Of a stretch of DNA of 64,000 nucleotides, positions 1-64,000 are shown piece by piece. Below the pieces are notes generated by a model. It had not been told where the DNA came from and did no database searches. It worked only from the letters and a program-made list of their open reading frames with translations. Within the stretch, counting starts at the first letter, position 1. Every line of letters starts with the position of its first letter. The position numbers and the translations under genes are program-made. The stretch is from Octopus sinensis (lineage: Eukaryota), in contig NC_042997.1 in the NCBI RefSeq assembly GCF_006345805.1, positions 60,140,001 to 60,204,000 on the forward strand. The letters run 5' to 3'.

Positions 1-799
1 GTAGCTTCTGCAGCCGTCGAAAGGGCATCGTGTCTAGAAAATCCTATCACTCTAAATTGCAAATAACCAGAAAAGGCAAAGTGGAGACCTAATCTTCCTG
101 GCCAACATTTCGTGACTTAATGCTATGATAAACTCCACAGTCTTTAACATATCGATCAGTTTAAAACCATCACTTGAGCTCGAGAGTCCTAACTAAATAT
201 TTAGGTAGGTGCTAATGTGCTTTATATTAAAATTCCACCCGAGCTTAGAAGAAATAAACAATAGCTGAAATATCAGTTCTGATCCAAAAGGTAGGGGAGA
301 TAACACCAAAATTTCAATGATTGAAAATAAATTAGGAATGTCTCTTAAAATCCTAATAGTTCTCATTGGGTCATAAATAAGGTTCCTGCTTCTATTTGAT
401 TATAGAAATTCACTAAACGGTTGTCTCCCTCAAAGAATGTGTGTAGGTGATTTGATCAAATAATAGTTCATTGAGAGATTAATCTTCCTCGGACGATAAA
501 TACAAAAAATATAATTGACGTTAAAGACAATAATGATAATATCGATGAAAGTATGTTTCACCAGATCCTAGAAATAAAGTAACAACAAATGGGTATATTT
601 CAGTTTTATTAAATCACCTCAGCGAAGTATAGTCAATAGCGGTGCTGCCAAACAAGGGTTCAGAGATATATAGGTTTTGTGAAAAACCGCTGATAACTTT
701 AAAATAAGTAATAAGGATATTTCATCAACTTTTAGTAAAGTTGGCATCGTTGAAAACATTCGGAACTGAGCCCATTTTGAAAACAACGCAATTCGCTTC

Positions 800-1330
800 A
801 TTGTGTAGTGGAACGTATTTGTTTTACTGCTGTGTCGACACTAAAAATACTTTATATCTATTTCCTTCTCATTTTTTGCCTAGCCACAACCGTCTCTGTT
901 ACCCACTGGTATGTTCGAGTAACATACCTTACAATACACCCGACTGATTAAATCACCATGTACTTAAAGAAAGCTAACTGGTCAGAGCTTCCCCATTCTC
1001 TGCTGATGTACGCTTAGCCTTCGACTTACCTGAAACATCTAAGCAGGTGACCGAAAAGATCCTCATAGATATGTATTTCCAAATACCTATCTCGGCCAAA
1101 TCCGGTAACCAAAATACCCATATGCTTCTTTCGCAGTTACGGTATAACAATACAGGTGAAAGATACTGCCTATCACGTTCACAGAGTAACCAAGTTCGAA
1201 GTTTTCCATTCGCTTCAATCCAACATTAAAGGAGAAACGCTACTGTTTCTCTCATTCCCATCAAGGTCAACTGTCACTCCTAATTATCAACTTCATTTCT
1301 AGCATCTCAAAAATGAAAGGGAAGATTACA
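800..1330 (+). mobile_element. Highly degraded CR1/Jockey-like LINE fragment (linker region after the endonuclease)
   Basis: Broken translation YLKKANWSELPH...QVTEKILIDMYFQIP resembles CR1-type ORF2 linker; boundaries approximate. Confidence 0.3.
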
Positions 1331-2139
1331 AGTAACCATTTCCTCTAAAGAAATATACTTCATTCCTAAAAAAGATCATATCAGTGAAGGAAAGAATGAA
1401 AATACTGAATGTGTCGAGAAACTGTCGAGGTCTGACTGAGTCTATTTCCTTCTCGTCCACTGCAGTTACCGCCAGAACTACAAGAATATTGGGGAGAAGA
1501 AAGAGTAAAACATATCCATGCTGTGACACTGCAGTCCATACGATTCAGTGCATGTCAGAGTGTACAGAAATATTCCAGCCCGGCGGTAGCATGGAATATG
1601 TGGAGGAACACATCTATATGTTTGTTTAGTCGATTGGCTGACTATTTACCGTAAGTATACTACATATAAAAATATGTTGGTGAAGTTGGGATAAAAATCA
1701 ACAGCAATAACAACAAATTTCATCCTGATCACTTGCTGAACGCTTATAAAGCTTTGCATCTATAGTCAAGCATAACAGCTCACATATTTGATATAATACA
1801 TGATATGATAGTTGTTTTGAACATATGTCACAGACCATTTCGGTAGCGGGGAAAGGCAAAGTTAACACCAGTGATATATATGGAAGTCAGTAAGAATGGT
1901 GTGTGAGACATCAAGACGATGCTAAAAGAAAAAAAAAAACCCGGAATACCATGCAATTATTTCTACGCCATAACCAATAAACAGAAGAGAGTTAAAATGT
2001 GAGGAATAGGGATACCTACGTTTCTCACTCACAATACGAAATTAATTACATTCTATCCTTGTTTGTTTATTTTTGATTGATTTGTTTGTTTTTACCCTTG
2101 TCATCTCTATGGGAGGGTGTTGCTTCAAGATACAAACAT

Positions 2140-2178
2140 TACGAGTGGGTGCTGGAACCTTTCAGTACCCCCCTCGTA
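2140..2178. mobile_element. 39-bp mariner micro-MITE (two fused TIRs)
   Basis: TACGAGTGGGTGCTGGAA-CC-TTTCAGTACCCCCCTCGTA: imperfect palindrome with TA ends, same TIR as the element at 10677-10890. Confidence 0.7.
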
Positions 2179-2224
2179 TAGAACACATTCTTGGTCATAT
2201 TCGGATAACTCGAAAGATTCACTC

Positions 2225-2432
2225 CGCGGTACGCTGCAACCCCTTGCACCCAGAGGCACTTCCCATTGTGTTATCTACCTCTAGTGGAACTAGCTTTTCA
2301 CTTACACTGTCTTACTCAATCCTTTATTCCTGAAATTATTCTGGAATTCTTTCCTATCACACGTTTTCGCTGCAGAGATCATTCTAAAGATGTTCAAACT
2401 GCATAATAATCATATTAATTTCTCCAGCATAG
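2225..2432 (+). mobile_element. Degraded CR1-like LINE 3' end
   Basis: Broken translation LQPLAPR...SFIP..WNS.P..VF...MFK, typical of the ORF2 C-terminus. Confidence 0.35.
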
Positions 2433-2849
2433 AAAAAATTAACTAACTTATAAAACAGCTCTTGCTTCCAACTCTATAATAGCTCTACGTGAAACCCTTA
2501 AAAATTAAAGTAACCGGTTCACCTATTGTAAAGATGCGACATTGCTTACATGATAAAAGGAAAATTTAGTCATAATAACAATATCCATGTATGTTTCAAG
2601 ACAACGCATTTTGTGGAAATATTTAGTCGAGTAAATTAACCAGGAGTATATCATTGATACTTCTTTCATCGACCGTTGGGGATGAAATACAATGTTGACA
2701 CTAACTGGTTTCGAACTTAGATCGTAAAGTAACATAGCTAAATACCTCAAATACGTTTTACTGATGCTCTAAATGTTATGCCAATCACACTCCTTGTGAT
2801 TACAAGAATCCTGGAGCCAGGATCGTTATTTTCTTAACGGAAATAAACA

Positions 2850-3014
2850 GCAAATTAAATTGACTCAAGTGCTTGGCTGCTACTTATTTTATGAAACCCC
2901 GAAGAACGAAAGGCAAAGTTTGTCCCCAACGGAAAAATTTAAACATTGAAAGCAATAAATTCTAACACCAGCAATACATTTTGTCAGATGCCCTAATATT
3001 TCTCTTGCCCACCA
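2850..3014 (-). repeat. Old degenerate tRNA-SINE (family A)
   Basis: Diverged match to ttattttatcgaccccgaaaggatgaaaggcaaag core. Confidence 0.5.
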
Positions 3015-3044
3015 CATATTCAAATTTAATAATAATTTCTTATA

Positions 3045-3230
3045 TTTATTTATTTATTGTGCACAGGGAGCTAAACATAGAGGGGACAAACAAGGGCAGA
3101 CAAAGGGTTTCAATCGATTACATCGACCCCAATACATAACTGGTACTTATTTAATCGACCCCGAAAGGATGAAAAGAAAAGTCGACCTCGGCGGTGTTTA
3201 AACTCAGAACGTAACGGCAGACGAAATACC
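3045..3230 (-). mobile_element. tRNA-SINE family A, headless body plus tail type 1
   Basis: Core gaccccgaaaggatgaaaagaaaagtcgacctcggcgg...aactcagaac shared with 9492-9698, 42451-42660 and 47139-47350; begins at internal GGTATTTCGTC on the minus strand. Confidence 0.85.
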
Positions 3231-5715
3231 AATTTCTTTATTGCCCACAAGGGGCCAAACACAGAAATGGACAAAACAACTGATTGGGATCAGTAATACG
3301 TTATGATTTTACATAAAATATGAATATAAAAATTATATAAAACAAAAAAACAATCGAATGAAATTAACCATGTAGAGACAACACAAATGTAGCGATGATC
3401 AGGCCACGCTTCGACCCCACAAGTCCCGATCTATCGCTGGTACCTTTTTTGTTGTTCTTTTATAGCCTATTCACACGGTTCCTTGCACGCACAACACTCA
3501 TACAACATGCTTCCATCTCTTTATGAACATACTCTCCGACATCACCTCTTCTCCAGGCACACCTTCCTTTTCAAATGAAAAGTAAAAAATGATCGTAAAT
3601 CGTGGCCGGAGACAAAGTTGCCTGTTTTAATCCCTTTTATCATAGTCTTCCATACTGCCTCTTTCACTATTGCTACAACCGTGAGAAAACAATTCTCACC
3701 TTGGTTTGTTAAAACTTCCTGTGGGTCAATTTTTATAATTGACTCAGTCGACAGCCGTACTCTTCCTTCGCCGGACAACAGGTGTTCAGCATAAATCCAC
3801 ATTTCAGATATCTCTGGACACTGGAAAATAGTGTGAGAGACGGTTTCCCTGCCTGTCTCCCCCGCATCTTAGACAGGTCGGAGATTGACGCTTACCATGT
3901 CTTGCACTCTTATCCCAAACGGGCAAGGCACCTGTGTAACATTATCAAGTCAAGGTCTTTTGGAAGTTGTCCAACGTTCTCAACCCGAATGTACGATGGA
4001 ACAGGCTGTCCAGCTGAATATACCCTAGACCTAGAGTCGCCCCCAGGCCATCGTCACATTCAGACTCTACCAACCCACTATATAAAATTCATGTGGCGCC
4101 CCCACCGCTGGCGTTGCCCGAGCGCCGGATTAGCTGGAGGGCCTCACGGCACTCTTTATGCCATTCACTCGATCTCGGTCTACGAGAACACTAGGCATCC
4201 TGTTCGCAAAAACTTTTGAACTCGGGGAATATTTGTCTGGCCAGCGGAGACCATAACCGTTCACCATCCAGGAGAATCCAGAGATGCCTCAACCTCAACG
4301 CATGCCTGCGCATCATTAACCAAGGCATCTCTAAACCTCCCTTTAACGGCTTTTGACAACAGACAGAGCATTTCACAAATGGTGACCTGCCCTTCCACAA
4401 AAAGCGAAAGCGCTGTCTCTCCAACCTGATCAACCACAAATCTGGACAGGGCACGACGGTCAGTAATGACAGATGCGATAAACACATTGGCTACCTCCGC
4501 CTTCCCTTTCAGGGATAGCCACCACCAAGACCAGGTCTTGACTACTGTAGCCACCCTACTCGAAACCTCCGTCCAGTTCTTCTCTATCTGGAGGCCTGGT
4601 CCAAATCAGACTTATAGCAAGTTAACCAGTCCCTCTCTCCAGCGCCCAACAACGCTGTCTAAAAGCATCAACTGACCAACCCAGGTGCCGAGCTGCAAGC
4701 CGACCGACTTTTTCCGGTTAATCTTTGCTCCTGTCACCGTCTCGTAAACCTCAATAGCCTTACCCACTTCACGCAGGCGTGCTATTGTGGTTACGCTGAT
4801 AGTGATATCGTCCGCGTAAGCTATAACAAACTTCTCTAAACCTGGTTCTCTCGGGATGCCACTCAACCTTCGCAGTAGCGGCTCAAGAGCTACCACATAC
4901 AAAAGTGGTGAGAGCGGACATCCTTGACGAACCGAGTGCCTGATGCAGAACGGCTTCGAAAGGAAATCGTTCACCCGAACTATCGAGTCAATGTTGTAAC
5001 ACAAAGCGATAAACCACCTGAGGAAGTCACGGCCCAGGCCGAACTGCGTGAGCTCAGTCGCCAGGTATCGATGGTCAACCTTATCAAAAGCTTTAGACTA
5101 ATCCAAGTGTACTAATACCCCACATTTGTCAGTTTTATCACCAACCCTCTCTATGGTATAGCGAATAAGGTAGAGATTATTTTGAATAGTTCTGCCTCGG
5201 ATGGCATATGTGTGTGCCTCCCCTACTATACCATTCTCTACACGCGCCAACCTTTTTGCTAAGACCTTGGCGAAAATCTTCACTTCTTCGTTTAACAGTG
5301 TGATGGGCCTGAAGTTATCTAAAACGTCACCCTTGTCCGGGTCCTTTCTGACCAACGTTACTACTCCCCGACGCACAGATCTGGAGATAAATCCATTCTG
5401 TTGCCAGTTTGCATACATGTCAGCTAGTAAGTACCCGAACAATCTGGTATACATTTATACAGCTCGTACAGAAGACCATTAAGTCCCGGCGACTTACCCG
5501 CTTTACAGTCGGCCATAGCCTCCATCACCTCCATAGGCGTGATCGGCTCTTCGCAAGACTCCGCATCCGACCCCGAGAGGCACGGCAGCTCGGCAAGAAA
5601 GTCCTCGAGGACTTCCCCACCATCAGGACCGCCAACACCCCCAAACAGCTGCGCGAATTACTCTTGAAAGGCCTCACACATTTCCTTGGGTTCATCATCG
5701 TAACCGACTTTCTAT
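3231..5715 (-). mobile_element. Tx1/L1-clade LINE ORF2 (RT and C-terminus) plus 3'UTR, with frameshifts and stops
   Basis: GKSPGLNGL, NFRPITLLN, KAFDKVDH, VRQGCPLSPLLY, AYADD, FLWKGR motifs; endonuclease domain absent. Confidence 0.92.
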
Positions 5716-6867
5716 ACGTGTTAAGTAATACATTATGAGTCTTTTTATCCATTTCGTAGAACTCGTAGTTCTTATATTTATCTGAAAGTTCTGCAATCCT
5801 AATGGCTGATTTTTTTCGCTTTTATTTCTCTCATTAAATCTTCATTTTTTGCTGTATAACGCGTCTATCCCTCTGTCTTCTGCTTCCTTCCTTACTATTT
5901 TTGGTTTGTCTCTTTTCACAGTTTTTTTTTGTCTTAGTTCGACCTGTTTTGGTTGATTTGAGCTTTCCATTTTTTTTGTTGTTAGTTGCTTTCTTTTTTC
6001 TGTTTCTCTCTCTCTTCTCACCATCGGATTCTTCCTCGCCGTCTCTACAGTGTTTTTTATATGGCCCAGCTGGCCACACTGGTAACATCGGGGCTTACGC
6101 CCCTCGACGAATACGTTAAGGAATTCCCTCCTAATTTCTATTTTCTCTGGTAACTGTTCTAAAATTGACTGTTCTGCTTGTATTAGGAGGTGAACCGTTT
6201 GACTGGTCCATTAAGCCTTTTCTGTGACGGTAGCCTTAAGGAGTGTTATATTATCTTCCTTTTTTGCCAGGACTGCCGTCATCAACCATAAAGGGTCGAC
6301 TTGAGGTGGGACCTTTGGTATACGCATCTTTGACGTCCTCATTACCAAATATATTGGAATTAAATAACGTCCTCCGTTTCTAAAGATTTAACTGAGTGCA
6401 TTTGTGCAGTTTCTATATCTTTTAGTCGTACTTCGATAGTACCAAACTTCTTCCGATGGGTTTCAAGCACTTCTCAACTTTCTCTTCTCTTACTCGATCA
6501 ATTTTTTTCCTTTTAGACAGTAAGATTTGAAAATAATTGATTTTCTTTTTTCTAACATTAATAGTTCTTCCGGAGGTTGAACTTTCACAACACTGTCTTC
6601 AATTGTTATCATATCTTTGTACTTTATCAGGTCATTTTTGTTTGTCGACAGCTGGCGGGTTCCACCTCCAACCGCCGACGCAAAACTTTTTTGTTTATTT
6701 TCTTCTGTTTGAAGGCTTTTCACGTCAATATCCCTCTTTGCAACAGTACACATTGATGGTTGGGGAAATTCACTTTCAGAAACATCCGAAATATCACCAA
6801 ATATTAAACTTTCAATATTTTTTGCCTCCCTTTCAGTTGAAATACATTTGTGGTTGCGTACAGTCAA
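5716..6867 (-). mobile_element. LINE ORF1 (gag-like) remnant with CCHC zinc knuckle
   Basis: VFVEGRKPRCYQCGQLGHIK(K)HC near 6048-6115 (one frameshift) = C-x2-C-x4-H-x4-C; SFASAV motif; K/E-rich segment. Confidence 0.7.
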
Positions 6868-7279
6868 TTAATTCGAGGGTAGCATTTAGCAAATATTTAT
6901 TTTATCGAGTACGGAAAGTTACGAGGCAATATCAACCATGTGAGATTTGAACTCAGAACATAACTAAAAGATATATAATCCAACGCTTCACTTCTACTAC
7001 TATCTTCCACTGTGATGAACAGGTAAAAAATGGTGAAAAAAATAATAAGAGGTAAAAGAATATCTCGCAGAGCATGATGATGAAACGCAGTGTTGCTATC
7101 TCATTATATAATCTAGAACAAACATTAGGGTTCTTCTTATTTCAGGAATTCCATGAATACTAAGTAAATATGAAGCAAAAATGGATTAGCAAAGCTTGCA
7201 TATATTTTCACAACCTACTAAAACCACAATCACAATGCTGACACTCACACACACATACGCGTATATATTTGTATGATTC

Positions 7280-7318
7280 GTATGTATGTATGTATGTATG
7301 TATGTATGTATGTATGTA

Positions 7319-7349
<31 letters not shown>

Positions 7350-7389
7350 ATGCAGAGAGTAAAAGTGAAAGAGAGAGAGAGAGAGAGAG

Positions 7390-7451
<62 letters not shown>

Positions 7452-7465
7452 CAAGAAAGAAAGAG
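7280..7465. repeat. Compound microsatellite (TATG)n(TG)n(AG)n(AAAG)n
   Basis: Direct reading. Confidence 0.95.
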
Positions 7466-7724
7466 ACCCACCTCGATTCATGTTACGAACTAATTACAGT
7501 ATTAAATGTGCTTGGAAATAAGGAAGCACTACAGAATTGAACATAATCATTGTTTACGAATGTTTAGGAGACAAACCATAACAGTGAAGGTGTTTAGTTT
7601 TGGCAAATTGGTTGTGTGTAAAGAGATGGATGTTAATGTCTTTGTTAGTGTGTCCGCATGTTTTCTCTCTCTCTCACTCTCTCTTCATCTCTCTCATATA
7701 TGTATTCGTGTGTGTGTATGTATG

Positions 7725-7767
<43 letters not shown>

Positions 7768-7773
7768 TATAAT

Positions 7774-7810
7774 ACTAGACTACCTGTGACTCAACGGGTC
7801 ACTGACGGTT
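7774..7810 (-). mobile_element. Possible Helitron 3' terminus
   Basis: Minus strand GTGAC-ccgttga-GTCAC hairpin shortly before CTAG|T; other end not located. Confidence 0.35.
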
Positions 7811-8235
7811 GTGGTTATAAAACATTGAAGCAGATTTCAACATTGCATTGAAATGAAAATTAATTTAATGATGATTTAGTTAAATGTTTAAATATTTCAA
7901 TTCGTTCGTGTCAACATAGTTTACAAGTTCATGTTTAAGGTTTTATTGATTATTTACAGCATCTAATAGAAATTGAATTTGAACTCCAGTAACAGCATTT
8001 ATTTATGGCTTATGTGCAAACTTCTCCAAAAATGCAAAGGGGAAAAAATTGAAGGAAACACCTTTCACGGTATTATATATTCCCATTTCAGGGTTATGTT
8101 ACTTTCGGAGTATTTTCCTATTATACGCTGTTCTGGCTATTTATGAAGGTCCCTATTTAACCTTAAAATACGTCGTACATATTCAAAGAACCTTCTTGGT
8201 TTAGTGGTACGGAAAGTTTTTCTGGTATTTTTAAA

Positions 8236-8445
8236 TTCTTTTTCTTGTTTCAGTCATTTGATGGTGGCCATGCTGGATCACCACTCTTTAGTCGAAGAAA
8301 TTGTCCCCTGGACATATTCCCTGTAAGCCTAGTGCTTGTTCTATTAGTCTCTTCTGTTGAACAGCTAAATTATAGGGATGCAACCGCCCCAACATCAGTT
8401 GTCAAGCAATGGTGGTGGTGGGACAAACACAGACACAAAAACGAG
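8236..8445 (-). mobile_element. tRNA-SINE family B, 3' part
   Basis: cttgtttcagtcatttga...ggccatgctgga tail shared with 24774-25162. Confidence 0.8.
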
Positions 8446-9491
8446 TAATACTTTTATTCAGTTGTGAGGGCGATTTATCGGTTGAGTTGTTAAAGCAATA
8501 TCTTAGATTGGGTCCTTTAAGCATTCATCTTGTTCTTATGTAATGAATCAGTTTCTATTTGTGTTTTTATACCTTTTGATAAGCCACACCTCTTCTTTTC
8601 TTCTATCTTTGAGGCATTCTATTAAACAATTTAGGGGATTGAAGATATTTTATTATATTTTCACATTATTTAAAATAACTGTTTATAACATTGTCATGAA
8701 TATTTTCTTCCGTTAAAATCATATCGTTAAAATACATTCATTTCATTCAGATACTTATACTACTTTTAGTTTTCGCAGCTCTCCTGCTTGCATAGTTTGG
8801 AGAATTTTGTCTTTCTTTTTTCAATTTAACATGAAAAGGCTGCTGATATATGCCACGAAACTAACACATCTTTGGATTTTTGACTCAAATATATATTTTC
8901 TTATTTGTCAATTAAAAGTTAAAAGAGAAACTTCCAGTTAATTAATCTAATATGATGCTTTTGAAGTACTCCAGATTTTGTTCACGAGAGAATCTAGAAA
9001 ACAAGCTGAAGGTACAACTTCAAATATTGTTGGCAACATCACAGTGTCAACTTACAAAAACTAATGTAGGGTTTTAAAATCACGGACCCTTTTTTATATC
9101 TGTTTATTTTATCCCTATTATGATAATTACTGCAGAAAAAGCTAAAGCCCAACCACCGTCAAACCAGCTGTCCATCTTATATAAACAATGACGATCACAT
9201 CAATGATGTACTCGATTACCGCCCTTTCTTTTGAGACGCCTCGTCTATTTTCCTTTACAGCTGTCATGCGGAAATAAACTACCCATATGTGTTTACCCTA
9301 TCTCTCCTAGAGTAACGTGACTTACATGTCTTTCACTTAACTATTCCTGATCTCGGAGGATTCAGTTCTGTCGTTATCTATCCTTTGTTCAAAAGCAAAT
9401 TTTGAGAAAAACAAAATCAGGAAGTCATTTATAGTAGTTACGTTTGAACCTGCGTTTCTTATAAACTATTTTTATCACATGGAAATATTAA

Positions 9492-9698
9492 TTTCAAATT
9501 TTGGTACAAGGTCAGCAATTTCGGAAGTAGGTGTATGTTGATTACAGTTGACCCCAGTGCTCAACTGATACTTATTTTATCGACCCCGAAAGGATCTAAA
9601 GATGACCTCGGCGGAATTTGAACTCAAACATAAAGGTGGATGAAATGCCGCTAAACATTTTGCCCGATGTGCTAACGATTCTGCCAGTTCGCCGCCTT
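9492..9698 (-). mobile_element. tRNA-SINE family A, full length, tail type 2
   Basis: Head ggcggcgaactggcagaatcgttagc, B-box GAGTTCAAATTCC, tail gaccttgtaccaaaatttgaaa. Confidence 0.85.
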
Positions 9699-9862
9699 AT
9701 TACATGAAAATATTTCTAACATACATTTTTAATACAGTAATTTAATATATATAGAGAAACAGTTCCCTTTCGTATCCTGGTTTCAGCTTCAAGCCAACTT
9801 GGAAAGTATCTTTAACTGTTGCCTTGCGTCCATCAATTGTGAATGAAACGTATCTTCTTATA

Positions 9863-10315
9863 TCTTTTAATTGCTTTAGTCATTGGACTGTGGCCATGTT
9901 GGAGTACTGTGATGAAGGGATTTTAGTCGAACATCTCGACCCAGAACCTATTATTTTTTAAAGCCCGGTACTAATTCTATCGTCCCTTTTGCAGAACTGC
10001 TAAGCCACGAGGATGTAAACACACCAACACTGGTTGTGAAGTTGTGGTAGGTAATAAGCACAAAGGAACAAACATACATAATTACATATACGCAAACACA
10101 ACATACACATACACACACACAAACACATATACACGCAAACACACAAATATATATATGATGGGCTTCTTTCAGTTTCCTTCTACCAAATCCACTCACAAAG
10201 TTTTGGTAACCGGGGCTATTGTTGAGGACACTTGACCGAGATAACAAGCAGTGGGTCTAAGACTGGACCATGTGGTTGGGAAGCAGGCTTCTTATCGCGC
10301 AGCCATGCCTGCGCC
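9863..10315 (-). mobile_element. tRNA-SINE family B, full length
   Basis: Head ggcgcaggcatggctgcgcg..., internal (TG)n, tail matching the other copies. Confidence 0.85.
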
Positions 10316-10676
10316 TAATAGTAAACAGAAATTGCACGAAACCTGTCAGAGAGACCGTTCGTATTCTTAATTGATAGACTTAATCCGTCACTCGGTTTAA
10401 TCCAACAATTTGTCCCTTAGTTACATTCAGCGGACTTATGGCAATTCTGTTGCACTCACTGAGGCCATCCTTCCATCAGTCTCAAGGGAACTAAGAAGAG
10501 TTCTAAGTGCCCTATTGATGTAATAAAAAATATAGAGCCCTCGTCAGAAACAATTCGTCACAAGTCGAATACAACATGTTTAGAATAACAGAACCCATTA
10601 CATTTTCCCTAAGCCATAATTGCCCCAGCAAAATCTTTACTTTAACTCACTTGAAATATTAAACATTGTATGTATG

Positions 10677-10890
10677 TACGTGTGGGTGCTGAAAAGTCTC
10701 TGGATATAAGGGTATCTCAAAAGGCCTCTTTGAAGGCCCAACCTTCCGAATTCTTTTACAGGGCTTAGAAAAACTGAAGGACTACATCAATCAATGTGTG
10801 AATCTGAGAGGGGAATATGTTGAATAAAATCATAATCAACTGATCCTCCTGTATTATACCCAAATCAAAGATTTTTCAGGACCCCCTCGT
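10677..10890 (+). mobile_element. Internally deleted mariner (MITE)
   Basis: TIRs tacgtgtgggtgctgaaaag / tttttcaggaccccctcgt; residual transposase C-terminus FTGLEKLKDYINQCVNLRGEYVE*. Confidence 0.85.
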
Positions 10891-10986
10891 GTATGTATGT
10901 ATGTATGTATGTATGTATGTATGTATGTATGTATGTATGTATGTATGTATGTATGTATGTATGTATGTATGTATGTATGTATGTAT
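10891..10986. repeat. (TATG)n microsatellite
   Basis: Direct reading. Confidence 0.95.
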
Positions 10987-11784
10987 ATTTGTTTGTATGT
11001 ATGGGGGTGAATGTTTTATATATATATGTCCGTGTACAGATATGTATGTGAATGTAGATGTAAGCATGATTATCTGTGCATATGCATCTGTGTGTGTGTG
11101 CGCGCACGCGAGGACATATGTTAGAATTCAACTCTATCTTTCATGCTTCTTGTCTCTTTTTCTTGTATGCTAAACTTTTGCAACCAGACCCTCTAGACAC
11201 TCATGCTTATCTATTATGGCATAGCGTACACAGGTATTTCAAGCACCATATGACAGATCTCTTTGGTCTAAGTTGTCTGCCACCTGATTTTCATTTTTAT
11301 ATAATTTCCCCAACTGATAAATAGAATCTAAGCTACTGGGATACCAAGATTAGGAATATTAATCTACACAATTTGAGAACCTGTTTTCCATATAGATCCC
11401 ACTATAACAGAACAGTTTCACGCGATGAAAATCTTCAGTAGTCTGGCAAGATATTTCTCGAGATACTTTATAGCAGACACACTGTTTCTTTATCTAGAAG
11501 TGTAGGTTGCGGATGGCGCTGCCAATTCATAAAACCTACCGCATTAATCAATTCTCTGCAGTACATGCCGTAAGTCCAGAAGCACATCACACAACCATGT
11601 GGTTTATGGGGCAATTGATGGGTGCGCGCAAAATATTGCAATCTAGGAGGGCGTACGATTCCCATTTAAGCGTTCCTTCAAGAAACCTCAGAATTCCCTT
11701 GATTTATATCCAAGCCTTCTCAACGAATCGCCTGACGGATTATAGCAACAATTCTATCATCAAAATACCACGAATTTTGAAAGC

Positions 11785-13690
11785 GTTGTTATTGTTGTTG
11801 TTATTGCTATTGTTGGTAGTGCTGTCTTACTGTGGCAGTTGCTACTGTAATTATTGTTGTTACTGTTGGTATTGTTGTAGCTGTTGTCGTTGCTGCTGTT
11901 GCTGCTGTTGCTGATACTGCTGCTGTTACTGTTGTTGATGCCTTTACTACGGCTGCTTTAGGAATGTCCAGGGCTAGCCCTGACCAAGGAGTCTAATGGT
12001 ATTTATGGTAAAAAGGATGGGTTTGGTCGGGTCTATTTACGCCTCTTGTTGCGGAGCTCGTTTTTTCTAGTTGGATGATTTAATAGTTTTAATGTAGTTG
12101 TCTAGTAGTATTCAGAGAATGTTGAGAGGCTATAAGTGCGAGTTCATCTACGTAGTGCATGCTTCGTAGATACATGGAAAGTTTGTGTAGGTGTAAGATG
12201 AAAAAGTGAGAGAACGAATCTTCCAAATTCTGGGATTGATGTTCTCATACACAAGGTAGGCTTGGCGACTTAACGGGTTAGCTATTATTTTGTGTCATTT
12301 CTTAAGGTAGTGTTGAACGTTTTTTTTTCACTCCGAGTTGATAATAAGAAGTGGAGCTTTGTCAATGTTGATGATAATTAAAATGGTATGTATTGAAGGA
12401 TGTTGCTGCCAAAACCAACGTGTTTTTTTATGCTACATTTTTTAAAGAATGAGGTTGTTTAATGCCAGGTCTGAATTTATGTTGTATTTTGAGAGCAGTG
12501 TGTGCATGTAAGTGGTTCAAAGGGTTATCCGTGCAAGATTTCTCAAGGGTATGTATAGAAGGGAGATGGGTCTGCATTGTGTTATTTGACTCGGGTAGTT
12601 ACTGGGCTTTAGAATCGTGTCGTAATTTCGCCATGTATCTTGGTTACGGGAATTTTACAGTGTCAGTAGGAACAATTGTAGATATTTGTAAGCGTAGTGA
12701 TTCCTTCGAGCCTGGGTATTCATAAATGTCTATTTTATATTTTGTCTAGTCTAAAGCTATTGAATGTTAAAAATTCTTTTTTCCATTGTGGGTGACTAAT
12801 AGAAGGCGGAAATGAATATCTTGGCGCAAGTGAAAGGTGAATATTTTTGTTTTGTTTTCCATGATTGCTTCTTGGTAGCCTATCTTCCAGACATATTTGA
12901 TCGGAGCGCTTGTTGAATATTGCAAAGTGGATATATTATTTGAGATTGTTATTGTAACATGGTGTGGTGTGACCGTTGTTATTGTTAATGGTCTGCTAAT
13001 TTACTCGAAATAGCATTTCAGTGCTTTGTTTTATGTTTTCTATCGGATTCAATTCTGTACCGTTTCTTTTTTTCTATTGTTTCTTTCTACATATGTGCTT
13101 TTTTTAATTATTTCCTTGTTTAGCCATTTGTTCTTGGGTTACATTGTGCTTATGTGTGATCTTGGTAAATTATGTTTGATTTCATCTCTAGTTTTTATGA
13201 GGTTTCTATTTCTGGTGTATAAGTGGGTTGTAATTTTTTATATTGCTTTATGACATATTGTTTTAGATGTCTTTACAATTATTTTGTCAGTTGTTCTATT
13301 TAGATGGTTGCGATGTTGTTAAATTCTTAAAACATTGATTATATTTTCTTAGATGGAATTCAGTCTATTAAGTTATTTTTTTTCTTTTGAGTTTGTAAAA
13401 GTGTTTTGCTTCCCTCATTGAAGTGTGTGTGTATGTGTGTGTTGTGATTATAACTGATAGGAATTTAAGGGAATTGCTTGTTACATGGTTATGGTAGCTA
13501 GATGTGTGAAGGAAAGGGGATGTCTGAAGAAGAGGTGTTTTAGATGGCTTGGGGATTGTTTAGGATATAAAGAAGGTTTAGCTGTGCTGATATGTTACCT
13601 GTTTTGTTATCTATACTATTTGAAAACCAGGAATTGTTGACTATATTTAGGAATATTTCGATGACAATGCTCAAGAGAGCGTCAAATTGG
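11785..13690 (-). mobile_element. Degraded Jockey/I-like LINE with (CAA/CAG)n tail
   Basis: QCRPISLL near 12560-12585, IINIDKA near 12360-12385; similar to the plus-strand relic at 43180-44150; boundaries approximate. Confidence 0.55.
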
Positions 13691-13725
13691 GTGTGCATAC
13701 ACACGCACACACATACATGCATCTG

Positions 13726-13846
<121 letters not shown>

Positions 13847-14790
13847 GCATACATATGTGGGTATGTTTATATTAAAGTACTTTGAGTTGTTGGATTTTAG
13901 TTTGAAAACTTACATTTCTAATGTAATGTCGTTTACAATTTTTTTAAGAATGACGTTTGTGATATCTGCATAATGAATGTAAGTTTTTTTTATATATCAC
14001 AGGTCCTCTGTCAATTCTATTCCCTGCTTCACTGCATCTTTTCTTCATATGGGCGATCACATCCGCTATGCAGGCAGTCTTGGCACTGGTTGGTTGGGTT
14101 GATCCATAATGCATAAACAAACCCCTGTGGGCAGCTACCTTGTGGAAATGTGTGCTAACGAATCCATCCTCAGTAATTGAAAAAGCAGCAAAGAGAGGGA
14201 GGAAGAGAGAGGGGGAGGGAGAGAGAAAAACAAAAAAGAGAAAGCGAGACAGACAGATTGACAGAGTGACTGACAAATATGGAGAACCAGTGTCATGGTG
14301 TTCGTATTCAAAATCTATGATCGTCTACGTTGCTGTATATGCCATATGCCGTATCTTGTCTACAAACCCACGTCAGGGAATAGGCATAATGATGTCATCC
14401 ACTTGTCTTATAAGCTAGAATTACATACTTATAAATAAGATCAAATCTAGAAATTCAGAAACTGAAATTTTGGAAAAAGTTTGATATTTAAATTCTTCAA
14501 AAATCCGTTTTAGCTGACACTTTAAATTTCACCCGGTTACTTATTCTACAAACTGATTAAATAAGTAGTCAAGTGACTCAGTGTGTCAGTCGAAACGAAT
14601 ATTATAATAAAATCTTACTCTACTTACAGTATTATGTCTCCTTATTAGTAAATAATTCATAGTTATTCTTAAAATTGTGTGAAATAACCGCATATAATCG
14701 TCATATATAAAGTTCGCCTTTTTACGTTTTTCTATTATTTTGTTCAATATTATGAGAAAAGTCCAGTTTTCAACAGGTATGATTGTCTAA

Positions 14791-14858
<68 letters not shown>

Positions 14859-14925
14859 GTGTGCGTGTATATATATGTGTGTGTGTGCGCATCCGTGCGC
14901 GGTGTGCGTGCGTGTATTATATATA

Positions 14926-14966
<41 letters not shown>

Positions 14967-15196
14967 GGAAAATAGGACAAGGTAGAAAATGCTAAAATAA
15001 TTTTACCATGAACAACATGTCAGTACCGGTTCCAGTCTTTGCCACTTTTTCAATTGTGGAAAAATTAAATGAATTTTTAAAAAAATATTTCCATAGTTTT
15101 CAAATACATGGAACATTTTTCTTTTTTCTGTCACTCTCCCTTTTATTTTTGTAAAGCCTCGGTAAGCGGGTAGTAACAGATCTGAAGAACTATTTA

Positions 15197-15360
<164 letters not shown>

Positions 15361-16270
15361 GTTAGACCAAGTCGTTCCTGAATGAGTAGATATTTTACCA
15401 AATGTATTCCATTTGTGACGATTCCATAGGTGTTCTCTGCCGTCGGATGTATCTAGAACTATTTTATCCAATGAGTTCTCGTTTTTCAACTCTGTGCAAC
15501 GAAGGAGAGTTGACTGCTATTTTTAACAAGTTCTCCTTGCAAGAAATGCTCCTCTAACTATCGCAGCTTTCGTAACCAAAATTTGTGTCGTTGGTGTGAT
15601 GCTAATACTTTTGTGAAATTTCAATTCAGAACAGAAAGTACCAAAAGGAATCTCATGAGACGTTCTATACCTTCCGCCAATTCAACGACGTCGACTGTCA
15701 TTTTATTTGTCGAACCTGTGAGAATAAACGGTAATATTGACCGCGGTATGATTAGAACTCAGTGTGTAGAGAGCTGGAATAAATCTTGCCAAATAGCTTA
15801 ACCGACGTTCTTACAACTCAGCCAGGTCTTATGCCCGTTAGTATGGAAGGACAAATTAAATAGGGGGTTTATTTTTTTTCAATGAAAATGCTGCTAAAAT
15901 TATCTTGCTGGGATTAAAACAAAACAGCATATGTGGCATCTGGAAGGAATGACGTAAACTATCTATATAAAGAGAAGGCAAGTAAAGAAAAAAAAATGCT
16001 AGCTAAACAGTCTTCATAAAAAGAGATGGCTGGCGAAGAAATGAAATCATTTCCAACTGTCTGTCAAATTCTTCAGAGTGAAAATATTCTCATTAATTTC
16101 TGAACGTTAATCTCAACATACATACGTACATACACACATACATACATTCATACATACATGCATAATGTATGTATGTATATATATATATATATATACACGC
16201 ACACACGTATGTATATATACACACACATGCACACACACACATACGCACACGCACGCACGCACACACACAC

Positions 16271-16319
<49 letters not shown>

Positions 16320-16337
16320 ATATATATATATATATAT

Positions 16338-16383
<46 letters not shown>

Positions 16384-16388
<5 letters not shown>

Positions 16389-16500
16389 AACAGTAATTTA
16401 GCAGAACATATTAAGCAACAGTAATAATAAATTAAAAAACATAAAAATGAACAAGATTTCGACGGTTTTATAGATATTTCCATTATTTTGTCCAGCCCTG
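16384..16500 (-). repeat. Inverted duplicate of the Tc1 left end
   Basis: Near-perfect reverse complement of 16525-16642. Confidence 0.9.
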
Positions 16501-16524
16501 CATATATATATATATATATATATA

Positions 16525-17497
16525 CAGGGCTGGACAAAATAATGAAAATATCTATAAAACCGTCGAAATCTTGTTCATTTTTATGTTTTTTAATTTATTA
16601 TTACTGTTGCTTAATATGTTCTGCTAAAATTACTGTTACTTTTTAGATATCATCAGAAAAAGTTAATTAAAATTCATTAAAATGAGAGATCTATCGGACT
16701 TTCAAAGAAATCAAATTGTTGTTGCTCGCATGGCAGGGGCTAGCGTAACGAAAACAGCTGAAATGTTTGGTGTATCAAGAAGTACTGTCTCGAGAGTAAC
16801 GACAGCCTTTGAAAAAGAGAGAAAAACCTCCTCGTCGAAACAAAAGTCCGGAAGAAAACCAAAACATTCAGATAGGAACCGTCGAACTCTTACGCAAATT
16901 GTTAGAAAGGATCACAAATGTACAGCTCCCAAAATTACTGCAGAGCCTTAATGACCACCTTGAGAACCCAGTTTCTACAAAAACTGTTCACCGGGAGCTG
17001 CACAAAGCAGGATTTCATGGGAGGGCTGCAATCAGAAAACCGTTACTTTCAAAAACAAACTTTGCAAAGTATTTAGAGTGGAGTAAAAACCTTCAGAATT
17101 GGTCCCTAGAGCAGTGGGAAAATGTTATTTTCTCGGATGAGTCATCCTTTACCTTATTTCCGACCACCAGTCTAGTATATGTGTGGAGACAGCCAAAAGA
17201 AGCATTTGACGCGTTTAACATCTTATCTGACCACCACAGTCCCCAGATCTCAATATTATCGAACATTTATAGTACATTTTAGGAAAACAAGTAAGGAGTC
17301 GATATCCTCTTCCAGCATCACTACAAGAACTGGAGACTGTTTTAGCTGAATGGACAAAAAATTCCTTTGGAAACAATTCAAACTTTGTACGAGTCGATAC
17401 CTTATTGCTGTAATTAGTGCCAAAGTTGGTCCTACTCCATATTAAAATAAATTTGTTTGAAATTTTAAGGTGTTTCCATTATTTTGTCCAACCCCTG
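16525..17497 (+). mobile_element. Tc1-family DNA transposon, internally deleted, inserted in (TA)n
   Basis: TIRs cagggctggacaaaataatg / cattattttgtccaacccctg with TA flanks; transposase from 16682: HTH, SGRKPK, VIFSDESSF, PPQSPDLNIIEH; region with the second catalytic D is deleted; frameshift near 16950. Confidence 0.95.
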
Positions 17498-17502
17498 TAT
17501 AT

Positions 17503-17553
<51 letters not shown>

Positions 17554-18369
17554 TATGAATATACGATTTATTTATAAATTCGGATATTCACATATGAAAC
17601 TTTTCATATGTGCATACACAGACACGCATGTGCTTTGTATGAATCATTTGTTGGAACGTTAACTAATATAAATATACATGAGGTTTGTGTGTGCGTCCGA
17701 GCGTGTCTGTGTATGTTTGTGCGCGTATGTGTGTATCTGATACTTCCGTATCTTATTTGTGTGTTTGTAGTTCTATATATCCATATAGCTGACCTCACTG
17801 CTTCCCCACACCCACGCCACATGATTAAAAAACGTAGTTGATTGTTAGCGACTACCTTTTTATTTTATCTAACACTTATGATTGATAGCCTCATTAAGCA
17901 TCGCTACTGAATTGTCTAAATATTTTATTTGCTCTTCAAAATGTATGGGTCGTTATAATTATGCATTACGTCAAGTTTACGTCAGATATATTTGGTATTT
18001 TAAGACCGAAATGGAAATCTGTAAATGAAAACTAAAGCTAAGAATAAATTTTTAGAACCTAACGTTTTGGAAGAAGTTTCATTGCTATATTTTCTATACA
18101 AATATTATATAAATATTATATAATTATATAATTTTCGCTGACAGTTCTGTGACTCATAAAAGGATTGCTTAAAAAGTTTCAGCTAACCTTCACAAAATCT
18201 TGTGAAGGTTAATGCAACTTATGAATGTCTGATAGTCAAATTAACGTTTAAATAGCATTCCAGCTTCACCTCAAAATTCTAAGTCCGAATAACAATGACA
18301 ACTTTACATCCTGTTCCTCATTGAGAAATAAATATCGCATTCTTTGACTGTAACCTCCAGGCAACACTC

Positions 18370-18480
18370 TACATTCCAACAACTCTCGGAATTTGATGTC
18401 TGCATCACGTACGCACAAATGCTCCTCTATGATTATCTGCTGTTTCTACCGCTCACCGAACACCTCTAGTCACCAAAAAA
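18370..18480 (+). mobile_element. LINE endonuclease relic
   Basis: IICCFYRSPN motif typical of CR1-type APE domains. Confidence 0.35.
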
Positions 18481-18630
18481 ATTTTTATCTTTCATTTTGT
18501 ATTAGGGGAATCTATCTGCTTTCATTTCTCCCTGAATTTTTAGCGTTCTGCTTGAAAAGACGTCCTAGGCAAAACTAATGTCAGGTTTATCTTTTTTCAG
18601 TCCACTCGCCCTCACACATACACACATGCA

Positions 18631-18666
<36 letters not shown>

Positions 18667-18828
18667 ACGATACACACACACACACACATGCAGACACACA
18701 CACATGCAGACACACACACATGCAGACACACACACATGCAGGCACACACACACACACTCACACAAACGCTCATATACATACGTATACACATACATGCTAA
18801 TACATACAATCATTCATTCATATATGTG

Positions 18829-19175
18829 AAGACACGTGGCTTAGGGATTAGGATATTCGGCTTACGATCCTAAGGTCGCGAGTTCGATTTCCGTGGCACG
18901 CTGTGTCCTTCAGCAAGACGCTTATTTCTCGTTACTCCAAATCATTCAGCTGACAAAAATGATTTGTGCTTGTAATTCAAAGGTGCAGCCTTCTCACTTT
19001 CAGTTAAATCTCCCTGAGAACTGCGTTAAAAGCAACGTAGTTCTCCCTGAAAATTATGTTAAAGACTACGCGTGTCTGTTGTGTGCGCAGGTACTTTCAT
19101 GTTCATTTCACGAGCAGACTGTTCCGTTGATCGAATCAGCTGGAGCACTCGTCGTCGTAACCGACGAGAGCCAGC
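18829..19175 (+). mobile_element. tRNA-SINE family C, full length
   Basis: A-box TGGCTTAGGGATTAG, B-box GAGTTCGATTTCC, tail ctcgtcgtcgtaaccgacg. Confidence 0.85.
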
Positions 19176-19180
19176 CAGCC

Positions 19181-19618
19181 ATAGATAGATAGGTATGTAT
19201 GTATGTATGTATGTATGTATGTATGTATGTATGTATGTATGTATGTATGTATGTATGTATGTATGTATGTATGTATGTATGTATGTATGTATTTATGTAT
19301 GTATATGTATGTATGTATGTATGTATGAATGTATGTATGTATGTATGTATGTATGTATGTATGTATGTATGTATGTATGTATGTATGTATGTATGTATGT
19401 ATGTATGTGTGTAGGTAGGTAGGTAGGTAGATAGTTAGGTAGATAGTTTGGTAGTTAGGTAGTTAGGTAGGAAGCTGTAGGTGGGTGGGTTTTGAAAGGA
19501 TGGATGGATGGATGGATGGATGGATGGATGGATGGACGGACAAATAAAGGAATAGACAGACAGACAGGTAGATAGATAGATAGATAGATAGATAGAAAGA
19601 TACATACATACATACATT

Positions 19619-19701
<83 letters not shown>
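19181..19701. repeat. Compound tetranucleotide tract (TATG)(TAGG)(TGGA)(TAGA)
   Basis: Direct reading. Confidence 0.95.
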
Positions 19702-19702
<1 letters not shown>

Positions 19703-21374
19703 CTAAGCGTGTGTATTTTAATAACAAATTTGAGAATGTTGCCAACGTCGACAGAGTATAAAGTATCTCTTGAACTTGTAACATTTCATCATGCTACTTT
19801 TCGAAAGGTAGGTAAGCACTACTTCTTTGGAGCCATCCTTCGGAATTGCATGTCTTTCGTCAACTAACGCTCACTATGCTCAAAGAAAATTTCAAGGAAA
19901 TAGATACCAGACAATTCGAGTGGTCTTTCATCCACTTAAACTCGGTTCCAACGCTCTGGGACGATTTGAACTTCCACCGAAGATTCCATTGACTTTGTTT
20001 CGATACAGCTTCGACCACTGTCTTTCAAGTACCCGGTCGTGTGCTACTCCATAGTCTGAGCATGTATGTGCGATGATAACTAAAGTTATGCCTCCAAAAT
20101 GAGAAGTCCCTTGGAAACGACCCTTCGAAATATTGCTGTAATTAGCAATGACATGATGTCCCCGATTTCACAGTCAAATTTTGTGGCTTGATTGGCTCCA
20201 ACAGCTCGCAACAGTTTCACCAGGAACAAGAGCAGCCTCCAAGCGGGCGTTCGATTCGTTCGATATACCTACCTAATTAATTTCTCTTAGATTATACATA
20301 TCGTCTTTAACAAAAAAGAATATTTCATTGTATGATGTAGTCCTGGATATACAAAAAGTAAAAAGATACGATGGCTATGATGGAGTGTCTGTTTATCATT
20401 GGTCTGTTTCTTCAAAGCTGCCTTGTGGCTAAATAACACAAACTATTCGATATATACTCTTACAGACAAACACACATAAATATATTATCGTATCTGTGTA
20501 TATATTTATGTATGTGTATATGTGTGTGTGTGTAGTTTATTTTCTATTGTTTTTGTGATATGTGTAACAATCTCTTATCTATTTCAATATACAGAATATA
20601 TGTTTTTTGTCAATCTATTTCATGCGCAATCACTTATGTTTTTTATTTCACTTGGCACAGACAGCTATTATTTCGCAAACCGTCAAAAGCAGCCAACATT
20701 TCTATTTTTGTTTGCATTCTTCTCGCAGTAAACAGCTGTGTCTTAGGAATTTATAGAACGTTTTGTTGTGAAGGTGTCCATGAGAAATATCTGTATTATT
20801 ACTTAAGAGAGAATTAGTTTGTTGATATTGTTTTCATCAATGTTCATGTGTTATTCGTTGTGTGTTACCAGGGAATAGCAGCTTTGACGCCAGTTTATTC
20901 AAAAAATGAACTCTCCACTTTATCGAAAACGGCTGCATGCAAACATAGCAATGTAAGGCCTATGTAGGTTTTCAGATGCAGATTTAGTAATGTTACTTCT
21001 GCTGACTCATTATTATTGCAATGTATAGGATGAACTAGAAAATGTAGGATGAAGTACATAAGATATTTGAAACTGAGCTTAATACAATTTCATGAAAATG
21101 CTTCTGTTTAAACAATAAGATACATGAAGGCAGTTGCAATGTAGAAACAGAAACGAACAATAAAATTTACTCTCTTAATTTCCAGGGAAAAGTCATGAAC
21201 ACAATTTCCTTTTTAACCTTTTATTTTTGACAAGGCTGATCATCTATCGAAAAATGCTTATCATTATTAAGTGTGTATCAAATACGTCTATTGCTTCAGT
21301 GCGTAAAATGAACGAATATTAATTCTGTTACTTGAATGTTCTTCAGCTCCAGTTCAACTCTGATACAGTAGACC

Positions 21375-21600
21375 TTTATTCCACGTTGCTTCAGGCCCCT
21401 CTGCTGGCAAAAGTGAGTTGTACCTGTATTTCAAAGGACCAACCTTGTCACATTCTGTGTCACGCTGAATCACCCTAAGAACTACGTTGAGGGTACACGT
21501 GTCTGTTGCGTGCTCAGCCAGTTGCACGTTAATTTCACGAGCAGGTTGTTCCGTTGATTAAATCAACTGGTCTCCTCATCGTTGTAACCGACGAATGGCC
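21375..21600 (+). mobile_element. SINE family C, 5'-truncated
   Basis: gaactacgttgagggtacacgtgtctg...cgttgtaaccgacg shared with 18829-19175. Confidence 0.8.
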
Positions 21601-24600
21601 AGACCTATTATCAAAGTCATTTCCGTTGAGATCATCCCATCTTTTAGCGATACGTAAAACTACATTGCATAATGTATCATATCCTTATTTAAAAGGACAT
21701 AATGCCCTTCGATGGAAATTTGGTTGCTATTTCCTGCAGACCTACTGACCATTTAGAGTATCCTTATCAACTTAATTTAGAAAGGAAAAGCTTGTACTGA
21801 TATGTTGAAGTAATATTTTACCGCAATGTATTCATGAACCAAGTTCGATTCCCAGTCGAAGCTTATTTGACGAGACACACTGCGCTAACAGGGAAAAGCA
21901 TTTAGATCAGATAATCCCTTTCAAACAAATATATAGTTATATGTCCTGTAAGATGACTAGGATTATGGCCAAATATTATGAAATAATGAGAAATTTCAGT
22001 CACCTCACGTCTTTCACATGAGAAAATTATTGGCACAAAAAAAGGTTATCTCTAGCACCTAAAATCTTAGGTTTTATTTCTGTATTTAGAAAAAAAAAAT
22101 TCTCACTGCAATGACAAAGTAGAAACCTTCCCAATATACTTTATTTATCTACACAGAATACTAGATAAAAATTTGAGAATTAAATTCGACATAGATGTAA
22201 GTTCATTACCGAACTGAGAAGGATGAGACTATACACTGTAAATGTATGGTAACGTAAACACTAAGTATGTTGTACAAGTTTTCGCTGTCACTGTTGTGTA
22301 CAGTCGAATACACTAGGAATATATAAATAAATGTCTCTGTAGAAAAAGAACAAGAAAATGGCTAATGGTTAGACTGGTTGTTGGTCCTATTTCCGACAAT
22401 TCAGTGATCACGCACCATCCTTCTACCAAAGAGGGATTGTACATACATACATACATACATACATACATACATACATACATACATACATACATGCATACAT
22501 GCATACATATATAAACACGCACACACAAATATACATAGAGAGAGAAAGAGTGAGAGAGAGAGAAAAACACTCCCATGAAGTGCTTCATTAAAAACAAAAT
22601 TCCAATTTGCGTAAATAGCGCTCAGCTGGCACATAGTCAATTAATTAATTAATTAATTAATTAAATCCTAAGCAGTGCATTTTGCACAACGTACATGTAC
22701 GATAGAGAATATTCTATGTAAGTTCCTTTGCACATTAGTATTTAGTTGATTTAACTGTCTGCGGAGCGCTGTTTATGCAAATCAGATATATTAGTTTAGT
22801 GAATTCCTTGTTAGTTAAGTCATTTTCATTACAATTAAACTTTTTACCAGTCATTCACTCCACCTCAGTCTTCAGCTTTCTGTATCGATCCATAATCGAA
22901 TTAGATATTTGTGTAACTTTTATTCAAGTGTTTCATTGGGCTTGGTAATCTTGATGGCCAGTTTCTTCTCCGGGTTATGGATGCTGTTGGCTTTCAAGGC
23001 AGCCACCTGCGTTTGAAAGACTGCTTTCTAATCTGCTGGTTGCTCGCACATCCTCCTGTCTAGTAAGTCCAGGAGGGAGTCAGTACAGTCGCCGACCACT
23101 CGATGATTTGCAAGTAATTCTGGATTGCACAGTTACATGTAGCAGATTTCTATTATTCTGTGATGAAATTGGTCCTGACCTGATATGCATGATTAGTAAC
23201 AAATGTGTGTGTTTGTGAATGCATGTGTGTATGTGAATGTGTGTATATGTGAGTGTGTGTGTGTGTGTTCGTGTGTGTGTGTGCGTGCGTGCGTGCGTGC
23301 ATGTATATGTGTGTGTGTGTGTGTGCGCTCGCTAGAATAACACTAGCCCCTAAGTTTTTTCTGAAATCTGTAATTCTATTAAAAGCCTGTCTTGAAGTCT
23401 GCAACCTCTCAGATGAGAAATGCCAAAAGTGCAAGGTAATTTTAACTTCTATTTATTCATTTAATGATTATTTTCAAGACATTGTGCCCCGCGTGTACGT
23501 GTACAACAACTGCATGTGATAACGACAAAAATGTACGTGAAATACGTGCTAAAGATAAATGAGTAATATAACGTTATGCGTTGTACCAACACACGATGAA
23601 ATGTCATTAAAATCTGACAGTCTATCGTTTCCAACTTTCCAGTCCAGATTTCTAGGTAATAATTATTTCTAAAATCTTTTAGAAATATTTCTAGATAAGT
23701 CACACCTCCCTTTCCTTCATATCACACAGTAAAGTTTTAAGACAGTGTCTGGAAAGTAAAAACAGTTTGCTTATGGTTAGAGCGCCATTGACTGTAAGAC
23801 TGCTAAACTAGGAACGACCTATGGATAATATACAAATTGTTTAAGAGATATTTAGAGAGATATTATTTTTATTAGCAGATATTTAGTACAATATCTAAGA
23901 GAAGGATGTTCCCATGGGCTTATCATATATCCGATTACTGATTTCTTTCTAAAATTTTCGATACAACCAAATATATTTTGTCATGAAAGTGGTAGCAATT
24001 TAATTCTTCAAAAAAAAAAAAAAGTCAAATATTCAGTGAATTGACATTCATGCAAAAGAATGTCTCATTTCTGTTTCAAGATACGTTTATTACGTTGTGA
24101 CTATGTTAAAATATAATATTTGTGAAATATATTTACTGTTATAAAATGTTCTGTTTTGAAAGCACATTATAAAGACTCAGACTTGCTGAACAAACAAGAC
24201 ACTAGAGTACAGATTTGGTTTTCGATAGCACAATTCAACTTAACTAGAATGAAAATTCCGGTAATTTTGTTAAGTATCAGCACAATTAATCTAGCTGTTT
24301 CTATAGTAACAAGCCAACCAATTAAGTAGCAGCTGTTTTTTGCTTGTTAAATTCAGCAAATTAATATTTGTTTTTATTAAAATTTTTGCTTCGTAAAAGT
24401 ATGTTTGGAACAAAATATTCTGTTCAGTTTGCTTTCTAATCTGCTAAGCCACTTGCAGAATTATGCAATGCTTGAAATCTTTTTACCTTGAGCTGTTTTG
24501 GCGGAACATAGTTTTTTGTTACTCAAACTTAATATACTTACAAAGGATGTAGCAACACTATCTGTCATTAAGTCTGCAACTTGTGTTCTTAAAATAGCAT

Positions 24601-24773
24601 TTCTATTTTTTTATCTACCTATTTCAGCCTGAAACGAAGCTTTGCCGAATCATTTGTTGAATTTTTTATCAACTCAAATAAATCGCTTAATGTGTGTTTC
24701 GTGCCTTCCAAAATTGGTGTAAATATGCACTTTATTTATCTATTTACTAATACTAGACAAATTGATTTTCTAT

Positions 24774-25162
24774 GCAGGAGTGGTTGTGTGGGAAGTAGCT
24801 TGCTTACCAACCACATGGTTCTGGGTTCAGTCCCAATGCCTGGCACCTTGGGCAAGTGTCTTCTACTATATCCTCGGGCCGACCAAAGCCTTGTGAGGGG
24901 ATTTGGGAGACGGTAACTGAAAGACGCCCATCGTATATACGTATACATATATATATGTGTGTGTGTGTATATATATGGTTGTGTGTCTGTGTTTTCCCCC
25001 TCCCCACAACATTGCTTGACAACCGATGCTGGTGTGTTTACGTCCCTGTAATTTACCGGTTCGGCAAAAGAGACCGATAGAATAAGTACTAGGCTTATAA
25101 GATAGAATAAGTACTAGGCCGCAGTCAAATGTCTGAAACAAGTAAAAGAGTAAAAGAGTAAA
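24774..25162 (+). mobile_element. tRNA-SINE family B, full length
   Basis: A-box-like TGGTTGTGTGG, B-box-like GGTTCAGTCCC, tail ctgaaacaagtaaaagag repeats. Confidence 0.88.
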
Positions 25163-25439
25163 TGGAAGAGGCGATGAGCAGGAAAACTCATGACCTTTTC
25201 AATCTCCACTAGATTGGAAGAGAAGAATAACTAGGTGATGTTAATAAAGTTGGTGTCCATTTAACTTCTCGAGCAAAATTGCTGAAAGTGAACCATGTGC
25301 CCCAGAGACGATTATCCCTGCATATCTTTCTCTTTGTATTCCTCTAAATCTAGATAGAGTGTATGAGTAAATAGTACACAATAAGTATGTTTCAATGTTT
25401 TGGTGGTGAAGTATTCCAGGTGTCAACATTCTGTCTTTT

Positions 25440-25622
25440 CAGTTCTATATTTAAGAGATGAGGAATTATGTACATTATTTACATTATTTACAATTGACGG
25501 ATATTTGTCCTCATCTTGTTTGTTATTAACACAACGTTTCGGCTGATATATCCTCCAGCCTTCATCAGGTGTCTTGGGGAGATTTCAAACCTGGATTCTC
25601 ATTCCTAAGGTATTTTTCGATG
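25440..25622 (-). mobile_element. 3' half of a hammerhead-bearing SINE (Penelope-like tail)
   Basis: Contains the ribozyme at 25528-25573; left copy of the 12-bp target duplication ATTCTGTCTTTT at 25428-25439. Confidence 0.75.
25528..25573 (-). ncRNA. Minimal type I hammerhead ribozyme
   Basis: GACAC-CTGATGA-A-GGCTG(loop)CAGCC-GAA-ACGT-T-GTGTT: intact core, 5-bp stem II, stem I GACAC/GTGTT, palindromic ACGT stem III. Confidence 0.8.
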
Positions 25623-25723
25623 TTGTTGTTGTTGTTGTTGTTCTTCTTCTTCTTCTTCTTATTATTATTATTATTATTATTATTCTTCTTCTTCTTCTTC
25701 TTCTTCTTCTTCTTCTTCTTCTT

Positions 25724-25754
<31 letters not shown>

Positions 25755-25760
25755 TTATTA

Positions 25761-25788
<28 letters not shown>
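25620..25788. repeat. Compound triplet tract (GTT)(CTT)(ATT)
   Basis: Direct reading. Confidence 0.95.
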
Positions 25789-25791
<3 letters not shown>

Positions 25792-27864
25792 TAGTTTTAT
25801 TTTTATAGCGTGCTTTCACTTCACTACCGAGCACAGCTCTGTGTGCCTTGGGTATGTGCTGTGATTTGTTGTGATGCTCTGATGGTTATTGTATGGAAAG
25901 TGTTCTGCGTAGGATGTGTGCAGTGCCTAGTAGTGCAATTTTCTGTATGTTATATGTGTTTGTAAGTCCTGGTGTTTTTGTTATGTATTTGTCTGAATAT
26001 TTTTTTATCATGTCTAATGCACCTACTATGATAGGAATTGTTTCTGTTTTCAGATTCCACATTCTAGTTACCTCTATTTCCAGGTCTTTGTATTTTGAGA
26101 GTTTCTCCATTTCTTTTAGAGTAACGTTGTCATCAGCCGGTATTGATACATCAATTAGAAAGCATTTTTTTTCTTCGTGATCTCTGACAACTATATCTGG
26201 TCTGTTGGCCTTAATTTCTCTATCTGTGTGTATCGGCATATCCCAGAGTATGGTTGCTTTCTCGTTTTCTGTGACCATTTCTGGTGTGTGCCTATACCAT
26301 CTTTTTTCCGTTGTTATTCCATAATGTTGGCATAGCTTCCAATGTATGTAGGTTCCAACTCTGTCATGTCTGTGAATATATTCCTTCTTAGCCAAGACTG
26401 GGCAGCTAGAGATAATATGATTTATTGTTTCTTGTCCATCTCCACATATTCTGCAGTTACTTGTAATATTCTTTTCATTACATGTTTTTGGTAATTTCTG
26501 GTGGGGAGGCTTTGGTCTTGTGCTGCAATTAAAAATCCCTCTGTTTCTGCTTTGAGTCCTGAGCTTCAACCATTGCTGGGATTTTTCTTTGTCTATTTCT
26601 TTTGCGTTAGTTTAGTCCAGTATTTACCATGAAGGGGCTTTTCTTGCCATCGTTTTATCATGGTTCGTTGCTGTTCTATTTTTAGTTTGGATTTCATTTG
26701 TTTTATAGCTTTTGTTGTTTCTTCATCTTCTTCTTCTTCTTCATGTTTATTAGGTGGTATGATTTCTTGTTTGTATTTGTCAGCCTTAAATACTGAGAAC
26801 AGTTTTTGTTTTGCTCGTGTTTTGCCGCTATCTGGATCAGTTTTCCTTCCTTCTGAAGTAGATATTTTTTGCAGTCCTATGATGGTTATTTTATAGTAGT
26901 TTCCAGCTGTATAAGGCCTCTACCACCTTCTATACGTTGTATATATAGTCTTTCTATGTCAGATTTTGGGTGATGCATCCTAGATCCTGTCATTATTTTT
27001 CTTGTTTTCCTATCTATTTTGGTCAGTTCATTTCGTGTCCAGTTAAGGATATTGTAGCTGTAACTATAACTGGGACAGCTAAAGTGTTGATACCTATTAT
27101 CTTGTTTTAGCATTGAGCTCTGTGTTTAGTATTGATCTAACTCGTCTATAATATTCTTTTTTATTTTCTCTTTCATTTTTGTGTGTTGTGTCTTATCTAG
27201 TTCATGGATTCCTAAGTATTTGTAAGTTTGGCTTTGGTCTAATTCTTTTATTTCATTGGTTTTATCTAGTGTGATGTTGTTACTCTTAACTAGTTTTCCT
27301 CTTTTCAGGGTTACTTGGTGCATTTTTCTAATCCAAATTTCATATCTATTTCTTTGGTAAATCCATGAACTGTCTTTGATAGTGTTTCCAGCTGTTTGTC
27401 ATTTGCAGCGTATAGTTTTAGGTCATCCATATATAAAAGGTGGCTGATCGTTTTGCCGTAACATTTATATCCGCATCCAGTTCTATTTAGCATATCAGAT
27501 AGAGGTGACAGTGCCAAGCAGAGAAAAGGAGTGGAGAGAGCGTGTCTCCCTGGAATATTCCTCTTCTAATGGGGATGTTTTTGGTTTTCATGAGTCCCTC
27601 TTTTGTTTGGAGGTGTAGGACTGTTTGCCATTTATTCATAGAGTGCTCTATGAATTTTATGATTGTTGGTGCTACTTTGTTAATGGCTAGTGTTTCGAGG
27701 ATCCATGTGTGGGGGATGCTCAAACGCCTTTTGTAGTCAATCCAGGCCATACTGAGGCCTTTCTTCTTTCTGTGGGTGTCTTCAGTTATGGCTTTATTAA
27801 TCATTAGTTGATCTTTACAGCCATATGAGCCTTTGCGGCATCCTTTCTGCTCTTCTGGGAACAG

Positions 27865-27866
<2 letters not shown>
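25789..27866 (-). mobile_element. R4/Dong-clade non-LTR retrotransposon, 5'-truncated, in (AAT)n
   Basis: RT motifs FPEEQKGC, AWIDYK, GIFQGDTLSPLLF, LLYMDDLKLY; CRIC...HIISSC zinc motif, HRHD, and RPDIVV...LIDVSIP...KYKDL restriction-like endonuclease; flanked by (ATT)n. Confidence 0.95.
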
Positions 27867-27938
<72 letters not shown>

Positions 27939-28494
27939 GAGTGAGAGAGCAGTTCATGCCATCAAAGTGACACTGGGGTAAAATATACGAAGCCCAATAT
28001 ACCCATCATGACTACCCGTCTGATAAAGGTACACCAGGCACATGCATCACAACCATATGTGCGCGACATGGTGATCTCATATCAAGATAACAAACACATG
28101 ACCTTGCAGGTGGGGCCCAGTTAGAATTTTCTTCAGGTTGAGTAGCCCATCCTGCTCAAACGGTCCCTGAATAAGGATTGCTTTAGGATGTTGAACGAAA
28201 CACCTATGTTTCCAGAGGTGAACCATTCAAACTCCAAAGAATCCCTCTCAACACATGGCCATGATGCTCCCCACTACTTCTGCTCGTGATCAGAGATGCA
28301 CATATCGTCAGCCACTAAGGGACATGCTCAACTGGTTAAGGTCAAACAACTGACAAGCAAATCTGTGGTATTGAGCAGAATATTTGCTGTAGCCCATCTT
28401 TTATACCAATACAAAACAATGTACATGATAACACTTCCAGTCAGTTAAGATCAGAAGCCATGAGAGCCACTGCCTGGTACTGCATCAGGGCATT
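27939..28494 (-). mobile_element. About 555-bp non-coding interspersed element in (AAT)n
   Basis: Highly similar end to end with 54304-54860; both flanked by (ATT)n; strand is inferred. Confidence 0.85.
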
Positions 28495-28522
28495 TATTAT
28501 TATTTTATTATTATTATTATTA

Positions 28523-28559
<37 letters not shown>

Positions 28560-28563
<4 letters not shown>

Positions 28564-28634
28564 TCATTGCCTGGAATTGAACTCAGAATCTTGGGGTCAG
28601 TAGCCCGCGCTCTTAACCACTACGCCATATGCCC
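28560..28634 (-). mobile_element. tRNA-derived head of the hammerhead-bearing SINE
   Basis: A-box TGGCGTAGTGG, B-box GAGTTCAATTCC; right target duplication copy at 28651-28662. Confidence 0.8.
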
Positions 28635-29660
28635 ATATTGTAAATAATGTATTCTGTCTTTTTCCCTTCATCGTTCTCATCCTCTCTTGTAACTCTTTCT
28701 CTTCTCCCTCTTCTCCCTCTTCTTCTTCTTCTTCTTCTTCTTCTTCTTCTTCTTCTTCTTCTTCTTCTTCTTCTTCTCTGTCTCTCTCTGTCTCTCTGTC
28801 TCTCTCTCTCTCTCATCAGACAATTATAATAGTCAGATGTTTTCTTATAAGAAGGTTCCTATCTCAAGTGGTAGTCACCACCGAAGCAGTAAACGCTTTC
28901 TAAATAGGACTTTCATACTTACCTTGGTGGGATTCACCACCCTCAAGTTTATGACAGAATCATGTAGTCAATATAGAATTGTATATCTAAGTGTCGAGAT
29001 GTACGCTCACATATTTGTTTTGGTTAATCTTTATTCCTGTTAACATATGGCAAACTTCCATTTTGGCAGTGGAGCCGGCGGCTTCAGTAAAAACTAATCA
29101 GTATGTCTAATTTCTGAAGTAAATAAAGTTGAAAGCCAACAACAACTAGACGCAGAAACTCCTGTCAAATTAAAAGCATGAAAATGACTCTGACCGTTTC
29201 TGACCAATGATCATACAATGAGACTGCCCATGTGGATATTGTTAAGACAACTTGTGGATCTAATGCTCGATAAGAGAACTGAATTTTGAATCTTTTACAA
29301 GAATAACAAATGTACTTCTGGTTGACTTTATCAACTATTATTGACTCAACTAGTTTGATTATTTTTGTGATGTATTGCATTATGTAGATAATGTCTAAAT
29401 ACTGGAAGGGGATTTTAAAAATCATAAAACTTATACAATTTTAAGTGTGTGCAACGACAAAATAAATTTTATTTAAAACTCCTACTTTGTTAAATAATGT
29501 AAGGCGGCTATTCTATTTGTGATGAATGATTCTTAGTCTAATGCACGAAGAACGTAACGTCAAGTTTAATGTTAACTGTATTACTGTTGCTGAAATCAGT
29601 ATTAGTAACTCAAAGTTATTCTTAGATTTTTATGCTTATCTCGCGTAATAAATAATAACG

Positions 29661-29745
<85 letters not shown>

Positions 29746-29764
29746 TAACTATAATTTTGTTATA

Positions 29765-30150
29765 TCACTTGTTACAGTCACTGGATTGCGACCATGCTGG
29801 AGTACCGCATTGGAAGTCAAATCAAATCCAGTACATATATTCAGTCTGGTACAAATTCTATTTCATTCTATTTGCGGAACCTTTAAGTAACTGGTTCATA
29901 AACAAACGAAAGCCTGTATTCAAGCGGTGGTGAGTACAAATTCAAAGATGCGCGCGTACACACACATGGACATATGTATATATGTTTATATGTGCATGAC
30001 AGACGTCATACATTTTTCGTCGACCAAATTTGGTCGCAAGCCGTTGGTGGGCACAAGGCTATAAAAGAAGGCACTTGACTAAAGTGCGTCACAGCTGGGC
30101 TGAACTTGAAACCATCTGCTGGCGAAACTAATTTCTTAAATGCACAGCTA
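29765..30150 (-). mobile_element. Degenerate SINE family B
   Basis: Diverged but collinear with 9863-10315. Confidence 0.65.
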
Positions 30151-32577
30151 TTCCTTTTAAATCATATAACCATTCTTTTGCATCTTTGATTTCCTTAAAT
30201 ATTTGTGAAATATGTTAATATCTTTATATAATTTTCTACTCAATATACTGAACGAAATATTACAGCAATGTGAAACTTATACGATAATTCCTTGAAAATT
30301 TTATTATTTACGCATTTCATCTTACAACTATGTAGCACACATGCTATTAACATTAACGATAATAATCGGAGACAGTACACAGGTGTAATAGTTATAAATG
30401 ACTATGTTTATAAAAAAGTATTTTTATCTCCAGGTGTATTTCAACAAACAATAGCATTTTAGCAAACCTATGTTAACTGATCCATGCATACATGCATTTA
30501 TACAAACATTAGCATATATTTCTTATACAAATCTTTCCACTTATAAAGCTTCGCATGTATTTACAAAGTGGTCTGTAAATATAACATTCAGTGTACCTTG
30601 TCAATCTTTTGGTTGCTCGACGCAGATTTTCTTTGCTTTTCTTTGAATGAAAAGTAAGGTGGAAGGGAGATGATTGGCTAAACAATCCAGTAATGTATAA
30701 ACATTTTTATCAATAATTCTAGACACAAAAGTAAACTCTCTTAGGGAATAAAGCAGTATACACTAAGCAAGCAGGAGGTAAGTGTATTTTATCAAAATGA
30801 CTGTGTTTTATTTTATCAAATACTCTTAAGTAAAGAAATAAAATCAAAAGCTAGCGGATATTCATGAAAAAGATTGCTTGTCTATATAAACAAAAGTCAT
30901 GTTGAAATTTCAAACACAACCTCACTATTTCCGGTAAGTAACCAAGTTGGATTAAAATGTTTGCGCAAACATTTAGAACTTCGCGAAATTTATTCTAAAC
31001 AACACAATTCGGTTAATTTAAAATAGGTATCAGTTTAATTTTAGGGGGTTCTAGTGTGAAGGCATTAACTTCAAGTTTGCTTTCCATTAGAATTTAATAA
31101 CTTTATTGAAATGTTAAGCATCAAATGTAATATCTCTATCGAATACTCTCACCCATGTTTAGATAACGATGATAAATACAGCTCAAACCTCCAATTTTGA
31201 ACATGTTCTGCTTAATATCAGAGCTTGTTTTAATTACGTCTTGAGAAGAAAATAGCTTAACGTTAGCAATAATGACAACTGCAACAAAATGTCATCTGCT
31301 TTCCGCAAATAAATTTAAATCTATTAGACATGTCAATTTCACTCCTTATCTCTCAAGTACTTTTTTCACATTATAAAAGACAGGTTTATTACCTTATTAT
31401 TTAAAGAAAACCATGCCATATGTGTATAATACTAAATAATGTGATCATTTTTTTCTTATCCTTTGTTTTCTAAAGGAAATAGTTTTTCTGCTTTTGACAA
31501 TTGTCATCTGTCATTATTCAAGTAGCAATGCTACTTAATAAAAACAATTTTTAAAAATCCATCAAAATTTTATAGAAATGTTAGTTACCATTAACTCTAT
31601 TAAACTATTGTAATGATTCTCAGAATAAATTATAGGGAAGCCATGAGTAAGTTATACTACTTTGTTACTTGTTATGCTGCTAATTCCTTTTTCTACCTTT
31701 TTCTCTCCCCTTTTCCTCCCTCACCAAATTACAGTAAACTTTCTTCCGCAAATCTTTAATCAAGTTTCTTCCTTAAAATATTAATGGGTCAATCTGAACA
31801 GAAGTTATTCTGAAAATAATGTCAAACATATTAGCTTCAAATACTTCAAATTATCTCTTCGAATCTACTGAGAAATCAAAACCGCTAGCCGTATTGAAAT
31901 CAATAATACAAGGGTACTTTGGGCAACAATTCAAATATAACTCTTCATTCACATTTAACCTTCCACATCCCAGCCTTACATATTATGTAAAACCTTCAAT
32001 CTCTTCACGAATTTCCATCACAGTGGACATGACGTCCTAGTTTCGAAGATACGTACAGTCGTTGCACATATAAAGAAAATAGTTGTATATTATTACAACC
32101 TCAGTTATTCTTAAACAACCCAATTTAAACCATCAAATTCGCCACAAACAGCAGATGTAACTCTCACTGATGATCCCTAATGGCAATTTCACGTGTACTA
32201 ATTTGCCTAAATGACAACTAAAAGAAACAAAAAAATATTTCAAGAAGGTTCTACGCTCGAGTATTACTAACATGTTTGGTTACGGTGCTACTTCTACGCT
32301 AGCGTTTTAGATTGTTTCTAAATGAAGCTTATCCATCTTACGTGATAACGAGAAGCGAAGAGAATATATACTTGAAGGAAAATTTTATGCCCCTTAGTGA
32401 AAGCTCACGACAGTTTAAAGCTATAAAATCTTGTCCCATAACTTTAACAAGAGATTGTAATGAGCAAGTTTAAGTAGTTTCTAAAAAGCAAATATATTGC
32501 TTTTCATTCATCTATTCGCGAAACCAACGTGATTCGGTTAGTCAATATTTAGAAAGCTTAATATTTTCTAGTTATTA

Positions 32578-32975
32578 CATTGGGAAACACAAATTTGGTG
32601 CCTGAGTTATTTGACATCTTTTAAAGTAAATTTTAGTTGGTGATTTTAAATATGCCATCAAATTTCCTCCATCTGCTCTGATTATTGTTATACAAATCGG
32701 TATTGTTGCCTTTTCGATAAACAATGGCTTAATACAAGGAAAATATGGTTATTTATGATTAAATTATATCCATAGAATTGGATGATAGTGAAACAACAGT
32801 AGAAGGTTACCATTGATATAATATTCATGTACTCAGTTATCTTACGAAAGTGGCGTTCCAGAGACTTCCTTTGATGGCGAAGTGTCGCAGGAGAATCACG
32901 TTGAATGGTCAAGCAGTAATTCATCATTATATGAGTATCCCAGTGTCCTCGGAACCTTCCTTCCATAGTTTCCAC
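32578..32975 (-). mobile_element. 3' end of a DNA transposon, probably Chapaev3 (CMC)
   Basis: MEGRFRGHWDTHIMMNYCLTIQRD resembles the MExRYQGRWDxxMMADYCWxLxRD transposase C-terminus; family assignment from memory. Confidence 0.55.
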
Positions 32976-32979
32976 CCCT

Positions 32980-33180
32980 ATCACTTGACAACCGATGTTC
33001 TTTGTTATTACGTGCCCATAGGCTAGCGCTTCGGCAAAAGTGACCGATATAACAAGTACTAAGCTTACAAAGAATAAGTTCCGGGGTCGATTTGTTCGAC
33101 TAAAACCCCTTAAGGTGGTGCTCCAACATGGCCGCAGTCAAATGACTGAAACAAGTAAAAGAATAAAAGAAAAGAATAGA
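32980..33180 (+). mobile_element. SINE family B, 3' part
   Basis: catggccgcagtcaaatgactgaaacaagtaaaaga tail. Confidence 0.8.
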
Positions 33181-33210
33181 TTATATATATATGTGTATAT
33201 ATATACATTA

Positions 33211-34275
33211 TATCATTATATTCAAGGATAAAATCTATATAGGATGTTATCGAGTAGCTAGCATGTAATAAACCATTGAGGTACAAAAATTAATACAAAG
33301 TATTTAATTTTATAAATATAATTATAATAAGGGCAACTTACTGAGTAGCGCCACAAAACTAGAAATCACGCTATGGCTAAACCTTGTAAAATAATCTTTT
33401 TTGTTAATTTCCCTCGCTTTCAGCCCGTGTCTGTGTGATAAATAAGGTAATTTTAGAGCCATTTTAGGTTTACTTCTAGCATGTGGCGCTACTCAGTAGT
33501 TGCCCTTATTACCTCCGCCTTAGGGAAAGCGGAGGTATTGTTTTCAGTCACGTTTGTTTGCTTGTTTGTCCGTGGACAAGATATCTCAGGAACCTATTGA
33601 TGAATTCGGATGAAACTTTCATGGTTGCTTGGCCTCGTGACTGGTACGAACTGATTAGATTTTGGGATCGATCCGGTATCGGATAAGGATTCTGGATTAT
33701 TTTCCGGTTTTTCACTTAATTTGTAAGAGCGGTCGGGTTCATTTTTAGCATTCTCGTTTGTGAGAGCAGTCGAGGTTATTTCAGATATTCTCATTTTAAA
33801 AATCATTCCTGGTTAACCGTTGAGAGGACGTTGGTGCTGCCTTGACGAAGGTTTGCGCTCAATGCGTGCTCTTGTTATAATTATATTTATAAAATTAAAT
33901 ACTTCGTATTAATTTTTTACCAAAATGGTTTATTATATGCTAGCTGCTTGATAAAATCCTATATAGATTTTATCCTTTATTATAATGATCAATATGAATT
34001 CATTTAAACCGAATTTATTCGCTGCTGAATCATTTTGGTTATTCATACGTGGCTGAGATGAGCGAACTAAATTTAATTTGTAAATAAATGTGAACATTTA
34101 TATATGTACTATGGATATGTTGTGTTCGTATGGTATGTATAAATGCTTATAAGTATGTACTTTTTTGTTCGTTTCCCTCGCTTTCGGCCTGTATCTATGT
34201 GATAAATAAGGTAGTTTTAGAGCCATTTGGTGTCTACTTCTAGCATGTGGCGCTACTCAGTAGTTACCCTTATTC
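33211..34275. mobile_element. Element with inverted plus partial tandem termini (Penelope pseudo-LTR-like), interrupted by a Helentron-type insert
   Basis: 33211-33385 is inverted relative to 33444-33509 joined to 33875-33990; 33397-33510 recurs directly at 34161-34274; (TA)n on both flanks. Confidence 0.6.
33508..33876 (+). mobile_element. Non-autonomous Helentron (HINE/DINE-1-like)
   Basis: 5' ttACCTCCGC...GCGGAGGT palindrome, (GTTT)-type microrepeat, 3' subterminal inverted copy cttgacgaaggt followed by gcgctcaatgcgtgc hairpin; TT at both ends. Confidence 0.75.
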
Positions 34276-35470
34276 TATATATATATATATGCGCGCGCGC
34301 GCGTGTGTGTGTGTGTAGAAAGAAGGTACGCTTGCGTTTTGTGATGTTGGTTTTATTTTGAATACTTCTAATTTTATTGAGTTGCAATATTTACGTTCTC
34401 ATAGTATTCGTGAACGGTTTTTATATACTGGATGTGATTCCTTATTTTCTCTCAGTCCCCCTTCCTCTCTCTCTCTCTCTCTTTCTCTCCCTGTCACTCT
34501 TCTCCCTCTCTCCCCCTCTCTCCCCTCTCTCTGTATTGTGGTGCAAAAACATTTTCCTAAATTATTGTGACATGGAAGTCAAGTCTAATGATAAAATATG
34601 TCGTTTCCTAAAGATATTTTGGGACCGTTAATTTCGTATGGCAATACTTTTTTATATTTCTGTAGGATGTTTACTTTTACTTTTGTGTGTGAAATGCAAG
34701 AATTTGTCAATACATTATGAGTGGAATTGTGGTGTTGAGAACGGCCAGAATAATAATATGTCACTTCCGATTCATATCGCCGTTGTTATTGTTGTGACTT
34801 GTGAAATATGATGTACGTCATGTTTTAATAAATAACATATGTTATCGCATTTGTGTGAAATATTACTTAACACCAAGGTTTGCACAAAGCTAAAAATTTG
34901 TTTATTGCTAAATTATTGCTTTCGTCATCGTGAAGTGTTGGGCAGCGAGTTTCTTTGACCGTTTCTACTTGTTGAGGTTTCTTTGTCTGATCATCATTTC
35001 AGCAGTTTTGTAGCATTTTATAATGAAACATTCAGCATGCAATAATTAATCAGAGAACAGCATCAGCAATTGACCGGCACACATTTACGACTGTGTAGAC
35101 TGAAGTATCACAAAATAAAGTGCTTTGGTCAAGGATACAGTCCACTTCCCTTTCCCGGAATTGAATCGACAAACTTATGATCTTGAGCGGAACACTCTAT
35201 CCACTAGATTACTCGCCGCACCATCTCTCCCAGAAATATCTCAAAAGTTTTCATGAAGAGAGCATACCTCGGACAAAACTAAATGAATTTGAGAAATGAT
35301 GCCAAGTGAAATGGGTACATGAATTATAATGTAAAAAATGCTGAATCCGATTAAATTATTGGTGGGCTGCGTTGGCAAAAGTTACACAATGAAATACATG
35401 GGCTTCGATAAGTTTGTTTAGAATGGACTGCAGAAACAAGTGGCATTTCTGGACTGACCCATCATCTTAT

Positions 35471-35929
35471 GGAAAATAAAATTTTCAACTTGAAAAGTAT
35501 ATTTTTCTGCAGATGAGTGGGAGCAGTGAGTGTACTGGGCCACTGACATCCGTTTGGTCGAAACGAAGAAAGTTTTCTGCACAAACATCCTAGATCCGAT
35601 TGTGGGCTATGTCCTGTCTGCCAGGAAAATAAAATTTTCAACTTGAAAAGTATATTTTTCTGCAGATGAGTGGGAGCAGTGAGTGTACTGGGCCACTGAC
35701 ATCCGTTTTGTCGAAACGAAGAAAGTTTTCTGCACAAACATCCTAGATCCGATTGTGGACTATGTCCTGTCTGCCAGGAAAATAAAATTTTCAACTTGAA
35801 AAGTATATTTTTCTGCAGATGAGTGGGAGCAGTGAGTGTACTGGGCCACTGACATCCGTTTGGTCGAAACGAAGAAAGTTTTCTGCACAAACATCTTAGA
35901 TCCGATTGTGGGCTATGTCCTGTCTGCCA
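35471..35929. repeat. Three tandem copies of a 153-bp unit
   Basis: Units start at 35471, 35624 and 35777 and differ by only a few bases. Confidence 0.97.
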
Positions 35930-36923
35930 GCGTCAGTAATCTCTCCACAACGAATTATAAAGGATACAAGCATTGCTCATCATTTCAGCACGCAGTGCGC
36001 AAAGGTCACCCCACCACCACAGCCGCCACCTACACTATTAAAATAAAATGTTGAAAATAAAAGATCTTGTAAAGGGCAAGTTCTCTTTTCACAATAAACA
36101 CCAACTCACACAGATCCTACCGAGATATGTTCAACTACACCAAAATCTTAATTTCTTTTGTTATGCTTCAGAATACTACTACATGACCACCCTACAACTA
36201 CAATTTTTACCACCCATTCTGGACAAATTCAAATATCATATGCACACAAGCATCATTAGTCTCAAAGGTTGTACTGGAATACACATCCATAGATAAATGT
36301 ATTAAAACAGTAACTTTAACATTTCATCATATCACACCCTACTGTCTTGGAAAAGAGAAAATAGGGTGTATTGGATAATAATGCAGTGAGCGATAAATAA
36401 AAATTTAGATCGTTTGCTACTGGAATGCCTTTGATGATGCGTCTGCTTCAGCTGACCTGAATTGGGTTAAATAAAAACGAGAATATGGGAATATATTGGA
36501 CACAGTTGAAAAAAGCAGTATGCCTAATCGGTGATAGAGCACTGCATACCACAAAAGCACGAGTGTGCATGTGATCTTCACCTAGCCTCAGCATCGTACA
36601 TCTGACCCACTGAAGATGTGAGTTGTACCGGACCTCCTAAAATATAAGACCTAGACTACAAGAAATCAATATTATTAGCTAATTATGTGAAGAATTTTCA
36701 GCTAAAATAAATTAGAGAGAATTAAGAAAATATAAGCATATTCAACGAATTAGATAAGTGCATTTTCTCTATGTTTTCAAAGCGTAACATAGAAAGTCAT
36801 TAGATAAATACAAACGTGTTTCTATGAATATTCTTAGTATTGTATTCTGGTATATATACATACATATATGCATATACGTGCAAATATATATACATACATA
36901 TATATACATATATATATATATAG

Positions 36924-36960
<37 letters not shown>

Positions 36961-37035
36961 ATATATATATACTTATATACATATATACATACATACATAC
37001 TTATACACAAACATACATATATATATATATATATA

Positions 37036-37065
37036 TATCCATCCATACAAACATACATACACTCA

Positions 37066-37103
<38 letters not shown>

Positions 37104-37133
37104 TGAGTGTATGTATGTTTGTATGGATGGATA
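37036..37133. repeat. Palindrome centred on (TA)n
   Basis: tatccatccatacaaacatacatacactcatattt-(AT)n-aaatatgagtgtatgtatgtttgtatggatggata. Confidence 0.9.
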
Positions 37134-38065
37134 CGCACACATACCATATGTATGCAATTAATTGTTCACTTGTTTTATTTTTTATTGAAACGTATGTTTG
37201 CTATTGAAGCCCGTTACCAAGTACAAATAAAACCAGTCTATTTTTGATTCAAAATATATTTATTTAAATGATGCTGTCTTTTAGTCTAATTTGATTTACC
37301 TACAGCACTATGAATTCATGAATTCTTAAGCAAAATGTTTCTGTTAATCATTTAAATTCTAACAATAATATTTCTTATTAGGTTATCCTTTGTGTAACTC
37401 ACAATAGATACAGTAACAATTTCGTAAGGAGGATTTTTTGCTATAATTTATGTATTTCTTTTACACAATTGAAAATGTTTTCACAAAATGTCTTATTTCC
37501 TCAACTTACTTGTTTCATTAATTTTTCCTATTCCGTATTTCTTCGCCTGCTGTTTATTTTGAATACTTGCCCAAAACATTCACGTATGGTTCTGAACCTT
37601 AAATGTAGTGGATTTAACTGAATCACGACAGACGAAGCTAAGTTTTTATAATTTTAAGCTTAGATATTAACTCTTAACTCACAAAGTTTAGTTATAATAA
37701 ATATATGCGTTTCTTATATATAATTATAGCTTTGTATTAACACTTATAGTCATTCTGTCTGGAAATTGCAACAACAATATAAGTGTATTTACTTCATTTC
37801 CAAGGTTTGTGATTATATTTTATCATCGGTTATATTGTAATTAGTGTTTAATTAACCGGTGATAATTTAACTGGCGAGAAAGATGAAAGTTAGGCGCCAT
37901 TCAGTTATTTATGAGATAATATCAACAATAAACGCCTAAATTTTGAAGAAGAATTTCGCAATTTTTTATAAAGAGAGCACACTTTGTACAAAAAATAAAT
38001 GCACAGAACTGTTTTACATCTAGAATTGCTTATTCTTACTAAAATATGTGCATAAATTAAAATGC

Positions 38066-38265
38066 AAAAAAAGCAGAATCCGCGGAAATTACTGGTGGTC
38101 TGCATTGACAAAATTACACATGGTTTTTGGCAAGATTTTTTTTAGCATGAGTTGTAGAAACAACTCATATTTCCACACTGACCCTTCATCTTAGGGAAAA
38201 TAAAATTTTCCACTTGAAAAGTATATTTTTCTGCAGACGAGTGAGTGCAGTGGATGCACCGGGTC
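38066..38265 (+). repeat. Unclassified dispersed repeat, second copy of about 35333-35540
   Basis: Shared gaatccg...ctgaccc.tcatctta.ggaaaataaaatttt..acttgaaaagtatatttttctgcaga. Confidence 0.75.
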
Positions 38266-38381
38266 GGATAATTATGTAGTTAAACTGCTTCGTGCACTTA
38301 TCTGGAGGACCTCATTACATGAGAAACATTGATGCGAATATACATATATATATATATATATATACATATACACATACACAT

Positions 38382-38412
<31 letters not shown>

Positions 38413-38495
38413 GTATATACACATTCATATACAACATATATGTACGTATTCATACATGTATGTATGTATGTATGTATGTATGTATGTATGTATGA

Positions 38496-38541
<46 letters not shown>

Positions 38542-38542
38542 T

Positions 38543-38737
38543 GAAAGCGGTTGGCCTAGTGGTTCGAGTATTCGGCCTACGATCGGCCTTGTCACATTCT
38601 GCACCACACTCACTCCCCCTGGGAACTACGTTATGAGAGAGTGTCTGTGGAGTGCTCAGCCACTTGCACGTTGATTTCACAAGCAGTGTTCCATTGATCA
38701 GAACTCGAACACTCATCGTCGTAACCGACGGAGTTCC
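38543..38737 (+). mobile_element. SINE family C, internally deleted
   Basis: Head tggcctagtggtt joined to body and tail gtcgtaaccgacgg. Confidence 0.75.
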
Positions 38738-38744
38738 ATTTTTT

Positions 38745-38820
<76 letters not shown>

Positions 38821-39674
38821 TGTGTGTGTGTGTGTGCGTGCGTGCGTGTGTGTGTACCGCTTTGGCAATAGTCATATCACATAATCTTCCTCGAGTTTAT
38901 TAGTGAAGTCTGGAGTGATGGTGCTCTTCCCATTGCAGGAACAATGGATTTGATTTTCACACCAAGGCATACAGAAAAAGCGTTATAAGCAAAATATTGA
39001 TCGGAACGAGGTTTGCATTGCTTTACAAAAGATTTTTTAATACTGTGAATAGCATCTCCTTGTGGAAAATAATCATCAAACGCAGTTGTCTGCGTCACTT
39101 TGTATCGATAATTATGTAATTTCATGATAAGATGGAGACATGAGTCTAAGCCGACGGTAACATAGTGGGACACATTCCTCCGAAAATTGTGTCAAGTAAG
39201 GTGAGACTTTTGCTGTTACTTTCACTTTTATGTTACTTTCATTCATGTTTTTATCCCTGGGTGTTCTGGGATATATGTGAGATATCGGTCTTCTAGTTGC
39301 CTCTCAACCTTTGTCGATCTGCTGCCAATACGAAGATTTTTCTGTCTCTTATTCATAACCTCCTTTATACGACTGATTGTGACTCAGTGGTTCATACAGT
39401 TAAAGATATGTAAATTCTCAAGAATCATATTGTAAATCATTGTATCGTGCAAATCATTTGGACTCAGCATTAGCCTCTGTAAGACTGCTGTAATGTTCCA
39501 GCCTGCTTCCGGAAACACATATGTGGAACATTTTTTCTTAGTTGAAGGTATAGTGCTGAAAGTGGTAAACAAATTTGTCTGGGGTGCGCTCTCAGCTGTT
39601 TTTGCTCCTTATATGATGCATTATCTATAAGGATTCAGAAAACTGATTTCTTCGGGGCTCTTGAGTCCCATGTC

Positions 39675-40290
39675 CGGTCTTAACATAGCCTTAACAAAAG
39701 TTGATGTGTATCATGCGTGTGTGCAGACATCATTCCTGTACTCATATAGGACATGGACCCTTTAGAGGCATGAAGTAAGGATTCTAGAACGCTTCCATCA
39801 GAGTTGTCTGAGAACGCATTCTGGATGTTGGCTGGTCCTTGTGGACTCCACATACAGGTGTATTGTGCTACCGAGGTCCCTGAGTATTGAAGCGATGGCG
39901 CACAAGCACAGTTTACGTTCGAAAAGATACCTTGTTCTGATGAATGATCGGACAATCCCAAAACAAATGCCATATTGCGAAGTTGCTTGAGGAAATGGCC
40001 TCTGGCGGAAACCAAGACGGTTTAAGGATTCTATAAAGTCCTCGTTGAAGGTATATGAGATCTGGAAAATCAATGATTGTCATCGCCACCAATGTAAGAA
40101 ATAAGTAAGGGAAGGAGTAGGTTTTTGCGAAAAAATGCGTTTTTAATGTAGAATTTAAGCGAGCTGCCCGAGAACGTACTGTCCAGTGTAGTGAATAAGA
40201 GAAGTTTGGTTTGCGAACCAGTATGTTAATCAAGAAGTGGGCTCTTATGTACCCAGCGGAGCAACAAGTGTAAAGTATAAAGTTGTCTAA
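39675..40290 (+). mobile_element. RTE (BovB-like) LINE C-terminal fragment, degraded
   Basis: TKVDVYHACVQTSFLYS..TWTL.RHEVRILERFHQSCLR, SIEAM, DRTIPKQMPYCE, RFKDSIKSSLK. Confidence 0.8.
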
Positions 40291-40379
40291 GTTGTCTAAT
40301 GGCCAGCGGTGGTCTTCCTTGGTGACGAGTGGATCTCCATGTATGTATGTATGTATGTATGTATGTATGTATGTATGTA

Positions 40380-40710
40380 TGATGAACTCTATCGTCGATG
40401 TCGATGTATAAGCGTCCAATTGTTCGTTCAGCTGGACGACCCACTCAATAAAGGCTGAATTAACGTCAGACGTGGCTGAATATTCCACAGACGTGTACCC
40501 TTAGTATAAAACCAGCATGGCAAGGAGTGACAAAGATGAACTTTTGAATCACTGGTTCATTCCATCCAGCGGAAGACAGTTGTCTTCTATCTAAATTCAC
40601 TTACAAGGTTTGAGTCGACCAGAAGCTATGATAACGACACATGTCTAAAACGTCATGCTGTAGTATCAATATATGATTATATTGTTGTGAAATGTACTTA
40701 TTGACCATTT
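40380..40710 (-). repeat. Degenerate SINE C plus SINE B fragments
   Basis: Diverged matches; a similar pair occurs at about 41575-41890. Confidence 0.5.
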
Positions 40711-40898
40711 AATCTTTCCTGATTTCAATTACACAGTGCACCCCACACACAAACACACACACACATACATGTACATGCTTCTACGTGTTTGTAAAGTCGG
40801 TACTAACATATACTTTAGGTAAATCTCGGTAAAACCAACCCCATCAACTGTATATATATATAACTGTATGTTTATATAAATATATATATATACATACA

Positions 40899-40934
<36 letters not shown>

Positions 40935-40949
40935 CATAATTCATACATA

Positions 40950-41037
<88 letters not shown>

Positions 41038-42047
41038 GATGGATACACAGAAAGAGCTAGCAAAACACATGGAGAGAGTGAGTGAAATGTAAACCGATTC
41101 TTAGTTTCGATGCTTTACTAGAAAATTAATACCGCGATATTTATTCTACATTTATTCAAAATATTTATAATCAATGGGGGTAACCAACTGAAATTATTCC
41201 TCCCGTAGAAATTTTCCATGAATTGGTGCCAAGATAAATATCAATGATGTGCATGCTGAGAAGTAACAAAAACTAGTTCCACTTTAATTTGAAATCCACT
41301 CCAGTACTCACAATGGAGATGAAGAGGCTCGATGATGGATGAAGTGGGTGAAGTTGCTTCAAAGTAGCATCTGTCATTTCCTGCTATTGTTCTACTATCT
41401 GGAACGGTAATCATTGCATTGTTACTCTAAAGATAGACTGCTTGCTCTATCATGTCACCATCGTAACCATCTCCATCGTAGCTGTCAGTTATCACAGTAT
41501 GAATACTACTAGCTTTTATAATTGCGCCTAAAAGTATTAGACATGCTAAACTGAAAAAAATACAAAAACCTGGTGGTGGTTATGGGTTTCCGTCACTCAG
41601 CGATGTAAATTAGATTGTTCGGTCAACTGAATAACCCTTCATGAGATTCCACAGACACGTGTGCCCTTAGAGTAATTCTCAAGCAGCATCAGTGAGATAT
41701 AGTGTGTGACAAGGATGCATCTTTTGAATCACAGATACAATCTACCCGACAGGTTCCATACAGTTTCCGTCTACCCTATTTCACCTAGAAAGGACAGATA
41801 GAAAACGACATTTGCTCAAAGCGCCACGCAGTGAGATCAAACCAGGACTTCGTTGTTGTGAAGCGAATTTCTAAGTCATTCGGCCATATTATACTCACTA
41901 AACTGCAAAAAATACAATGTTATTAAGCTAGTTGTTATTGTGTAGATTTTGGAATATTTGGATTCATTGTTTGAGAAAATTAATCTTGTTTTCTTCTGTT
42001 CTAAATAGTTGCTATATTTTATGGATATCGATGAAATATTTTAAGCA

Positions 42048-42342
42048 GAACGTCAACCTAGACATCTGAGAAATGCAGGCAAAGAACTGCCCTGCCTGGT
42101 GAAGCTGCACCAACGGAAGTGCCACCTCTTACGAACAGAACAGAATTGCAGAAGCACAAAGAAAACGTGAGCTGCACAAGTCCAGAGCCAACTCCTTGGC
42201 CTTTAGTCCCAGCAAACCACCAGTCACCGACCTGCAACAGAGTCTTCCGAGCAAGCATCGGACTGATCGGCCACAACCAGAAGCACCGTTACATATCTTC
42301 CTGGTGATATCCTTGATCATCGTTGACAACGATGAACGAACG
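42048..42342 (+). mobile_element. RTE-BovB-like LINE extreme 3' end
   Basis: YEQNRIAEAQRKRELHKSR and PTCNRVFRASIGLIGH, then a short 3'UTR. Confidence 0.85.
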
Positions 42343-42414
42343 TTATATTTTTGTTGTTGTTGTTATAATAATAATAATAATAATAATAATATAATAATAA
42401 TAATAATAATAATA

Positions 42415-42449
<35 letters not shown>

Positions 42450-42450
42450 A

Positions 42451-42660
42451 GGCGGAGAGCTGGCAGAATCGTTAGCACACTGGGTAAAATGCTTGGCGGC
42501 ATTTCGTCCGTCTTTACGCTCTGAATCAAACTGCGGCGATGTTGACTTTGCCTTTCATCCTTTCGGGGTCGGTAAAATAGGTACCAGTCGAATACTGAGG
42601 TCTATGTAATCGACTATACCCCTCCCCCAAATTCCAGGCCTATAGTAGAAATTGTCTATT
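42451..42660 (+). mobile_element. tRNA-SINE family A, tail type 3, in (ATT)n
   Basis: Head ggcggagagctggcagaatcgttagc; tail cccctcccccaaattccaggcctatagtagaaa then (ATT)n. Confidence 0.85.
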
Positions 42661-42670
42661 ATTATTATTA

Positions 42671-42725
<55 letters not shown>

Positions 42726-43179
42726 ATTATTATTATTATTATACACGGTAAATATAAAAGTATTTTCTATTATGATGGTCAAGTATATTTTGTACATGTG
42801 ACTATTACCAGCACTCGCATAGCAACTGCAACTATAACGTTACTGTGAACGTCACCTATTATTCAATGACCAAAGCTATTCAGACTATCCGAGTGTTACT
42901 GAACGCCATAAGAAATTTCAGCTATTCAACATTTCCTCGCATAAAGAACACACATAAAGATTAAAGACTGTTTACGGTTCCTAAGCTTAGAACAGAATGT
43001 GTGTGTGCGTGCGTTTGTGCGTGTGTGTGTGTGTGTGTGTGTATAACCGATACATTATGAGGTAATAAACAAGTCAAGTCTGGTTGTCAAGTGGTGTGGG
43101 TAGGTACAAACAAAAACGCAAAGACACATGCATTTATACATATATATACATGCATATGTGTGTGTATGTATTTATATAT

Positions 43180-44150
43180 AAACCACACACAACTAAACAA
43201 GCACATAACAAAAACAAGCAAACCATAATGAAACAGAAATCTGGCAACCATTTATGTCAATAAACCATAAAATTACCAGTAAAACACTGCATAAAGTAAT
43301 TAGTAGATCAACAACGACAACAACGGTAACACCACACCCCGTATCACAATAAAAATCGTAAATAATGTACTCTCAAGACAAGCTTAAGTAGACGCCCTTA
43401 TGAGATATATTCCCCCAAATTGAGCCACCTGAAAGAACACAAAGATAACTAGAAGAGCAACAACACTTACGCATTGATTTTCGTCTCCCTTCAATGAGAC
43501 AAGAAAATAAAAGCTACGAAGAAGTCTAAAATCTCAAAGATCTGAAGGCTAGACAAACTAAAACTCAAACGCGTACATCTAAAACACTGAGAGTTTCAAA
43601 TAATTGGTTCATTCATCAACATCTACAACAACTCGTTCTACATTGAAATTCTCAAAAGGTAGAAGCTGTAACAATTCTAAAGTCTAACCAAAACCCTAAT
43701 GAAGTAGCCCTCCAAGAAGGGCTAATTATTTACATCAATGGCCCGCACATACATTTCTCCAAATCACAAAATTCATTTCAGCAACGACGCCCAACTACCT
43801 TACTACAACTCCGAACTGCATTAACAACAAAAACCTGTTTCTCCAGCACGCCATTCTAACTACTACCGACATCAGCAAAGCTTTAGACTTCGTTCATTAT
43901 TCACTCGTACAAAAATCTACTACACCACCATAAAAATACACAAAAATCGCTTTATAATAAACTACCTGTGATAGCCGCCAGCTCAACTTGCTAACATCCT
44001 GTCCGAGCAAGTGGGCCTAAGAAAAAATAGCTCATAATATCAACTGACCTACAGAGGTCTAACTCCTACAAGTCATCATCAATTTCTCTCAAATCGCTCT
44101 TTTTCTAAAATCTGATAAGATGGACCTATCCCATATGCCCACTAAGTCAA
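43180..44150 (+). mobile_element. Degraded LINE, same family as 11785-13690
   Basis: AILTTTDISKALDFV near 43850-43895; 43280-43365 matches the reverse complement of about 12935-13035. Confidence 0.55.
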
Positions 44151-44153
44151 ATT

Positions 44154-44224
<71 letters not shown>

Positions 44225-44227
44225 ATA

Positions 44228-44431
44228 ATTCAAAATGTAACCGCGTGTGTACCGTTGGCAATTTTTTTCCTCCGTCTTCCCTTCTTTGGATCTTTCCTTT
44301 TCCTATGTTTCTGACGAAAAGCTCTGCTCGAAGCGTTAAACCCTCCTTCTTTCCTTCTTTCCTGAGCGTCGAATAATACTATACTTGTTTCACGTCCTCA
44401 CGTTGTTGTGTTTTCATGTTTGGATTAACTA
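44228..44431 (+). mobile_element. Penelope-type terminal fragment with mutated hammerhead, between (TA)n runs
   Basis: 44307-44341: GTTT-CTGACGA-AAAGC-tct-GCTC-GAA-GCGT-T-AAAC. Confidence 0.7.
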
Positions 44432-44454
44432 TATATATATATATATATATGTAT

Positions 44455-44573
<119 letters not shown>

Positions 44574-47138
44574 ATTAATAAGTTTGAAATGGAGAGATTT
44601 AATGGATATAAATGAATTTGTTGATTGATTAACATTGCCTGCAAATTGTTCCACTTCGCACCCAATTTAAATTACAAAACATATATAATAATATAAGTTT
44701 ACATTGTGAGTATCCTGGGTGGAAGATCTTCAAGGTAAAATAGACATCACAGAGTTTACATTTTGATCAATTGAAATACTCCCACAGACTAACCAGATGA
44801 AAGCAAGTTTATTGTGTGTGCGTGTGCATTACTATTTTTATTTTTATTTAAATGCAACAATAATAATAATTAATTAAAGTATATAAGAATAAAAATAAAC
44901 GATAAAAATAAAGATTAATGATATGTAATGAAAATAATGAAATATATTAATAATAAAAAATAAATAAAATAAAAATGAAATGAAATGTTTTTTTAGAAAA
45001 CATGGATGTCCATGGTTCATTTTGGTTTATGTCTGAGTGTGTGTTTCTATGTTTATATGTGTGCTCGAATGCGTATATACGTATGTTTGCTAAGTTGATT
45101 TATGTGTACGTATGTGTATATGTGTGTCGGTATAAGGTTATTGAATACAAGCATGGATGTCATAGTTAATGTATGAGTGTGTGTGTGTGTTTATAGATCG
45201 TCACTGTTTATGTTGCTTTATTAATGCGTATATGTGTATGTATATTAGTAAAAGGTTATCGAATATTTCTATAACTATAGATGCATTTATAGGTACGGGT
45301 ATTCATAGCCCATTTCAGTTTGTGAATGATTGTTTATGTGTGTGTGTCTATAGATGTTTACTGTCTAAGTTGATTTATGTGTGCGTAAGTGTGTATGTAG
45401 TATGTTACCAACGTGTTATGAAGTCAAATCAGTTTGTTAATATACATATATAATCCCTTATATTCTTTAATCTAATTCATGTAAAAGTCAATCATAATCA
45501 TTATAATATGAAACAGTTAGATAATTAGTAAAGTAATTATATTTGTATTTGATTATTGATTCATAGTTTATTCTATATAACATTATATGTTTAAGTGTGT
45601 GTGTGAGAGAAAGCATCTATGGATACAGGCTTACGTTACGCATATAAGATTAGTACGTAGATATATTAAGTGTACTACGTCATCAGGATTGGTGCTATCG
45701 ATATATTTAAAATATTTGCATCCAAAATAAGATGTATTATATTATCTAATTAATAAAAATAATAAATACTCGATATTATTATTAAATTGATATTTAAGTA
45801 TTATATTATATAATATATACATACATCTCAGGAGGCGAGGAATACAAAAAAGAAGACAACACGAGAGGGACAATTGGTAAAGTGTCATGCTGTTTTGGAT
45901 ACTAATCCTTCACCAGAAGAAAGAGAGAAGGGAGAAATTAAAAAAGGAGTATGAATGTGGAAAGTGATTCGAAAAAAAAACGTGAAAGAGTTAGAGGTCA
46001 AGGGGTAATGTTATTCTATGAAGGAGTAGTTAGGAAGATGAGGAAGTTGTTTGGAATCATTACTTTTTGACAACTCTTAGTATCAAGGAGTTTTTTTTTT
46101 AATGCTTATACTGCAGACTGTATAAGATCAGCTGTTTGTTTAAACGAATTTTGATGTAATTGTGTGCAGTATATTTTTATTTCATTAATTTTGTTCTGCA
46201 GTCAAAAGTATGAATTAACTCAGTTTTATGTATTTAGATAATTTGGCTCCCCCAATACCGCGAGATCTCATCCATGGTTTTAGTTAGCTTATAGCCTGTT
46301 GCAGTTAATGACTTTAATTAATTATTGGGTTTTTAACTTTAAATAATGAAGAGTCAGCATACTTCAGAGTGTTTATCCTGATTAAAATGGAGCTATTGTT
46401 AAGTTCCTTGTTTTAATTCTTTTGAAGTAGACACTTTTAGAGGTTTTTGTAATAGTTCAGGAAGGCATAAGCTTGTGTGAAAACTTGTCAGATTCAGAAA
46501 TTATGAAATCTTGCTGATCTATGTCAATTTTTCACAATTTAGAGTGTTTTTAAGATGTTTTATCCTGCCTTCCTTTGTTATTATTATTCTATTTTTTTCA
46601 TATTACATAAGTTTATATTGTCAGAAATTTTATACTTTGTAGTTTTCAACTTCTTTCTTTGTTCTCTTTCATTGTTCTGTTCTCATTCTTAGACATTTAT
46701 GAGAGGAGTCGGTATTTAAATGCGATTTCCATTCAATAGTTATTATAATTACGACGGATAGCGGGTGAGAGATTTAGTAGCAGATTGTCAAACAAAGCAC
46801 ATCGCAATATTTAGTGACGTCAAGATATATGTACTAGAGTTTAGTTAGGTGACATTATGTTCTAGGATCAAATCTCGTCTAAATACATAGACTGGTATAT
46901 AAACATTTGAAGCTGTAGTTAATATTTTTCTCTTTGTTCCGTTATAATACCATTATTGATGGTTCAATGATAAAGATTCTAATTATTGTTGCGTCATCTG
47001 TCATAATCCTTTTACTTAATAGCTTTCTTATTTTCTACTTGATGTGAAATGGCTGAACAATAAATAATCATCGGAGTATCAGTTCATAAGTCATGAATTT
47101 GTAATCAAACACTTCGTCGTGGCCTAACTAAATTAATT

Positions 47139-47350
47139 GGTTTCAAATATTGACAGAAGGCTAGTAATTTGGGGGGCGGGGTTAAATCGATTACATTGAC
47201 CCCAGTACTCAACTATTTCTTATTTAACTAGTCCGAAACAATGAAAGGCAAAGACGATCTCGGTAGAATTTGAGCTCAGATTGTAAAGACAGACGAAATA
47301 CCGCTAAGCATTTTATCCTGCGTGCCAACGATCCTGCTAGCTCACCGCCT
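47139..47350 (-). mobile_element. tRNA-SINE family A, full length, tail type 2
   Basis: Collinear with 9492-9698; retains the intact site TAGCGGTATTTCGTC. Confidence 0.85.
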
Positions 47351-48651
47351 TATATTGATTAAAAAATTAACTAATGAATTAACAAGCTAATACTTGCAGG
47401 GATATTTTTGGCATATTTCGCTTTCACAGACTTGAATAATTTCCAGAGATAAATTTGTATTTTCTCTGATTAACACAAACTAGATTTAATTATCAGCCTT
47501 ATGGCTATTCTATTTCATGTAACTGGTCATGAATGGTCCCATCCTACAGATAATTCATATTTCCGAAATACCTGAGGGATTCTTAGATTAGTCTGACAGT
47601 ACCATGCTCTAGTTAGTTCATTGTCTGCGGTTTCAAGATTGTATTAATCAATAATAGAGCATTCAAGCCATAACACTTTGACATTCTTTCCGCTCACATT
47701 ATTAAGATACGTTTAGTTTCTAAATATCTATCCAGAGTAAATTAAGGATTCTTCTTTTGTACATCGTAATACATAAAATATATGTTATGAAATGTACTTT
47801 TGAGAGGGTAATGTGTTTTATCTATTTCTTGCGTAGCATCCTCTTAAAATGATGATGTTTGTTTGAACACTGAATACTGTATGCAATCATTAATTTTAGC
47901 ATAAAAATATCTAATGTGATAATTTCCTGATATTAATTCTTTCAAAGGTGCTTAATTTATGAGTTTTACATATTATCGTAAACTTTAGATTTTATTTTCA
48001 AGTTAGCAAGGTTTGTTATTCTCCTTAATCAGCTGGCCTAGGATGAACAGAGGTTGCGCAAAAAAAGGGCATACTTTATTAAATTATTGGCTTGGAGATT
48101 TGCTTATCGTCATTACAATTGCAGGAATAGCTGAAAATTCTCTCATTTCAATTATAAATGTTAATATGTTAGTTTCAATCAAACCAATTCACGTGATGAG
48201 CAAACACTTGTAGATGTTATTCAGTTTCTCTGATTGTACATATAAGTACGAAGTTTATCTAGAAACAAAACGAGTGCAATTTAAAAGTTCAAGTTTTAGT
48301 TCAAAATTTCAAAGAAGGATTATTATGGAGCCCTTGTTTTATTCAATTCATAGGGAGTGGACATCTCTAGTAAAGATTGTTCATTCGATAACTGAATAGG
48401 GTAACTTATTGCCAATTTCTCTCAGCGAAATAAGGTCAAATAAGTGATCGCCGAGCAATTTTTCTTCTGTGTTTCTTAATGTGAAGATTATCGTTTTTTG
48501 AAGCAGTGATATAACAAGTACATAAGTAACTTATTCACTAGCCACTTTTTATTTCTTCAGTTATAATTCCTTTCGACAACCGTACTATAACGAATTTTAA
48601 TACTACTTAGATTCATCACCACATCCTATTGTAGATTTCTGCTGCTAATTT

Positions 48652-49904
48652 TAAGGAGGCACGTCAAAAATTCGCATGACTACAAAGTGGAGAACAAACA
48701 TGATGTGTGTGAGAAAAGAAACAAAAAGATTATGCCAAATCTAAATTACAAACTACAAGTTTTCCCCTTTGAAATATCCCCTCGGGTCTAATGCATTTTC
48801 TCATCCTTCTCCACCACGATTCCATGCAGCTCCGTTGTGATGAGCCTCTTGATGACTTCCACGTCAGGAAAACGAGTCTGCTTGATGCCCACTTGAGCCT
48901 GAGGAAAGGAAAAAAATCACAAGGAACCAGGTCAGGTTGCTCCAACACGGCGATGTTCTCGGCAAGTAACTGCCGGATGCTCAGGACGTTATGAGCCGAC
49001 GCGTTGTCAAGGTAAAGTAGGCACAAGTTGGCCTGCCAAAGCTCTCGTCTCTTCTCATGCACTAAACGAAGCAAACGCCATGTTGATTCATCATCTGACC
49101 CTGTGACAATCACTCTACGTGGATAATGCCCCTCACATTGAAGAACGCAATCAGCATAATTTTTACTTTGGACTTCGACTGTCTTGCTTTTCTCGGCCTC
49201 GGCGACTCCGGACTCTTCCACTGAAGGCTCTGGTGCTTATTCTCTGGGTCGTGCTCAAAGATCCATGACTCATCACCTACCTATGCTGATTCTCTCTAGC
49301 AAGCAAGTCTGCGTTGGTCTCAAGACGCTCGAGGGTCTCCTGACATATCTGCATGCGCCGCTTCTTCTAGTCATCGTTCAGCAATTCCGGCACCATCCTC
49401 GTGCAGATTTTCCGCATGTCCAAATCTTTGGTGATAATCTTACAGACGCTGTTGCGGGTCGTGCCGCGCTCACTTGCGATCAGTCGAACAGTCAACCGAC
49501 GATCCCCACGCACCACGTGACTCACGCGCTCGACGTTGTCCTCAGTCCAGCTCGCTGAAGGCAGTTCGCTCCTGGGGTCGTCTTCCGCTTCCTCGCGTCC
49601 CTCTGTGACACTCGAAAACCCGTTAGCGCGACATCGTCTCATTTCCGTACATTTGCTGTAGTTCAAGTATTTCTGACAGTCTTCCCCAGCCAGACCAGAA
49701 ACTTTAGGTTGGTACGTTGCGCTGTCCTCATCACTTGATGGCCTAAAACTAAGTGAAAAAGCACACAATAACTGCTGAGAGCTGAGATCGCAGTTATAAA
49801 CTCCCCGAATATTACGTCACACGGTGATATAACCCGCTAATCTCTATCCCACTCATAGCTCAAACAACACACTAAGTAATGTTAATTTTCTGACACACCT
49901 CGTA
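48652..49904 (-). mobile_element. Mariner transposon, near full length, decayed
   Basis: EDDPRS, DRRLTVRLIA, LDMRKICTRMVPELL, LDNASAH, PDLVPCDFF motifs; diverged TIRs tacgaggtgtgtcagaaaatt / taaggaggcacgtcaaaaatt. Confidence 0.9.
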
Positions 49905-51493
49905 GCTTTCCTCGTTGTGTATTTATAAATACGTTATCCTAGATCTTCCTAGTCTATAAACGAAGAATCTGTGATTTCATATGTCATTATTGGCTTCGGT
50001 TAAAATATATTCAAATACTACTGACTTTATAAAATTCAAGTCCTGACGCCTTTTTCAACTTTACCTAGTTCAGCTTGTTCTTGTTGCTGAGTGAAATCAT
50101 GTAAAGTATTTCTGGGATAGGGTGATCTTAAAGCTGAAAAATTCAAGCTTTGCGTTAACAAAGTGATGTCAATGCCTTTTCAAGCATTTATTTCTTGCTA
50201 TTTGTAAGGAATAACTGCTTAATATAATTGTCCATAATCTGTTTTCAAACTTCTGACAGAGTTACGTTGGTTTTTTTTGGATTATTTGTAGAGCATATCA
50301 AAACAAACATATCTAAGCAAACAATGTGTGTGTGTGTGTGTATGCATACATACATATATATATATAATTTGAGAAAGAAATTCGTCGGAGGAAGTTTCAG
50401 TCAGTAACTTACCTATCAATTATCATTGTTTATTCACTTTTGCTGTTCTAGGGTTACTTTGAGAATTGTGTTGACACTTCCATCTAGTATTTACAGACAC
50501 CTGAAACTAGTTGTTCATTTCTCGTTCAACAATAATGCTTTGAGATAATAGCGTTCAGATTCTTTAGAACTGATTCTGGATGTATTCTTGGAATAGCTTT
50601 ACCGGAACCGCGAATTCTTGGTTTCCACAGTGAGATCTTGTCAAGTGCATGATGTTACAAAATGAAGGATTAGAGCAGACCTCACGTCAGCACATTTTGT
50701 TGATTCAAGAGGAAACACGCTGTCAGCTGTGTATTTTATTTATTAGCAGCTTCTAATGCTTCTCATTCCTTTCAAATGAACTGCCATCTCTAAAATTGTA
50801 CGTGATCTATCATGCATTTTATTTTATGATTCACTCTATTTCTCTAAGAGTACTACTGTATCAGGCATTTAAATATTATGAGACTACGTCGTGAACAATC
50901 ATTAATCATGTTAATTTTAACAGTCACATTATAATAATCCTTATACATATATTTGAAGATGCATTTCGCTGATTTCCCTGAAAGGTGATATGGCAGAGCT
51001 GAGAGGTTTGTTGTAAGGAACAATGTATCTGCTGTTTCTTGTAGTTTCCAGTGCTATTTGGTCGTTTTGTATACATTTGAATATCCAACGCTTGTTAAAG
51101 TATGCTCCTTGAGTTTCTCAGGGAAGCTGTTACTGTTCGATCGTCAAATATGAAATTTGCAGTAAGTTATATGATAAACTTTGACAGCTGCTCATTTTGC
51201 GCCATTATTATATTTTGACAATATTTATTTTTTGTTAGAAAGCTAACACATCTATTTCTTTATTCTAACTCATTTTGCGCTTTATAAAGTATTTATAAAT
51301 CGTTTTTGCTATTTTTGTTTAGAGATGGATAAGTCGGAAATACAGTTTTGAAATATGAGTTCTTTCTTGGAAATACAGCATCTCAGACAGCTCGGGATAT
51401 AAATGGAGTATTTCAATCCTTTCGAGATCTATAAATTAAATACCAGTCAAATATTGGTCTATATGTAATCGATTAAACCCCTTCTCCAAAATA

Positions 51494-52540
51494 TTAGGCT
51501 TCCTGACTATAATAATAATTGCCATAAAGCTTCAAATCATCCATGAAGACAAGACAGGTGATTCTTTGTATTTTTACCTTGAACTGATATCTCAGTTTCA
51601 CTTTCCTCGACACCAAGGTCAGAGAATTCATGCAAAGTACAAAACGCAACGGTGATAAGCTATTTTCTTGGAAAATCTTTCTCTTGATGCCCAGAGTGCC
51701 CAAGCTTTGTCCGCACGATATCAAATTAGTTTCCCAATCGTCCATATTTCTCTTCAGAAAACTTTACATTCCTTGCAATTCCAAACAAATCTAAGCACTC
51801 AATGATCCACGAATGTGAAATCATATCGTAAGCTTTGCGGTAGTCAATCCAGGCCATTTCTTTTATTTCCTTTTCTATCAAAGTTTTGTTTTCATTGGTC
51901 TTCAACCCCATCCTTTCTGTAAGTCATATTTGCAGCCTTGATGAGTTTATTTGCTTGTGAGATGTTCCTTATTTTAATGTTTTAATGCACTATTGACTTT
52001 ACTTGCTTCTTGACTTAGTCTCCATTGATCAGCCTTCTCGGAGTCGCATATAAATTCTTTCTCCTCTGTATTTAATAAATTCAAAAACCTGTGCATTATC
52101 ATCTAATCTTCGTCGTTTAATTGTTCTCTGGTCTTGATTCTTTCATCGCTCACGCCAATATATTTTTGTGAGCAATTGTCCATTTCTTCTATTATGCCAT
52201 ATTATGCCATTTTCGTTTCTCATAAACTCAACATCCCCAGATATCCTTTTTTTTATTACTTCTAACCCCAACTCTAACAACCGCTCATTCTTTCGTGTTG
52301 CTTCTGCTTGATCACATAATCTCTGTTCAGTAATTTCAAACAGGTCCATTGCCTTCCATTCTCTGCACATTCGTTTGTCTGTATCCTGTGACTGGCAGCC
52401 ATTTGTATCTACTGGAATGCTTCGATAGTAACGCTCCATAACCAGCATACTTACTTGTTTACTCCACTTTTTCTCGCGGCATGGCTAGCAGTTGCTGGAT
52501 TACGAATGGGCTCATCCTACCGCACAATGGAACACCTACC
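51494..52540 (-). mobile_element. Older R4/Dong-like LINE fragment (N-terminus and partial RT)
   Basis: MAWIDYRKAYDMISHSWI, IFQENSLSPLRF, LVFMDDLKLYG; N-terminal ITEQRLCDQ motif. Confidence 0.8.
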
Positions 52541-52555
52541 AGGTTCAGCATTTTC

Positions 52556-52786
<231 letters not shown>

Positions 52787-54110
52787 CAGTTGCCTTCGTT
52801 TTATTAAATGCTTTCACAGAATTTCCTTTCTGTCTTAAGTATCAGCACTGATATGTTTTGGCTTTGTTTTTCTATTGAATTGATAGTTCTCTGAATGTTT
52901 TTTAGTGCTTAGTATTGTTTTCCCTGTGTGTTGCACGTATTTGTAAGTCTTAGTACTTTGGTTATGTGTTTATCTACATGCCTTTTATCATATTCTATTA
53001 TTGCAGGAATTATTTTGTTTCCACCACCCACCCCTATCACCTGATGAATACGTTATCATATGTTGGGTTTGATATATCAAATAGGAAGCATTTCTTTTCC
53101 CAGGGTGCTTGATAGCAATATCTGATCGATTAGATTTTATCTCTCTAACTGTACATTGGAATACCCATGTGTATGGTTGCTTTCTCATTTTCTAAAACCT
53201 TTTCTGGTATATATCGATACGGTTTATTTTTTGTTTATATTTCATAATGCGGATATAACTTCCACTACATGTAAATCCCAATGTTGCCATGCCTGATGCT
53301 GTATTCTTTCTCAGCAGCCAGACAATGTGGTTAATTGTTCCTTCACTGACTCCAAATATTCAGAAGTTACTTTCTGTATATAGCTTCATGCGATGCTTTG
53401 GTTATTTCTGGTAAGAAGGTTTTAATACAGTATTGCAATCGAAATCCCTTCAGTAACAATTTTGCACTTCTCATCCAAGTCTCCTTATCTACTTCTACTG
53501 TGTTCATCTTCAGCTCTTGATTATGTAGTGACTTTTGTCATCACTCTATATAATGGTATTCAATAACTCTATTTTTAGTTGAGACTTTAGCTCTTTCAAA
53601 ATTTGTGTTCAGGTTTTCTTTTTCCTTATAGTATCTTTTATTTCAGCATCTGTTTATATTTGTTATAATTTTTACATTTTAATCGTGCATTATGGCTATT
53701 TGCATTAATTTTACAGTGTTCTATTTTAGGTATTTTTGTAATCCTACAATGCGTATTTTATAACTGTGTTTACAACTGCATAAGACCCCTATCCCCATCG
53801 CTTTCTGTATCAAATTTTAGGTGGTGTATTCTAAATGCGATTAGGTTCGCTAAGTACGTGATTGAGAATATAAAAAAGGAACTAGATCAGTGTTGCTTAT
53901 TAACTTATTCACTGCATTTAGCTCTCATTTTAATATTAATCTAATGCGCCTATAATATTCTTCCAAATGTGTTTTCTTTCATTTGTGTGTTTTGTGCACG
54001 GTCTAGTTCATTGATTCCTGAATACTTATTTGAATACATTTAACTTATTTCTATTTATTTATCTATCTAGCATGATATTAGTGTTCTTAATACTCCTCTC
54101 TTCAAGGTCA
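52787..54110 (-). mobile_element. Degraded R4/Dong-like LINE 3' portion
   Basis: REIKSNRSDIAI, ETINHIV-like and YKYSGINELD-like remnants, collinear with 25789-27300. Confidence 0.75.
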
Positions 54111-54128
54111 TCATGATCATTATTATTA

Positions 54129-54170
<42 letters not shown>

Positions 54171-54205
54171 CATCATCATCATCATCATCATCATCATCGT
54201 CGTCG

Positions 54206-54266
<61 letters not shown>

Positions 54267-54303
54267 TATTATTATTATCATTATTATTATTATTATTATT
54301 ATT

Positions 54304-54857
54304 GAGTGAGCGAGCCGAGCATGCCATCAAAGTGACACTGAGGTAAAATATACGAAGCCCAGTATACCCATCATGACTACCCGTCTGATAAGGGTACACC
54401 AGGCACATGCATCACAACCATATGTGCGCGACATGGTGATCTCATATCAAGATAAACAGCACATGACCTTGCAGGTGGAGCCCAGTTAGAATTTTCTTCA
54501 GATCGAGTAACCCATCCCGCTCAAAAGGTCCCTGAATAAGGGTTGTTTAAGGACGTTGAACGAAACACCCATGTTTCCAGAGGTGAATTATTCAAACCCC
54601 AAAGAATTCTTCTCAACACATGGCTATGATGCTCCCCCACTACTTCTGCTCGTGATCAGAGATGCACATATCGTCAGCCACTAAGGGACATGCTCAACTG
54701 GTTAAGGTCAAACAACTGACAAGCAAATCTGTGGTATTGAGCAGAATATTTGCTGTAGCCCATCTTTTATACCAAGACAAAATAATGTACATGATAACAC
54801 TTCCAATCAGTTAAGATCAGAAGCCATGAGAGCCACTGCCTGGTACTGCATCAGGGC

Positions 54858-54860
<3 letters not shown>
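54304..54860 (-). mobile_element. Second copy of the 555-bp (AAT)n-associated element
   Basis: Matches 27939-28494. Confidence 0.85.
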
Positions 54861-54913
<53 letters not shown>

Positions 54914-55758
54914 TATTATTATTATTAATGCAAACCCAGTGTGACGTAATTAGTAACTCGGTCAGAAATCATTATTGTTGCTGTTGTTCCTGTTTCTGTC
55001 TAGTGAGTTCACAGCTGTTTTATATGTGATACCCACGTTTACTACAAGCGTGAAGTAACTTTAGTTGGAAACAGTTTACTTGTTTAACATGAATTATCTC
55101 AGTAGCTATGCAGTGTCAAGCAATGCTTATCATGTATAACGACTAACACTTACCAAAATTTTAGGCCTTGTGCCTAGAGTAGAAAAGATTATTATTATTT
55201 TCTTTTCTTTTTTCAGTTATTTGTTCTTATACATCTTTTTTCTTCTGTTAGCTAATATATTCCTGGTTAGTGGTGCAGACGCGTTATAAAGTAATTTACT
55301 AACGTTTCTTAATCTCTAATGACAATACCCGGAGTCCGAGTGGCGAACAAATTTACTTCTTAATCATAAAGTTTTGATTTCTGTTTGATCCCTCTGTGCA
55401 GCACATTCTCAACTTCTCATCGTCAGATCAACTTGCGAATGAAATTAGGTTGACACTAACTGCATAAAAGCTGGTCGGAATGACTGTACGAAGAATCCAG
55501 AGACGCAGCATTGTTGTATACATTGTCACGCTGAAATTGTAGATGGATTATGTTTAGACAACGTTAAGGGGTACATCATAGCGTTTGAACAATTTTGACT
55601 ATAAGACATAGTATTACATAGTAGATTGTTCCGTTGACCGAACTAAAACGCTTATTTGATGATATCGATCGAAACGGGAACCAGTCATAAGTGTGCCTAC
55701 GTGTCTGTGTTTGCGAGTAATTATATGCTCACGTGCAAACACACACAGACACACGCAC

Positions 55759-55760
<2 letters not shown>

Positions 55761-55842
<82 letters not shown>

Positions 55843-55960
55843 TGTATGTATGCATGCATGTATGTATGTATATACACACACACACATACGTACATACATA
55901 TGTATATTATATGCATATACATCGTTATGCTTGTATATATATGTATATATATATATATAT

Positions 55961-56052
<92 letters not shown>

Positions 56053-56157
56053 TGTATGTATGCATGCATGTATGTATGTATATACACACACACACATACG
56101 TACATACATATGTATATTATATGCATATACATCGTTATGCTTGTATATATATGTATA

Positions 56158-56190
<33 letters not shown>
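55761..56190. repeat. Tandem duplication (210-bp period) of a compound microsatellite block
   Basis: About 55803-55946 is repeated at about 56013-56156, including the unique word catcgttatgcttg. Confidence 0.85.
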
Positions 56191-56194
<4 letters not shown>

Positions 56195-56541
56195 TATATA
56201 TCCATACATGCGTGTAACACATACATACATACACACACACACACATATATATATATATCTGTATGTATATATGTATTATGTTTGTATATATATATATATG
56301 TATATATTAGATACATATGTATATATTCTACATATAATTATCGTCACACCCATTTTCTACGTATACACATTGTACTTCGTCTTGCTGCGGTTTATTTTTT
56401 ATTATTTTGTTTTCTTTTCCTTGTTGCTCTCTTGGCAAATAGGTAATTAATTCTTTATTTGCCTTAAGCTTCATGCCTAATTAAGAATAGCACTGTCGTT
56501 GTTATTGTTGTTGCTTTTGTTGTTGATGATGATGATGATGA

Positions 56542-56599
<58 letters not shown>

Positions 56600-57324
56600 T
56601 TTATGAGGGTGATGATGGCAGTTTATCGTATTCTCTTTTCTCTTCCTTGCATCTCTACTTATAATCTTCACTTGTTCTGTTTTTTGCATTCCCAAAGAAA
56701 CGAAAGTTTCTTCTTAGCTTCTCACTATCTTTTCAGTGTTGTGTTGCAGTTTAACTTTTTGCATGTTTTCGCTCAGCCTTTCTCTCAATCTTGCCCTCTT
56801 TCTCTCGCCCTCTCTCAACTTACTCTTTGGCTCCTTGCCTTTTCCTCTCTATCTCCCGCTATTCTTCCTTTACTCTCACTGCACATACCTATCATTTGTC
56901 TTCCCCCGCACTCTTGTCTAACCTATTTGCCTACATCTATTATCTTACTCACATCTGATCTGAAGAATCTAAATACCTGATGTAACCATAAGTTCGCTAG
57001 CTTTGTTCTCCCACAAAGTTTTACATAGCACAATATCCTTCGTTCTCAAAACCATTAGCTTATGCAACAACCTTCACACTTTAGCTCCTCCTCTTTTTTA
57101 ACTTTGCCTTTCACTCCTCGATCTTTAAAACACTATTACTCCTCTCTGTCTCTCCCCCCTCTCTCTCTCTCACCGAAGTTTTTCAAATGTCTTCCGCATG
57201 TTAATCACATGTGATTATCTGACAACTGTATATGTACACTTCAGCACATCTGCTTCTATTGGAAGGTATCCCCGCCTATCTGTCTTCCTTTGCACTCTGC
57301 CCTGTTTATCTTTCTATCCATTAT

Positions 57325-57405
<81 letters not shown>

Positions 57406-57423
57406 ATATATATATATTATACA

Positions 57424-57458
<35 letters not shown>

Positions 57459-57502
57459 CTGTATGTATATATGTATATCTATATCTATATATATATATAT
57501 TA

Positions 57503-57533
<31 letters not shown>

Positions 57534-57587
57534 ATCTATATCTATATATATAAGTATATATGTATGTAAATATATATATATATATTC

Positions 57588-58178
57588 ATATATAATCTTA
57601 ATTATTTATAATATATCCTTCGTAATGTTTATATATTACTCTCTACTTATTTAAATTTTCCTAACTCATATCCGGTGAAATTGCCGTGGCTCGAATTTAC
57701 CGGTCTTTTCACATAAACGCTGTGCATGGCATTTGAATTCAAAACTTGATTGTGTAGATAGAGGTGAAAAAATTTCTATTGCCGGTCGGGATTCATGCTA
57801 GCCCCAAGGTGAAGTCTTCTATCTATAGGAATATTTCCCTTGACGAGGCGAATGAGTCCCTTAAGAGGTCCCTAGCGCCGAAATTGCAATAGGGAATTAA
57901 CCAATTATTTTGTAGTTGTGGATTCTATTTGCCATGTTGTCCGAAGTTTTTATGGTGGGGAAAAATGATATGAGTGATATAATGGCTTTATAGCCGTTTT
58001 GGCTGCTATTTTTAACATGTAAAGGTTTTTTTAACCCTCTTAGTTATAATTGTGACTTGTTCATAATTATAAACGTTTTTCTTTATATTTTATGATAACG
58101 TTTGGCCATTTATATATTCATAAATAATCTTAATTATTTATAATATATCCTCCGTAATGTTTTCGCACTACTCTCTAC
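57588..58178 (+). mobile_element. Penelope pseudo-LTR or retrozyme-like unit with terminal direct repeat
   Basis: taatcttaattatttataatatatcct.cgtaatgttt...actctctac at about 57593-57646 and 58126-58178; internal hammerhead; (TA)-rich flanks. Confidence 0.7.
57835..57896 (+). ncRNA. Minimal type I hammerhead ribozyme (U3 variant)
   Basis: TTCCC-TTGACGA-GGCG(loop)CGCC-GAA-ATTGCAAT-A-GGGAA; perfect stems I and II, palindromic stem III. Confidence 0.75.
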
Positions 58179-58242
58179 GTATATATATGTATATGTATAT
58201 GTGTGTGTGCGTGTTTGTGTGTGCGTGTGTGTGTATGTGTGC

Positions 58243-58283
<41 letters not shown>

Positions 58284-60146
58284 ACGGGGTATGATATGGG
58301 GCTAAAAAATACTAACCTGATCAGAGGCTAAACAACAAATGCAGCCTAACCTTTATGCCGTAAATGTGTTCCTATTATCTCCCTTCATTCTATGACGACT
58401 GCAATGGTTTCTGCTCCTGCGAATGAGTTACTTGCTACCACCTTCCCCCAATAGATAACCCACCACCACCACCACCACCTTTCCTTCTCATCTCAAACTT
58501 ACAGTGTTTCACCAAAGAACTTTTGAATACTATCCAAAAACTGAATACTTTTCTCAGTAGTATTATTTCCCCTTGGAATTTCACCTTCGCCAAAATTTTC
58601 TCCTACAAGAATTAACCAGTAGACATTCAAGCTGAAGATTTTAAGTTCATCGGCCTCGTTAGTCTAAAAGAATCAACAAAGATCGTGGACGATGCTCCTC
58701 CGTCGCTGTCCACATTATTCAAATATTATCCTAACAATACATTTGCTGCCTAAATCTGTCACATAATTCAGACAACCCAATAAAACATACATGCATGCAT
58801 ATATATTTATAACGTATATGTATGCGCGTGTTTGTGTGTGCATGTGAAGTTTTTTGCTTTTTTTATGCTGCTGTTAAAGTACATAAATAACCGTAGCCAA
58901 GTCAGTGGTGTATATATATTATACTTGTGTGTAAAACTATTGCCAAATAACAATGTAAACGTTAAGACGAAAATTGTTAGAACGTGTTAGTTAGTCAGAG
59001 TGGATGATGATGGTGATGATAATGATGACGACGACGACGACGATGATGATGATTTGTATATCGATTTGTGCAGACAGACGGGTGCAGAGACGGGATTTTA
59101 TATGTATGTAATTCTGGGATGGGTGACTTGGAAAAAATATGTAGTGCGAAATCTGGCTTGGAAGACACTGAAGGAGTGACAGAAGGAAGAGAGACTGGCG
59201 TTTCAGGTGACCCTGCAAGGAGAGGGATAAACAGCCAGCTCATATAGAGGAGCTATGAATGTTGTATTATTTGTGTTATAGAGCCAGTGGTTGCAGAAAG
59301 TTTGCTTATAAATTTTGTAAATCAGCCAGACGGTCTTATTTTGAATGAGGTTTGTATGTGCATCTATCAGAGGCACTGTTCCAGATATTTGAGCTGCACT
59401 CTAATACGGGATATGGTTTACATTTCTAGAGAGTCGACAACTAATCAGGGCGAAGCATTTTCTATTTATGAATATGAAGCTTAATCTTTGAGATTCATTT
59501 TACACAGTATCATTTATGTTACGTTGCTACGCGTATTAGTCAGTGATGACTTTTGTGATGTGTTTTGTGAGCTGTCTACAATTAGAAAGAGAGAGTGGCG
59601 GGGAGGTGAGGTACACGATTCCTTCATTAACATATGTAGTTATTGAAGAAAACTAGAGTGTTGTTTTCTTATTAAATTTCCCCGATGTCTGTTGGTGGAA
59701 ACAGTATGTTCGTGGAGACAGTTGTATCATCTGAATAGAAGTGTGTTTTGTTAAAAGCAACAGAAAGAAAGATAAGTAACTTATCTAGGACGTTCTCATA
59801 TTAGACATGGTTAATGACTAAGATTGTATCAAATATAAGAACATTGCTTTCATCAAAGTTTCTTAGGGTTCGAAACCACTAGTGACTGACATATGAATGT
59901 ACGTTAGCCTCCAGTAAATCTGGCTCTATGGAAGCCGTACTGGTTTACACGAAGGCGGGTAAGAGAATCAAGGTGGTGAATAAGATAACTGTTTCCATTA
60001 TTTCTGAGATGTTGCAAGTAGTTGACAGAGTCAAACATATTTATTTTTTTTCTTCTTAGAGATTGCAAACGTTCGGAGTAAATATATTTTGGGTAAATAT
60101 ATCGTAGTAAATACATCGCCTGGAAATTATTCGCGGGTTAAAACAT

Positions 60147-60437
60147 TACCAGTAAAGTAATATTTATCTTCAGTTAAATGTCGATGTTCTGTTAGAACAA
60201 CCTTTACTGCGCTAGATACCATGAGATGGCTAGGAGATAAATCGCTCCGCCAGTGATATAAACAAGCGTGCATTTTGCAGGAGAGGGCGGGGATTTATCT
60301 CCCCGCCAGCGATATAAAGAGGCACGCATTTTGTACCAAAAGCCCATATGAGAGCTTTTCACATGGTATCTACCACAGTAAAGTTTGTACTAACAGAACA
60401 TCCACGTTTAAGTAGCGATAAGTATTACCTCTTGGTA
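60147..60437. mobile_element. MITE with about 80-bp imperfect TIRs
   Basis: 60147-60226 is inverted at 60359-60437 (gatgttctgttag/ctaacagaacatc; tagataccatg/catggtatcta). Confidence 0.8.
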
Positions 60438-61417
60438 TTAATCTTGCCTCTGTCACTAATATATATTGCCAGTAAATTCACCATACCAGTATATAGTGGG
60501 AAAAATCTATGGTCAGCTTTTTAAACCGCATTTCTTTTCATTGTTAATGAAATGCAAACGTATTTACTTTGCGAATAAAGGCCTTTAAATAATTTTTAGC
60601 GATATATTTAAACTGCAGATAAAATATGTGACGATGAGCTTAATTGCCTTGCTATATATTTACCATGATGAATTTATGGAACACCCGAGAGACATTGTAG
60701 CATATTTTCAAAGAGTCGAACAGTCTCTCTAGAAGGAGAAAGTTTAAGGATATTTGAGGGGATAGAAGCTATTTCATAATTTCAGCGTTTAAAGGTAATG
60801 AGAGAGGCATTACTTGGGACTGGTGCGAGTGGAGCTATATTTTGACTTGGCAGCAGTTTATTTAGTGGTGAAAATATTGGAGTGATAAACAAAAGTTTGA
60901 AGAAATTTTGTTACGTGTTGTGTAGAACGAGAAGCAAATAAGCCAAAAATATAGAGAATTTCTTTTTTTTGTGGGAATACTTGTTACAGATCTAACCTGG
61001 ATGATGTGAAGTAGTTAAGAGTAGTAGCTGCAATTGTAGAAGCGAGTGAGTTTCTAGGTTGTGCGCCACATGAAAAAATCATTCGTTTTTGAATGGTGTC
61101 AGTCAAGCTCTTTAGTTCTTAGTAACACTGTTCCAGTTGATAGAGGCAGTCGTTGGGTTGGCACTTTGGAAGATTAGGAGCTTTGTTTATGAATGTGAGG
61201 TAAAGAAGTTGAAGAGGAGAAGAGGAGATGAGTACAATGATTTCAGATGTAGTCGGAATATAGCTAACTTGATGTATCAAATGTTTTACTTTGTTTTATT
61301 CCATTCTATGTGAATAGAAACGAGAATGATTGGCTAAACCTTGATTTTGGTGGCGAGAAAAGGGTAAAGGTGACACGGCTGCTTATTGACAATTTCTAAT
61401 ATAGGTACGTGGTCAAA

Positions 61418-61980
61418 GGCGGTGGGCTGGCAGAATCGTTAGCATGGCAGGCAAAATAGTTAGCAGCATTTCGTCCTCTTTATGTTCCGAGTTTAAATTC
61501 CGCCGAAGTTGAAGTTACCTTCAATCCTTTCGGAATCGATGAAATAATACCAGTTGAATACTGGAGTCGATTTAGTCCACTATACCCCACTCACATCAAA
61601 TTTCAACATGCTTGGAATTTCATCCGCGTTTACGTGTTAGTTCAAATTCCGCCGAGGCCGACTTAACCTTTCATCCTTTCGGGTGGAAAAATAAGTATAA
61701 GTTGAGGACTGGGGACGATGTAATCGACTAACCCCTCCTCCGAACTTGCTGGTCTTGTGCCAAAATTTGAAAACAATAGAGGTACAAGGTCTGCAAATCT
61801 TTTTTGAAGAGTGAGTTGTTGATCGATTAAATCGATCTTCAATATTTGGATGGTATTTCAATTTAATGACCTCGGAAAGATGAAAGGCAAAGATGACCTC
61901 AATGAGATTTGTACTATGAATGTAAAGAGTCGAACAAATGCCAAAAGATACATTTCCGATGCACTAACAATTCTGCCATT
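61418..61980. mobile_element. Cluster of three SINE family A copies (+,+,-)
   Basis: Approximately 61418-61605, 61610-61775 and 61800-61980. Confidence 0.75.
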
Positions 61981-62489
61981 ACATCCTCCCACAGATAGTT
62001 AGATCGAATTACGGTAGGTAGTTTATAATGGTAAAGGGTTAGACTTCCCTGTCACTAGCATAAACTGTAGGAGAGATACGAGAGCAAAGAGAAGTTGCAC
62101 ACAAATTTCTCTGAGCAATATGCCTTCAGAAAGGGATGGCATCAGCTAGATGGGACGGAAGATCATCGAACAGAATGTCATGACAGACGAATATCACTCG
62201 CAAAATCTTCTGTTCGATGACTCACAAGTCATAATCTGGGGAATAACTTTATGCTTTTAATGTCTCTATGCAGCGATATGCGTTGAGTATATTAACAAAT
62301 ACAAACCAAGGTTGCCAGGTCAATTTCATAAAATGTGACGGATTGTGTTTTAAAGAAGCTCACAATGATAATCTTGCAAATAAATTGAATACATACATAA
62401 ACACACGTACACACACAGACACACATACAGACAGACACACAGACAGACAGACACACACACACTCACACACACACACATATATATATATA

Positions 62490-62700
62490 TTCTTTTGCTT
62501 GTTTCAGTCATTTGACTGTGGCCATGCTAGAGCACCGCCTTACGATGGGCTTCTTTCAGTTTCCGTCTACCAAATCACAAGGCTTTGATCGGCCCGAGGC
62601 TATAGTAGAAGACAGTTGCCCAAGGTGCCACGCAGTGGGACTGAACCCGGAACCATGTGGTTGGTAAGCAAGCTACTTACCACACCGCCACTCCTACGCC
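62490..62700 (-). mobile_element. SINE family B, internally deleted
   Basis: Well-preserved head joined directly to tail. Confidence 0.85.
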
Positions 62701-62722
62701 TATATATATATATATATATATA

Positions 62723-62850
62723 TTTCTGTGTTCCTTTCTATCGAAGAGCGTAGGCTCGAAACGTAAAAGACTTTCTCACTTCCCGAGCGTTAAACTAACA
62801 CATCTGTTTGTTGTTTACCCACCTGTATTTTTTTAATAAATTCTCACTAT
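62723..62850 (+). mobile_element. Penelope-type terminal fragment with mutated hammerhead
   Basis: 62734-62769: CTTT-CTATCGA-A-GAGC-gtag-GCTC-GAA-ACGT-A-AAAG. Confidence 0.65.
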
Positions 62851-63414
62851 ATGTATGTATGTATATATACACATATATGTAAATGTATTTATGTATATTT
62901 AGGTACTCACAAAAATTGCTTGTTGGTCGAATCTAATTTACTTAGTATATCAATATGATATTCAACTGGATTCTTATCTTACAGAATTAAAGTTTTAATG
63001 TACGAAACGAAAAGAACGAAAGAAGAGGCGTGCAATACTGAAAAGAAGTAACGTATTCCGATACATGTAGCCCAATCTGGCAACTCTGAAAGTAACACTT
63101 TAAAACTATAAGACTTACAGAAACATGAAATCGAGAAAAATCTTTGCAATTGAATACTGATCAGATGTATGCGTGTGACTCCTTACGTATGCGCGTGTAC
63201 ATGTGTGTGAGGAAGTAAGTATATATGTGTACGCGAGTGTAATTGCGATTTTGTTTTGTTTATATTTGTGTACAGTCCGTGAGTTCAAGCAACCTTGAGT
63301 GGAATTATTTATCAACAAAGAATATAGTCAAATATATAGAATCACTTGACTAATTAACACAATAGCATAATTTTATAACTCTATAAAGAATGCACTAAGC
63401 GTTCTTTGTTCAAT

Positions 63415-63455
63415 ATACATATATGTGTGTGTGTGTGCACGCGCGCGTGTGTTTG

Positions 63456-63535
<80 letters not shown>

Positions 63536-63643
63536 AGAATTAAAAAAAATATACATATATTTATACATATATATTCATATATATATATATATTTATACAT
63601 ATATATTCATATATATATATATATGTATATACATACATACATA

Positions 63644-63701
<58 letters not shown>

Positions 63702-63827
63702 GCACATATAAATATATATACATTATATAATACATACATATATTCATTATATGTACATATATATGTATATGTATATATATATGTATATGTATATATATAT
63801 GTATATATATGTATATGTATATACATG

Positions 63828-63901
<74 letters not shown>

Positions 63902-63935
63902 ATATATACACACAAACATACATACACACACATGT
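63415..63935. repeat. (TA)n-rich compound microsatellite
   Basis: Direct reading. Confidence 0.95.
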
Positions 63936-64000
63936 ACTCAGAGCATGGGTGCATGATACTTTATGTACGTTTGCACTTAGTATTTCTACATATTTCTTGA

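Follow-up and report, generated by a model that had tools for sequence, protein, structure and literature searches.

LINE families of Octopus sinensis insert at one fixed base inside a SINE that is their likely passenger

Site-specific LINEs usually rely on targets that are supplied by the host or by an unrelated element. In the nearest published case to the one we describe here, judging from the available part of the source, crocodilian Tx1-Mar LINEs and SINEU-1/2/3 have a common target within Mariner-N4_AMi (Kojima 2015, PMC4494074). Precedents for pairing between element RNA and the target have been described for R2Ol, R1Bm and SART1Bm (extracts of PMC6795142 and PMC7265360). Here we describe a system of nested LINEs and SINEs, a variant of target-specific L1/Tx1-type elements, in which two LINE families (A and B) enter one fixed base inside a common SINE, the target being the LINE's own likely passenger. 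The original prediction was that such a LINE targets this SINE, and the ends of both families bear out sequence-specific insertion.

The window, a 64,000-nucleotide stretch of the O. sinensis genome, carries a dead family-A insertion (Table 1), whose ORF2 stop we located through homology to intact family B. The two are 87% identical in DNA over 3231-5693; the endonuclease part has been deleted from the ORF2 remnant of the window copy, which also lacks the SINE head and ~250 bp of the LINE 5' end. The headless SINE body contains a B-box-like motif. A small GCCC/GGGC hairpin predicted in the LINE 3' terminus was not significant against shuffled sequences in 4 of 4 folds.

Table 1. Features of the LINE/SINE locus and of the intact SINE in the window
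Feature	Position	Strand	Remarks
Tail-1 of host SINE, common to LINE 3' end	3045..3110	-	83% to young tail-1 over 64 bp
Headless host-SINE body, starting exactly at the target site	3114..3230	-	91% to young body, its positions 1-117
Target site GGTATTTCGTCT	3219..3230	-	3' copy of the 12-13 bp repeat bordering full-length family-A copies
LINE 3' terminus common with SINE tail-1; no poly(A)	3231..3277	-	
LINE 3' UTR	3231..3470	-	Upstream ORF2 stop TGA at 3473-3471
ORF2 remnant, broken, reverse transcriptase kept	3471..5693	-	RVT_1, E 1.7e-19
ORF1 remnant, broken, CCHC knuckle	5700..6840	-	zf-CCHC E 0.0012, below curated cut-off
Degenerate old SINE body fragment directly upstream of LINE, not the missing head	6894..6964	-	71%
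Intact tail-2 SINE	47135..47350	-	Empty site TAGC/GGTATTTCGTC at 47303/47302

Read on the minus strand, the LINE terminates ...AAAGAAATT at 3231 and the SINE body begins GGTATTTCGTC at 3230. The LINE end (from 3233) had been described as similar to the adjacent SINE tail (from 3053), and over 44 bp the two are indeed 77% identical (E=0.003 in a within-window comparison), rising to 88.6%, again over 44 bp, when a younger SINE tail is used. That the LINE end abuts an internal site of the SINE is likewise confirmed, as the intact copy reads continuously through TAGC/GGTATTTCGTC. The missing SINE head and target-site duplication at the LINE's 5' side, conceded at the outset, stayed missing: LINE homology ends at ~6840, and neither was present there or up to 20000. 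The 5' end and SINE head of the window copy were likely lost through later deletion.

In order to define the 3' ends of the window's family, we searched with positions 3277-3700, a query that excludes the shared tail, and scored the best 40 of 767 candidates, which gave 30 loci; the LINE copies sampled throughout are best-scoring matches rather than all genomic copies. In 28 of the 30 loci, the window copy counted, a LINE-type tail is followed by the site GGTATTTCGTC, and as the query lacked positions 3231-3277, this recovery identifies them as LINE sequence and not a separate SINE fragment. The exceptions are a copy without the tail (L018) and one with an altered end (L023). All four additional copies found by a pattern search lie at the site, bringing the family-A total to 32 of 34; the downstream flanks, whose randomness would have spoken against targeting, are thus non-random. 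Among the SINE halves 3' of family A, 9 carry tail-1, 17 tail-3 and 1 tail-2 (1 was unreadable), so that other-tailed SINEs make up 18 of the 27 readable hosts and tail-1 hosts, at 9 of 27, fall below background (p=0.014).

A search with the family-A 5' region (30 loci) recovered 20 copies with a recognisable 5' end, and every one of these has the 12-13 bp site directly upstream, preceded by the SINE head in 4 and by a body-tail-1 unit in 16. Such a tail-1 unit before the 5' end characterises 16/20 family-A copies (L032-L059) versus 0/31 in family B. We dropped the idea that the upstream SINE unit is inherited with family A, since co-segregation of unit and LINE was absent among 15 of the 16 copies in tail context (Mantel p=0.85). 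The other 10 loci comprise the window copy, 3 shortened copies and 6 with a different upstream repeat. In these six (L044, L045, L048, L050, L052 and L060), the ORF1 start is joined to another common repeat, whose beginning, CTAGCAGAGATA in the three loci read that far, resembles a Helitron-like end; the joined sequence is possibly a captured LINE fragment. In 13 of 14 5'-short family-A copies, as in the window copy, neither a SINE head nor further LINE sequence was found within 10 kb upstream, and the notion that these copies are merely interrupted holds for just 1 of the 14. Because internal deletions are common in older family A and true 5' truncation is rare in family B (1/30 within 1.5 kb), later deletion is the likely explanation for the 5'-short copies.

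Family B provides a young and intact counterpart. In a protein search, an open 1134-aa ORF2 turned up in many copies, and the 20 regions that we fetched comprised 11 of family B and 9 of the more distantly related families C. Both ORFs of family B are intact, a 520-aa ORF1 with a zf-CCHC domain above the cut-off and a 1134-aa ORF2 with APE, RT and zf-RVT domains. Its 3' ends lie at the site in 35 of 37 distinct copies, and all 31 full-length 5' ends are preceded by the SINE head and a 16-bp copy of the site; L227, a 5'-truncated copy of 720 bp, still has both. Pairs of family-B LINEs have a median identity of 0.993-1.000, while the SINE halves that border them (head 0.881, body 0.902) are exactly as divergent as 48 background SINEs (0.881, 0.902). 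No pair of flanks reaches an identity of 0.99, and SINE body identity does not track LINE identity (rho -0.04). Near-identical LINEs within flanks of background-level divergence indicate that family B inserted independently, one copy at a time, into older SINEs. Every readable family-B host carries tail-1 (34/34 versus 55/88 in background, p=5e-6). The tree of family B has weak resolution: of its 28 inner branches 1 is starred, and the bootstrap had not settled.

At the 3' end of one locus (L212), six target bases separate family B from the 5' end of a LINE related to it (84-86%), a case of one LINE stacked on another at the same site. Family B is present in sequencing runs from 8 organism codes, and on a contig in run X14, which belongs to a different organism code, 50 bases made up of SINE head and site are joined to the family-B 5' end (L093:1002-2184).

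The two copies of the target that border family B are not simple duplicates. Across 27 readable copies (the 31 minus 4 with disrupted junctions), the 16-bp copies mismatch each other in 22, with a mismatch in the first 7 bases in just 1; only those first 7 bases behave as a duplication, and a classical target-site duplication is therefore not what borders family B. Base 14 of the 5' copy tracks the LINE lineage, being T in 11/14 older versus 3/17 younger copies (p=0.001), and in 16 of the 27 it differs from the corresponding base of the 3' copy. Base 1 (C or G) always matches between the sides and is also lineage-linked, with C-type sites at 22/31 in family B versus 19/91 in background. Agreement of this base at both junctions was considered as proof of target origin and discarded, because the tree shows that the base follows the LINE lineage. 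As part of the apparent duplication is lineage-linked, it was likely carried in RNA. Only the 16-base copy of family B reaches bases +14 to +16, the family-A copy being 12-13 bases, and it is these bases that distinguish tail-1 SINEs (mostly CCG) from tail-2/3 SINEs (mostly TCT); the tail-1 preference of family B could come either from a longer endonuclease footprint or from RNA-DNA pairing.

For an unbiased view of the SINE itself, we took 1 Mb as twenty blocks of 50 kb placed at round coordinates, and found its body at 178 loci. Of 108 tail-1 ends, 43 continue into a body that starts at the site, compared with none of 62 tail-2/3 ends; counted per locus, stacking at the site occurs at 18/68 tail-1 loci versus 0/57 others (p=9e-6). 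The head-(body-tail)n arrays that the original prediction anticipated thus exist, and they do so only in the subfamily that shares the LINE tail. Downstream partners in the arrays vary in tail type. Within each of the three longest arrays the units are much alike (0.93-0.98, versus 0.88 between arrays), suggesting that they likely grew locally after seeding, and dimers and short arrays range from 0.75 to 0.96, the short ones often being divergent. The C1 (L111-L115), C20 (L196-L200) and C25 (L206-L210) blocks contain arrays with 11, 7 and 8 body-tail units, respectively, and each array has private variants. Outer duplications enclose whole arrays (L093).

Away from the site, the SINE is far less strict than the LINE: 50 of 68 tail-1 SINE loci have no on-target junction, whereas ~95% of LINE ends are on target. 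Duplications (median 16 bp) accompany 35 of 43 complete tail-1 elements in a permissive search run without a control. Flanks of terminal tail-1 copies start with GGT in 12 of 60 cases versus 1.06% expected (p=2e-12), GGT lies inside the genomic duplication in several off-target copies, and TGG and ACA, with which the family-C targets begin, open none of the 60 flanks. LINE and SINE therefore have in common an insertion signature (the same junction base, the off-target GGT bias and duplications) as well as a 3' end, two marks of a stringent-type SINE/LINE pair, although the latter is common to several LINE families.

Neither ARAGORN nor Rfam returned a tRNA match that would support a tRNA origin of the SINE. 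Inspection by eye showed A-box-like and B-box-like motifs flanking the target site. A second landing site, within the SINE head, is visible where a tail is followed by AGAAACGTTAGC (the upstream end of L257, and L012, L019, L024, L036 and L040); SINE tails occupy this site, as does, in L257, a different element whose tail is family-C-like.

The nine family-C loci carry a similar tail but have different fixed targets or a tandem arrangement, and because the tail occurs on these families too, it does not by itself name the LINE partner. Loci L102, L103, L105, L106, L107, L108 and L110 contain intact sister families, at 73-75% identity in the RT piece. One kind of fixed 3' flank is found in L102/L103 and another in L106/L108/L110; other copies are arranged head to tail.

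Families A and B are L1-group non-LTR retrotransposons: family B combines an ORF1 with an ORF2 that has APE, RT and a C-terminal zinc domain, and in a PDB comparison its ORF2 matched human L1 ORF2p (E 1.9e-64) better than R2 (E 1.6e-20). A Tx1 label is plausible and fits the behaviour of the elements, which insert sequence-specifically into multicopy targets (A and B at the SINE, families C at other fixed targets). A CCHC knuckle in ORF1 and the lack of a poly(A) tail are Tx1-clade features, though not diagnostic ones; both are present, the LINE end ...AAAGAAAT joining the target directly. No Tx1-named protein occurred among the 120 and 45 matches listed, the cluster members or the Atlas clusters. 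Against chimeric L1 endonucleases, whose loops we assume to be those given in their PDB names, the endonuclease scored 41.6 bits with the R1 loop, 39.9 with the native loop and 36.5 with the Tx1L loop. The closest named protein relative of family-B ORF2, among the matches listed, is from Argonauta hians (61%). Fish relatives from Coilia grayii (P0109, P0110 and cluster members) have consecutive gene numbers on one contig, which suggests a tandem array of a related LINE.

Families A and B nest at a fixed base of the SINE, and we consider it quite probable that the tail-1 SINE moves on the same enzymes and that the LINE carries a copy of its target. The A/B endonuclease likely nicks the SINE site sequence, and target-primed reverse transcription would begin there. 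The LINE RNA would begin with a stretch of target sequence, 12-13 nt long in A and 16 nt in B; the cDNA could then pair with the upstream target to complete the insertion, as happens in R2. The tail-sharing SINE subfamily likely borrows the LINE's enzymes while providing its landing sites, and mobilisation of tail-1 SINEs by the A/B LINEs would account for their exclusive stacking at that base. SINE RNA copied at the site would pair at its own internal site to yield head-(body-tail)-body-tail, and long arrays may afterwards grow via local duplication. Tail-1 SINEs would also land genome-wide at loose, often GGT-starting sites, thereby creating new target sites, either because the same machinery is less strict in trans or through the action of sister LINEs. 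Given that the LINE is much stricter than the SINE and that the tail is not partner-specific, sister families may do much of the spreading.

The loop envisaged at the outset, in which the LINE both mobilises the SINE subfamily and targets it, consequently stands in part. It is tight for family B, with its uniformly tail-1 hosts. It is not closed for the window's own family A, and it leaks at three points: the other-tailed majority among family-A hosts, the tail shared with families C and the tail-1 loci that lie off target.

Who spreads the SINE bears directly on this account. Conceivably the LINE does target the SINE, with other tail-sharing LINE families mainly spreading it and the arrays arising from a few dimer masters and DNA-level duplication. 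The similar tail on families C with different targets, the off-target position of most tail-1 copies with duplications of their own, the homogeneity of the long arrays and the outer duplications around arrays are all consistent with this, as is unequal recombination, the published account of SINE tandems in the available parts of PMC10702118 and PMC11481361. However, the array junction coincides with the LINE junction base and is exclusive to tail-1, downstream partners vary in tail type and short arrays are often divergent, and the off-target sites are enriched for GGT with none of the family-C target starts; we therefore regard this explanation as rather improbable. Far less credible is that the SINE halves belong to the LINE, so that a head-LINE-body composite moves whole or read-through drags along the 3' half of the SINE. 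The partly lineage-linked 5' target copy and the headless 5'-short family-A copies would fit such movement. Yet the flanks diverge like random SINEs around LINEs that are 99-100% identical, the tails and unit numbers downstream vary, the truncated L227 retains head and site, and in 13 5'-short copies no duplication spanning LINE and SINE tail exceeded the control (scores 4-9, with 10 as the control's 95th percentile). We rejected composite or hitch-hiking movement on the flank divergence and the lack of a spanning duplication.

A closer contest concerns how the target is chosen. The endonuclease alone might do so, with the tail-1 and C-type preferences reflecting longer DNA recognition and the inherited 5' bases being a LINE end that resembles the target, a reading to which we give slightly less than an even chance. 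The specificity of APE-type Tx1 and R1 elements derives mainly from the endonuclease, according to the available text of PMC4494074 and PMC4640811. In our data, host bases +2 to +7 are invariant (0/168 mismatches versus 7/288 in background), and an endonuclease substitution sets apart the 7 oldest family-B copies. On the other hand, G-type targets are lacking in the older B group (0/11 versus 9/20 in the younger, p=0.012), yet the younger copies use G-type and C-type alike with no distinguishing LINE variant at a count of at least 4. In addition, both copies of the site carry C in two B copies, behind a head type for which background SINEs show no C (0/91), and one variant common to three G-type copies is confined to the 5' copy. 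We also entertain, tentatively, a self-feeding pair steered by RNA, in which family B would carry copies of its last landing sites on its RNA ends and pair them with nicked DNA. Family B might in this way select the very SINE subfamily that it copies, each SINE that it spreads serving as a new landing pad and each stacked SINE seeding a satellite, a scenario that we hold to be possible but on the unlikely side.

A passenger that occurs at ~178 loci per Mb sampled offers a safe and renewable landing site, and a passenger that is also the target creates feedback between driver LINE and passenger SINE. Since a LINE insertion that separates the A-like from the B-like box would switch off the SINE copy concerned, the loop is likely to have a built-in cost. 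Tandem arrays derived from SINEs, which occupy 18 loci in the Mb sampled, could also be explained by this system. With an intact, near-identical family B and sister families aiming elsewhere, target switching of APE-type LINEs becomes testable, and the same group of LINEs makes it possible to test whether RNA ends or the endonuclease alone set target choice.

Our literature search found no LINE targeting its own partner SINE in cephalopods, although Repbase, subscription papers and supplements may describe these families; the available portions of a 2026 octopus repeat annotation (PMC13282606) and of PMC3747384 make no mention of such an arrangement. Among described systems, Tx1L (Xenopus, into Tx1D), Keno (U2), Kibi and Koshi are likewise APE-type LINEs with a fixed multicopy site, but their targets are a DNA transposon, RNA genes and microsatellites, which, in the available account, those LINEs do not spread (PMC4494074). 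The self-insertion hotspot at Alu position 133 resembles our SINE in that a SINE enters its own copies at one base and in sense orientation (Levy et al., PMC2836564, in part). The Alu hotspot is, however, a statistical feature of a loosely specific L1 system, and the available part of that paper does not describe confinement of L1 to Alu, whereas here ~95% of sampled LINE ends are on the site. Arrays of SINE parts that are more uniform the longer they are also occur as SINE satellites and tandems in squamates and bivalves, where, in the extracts available, they are ascribed to unequal recombination with no site-specific LINE tied to the junction (PMC10702118, PMC11481361). As in R2, R1 and SART1, whose element RNA with flanking target sequence aids accurate insertion, a target copy on the RNA may contribute here; the targets of those elements are host-made rDNA or telomere repeats (PMC6795142, PMC7265360, both in part), and unlike in those systems, pairing in the octopus is deduced from inherited variants only. 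The closest parallel remains Tx1-Mar/SINEU, which, as far as the available text describes it, also combines a Tx1-type LINE and a likely passenger SINE with one target in another transposon, 16-bp duplications and tandem SINE insertions (PMC4494074). There, the target is a third element and the tandems consist of whole SINE copies, whereas in the octopus the likely passenger SINE itself contains the target and the tandems are built from headless body-tail units.
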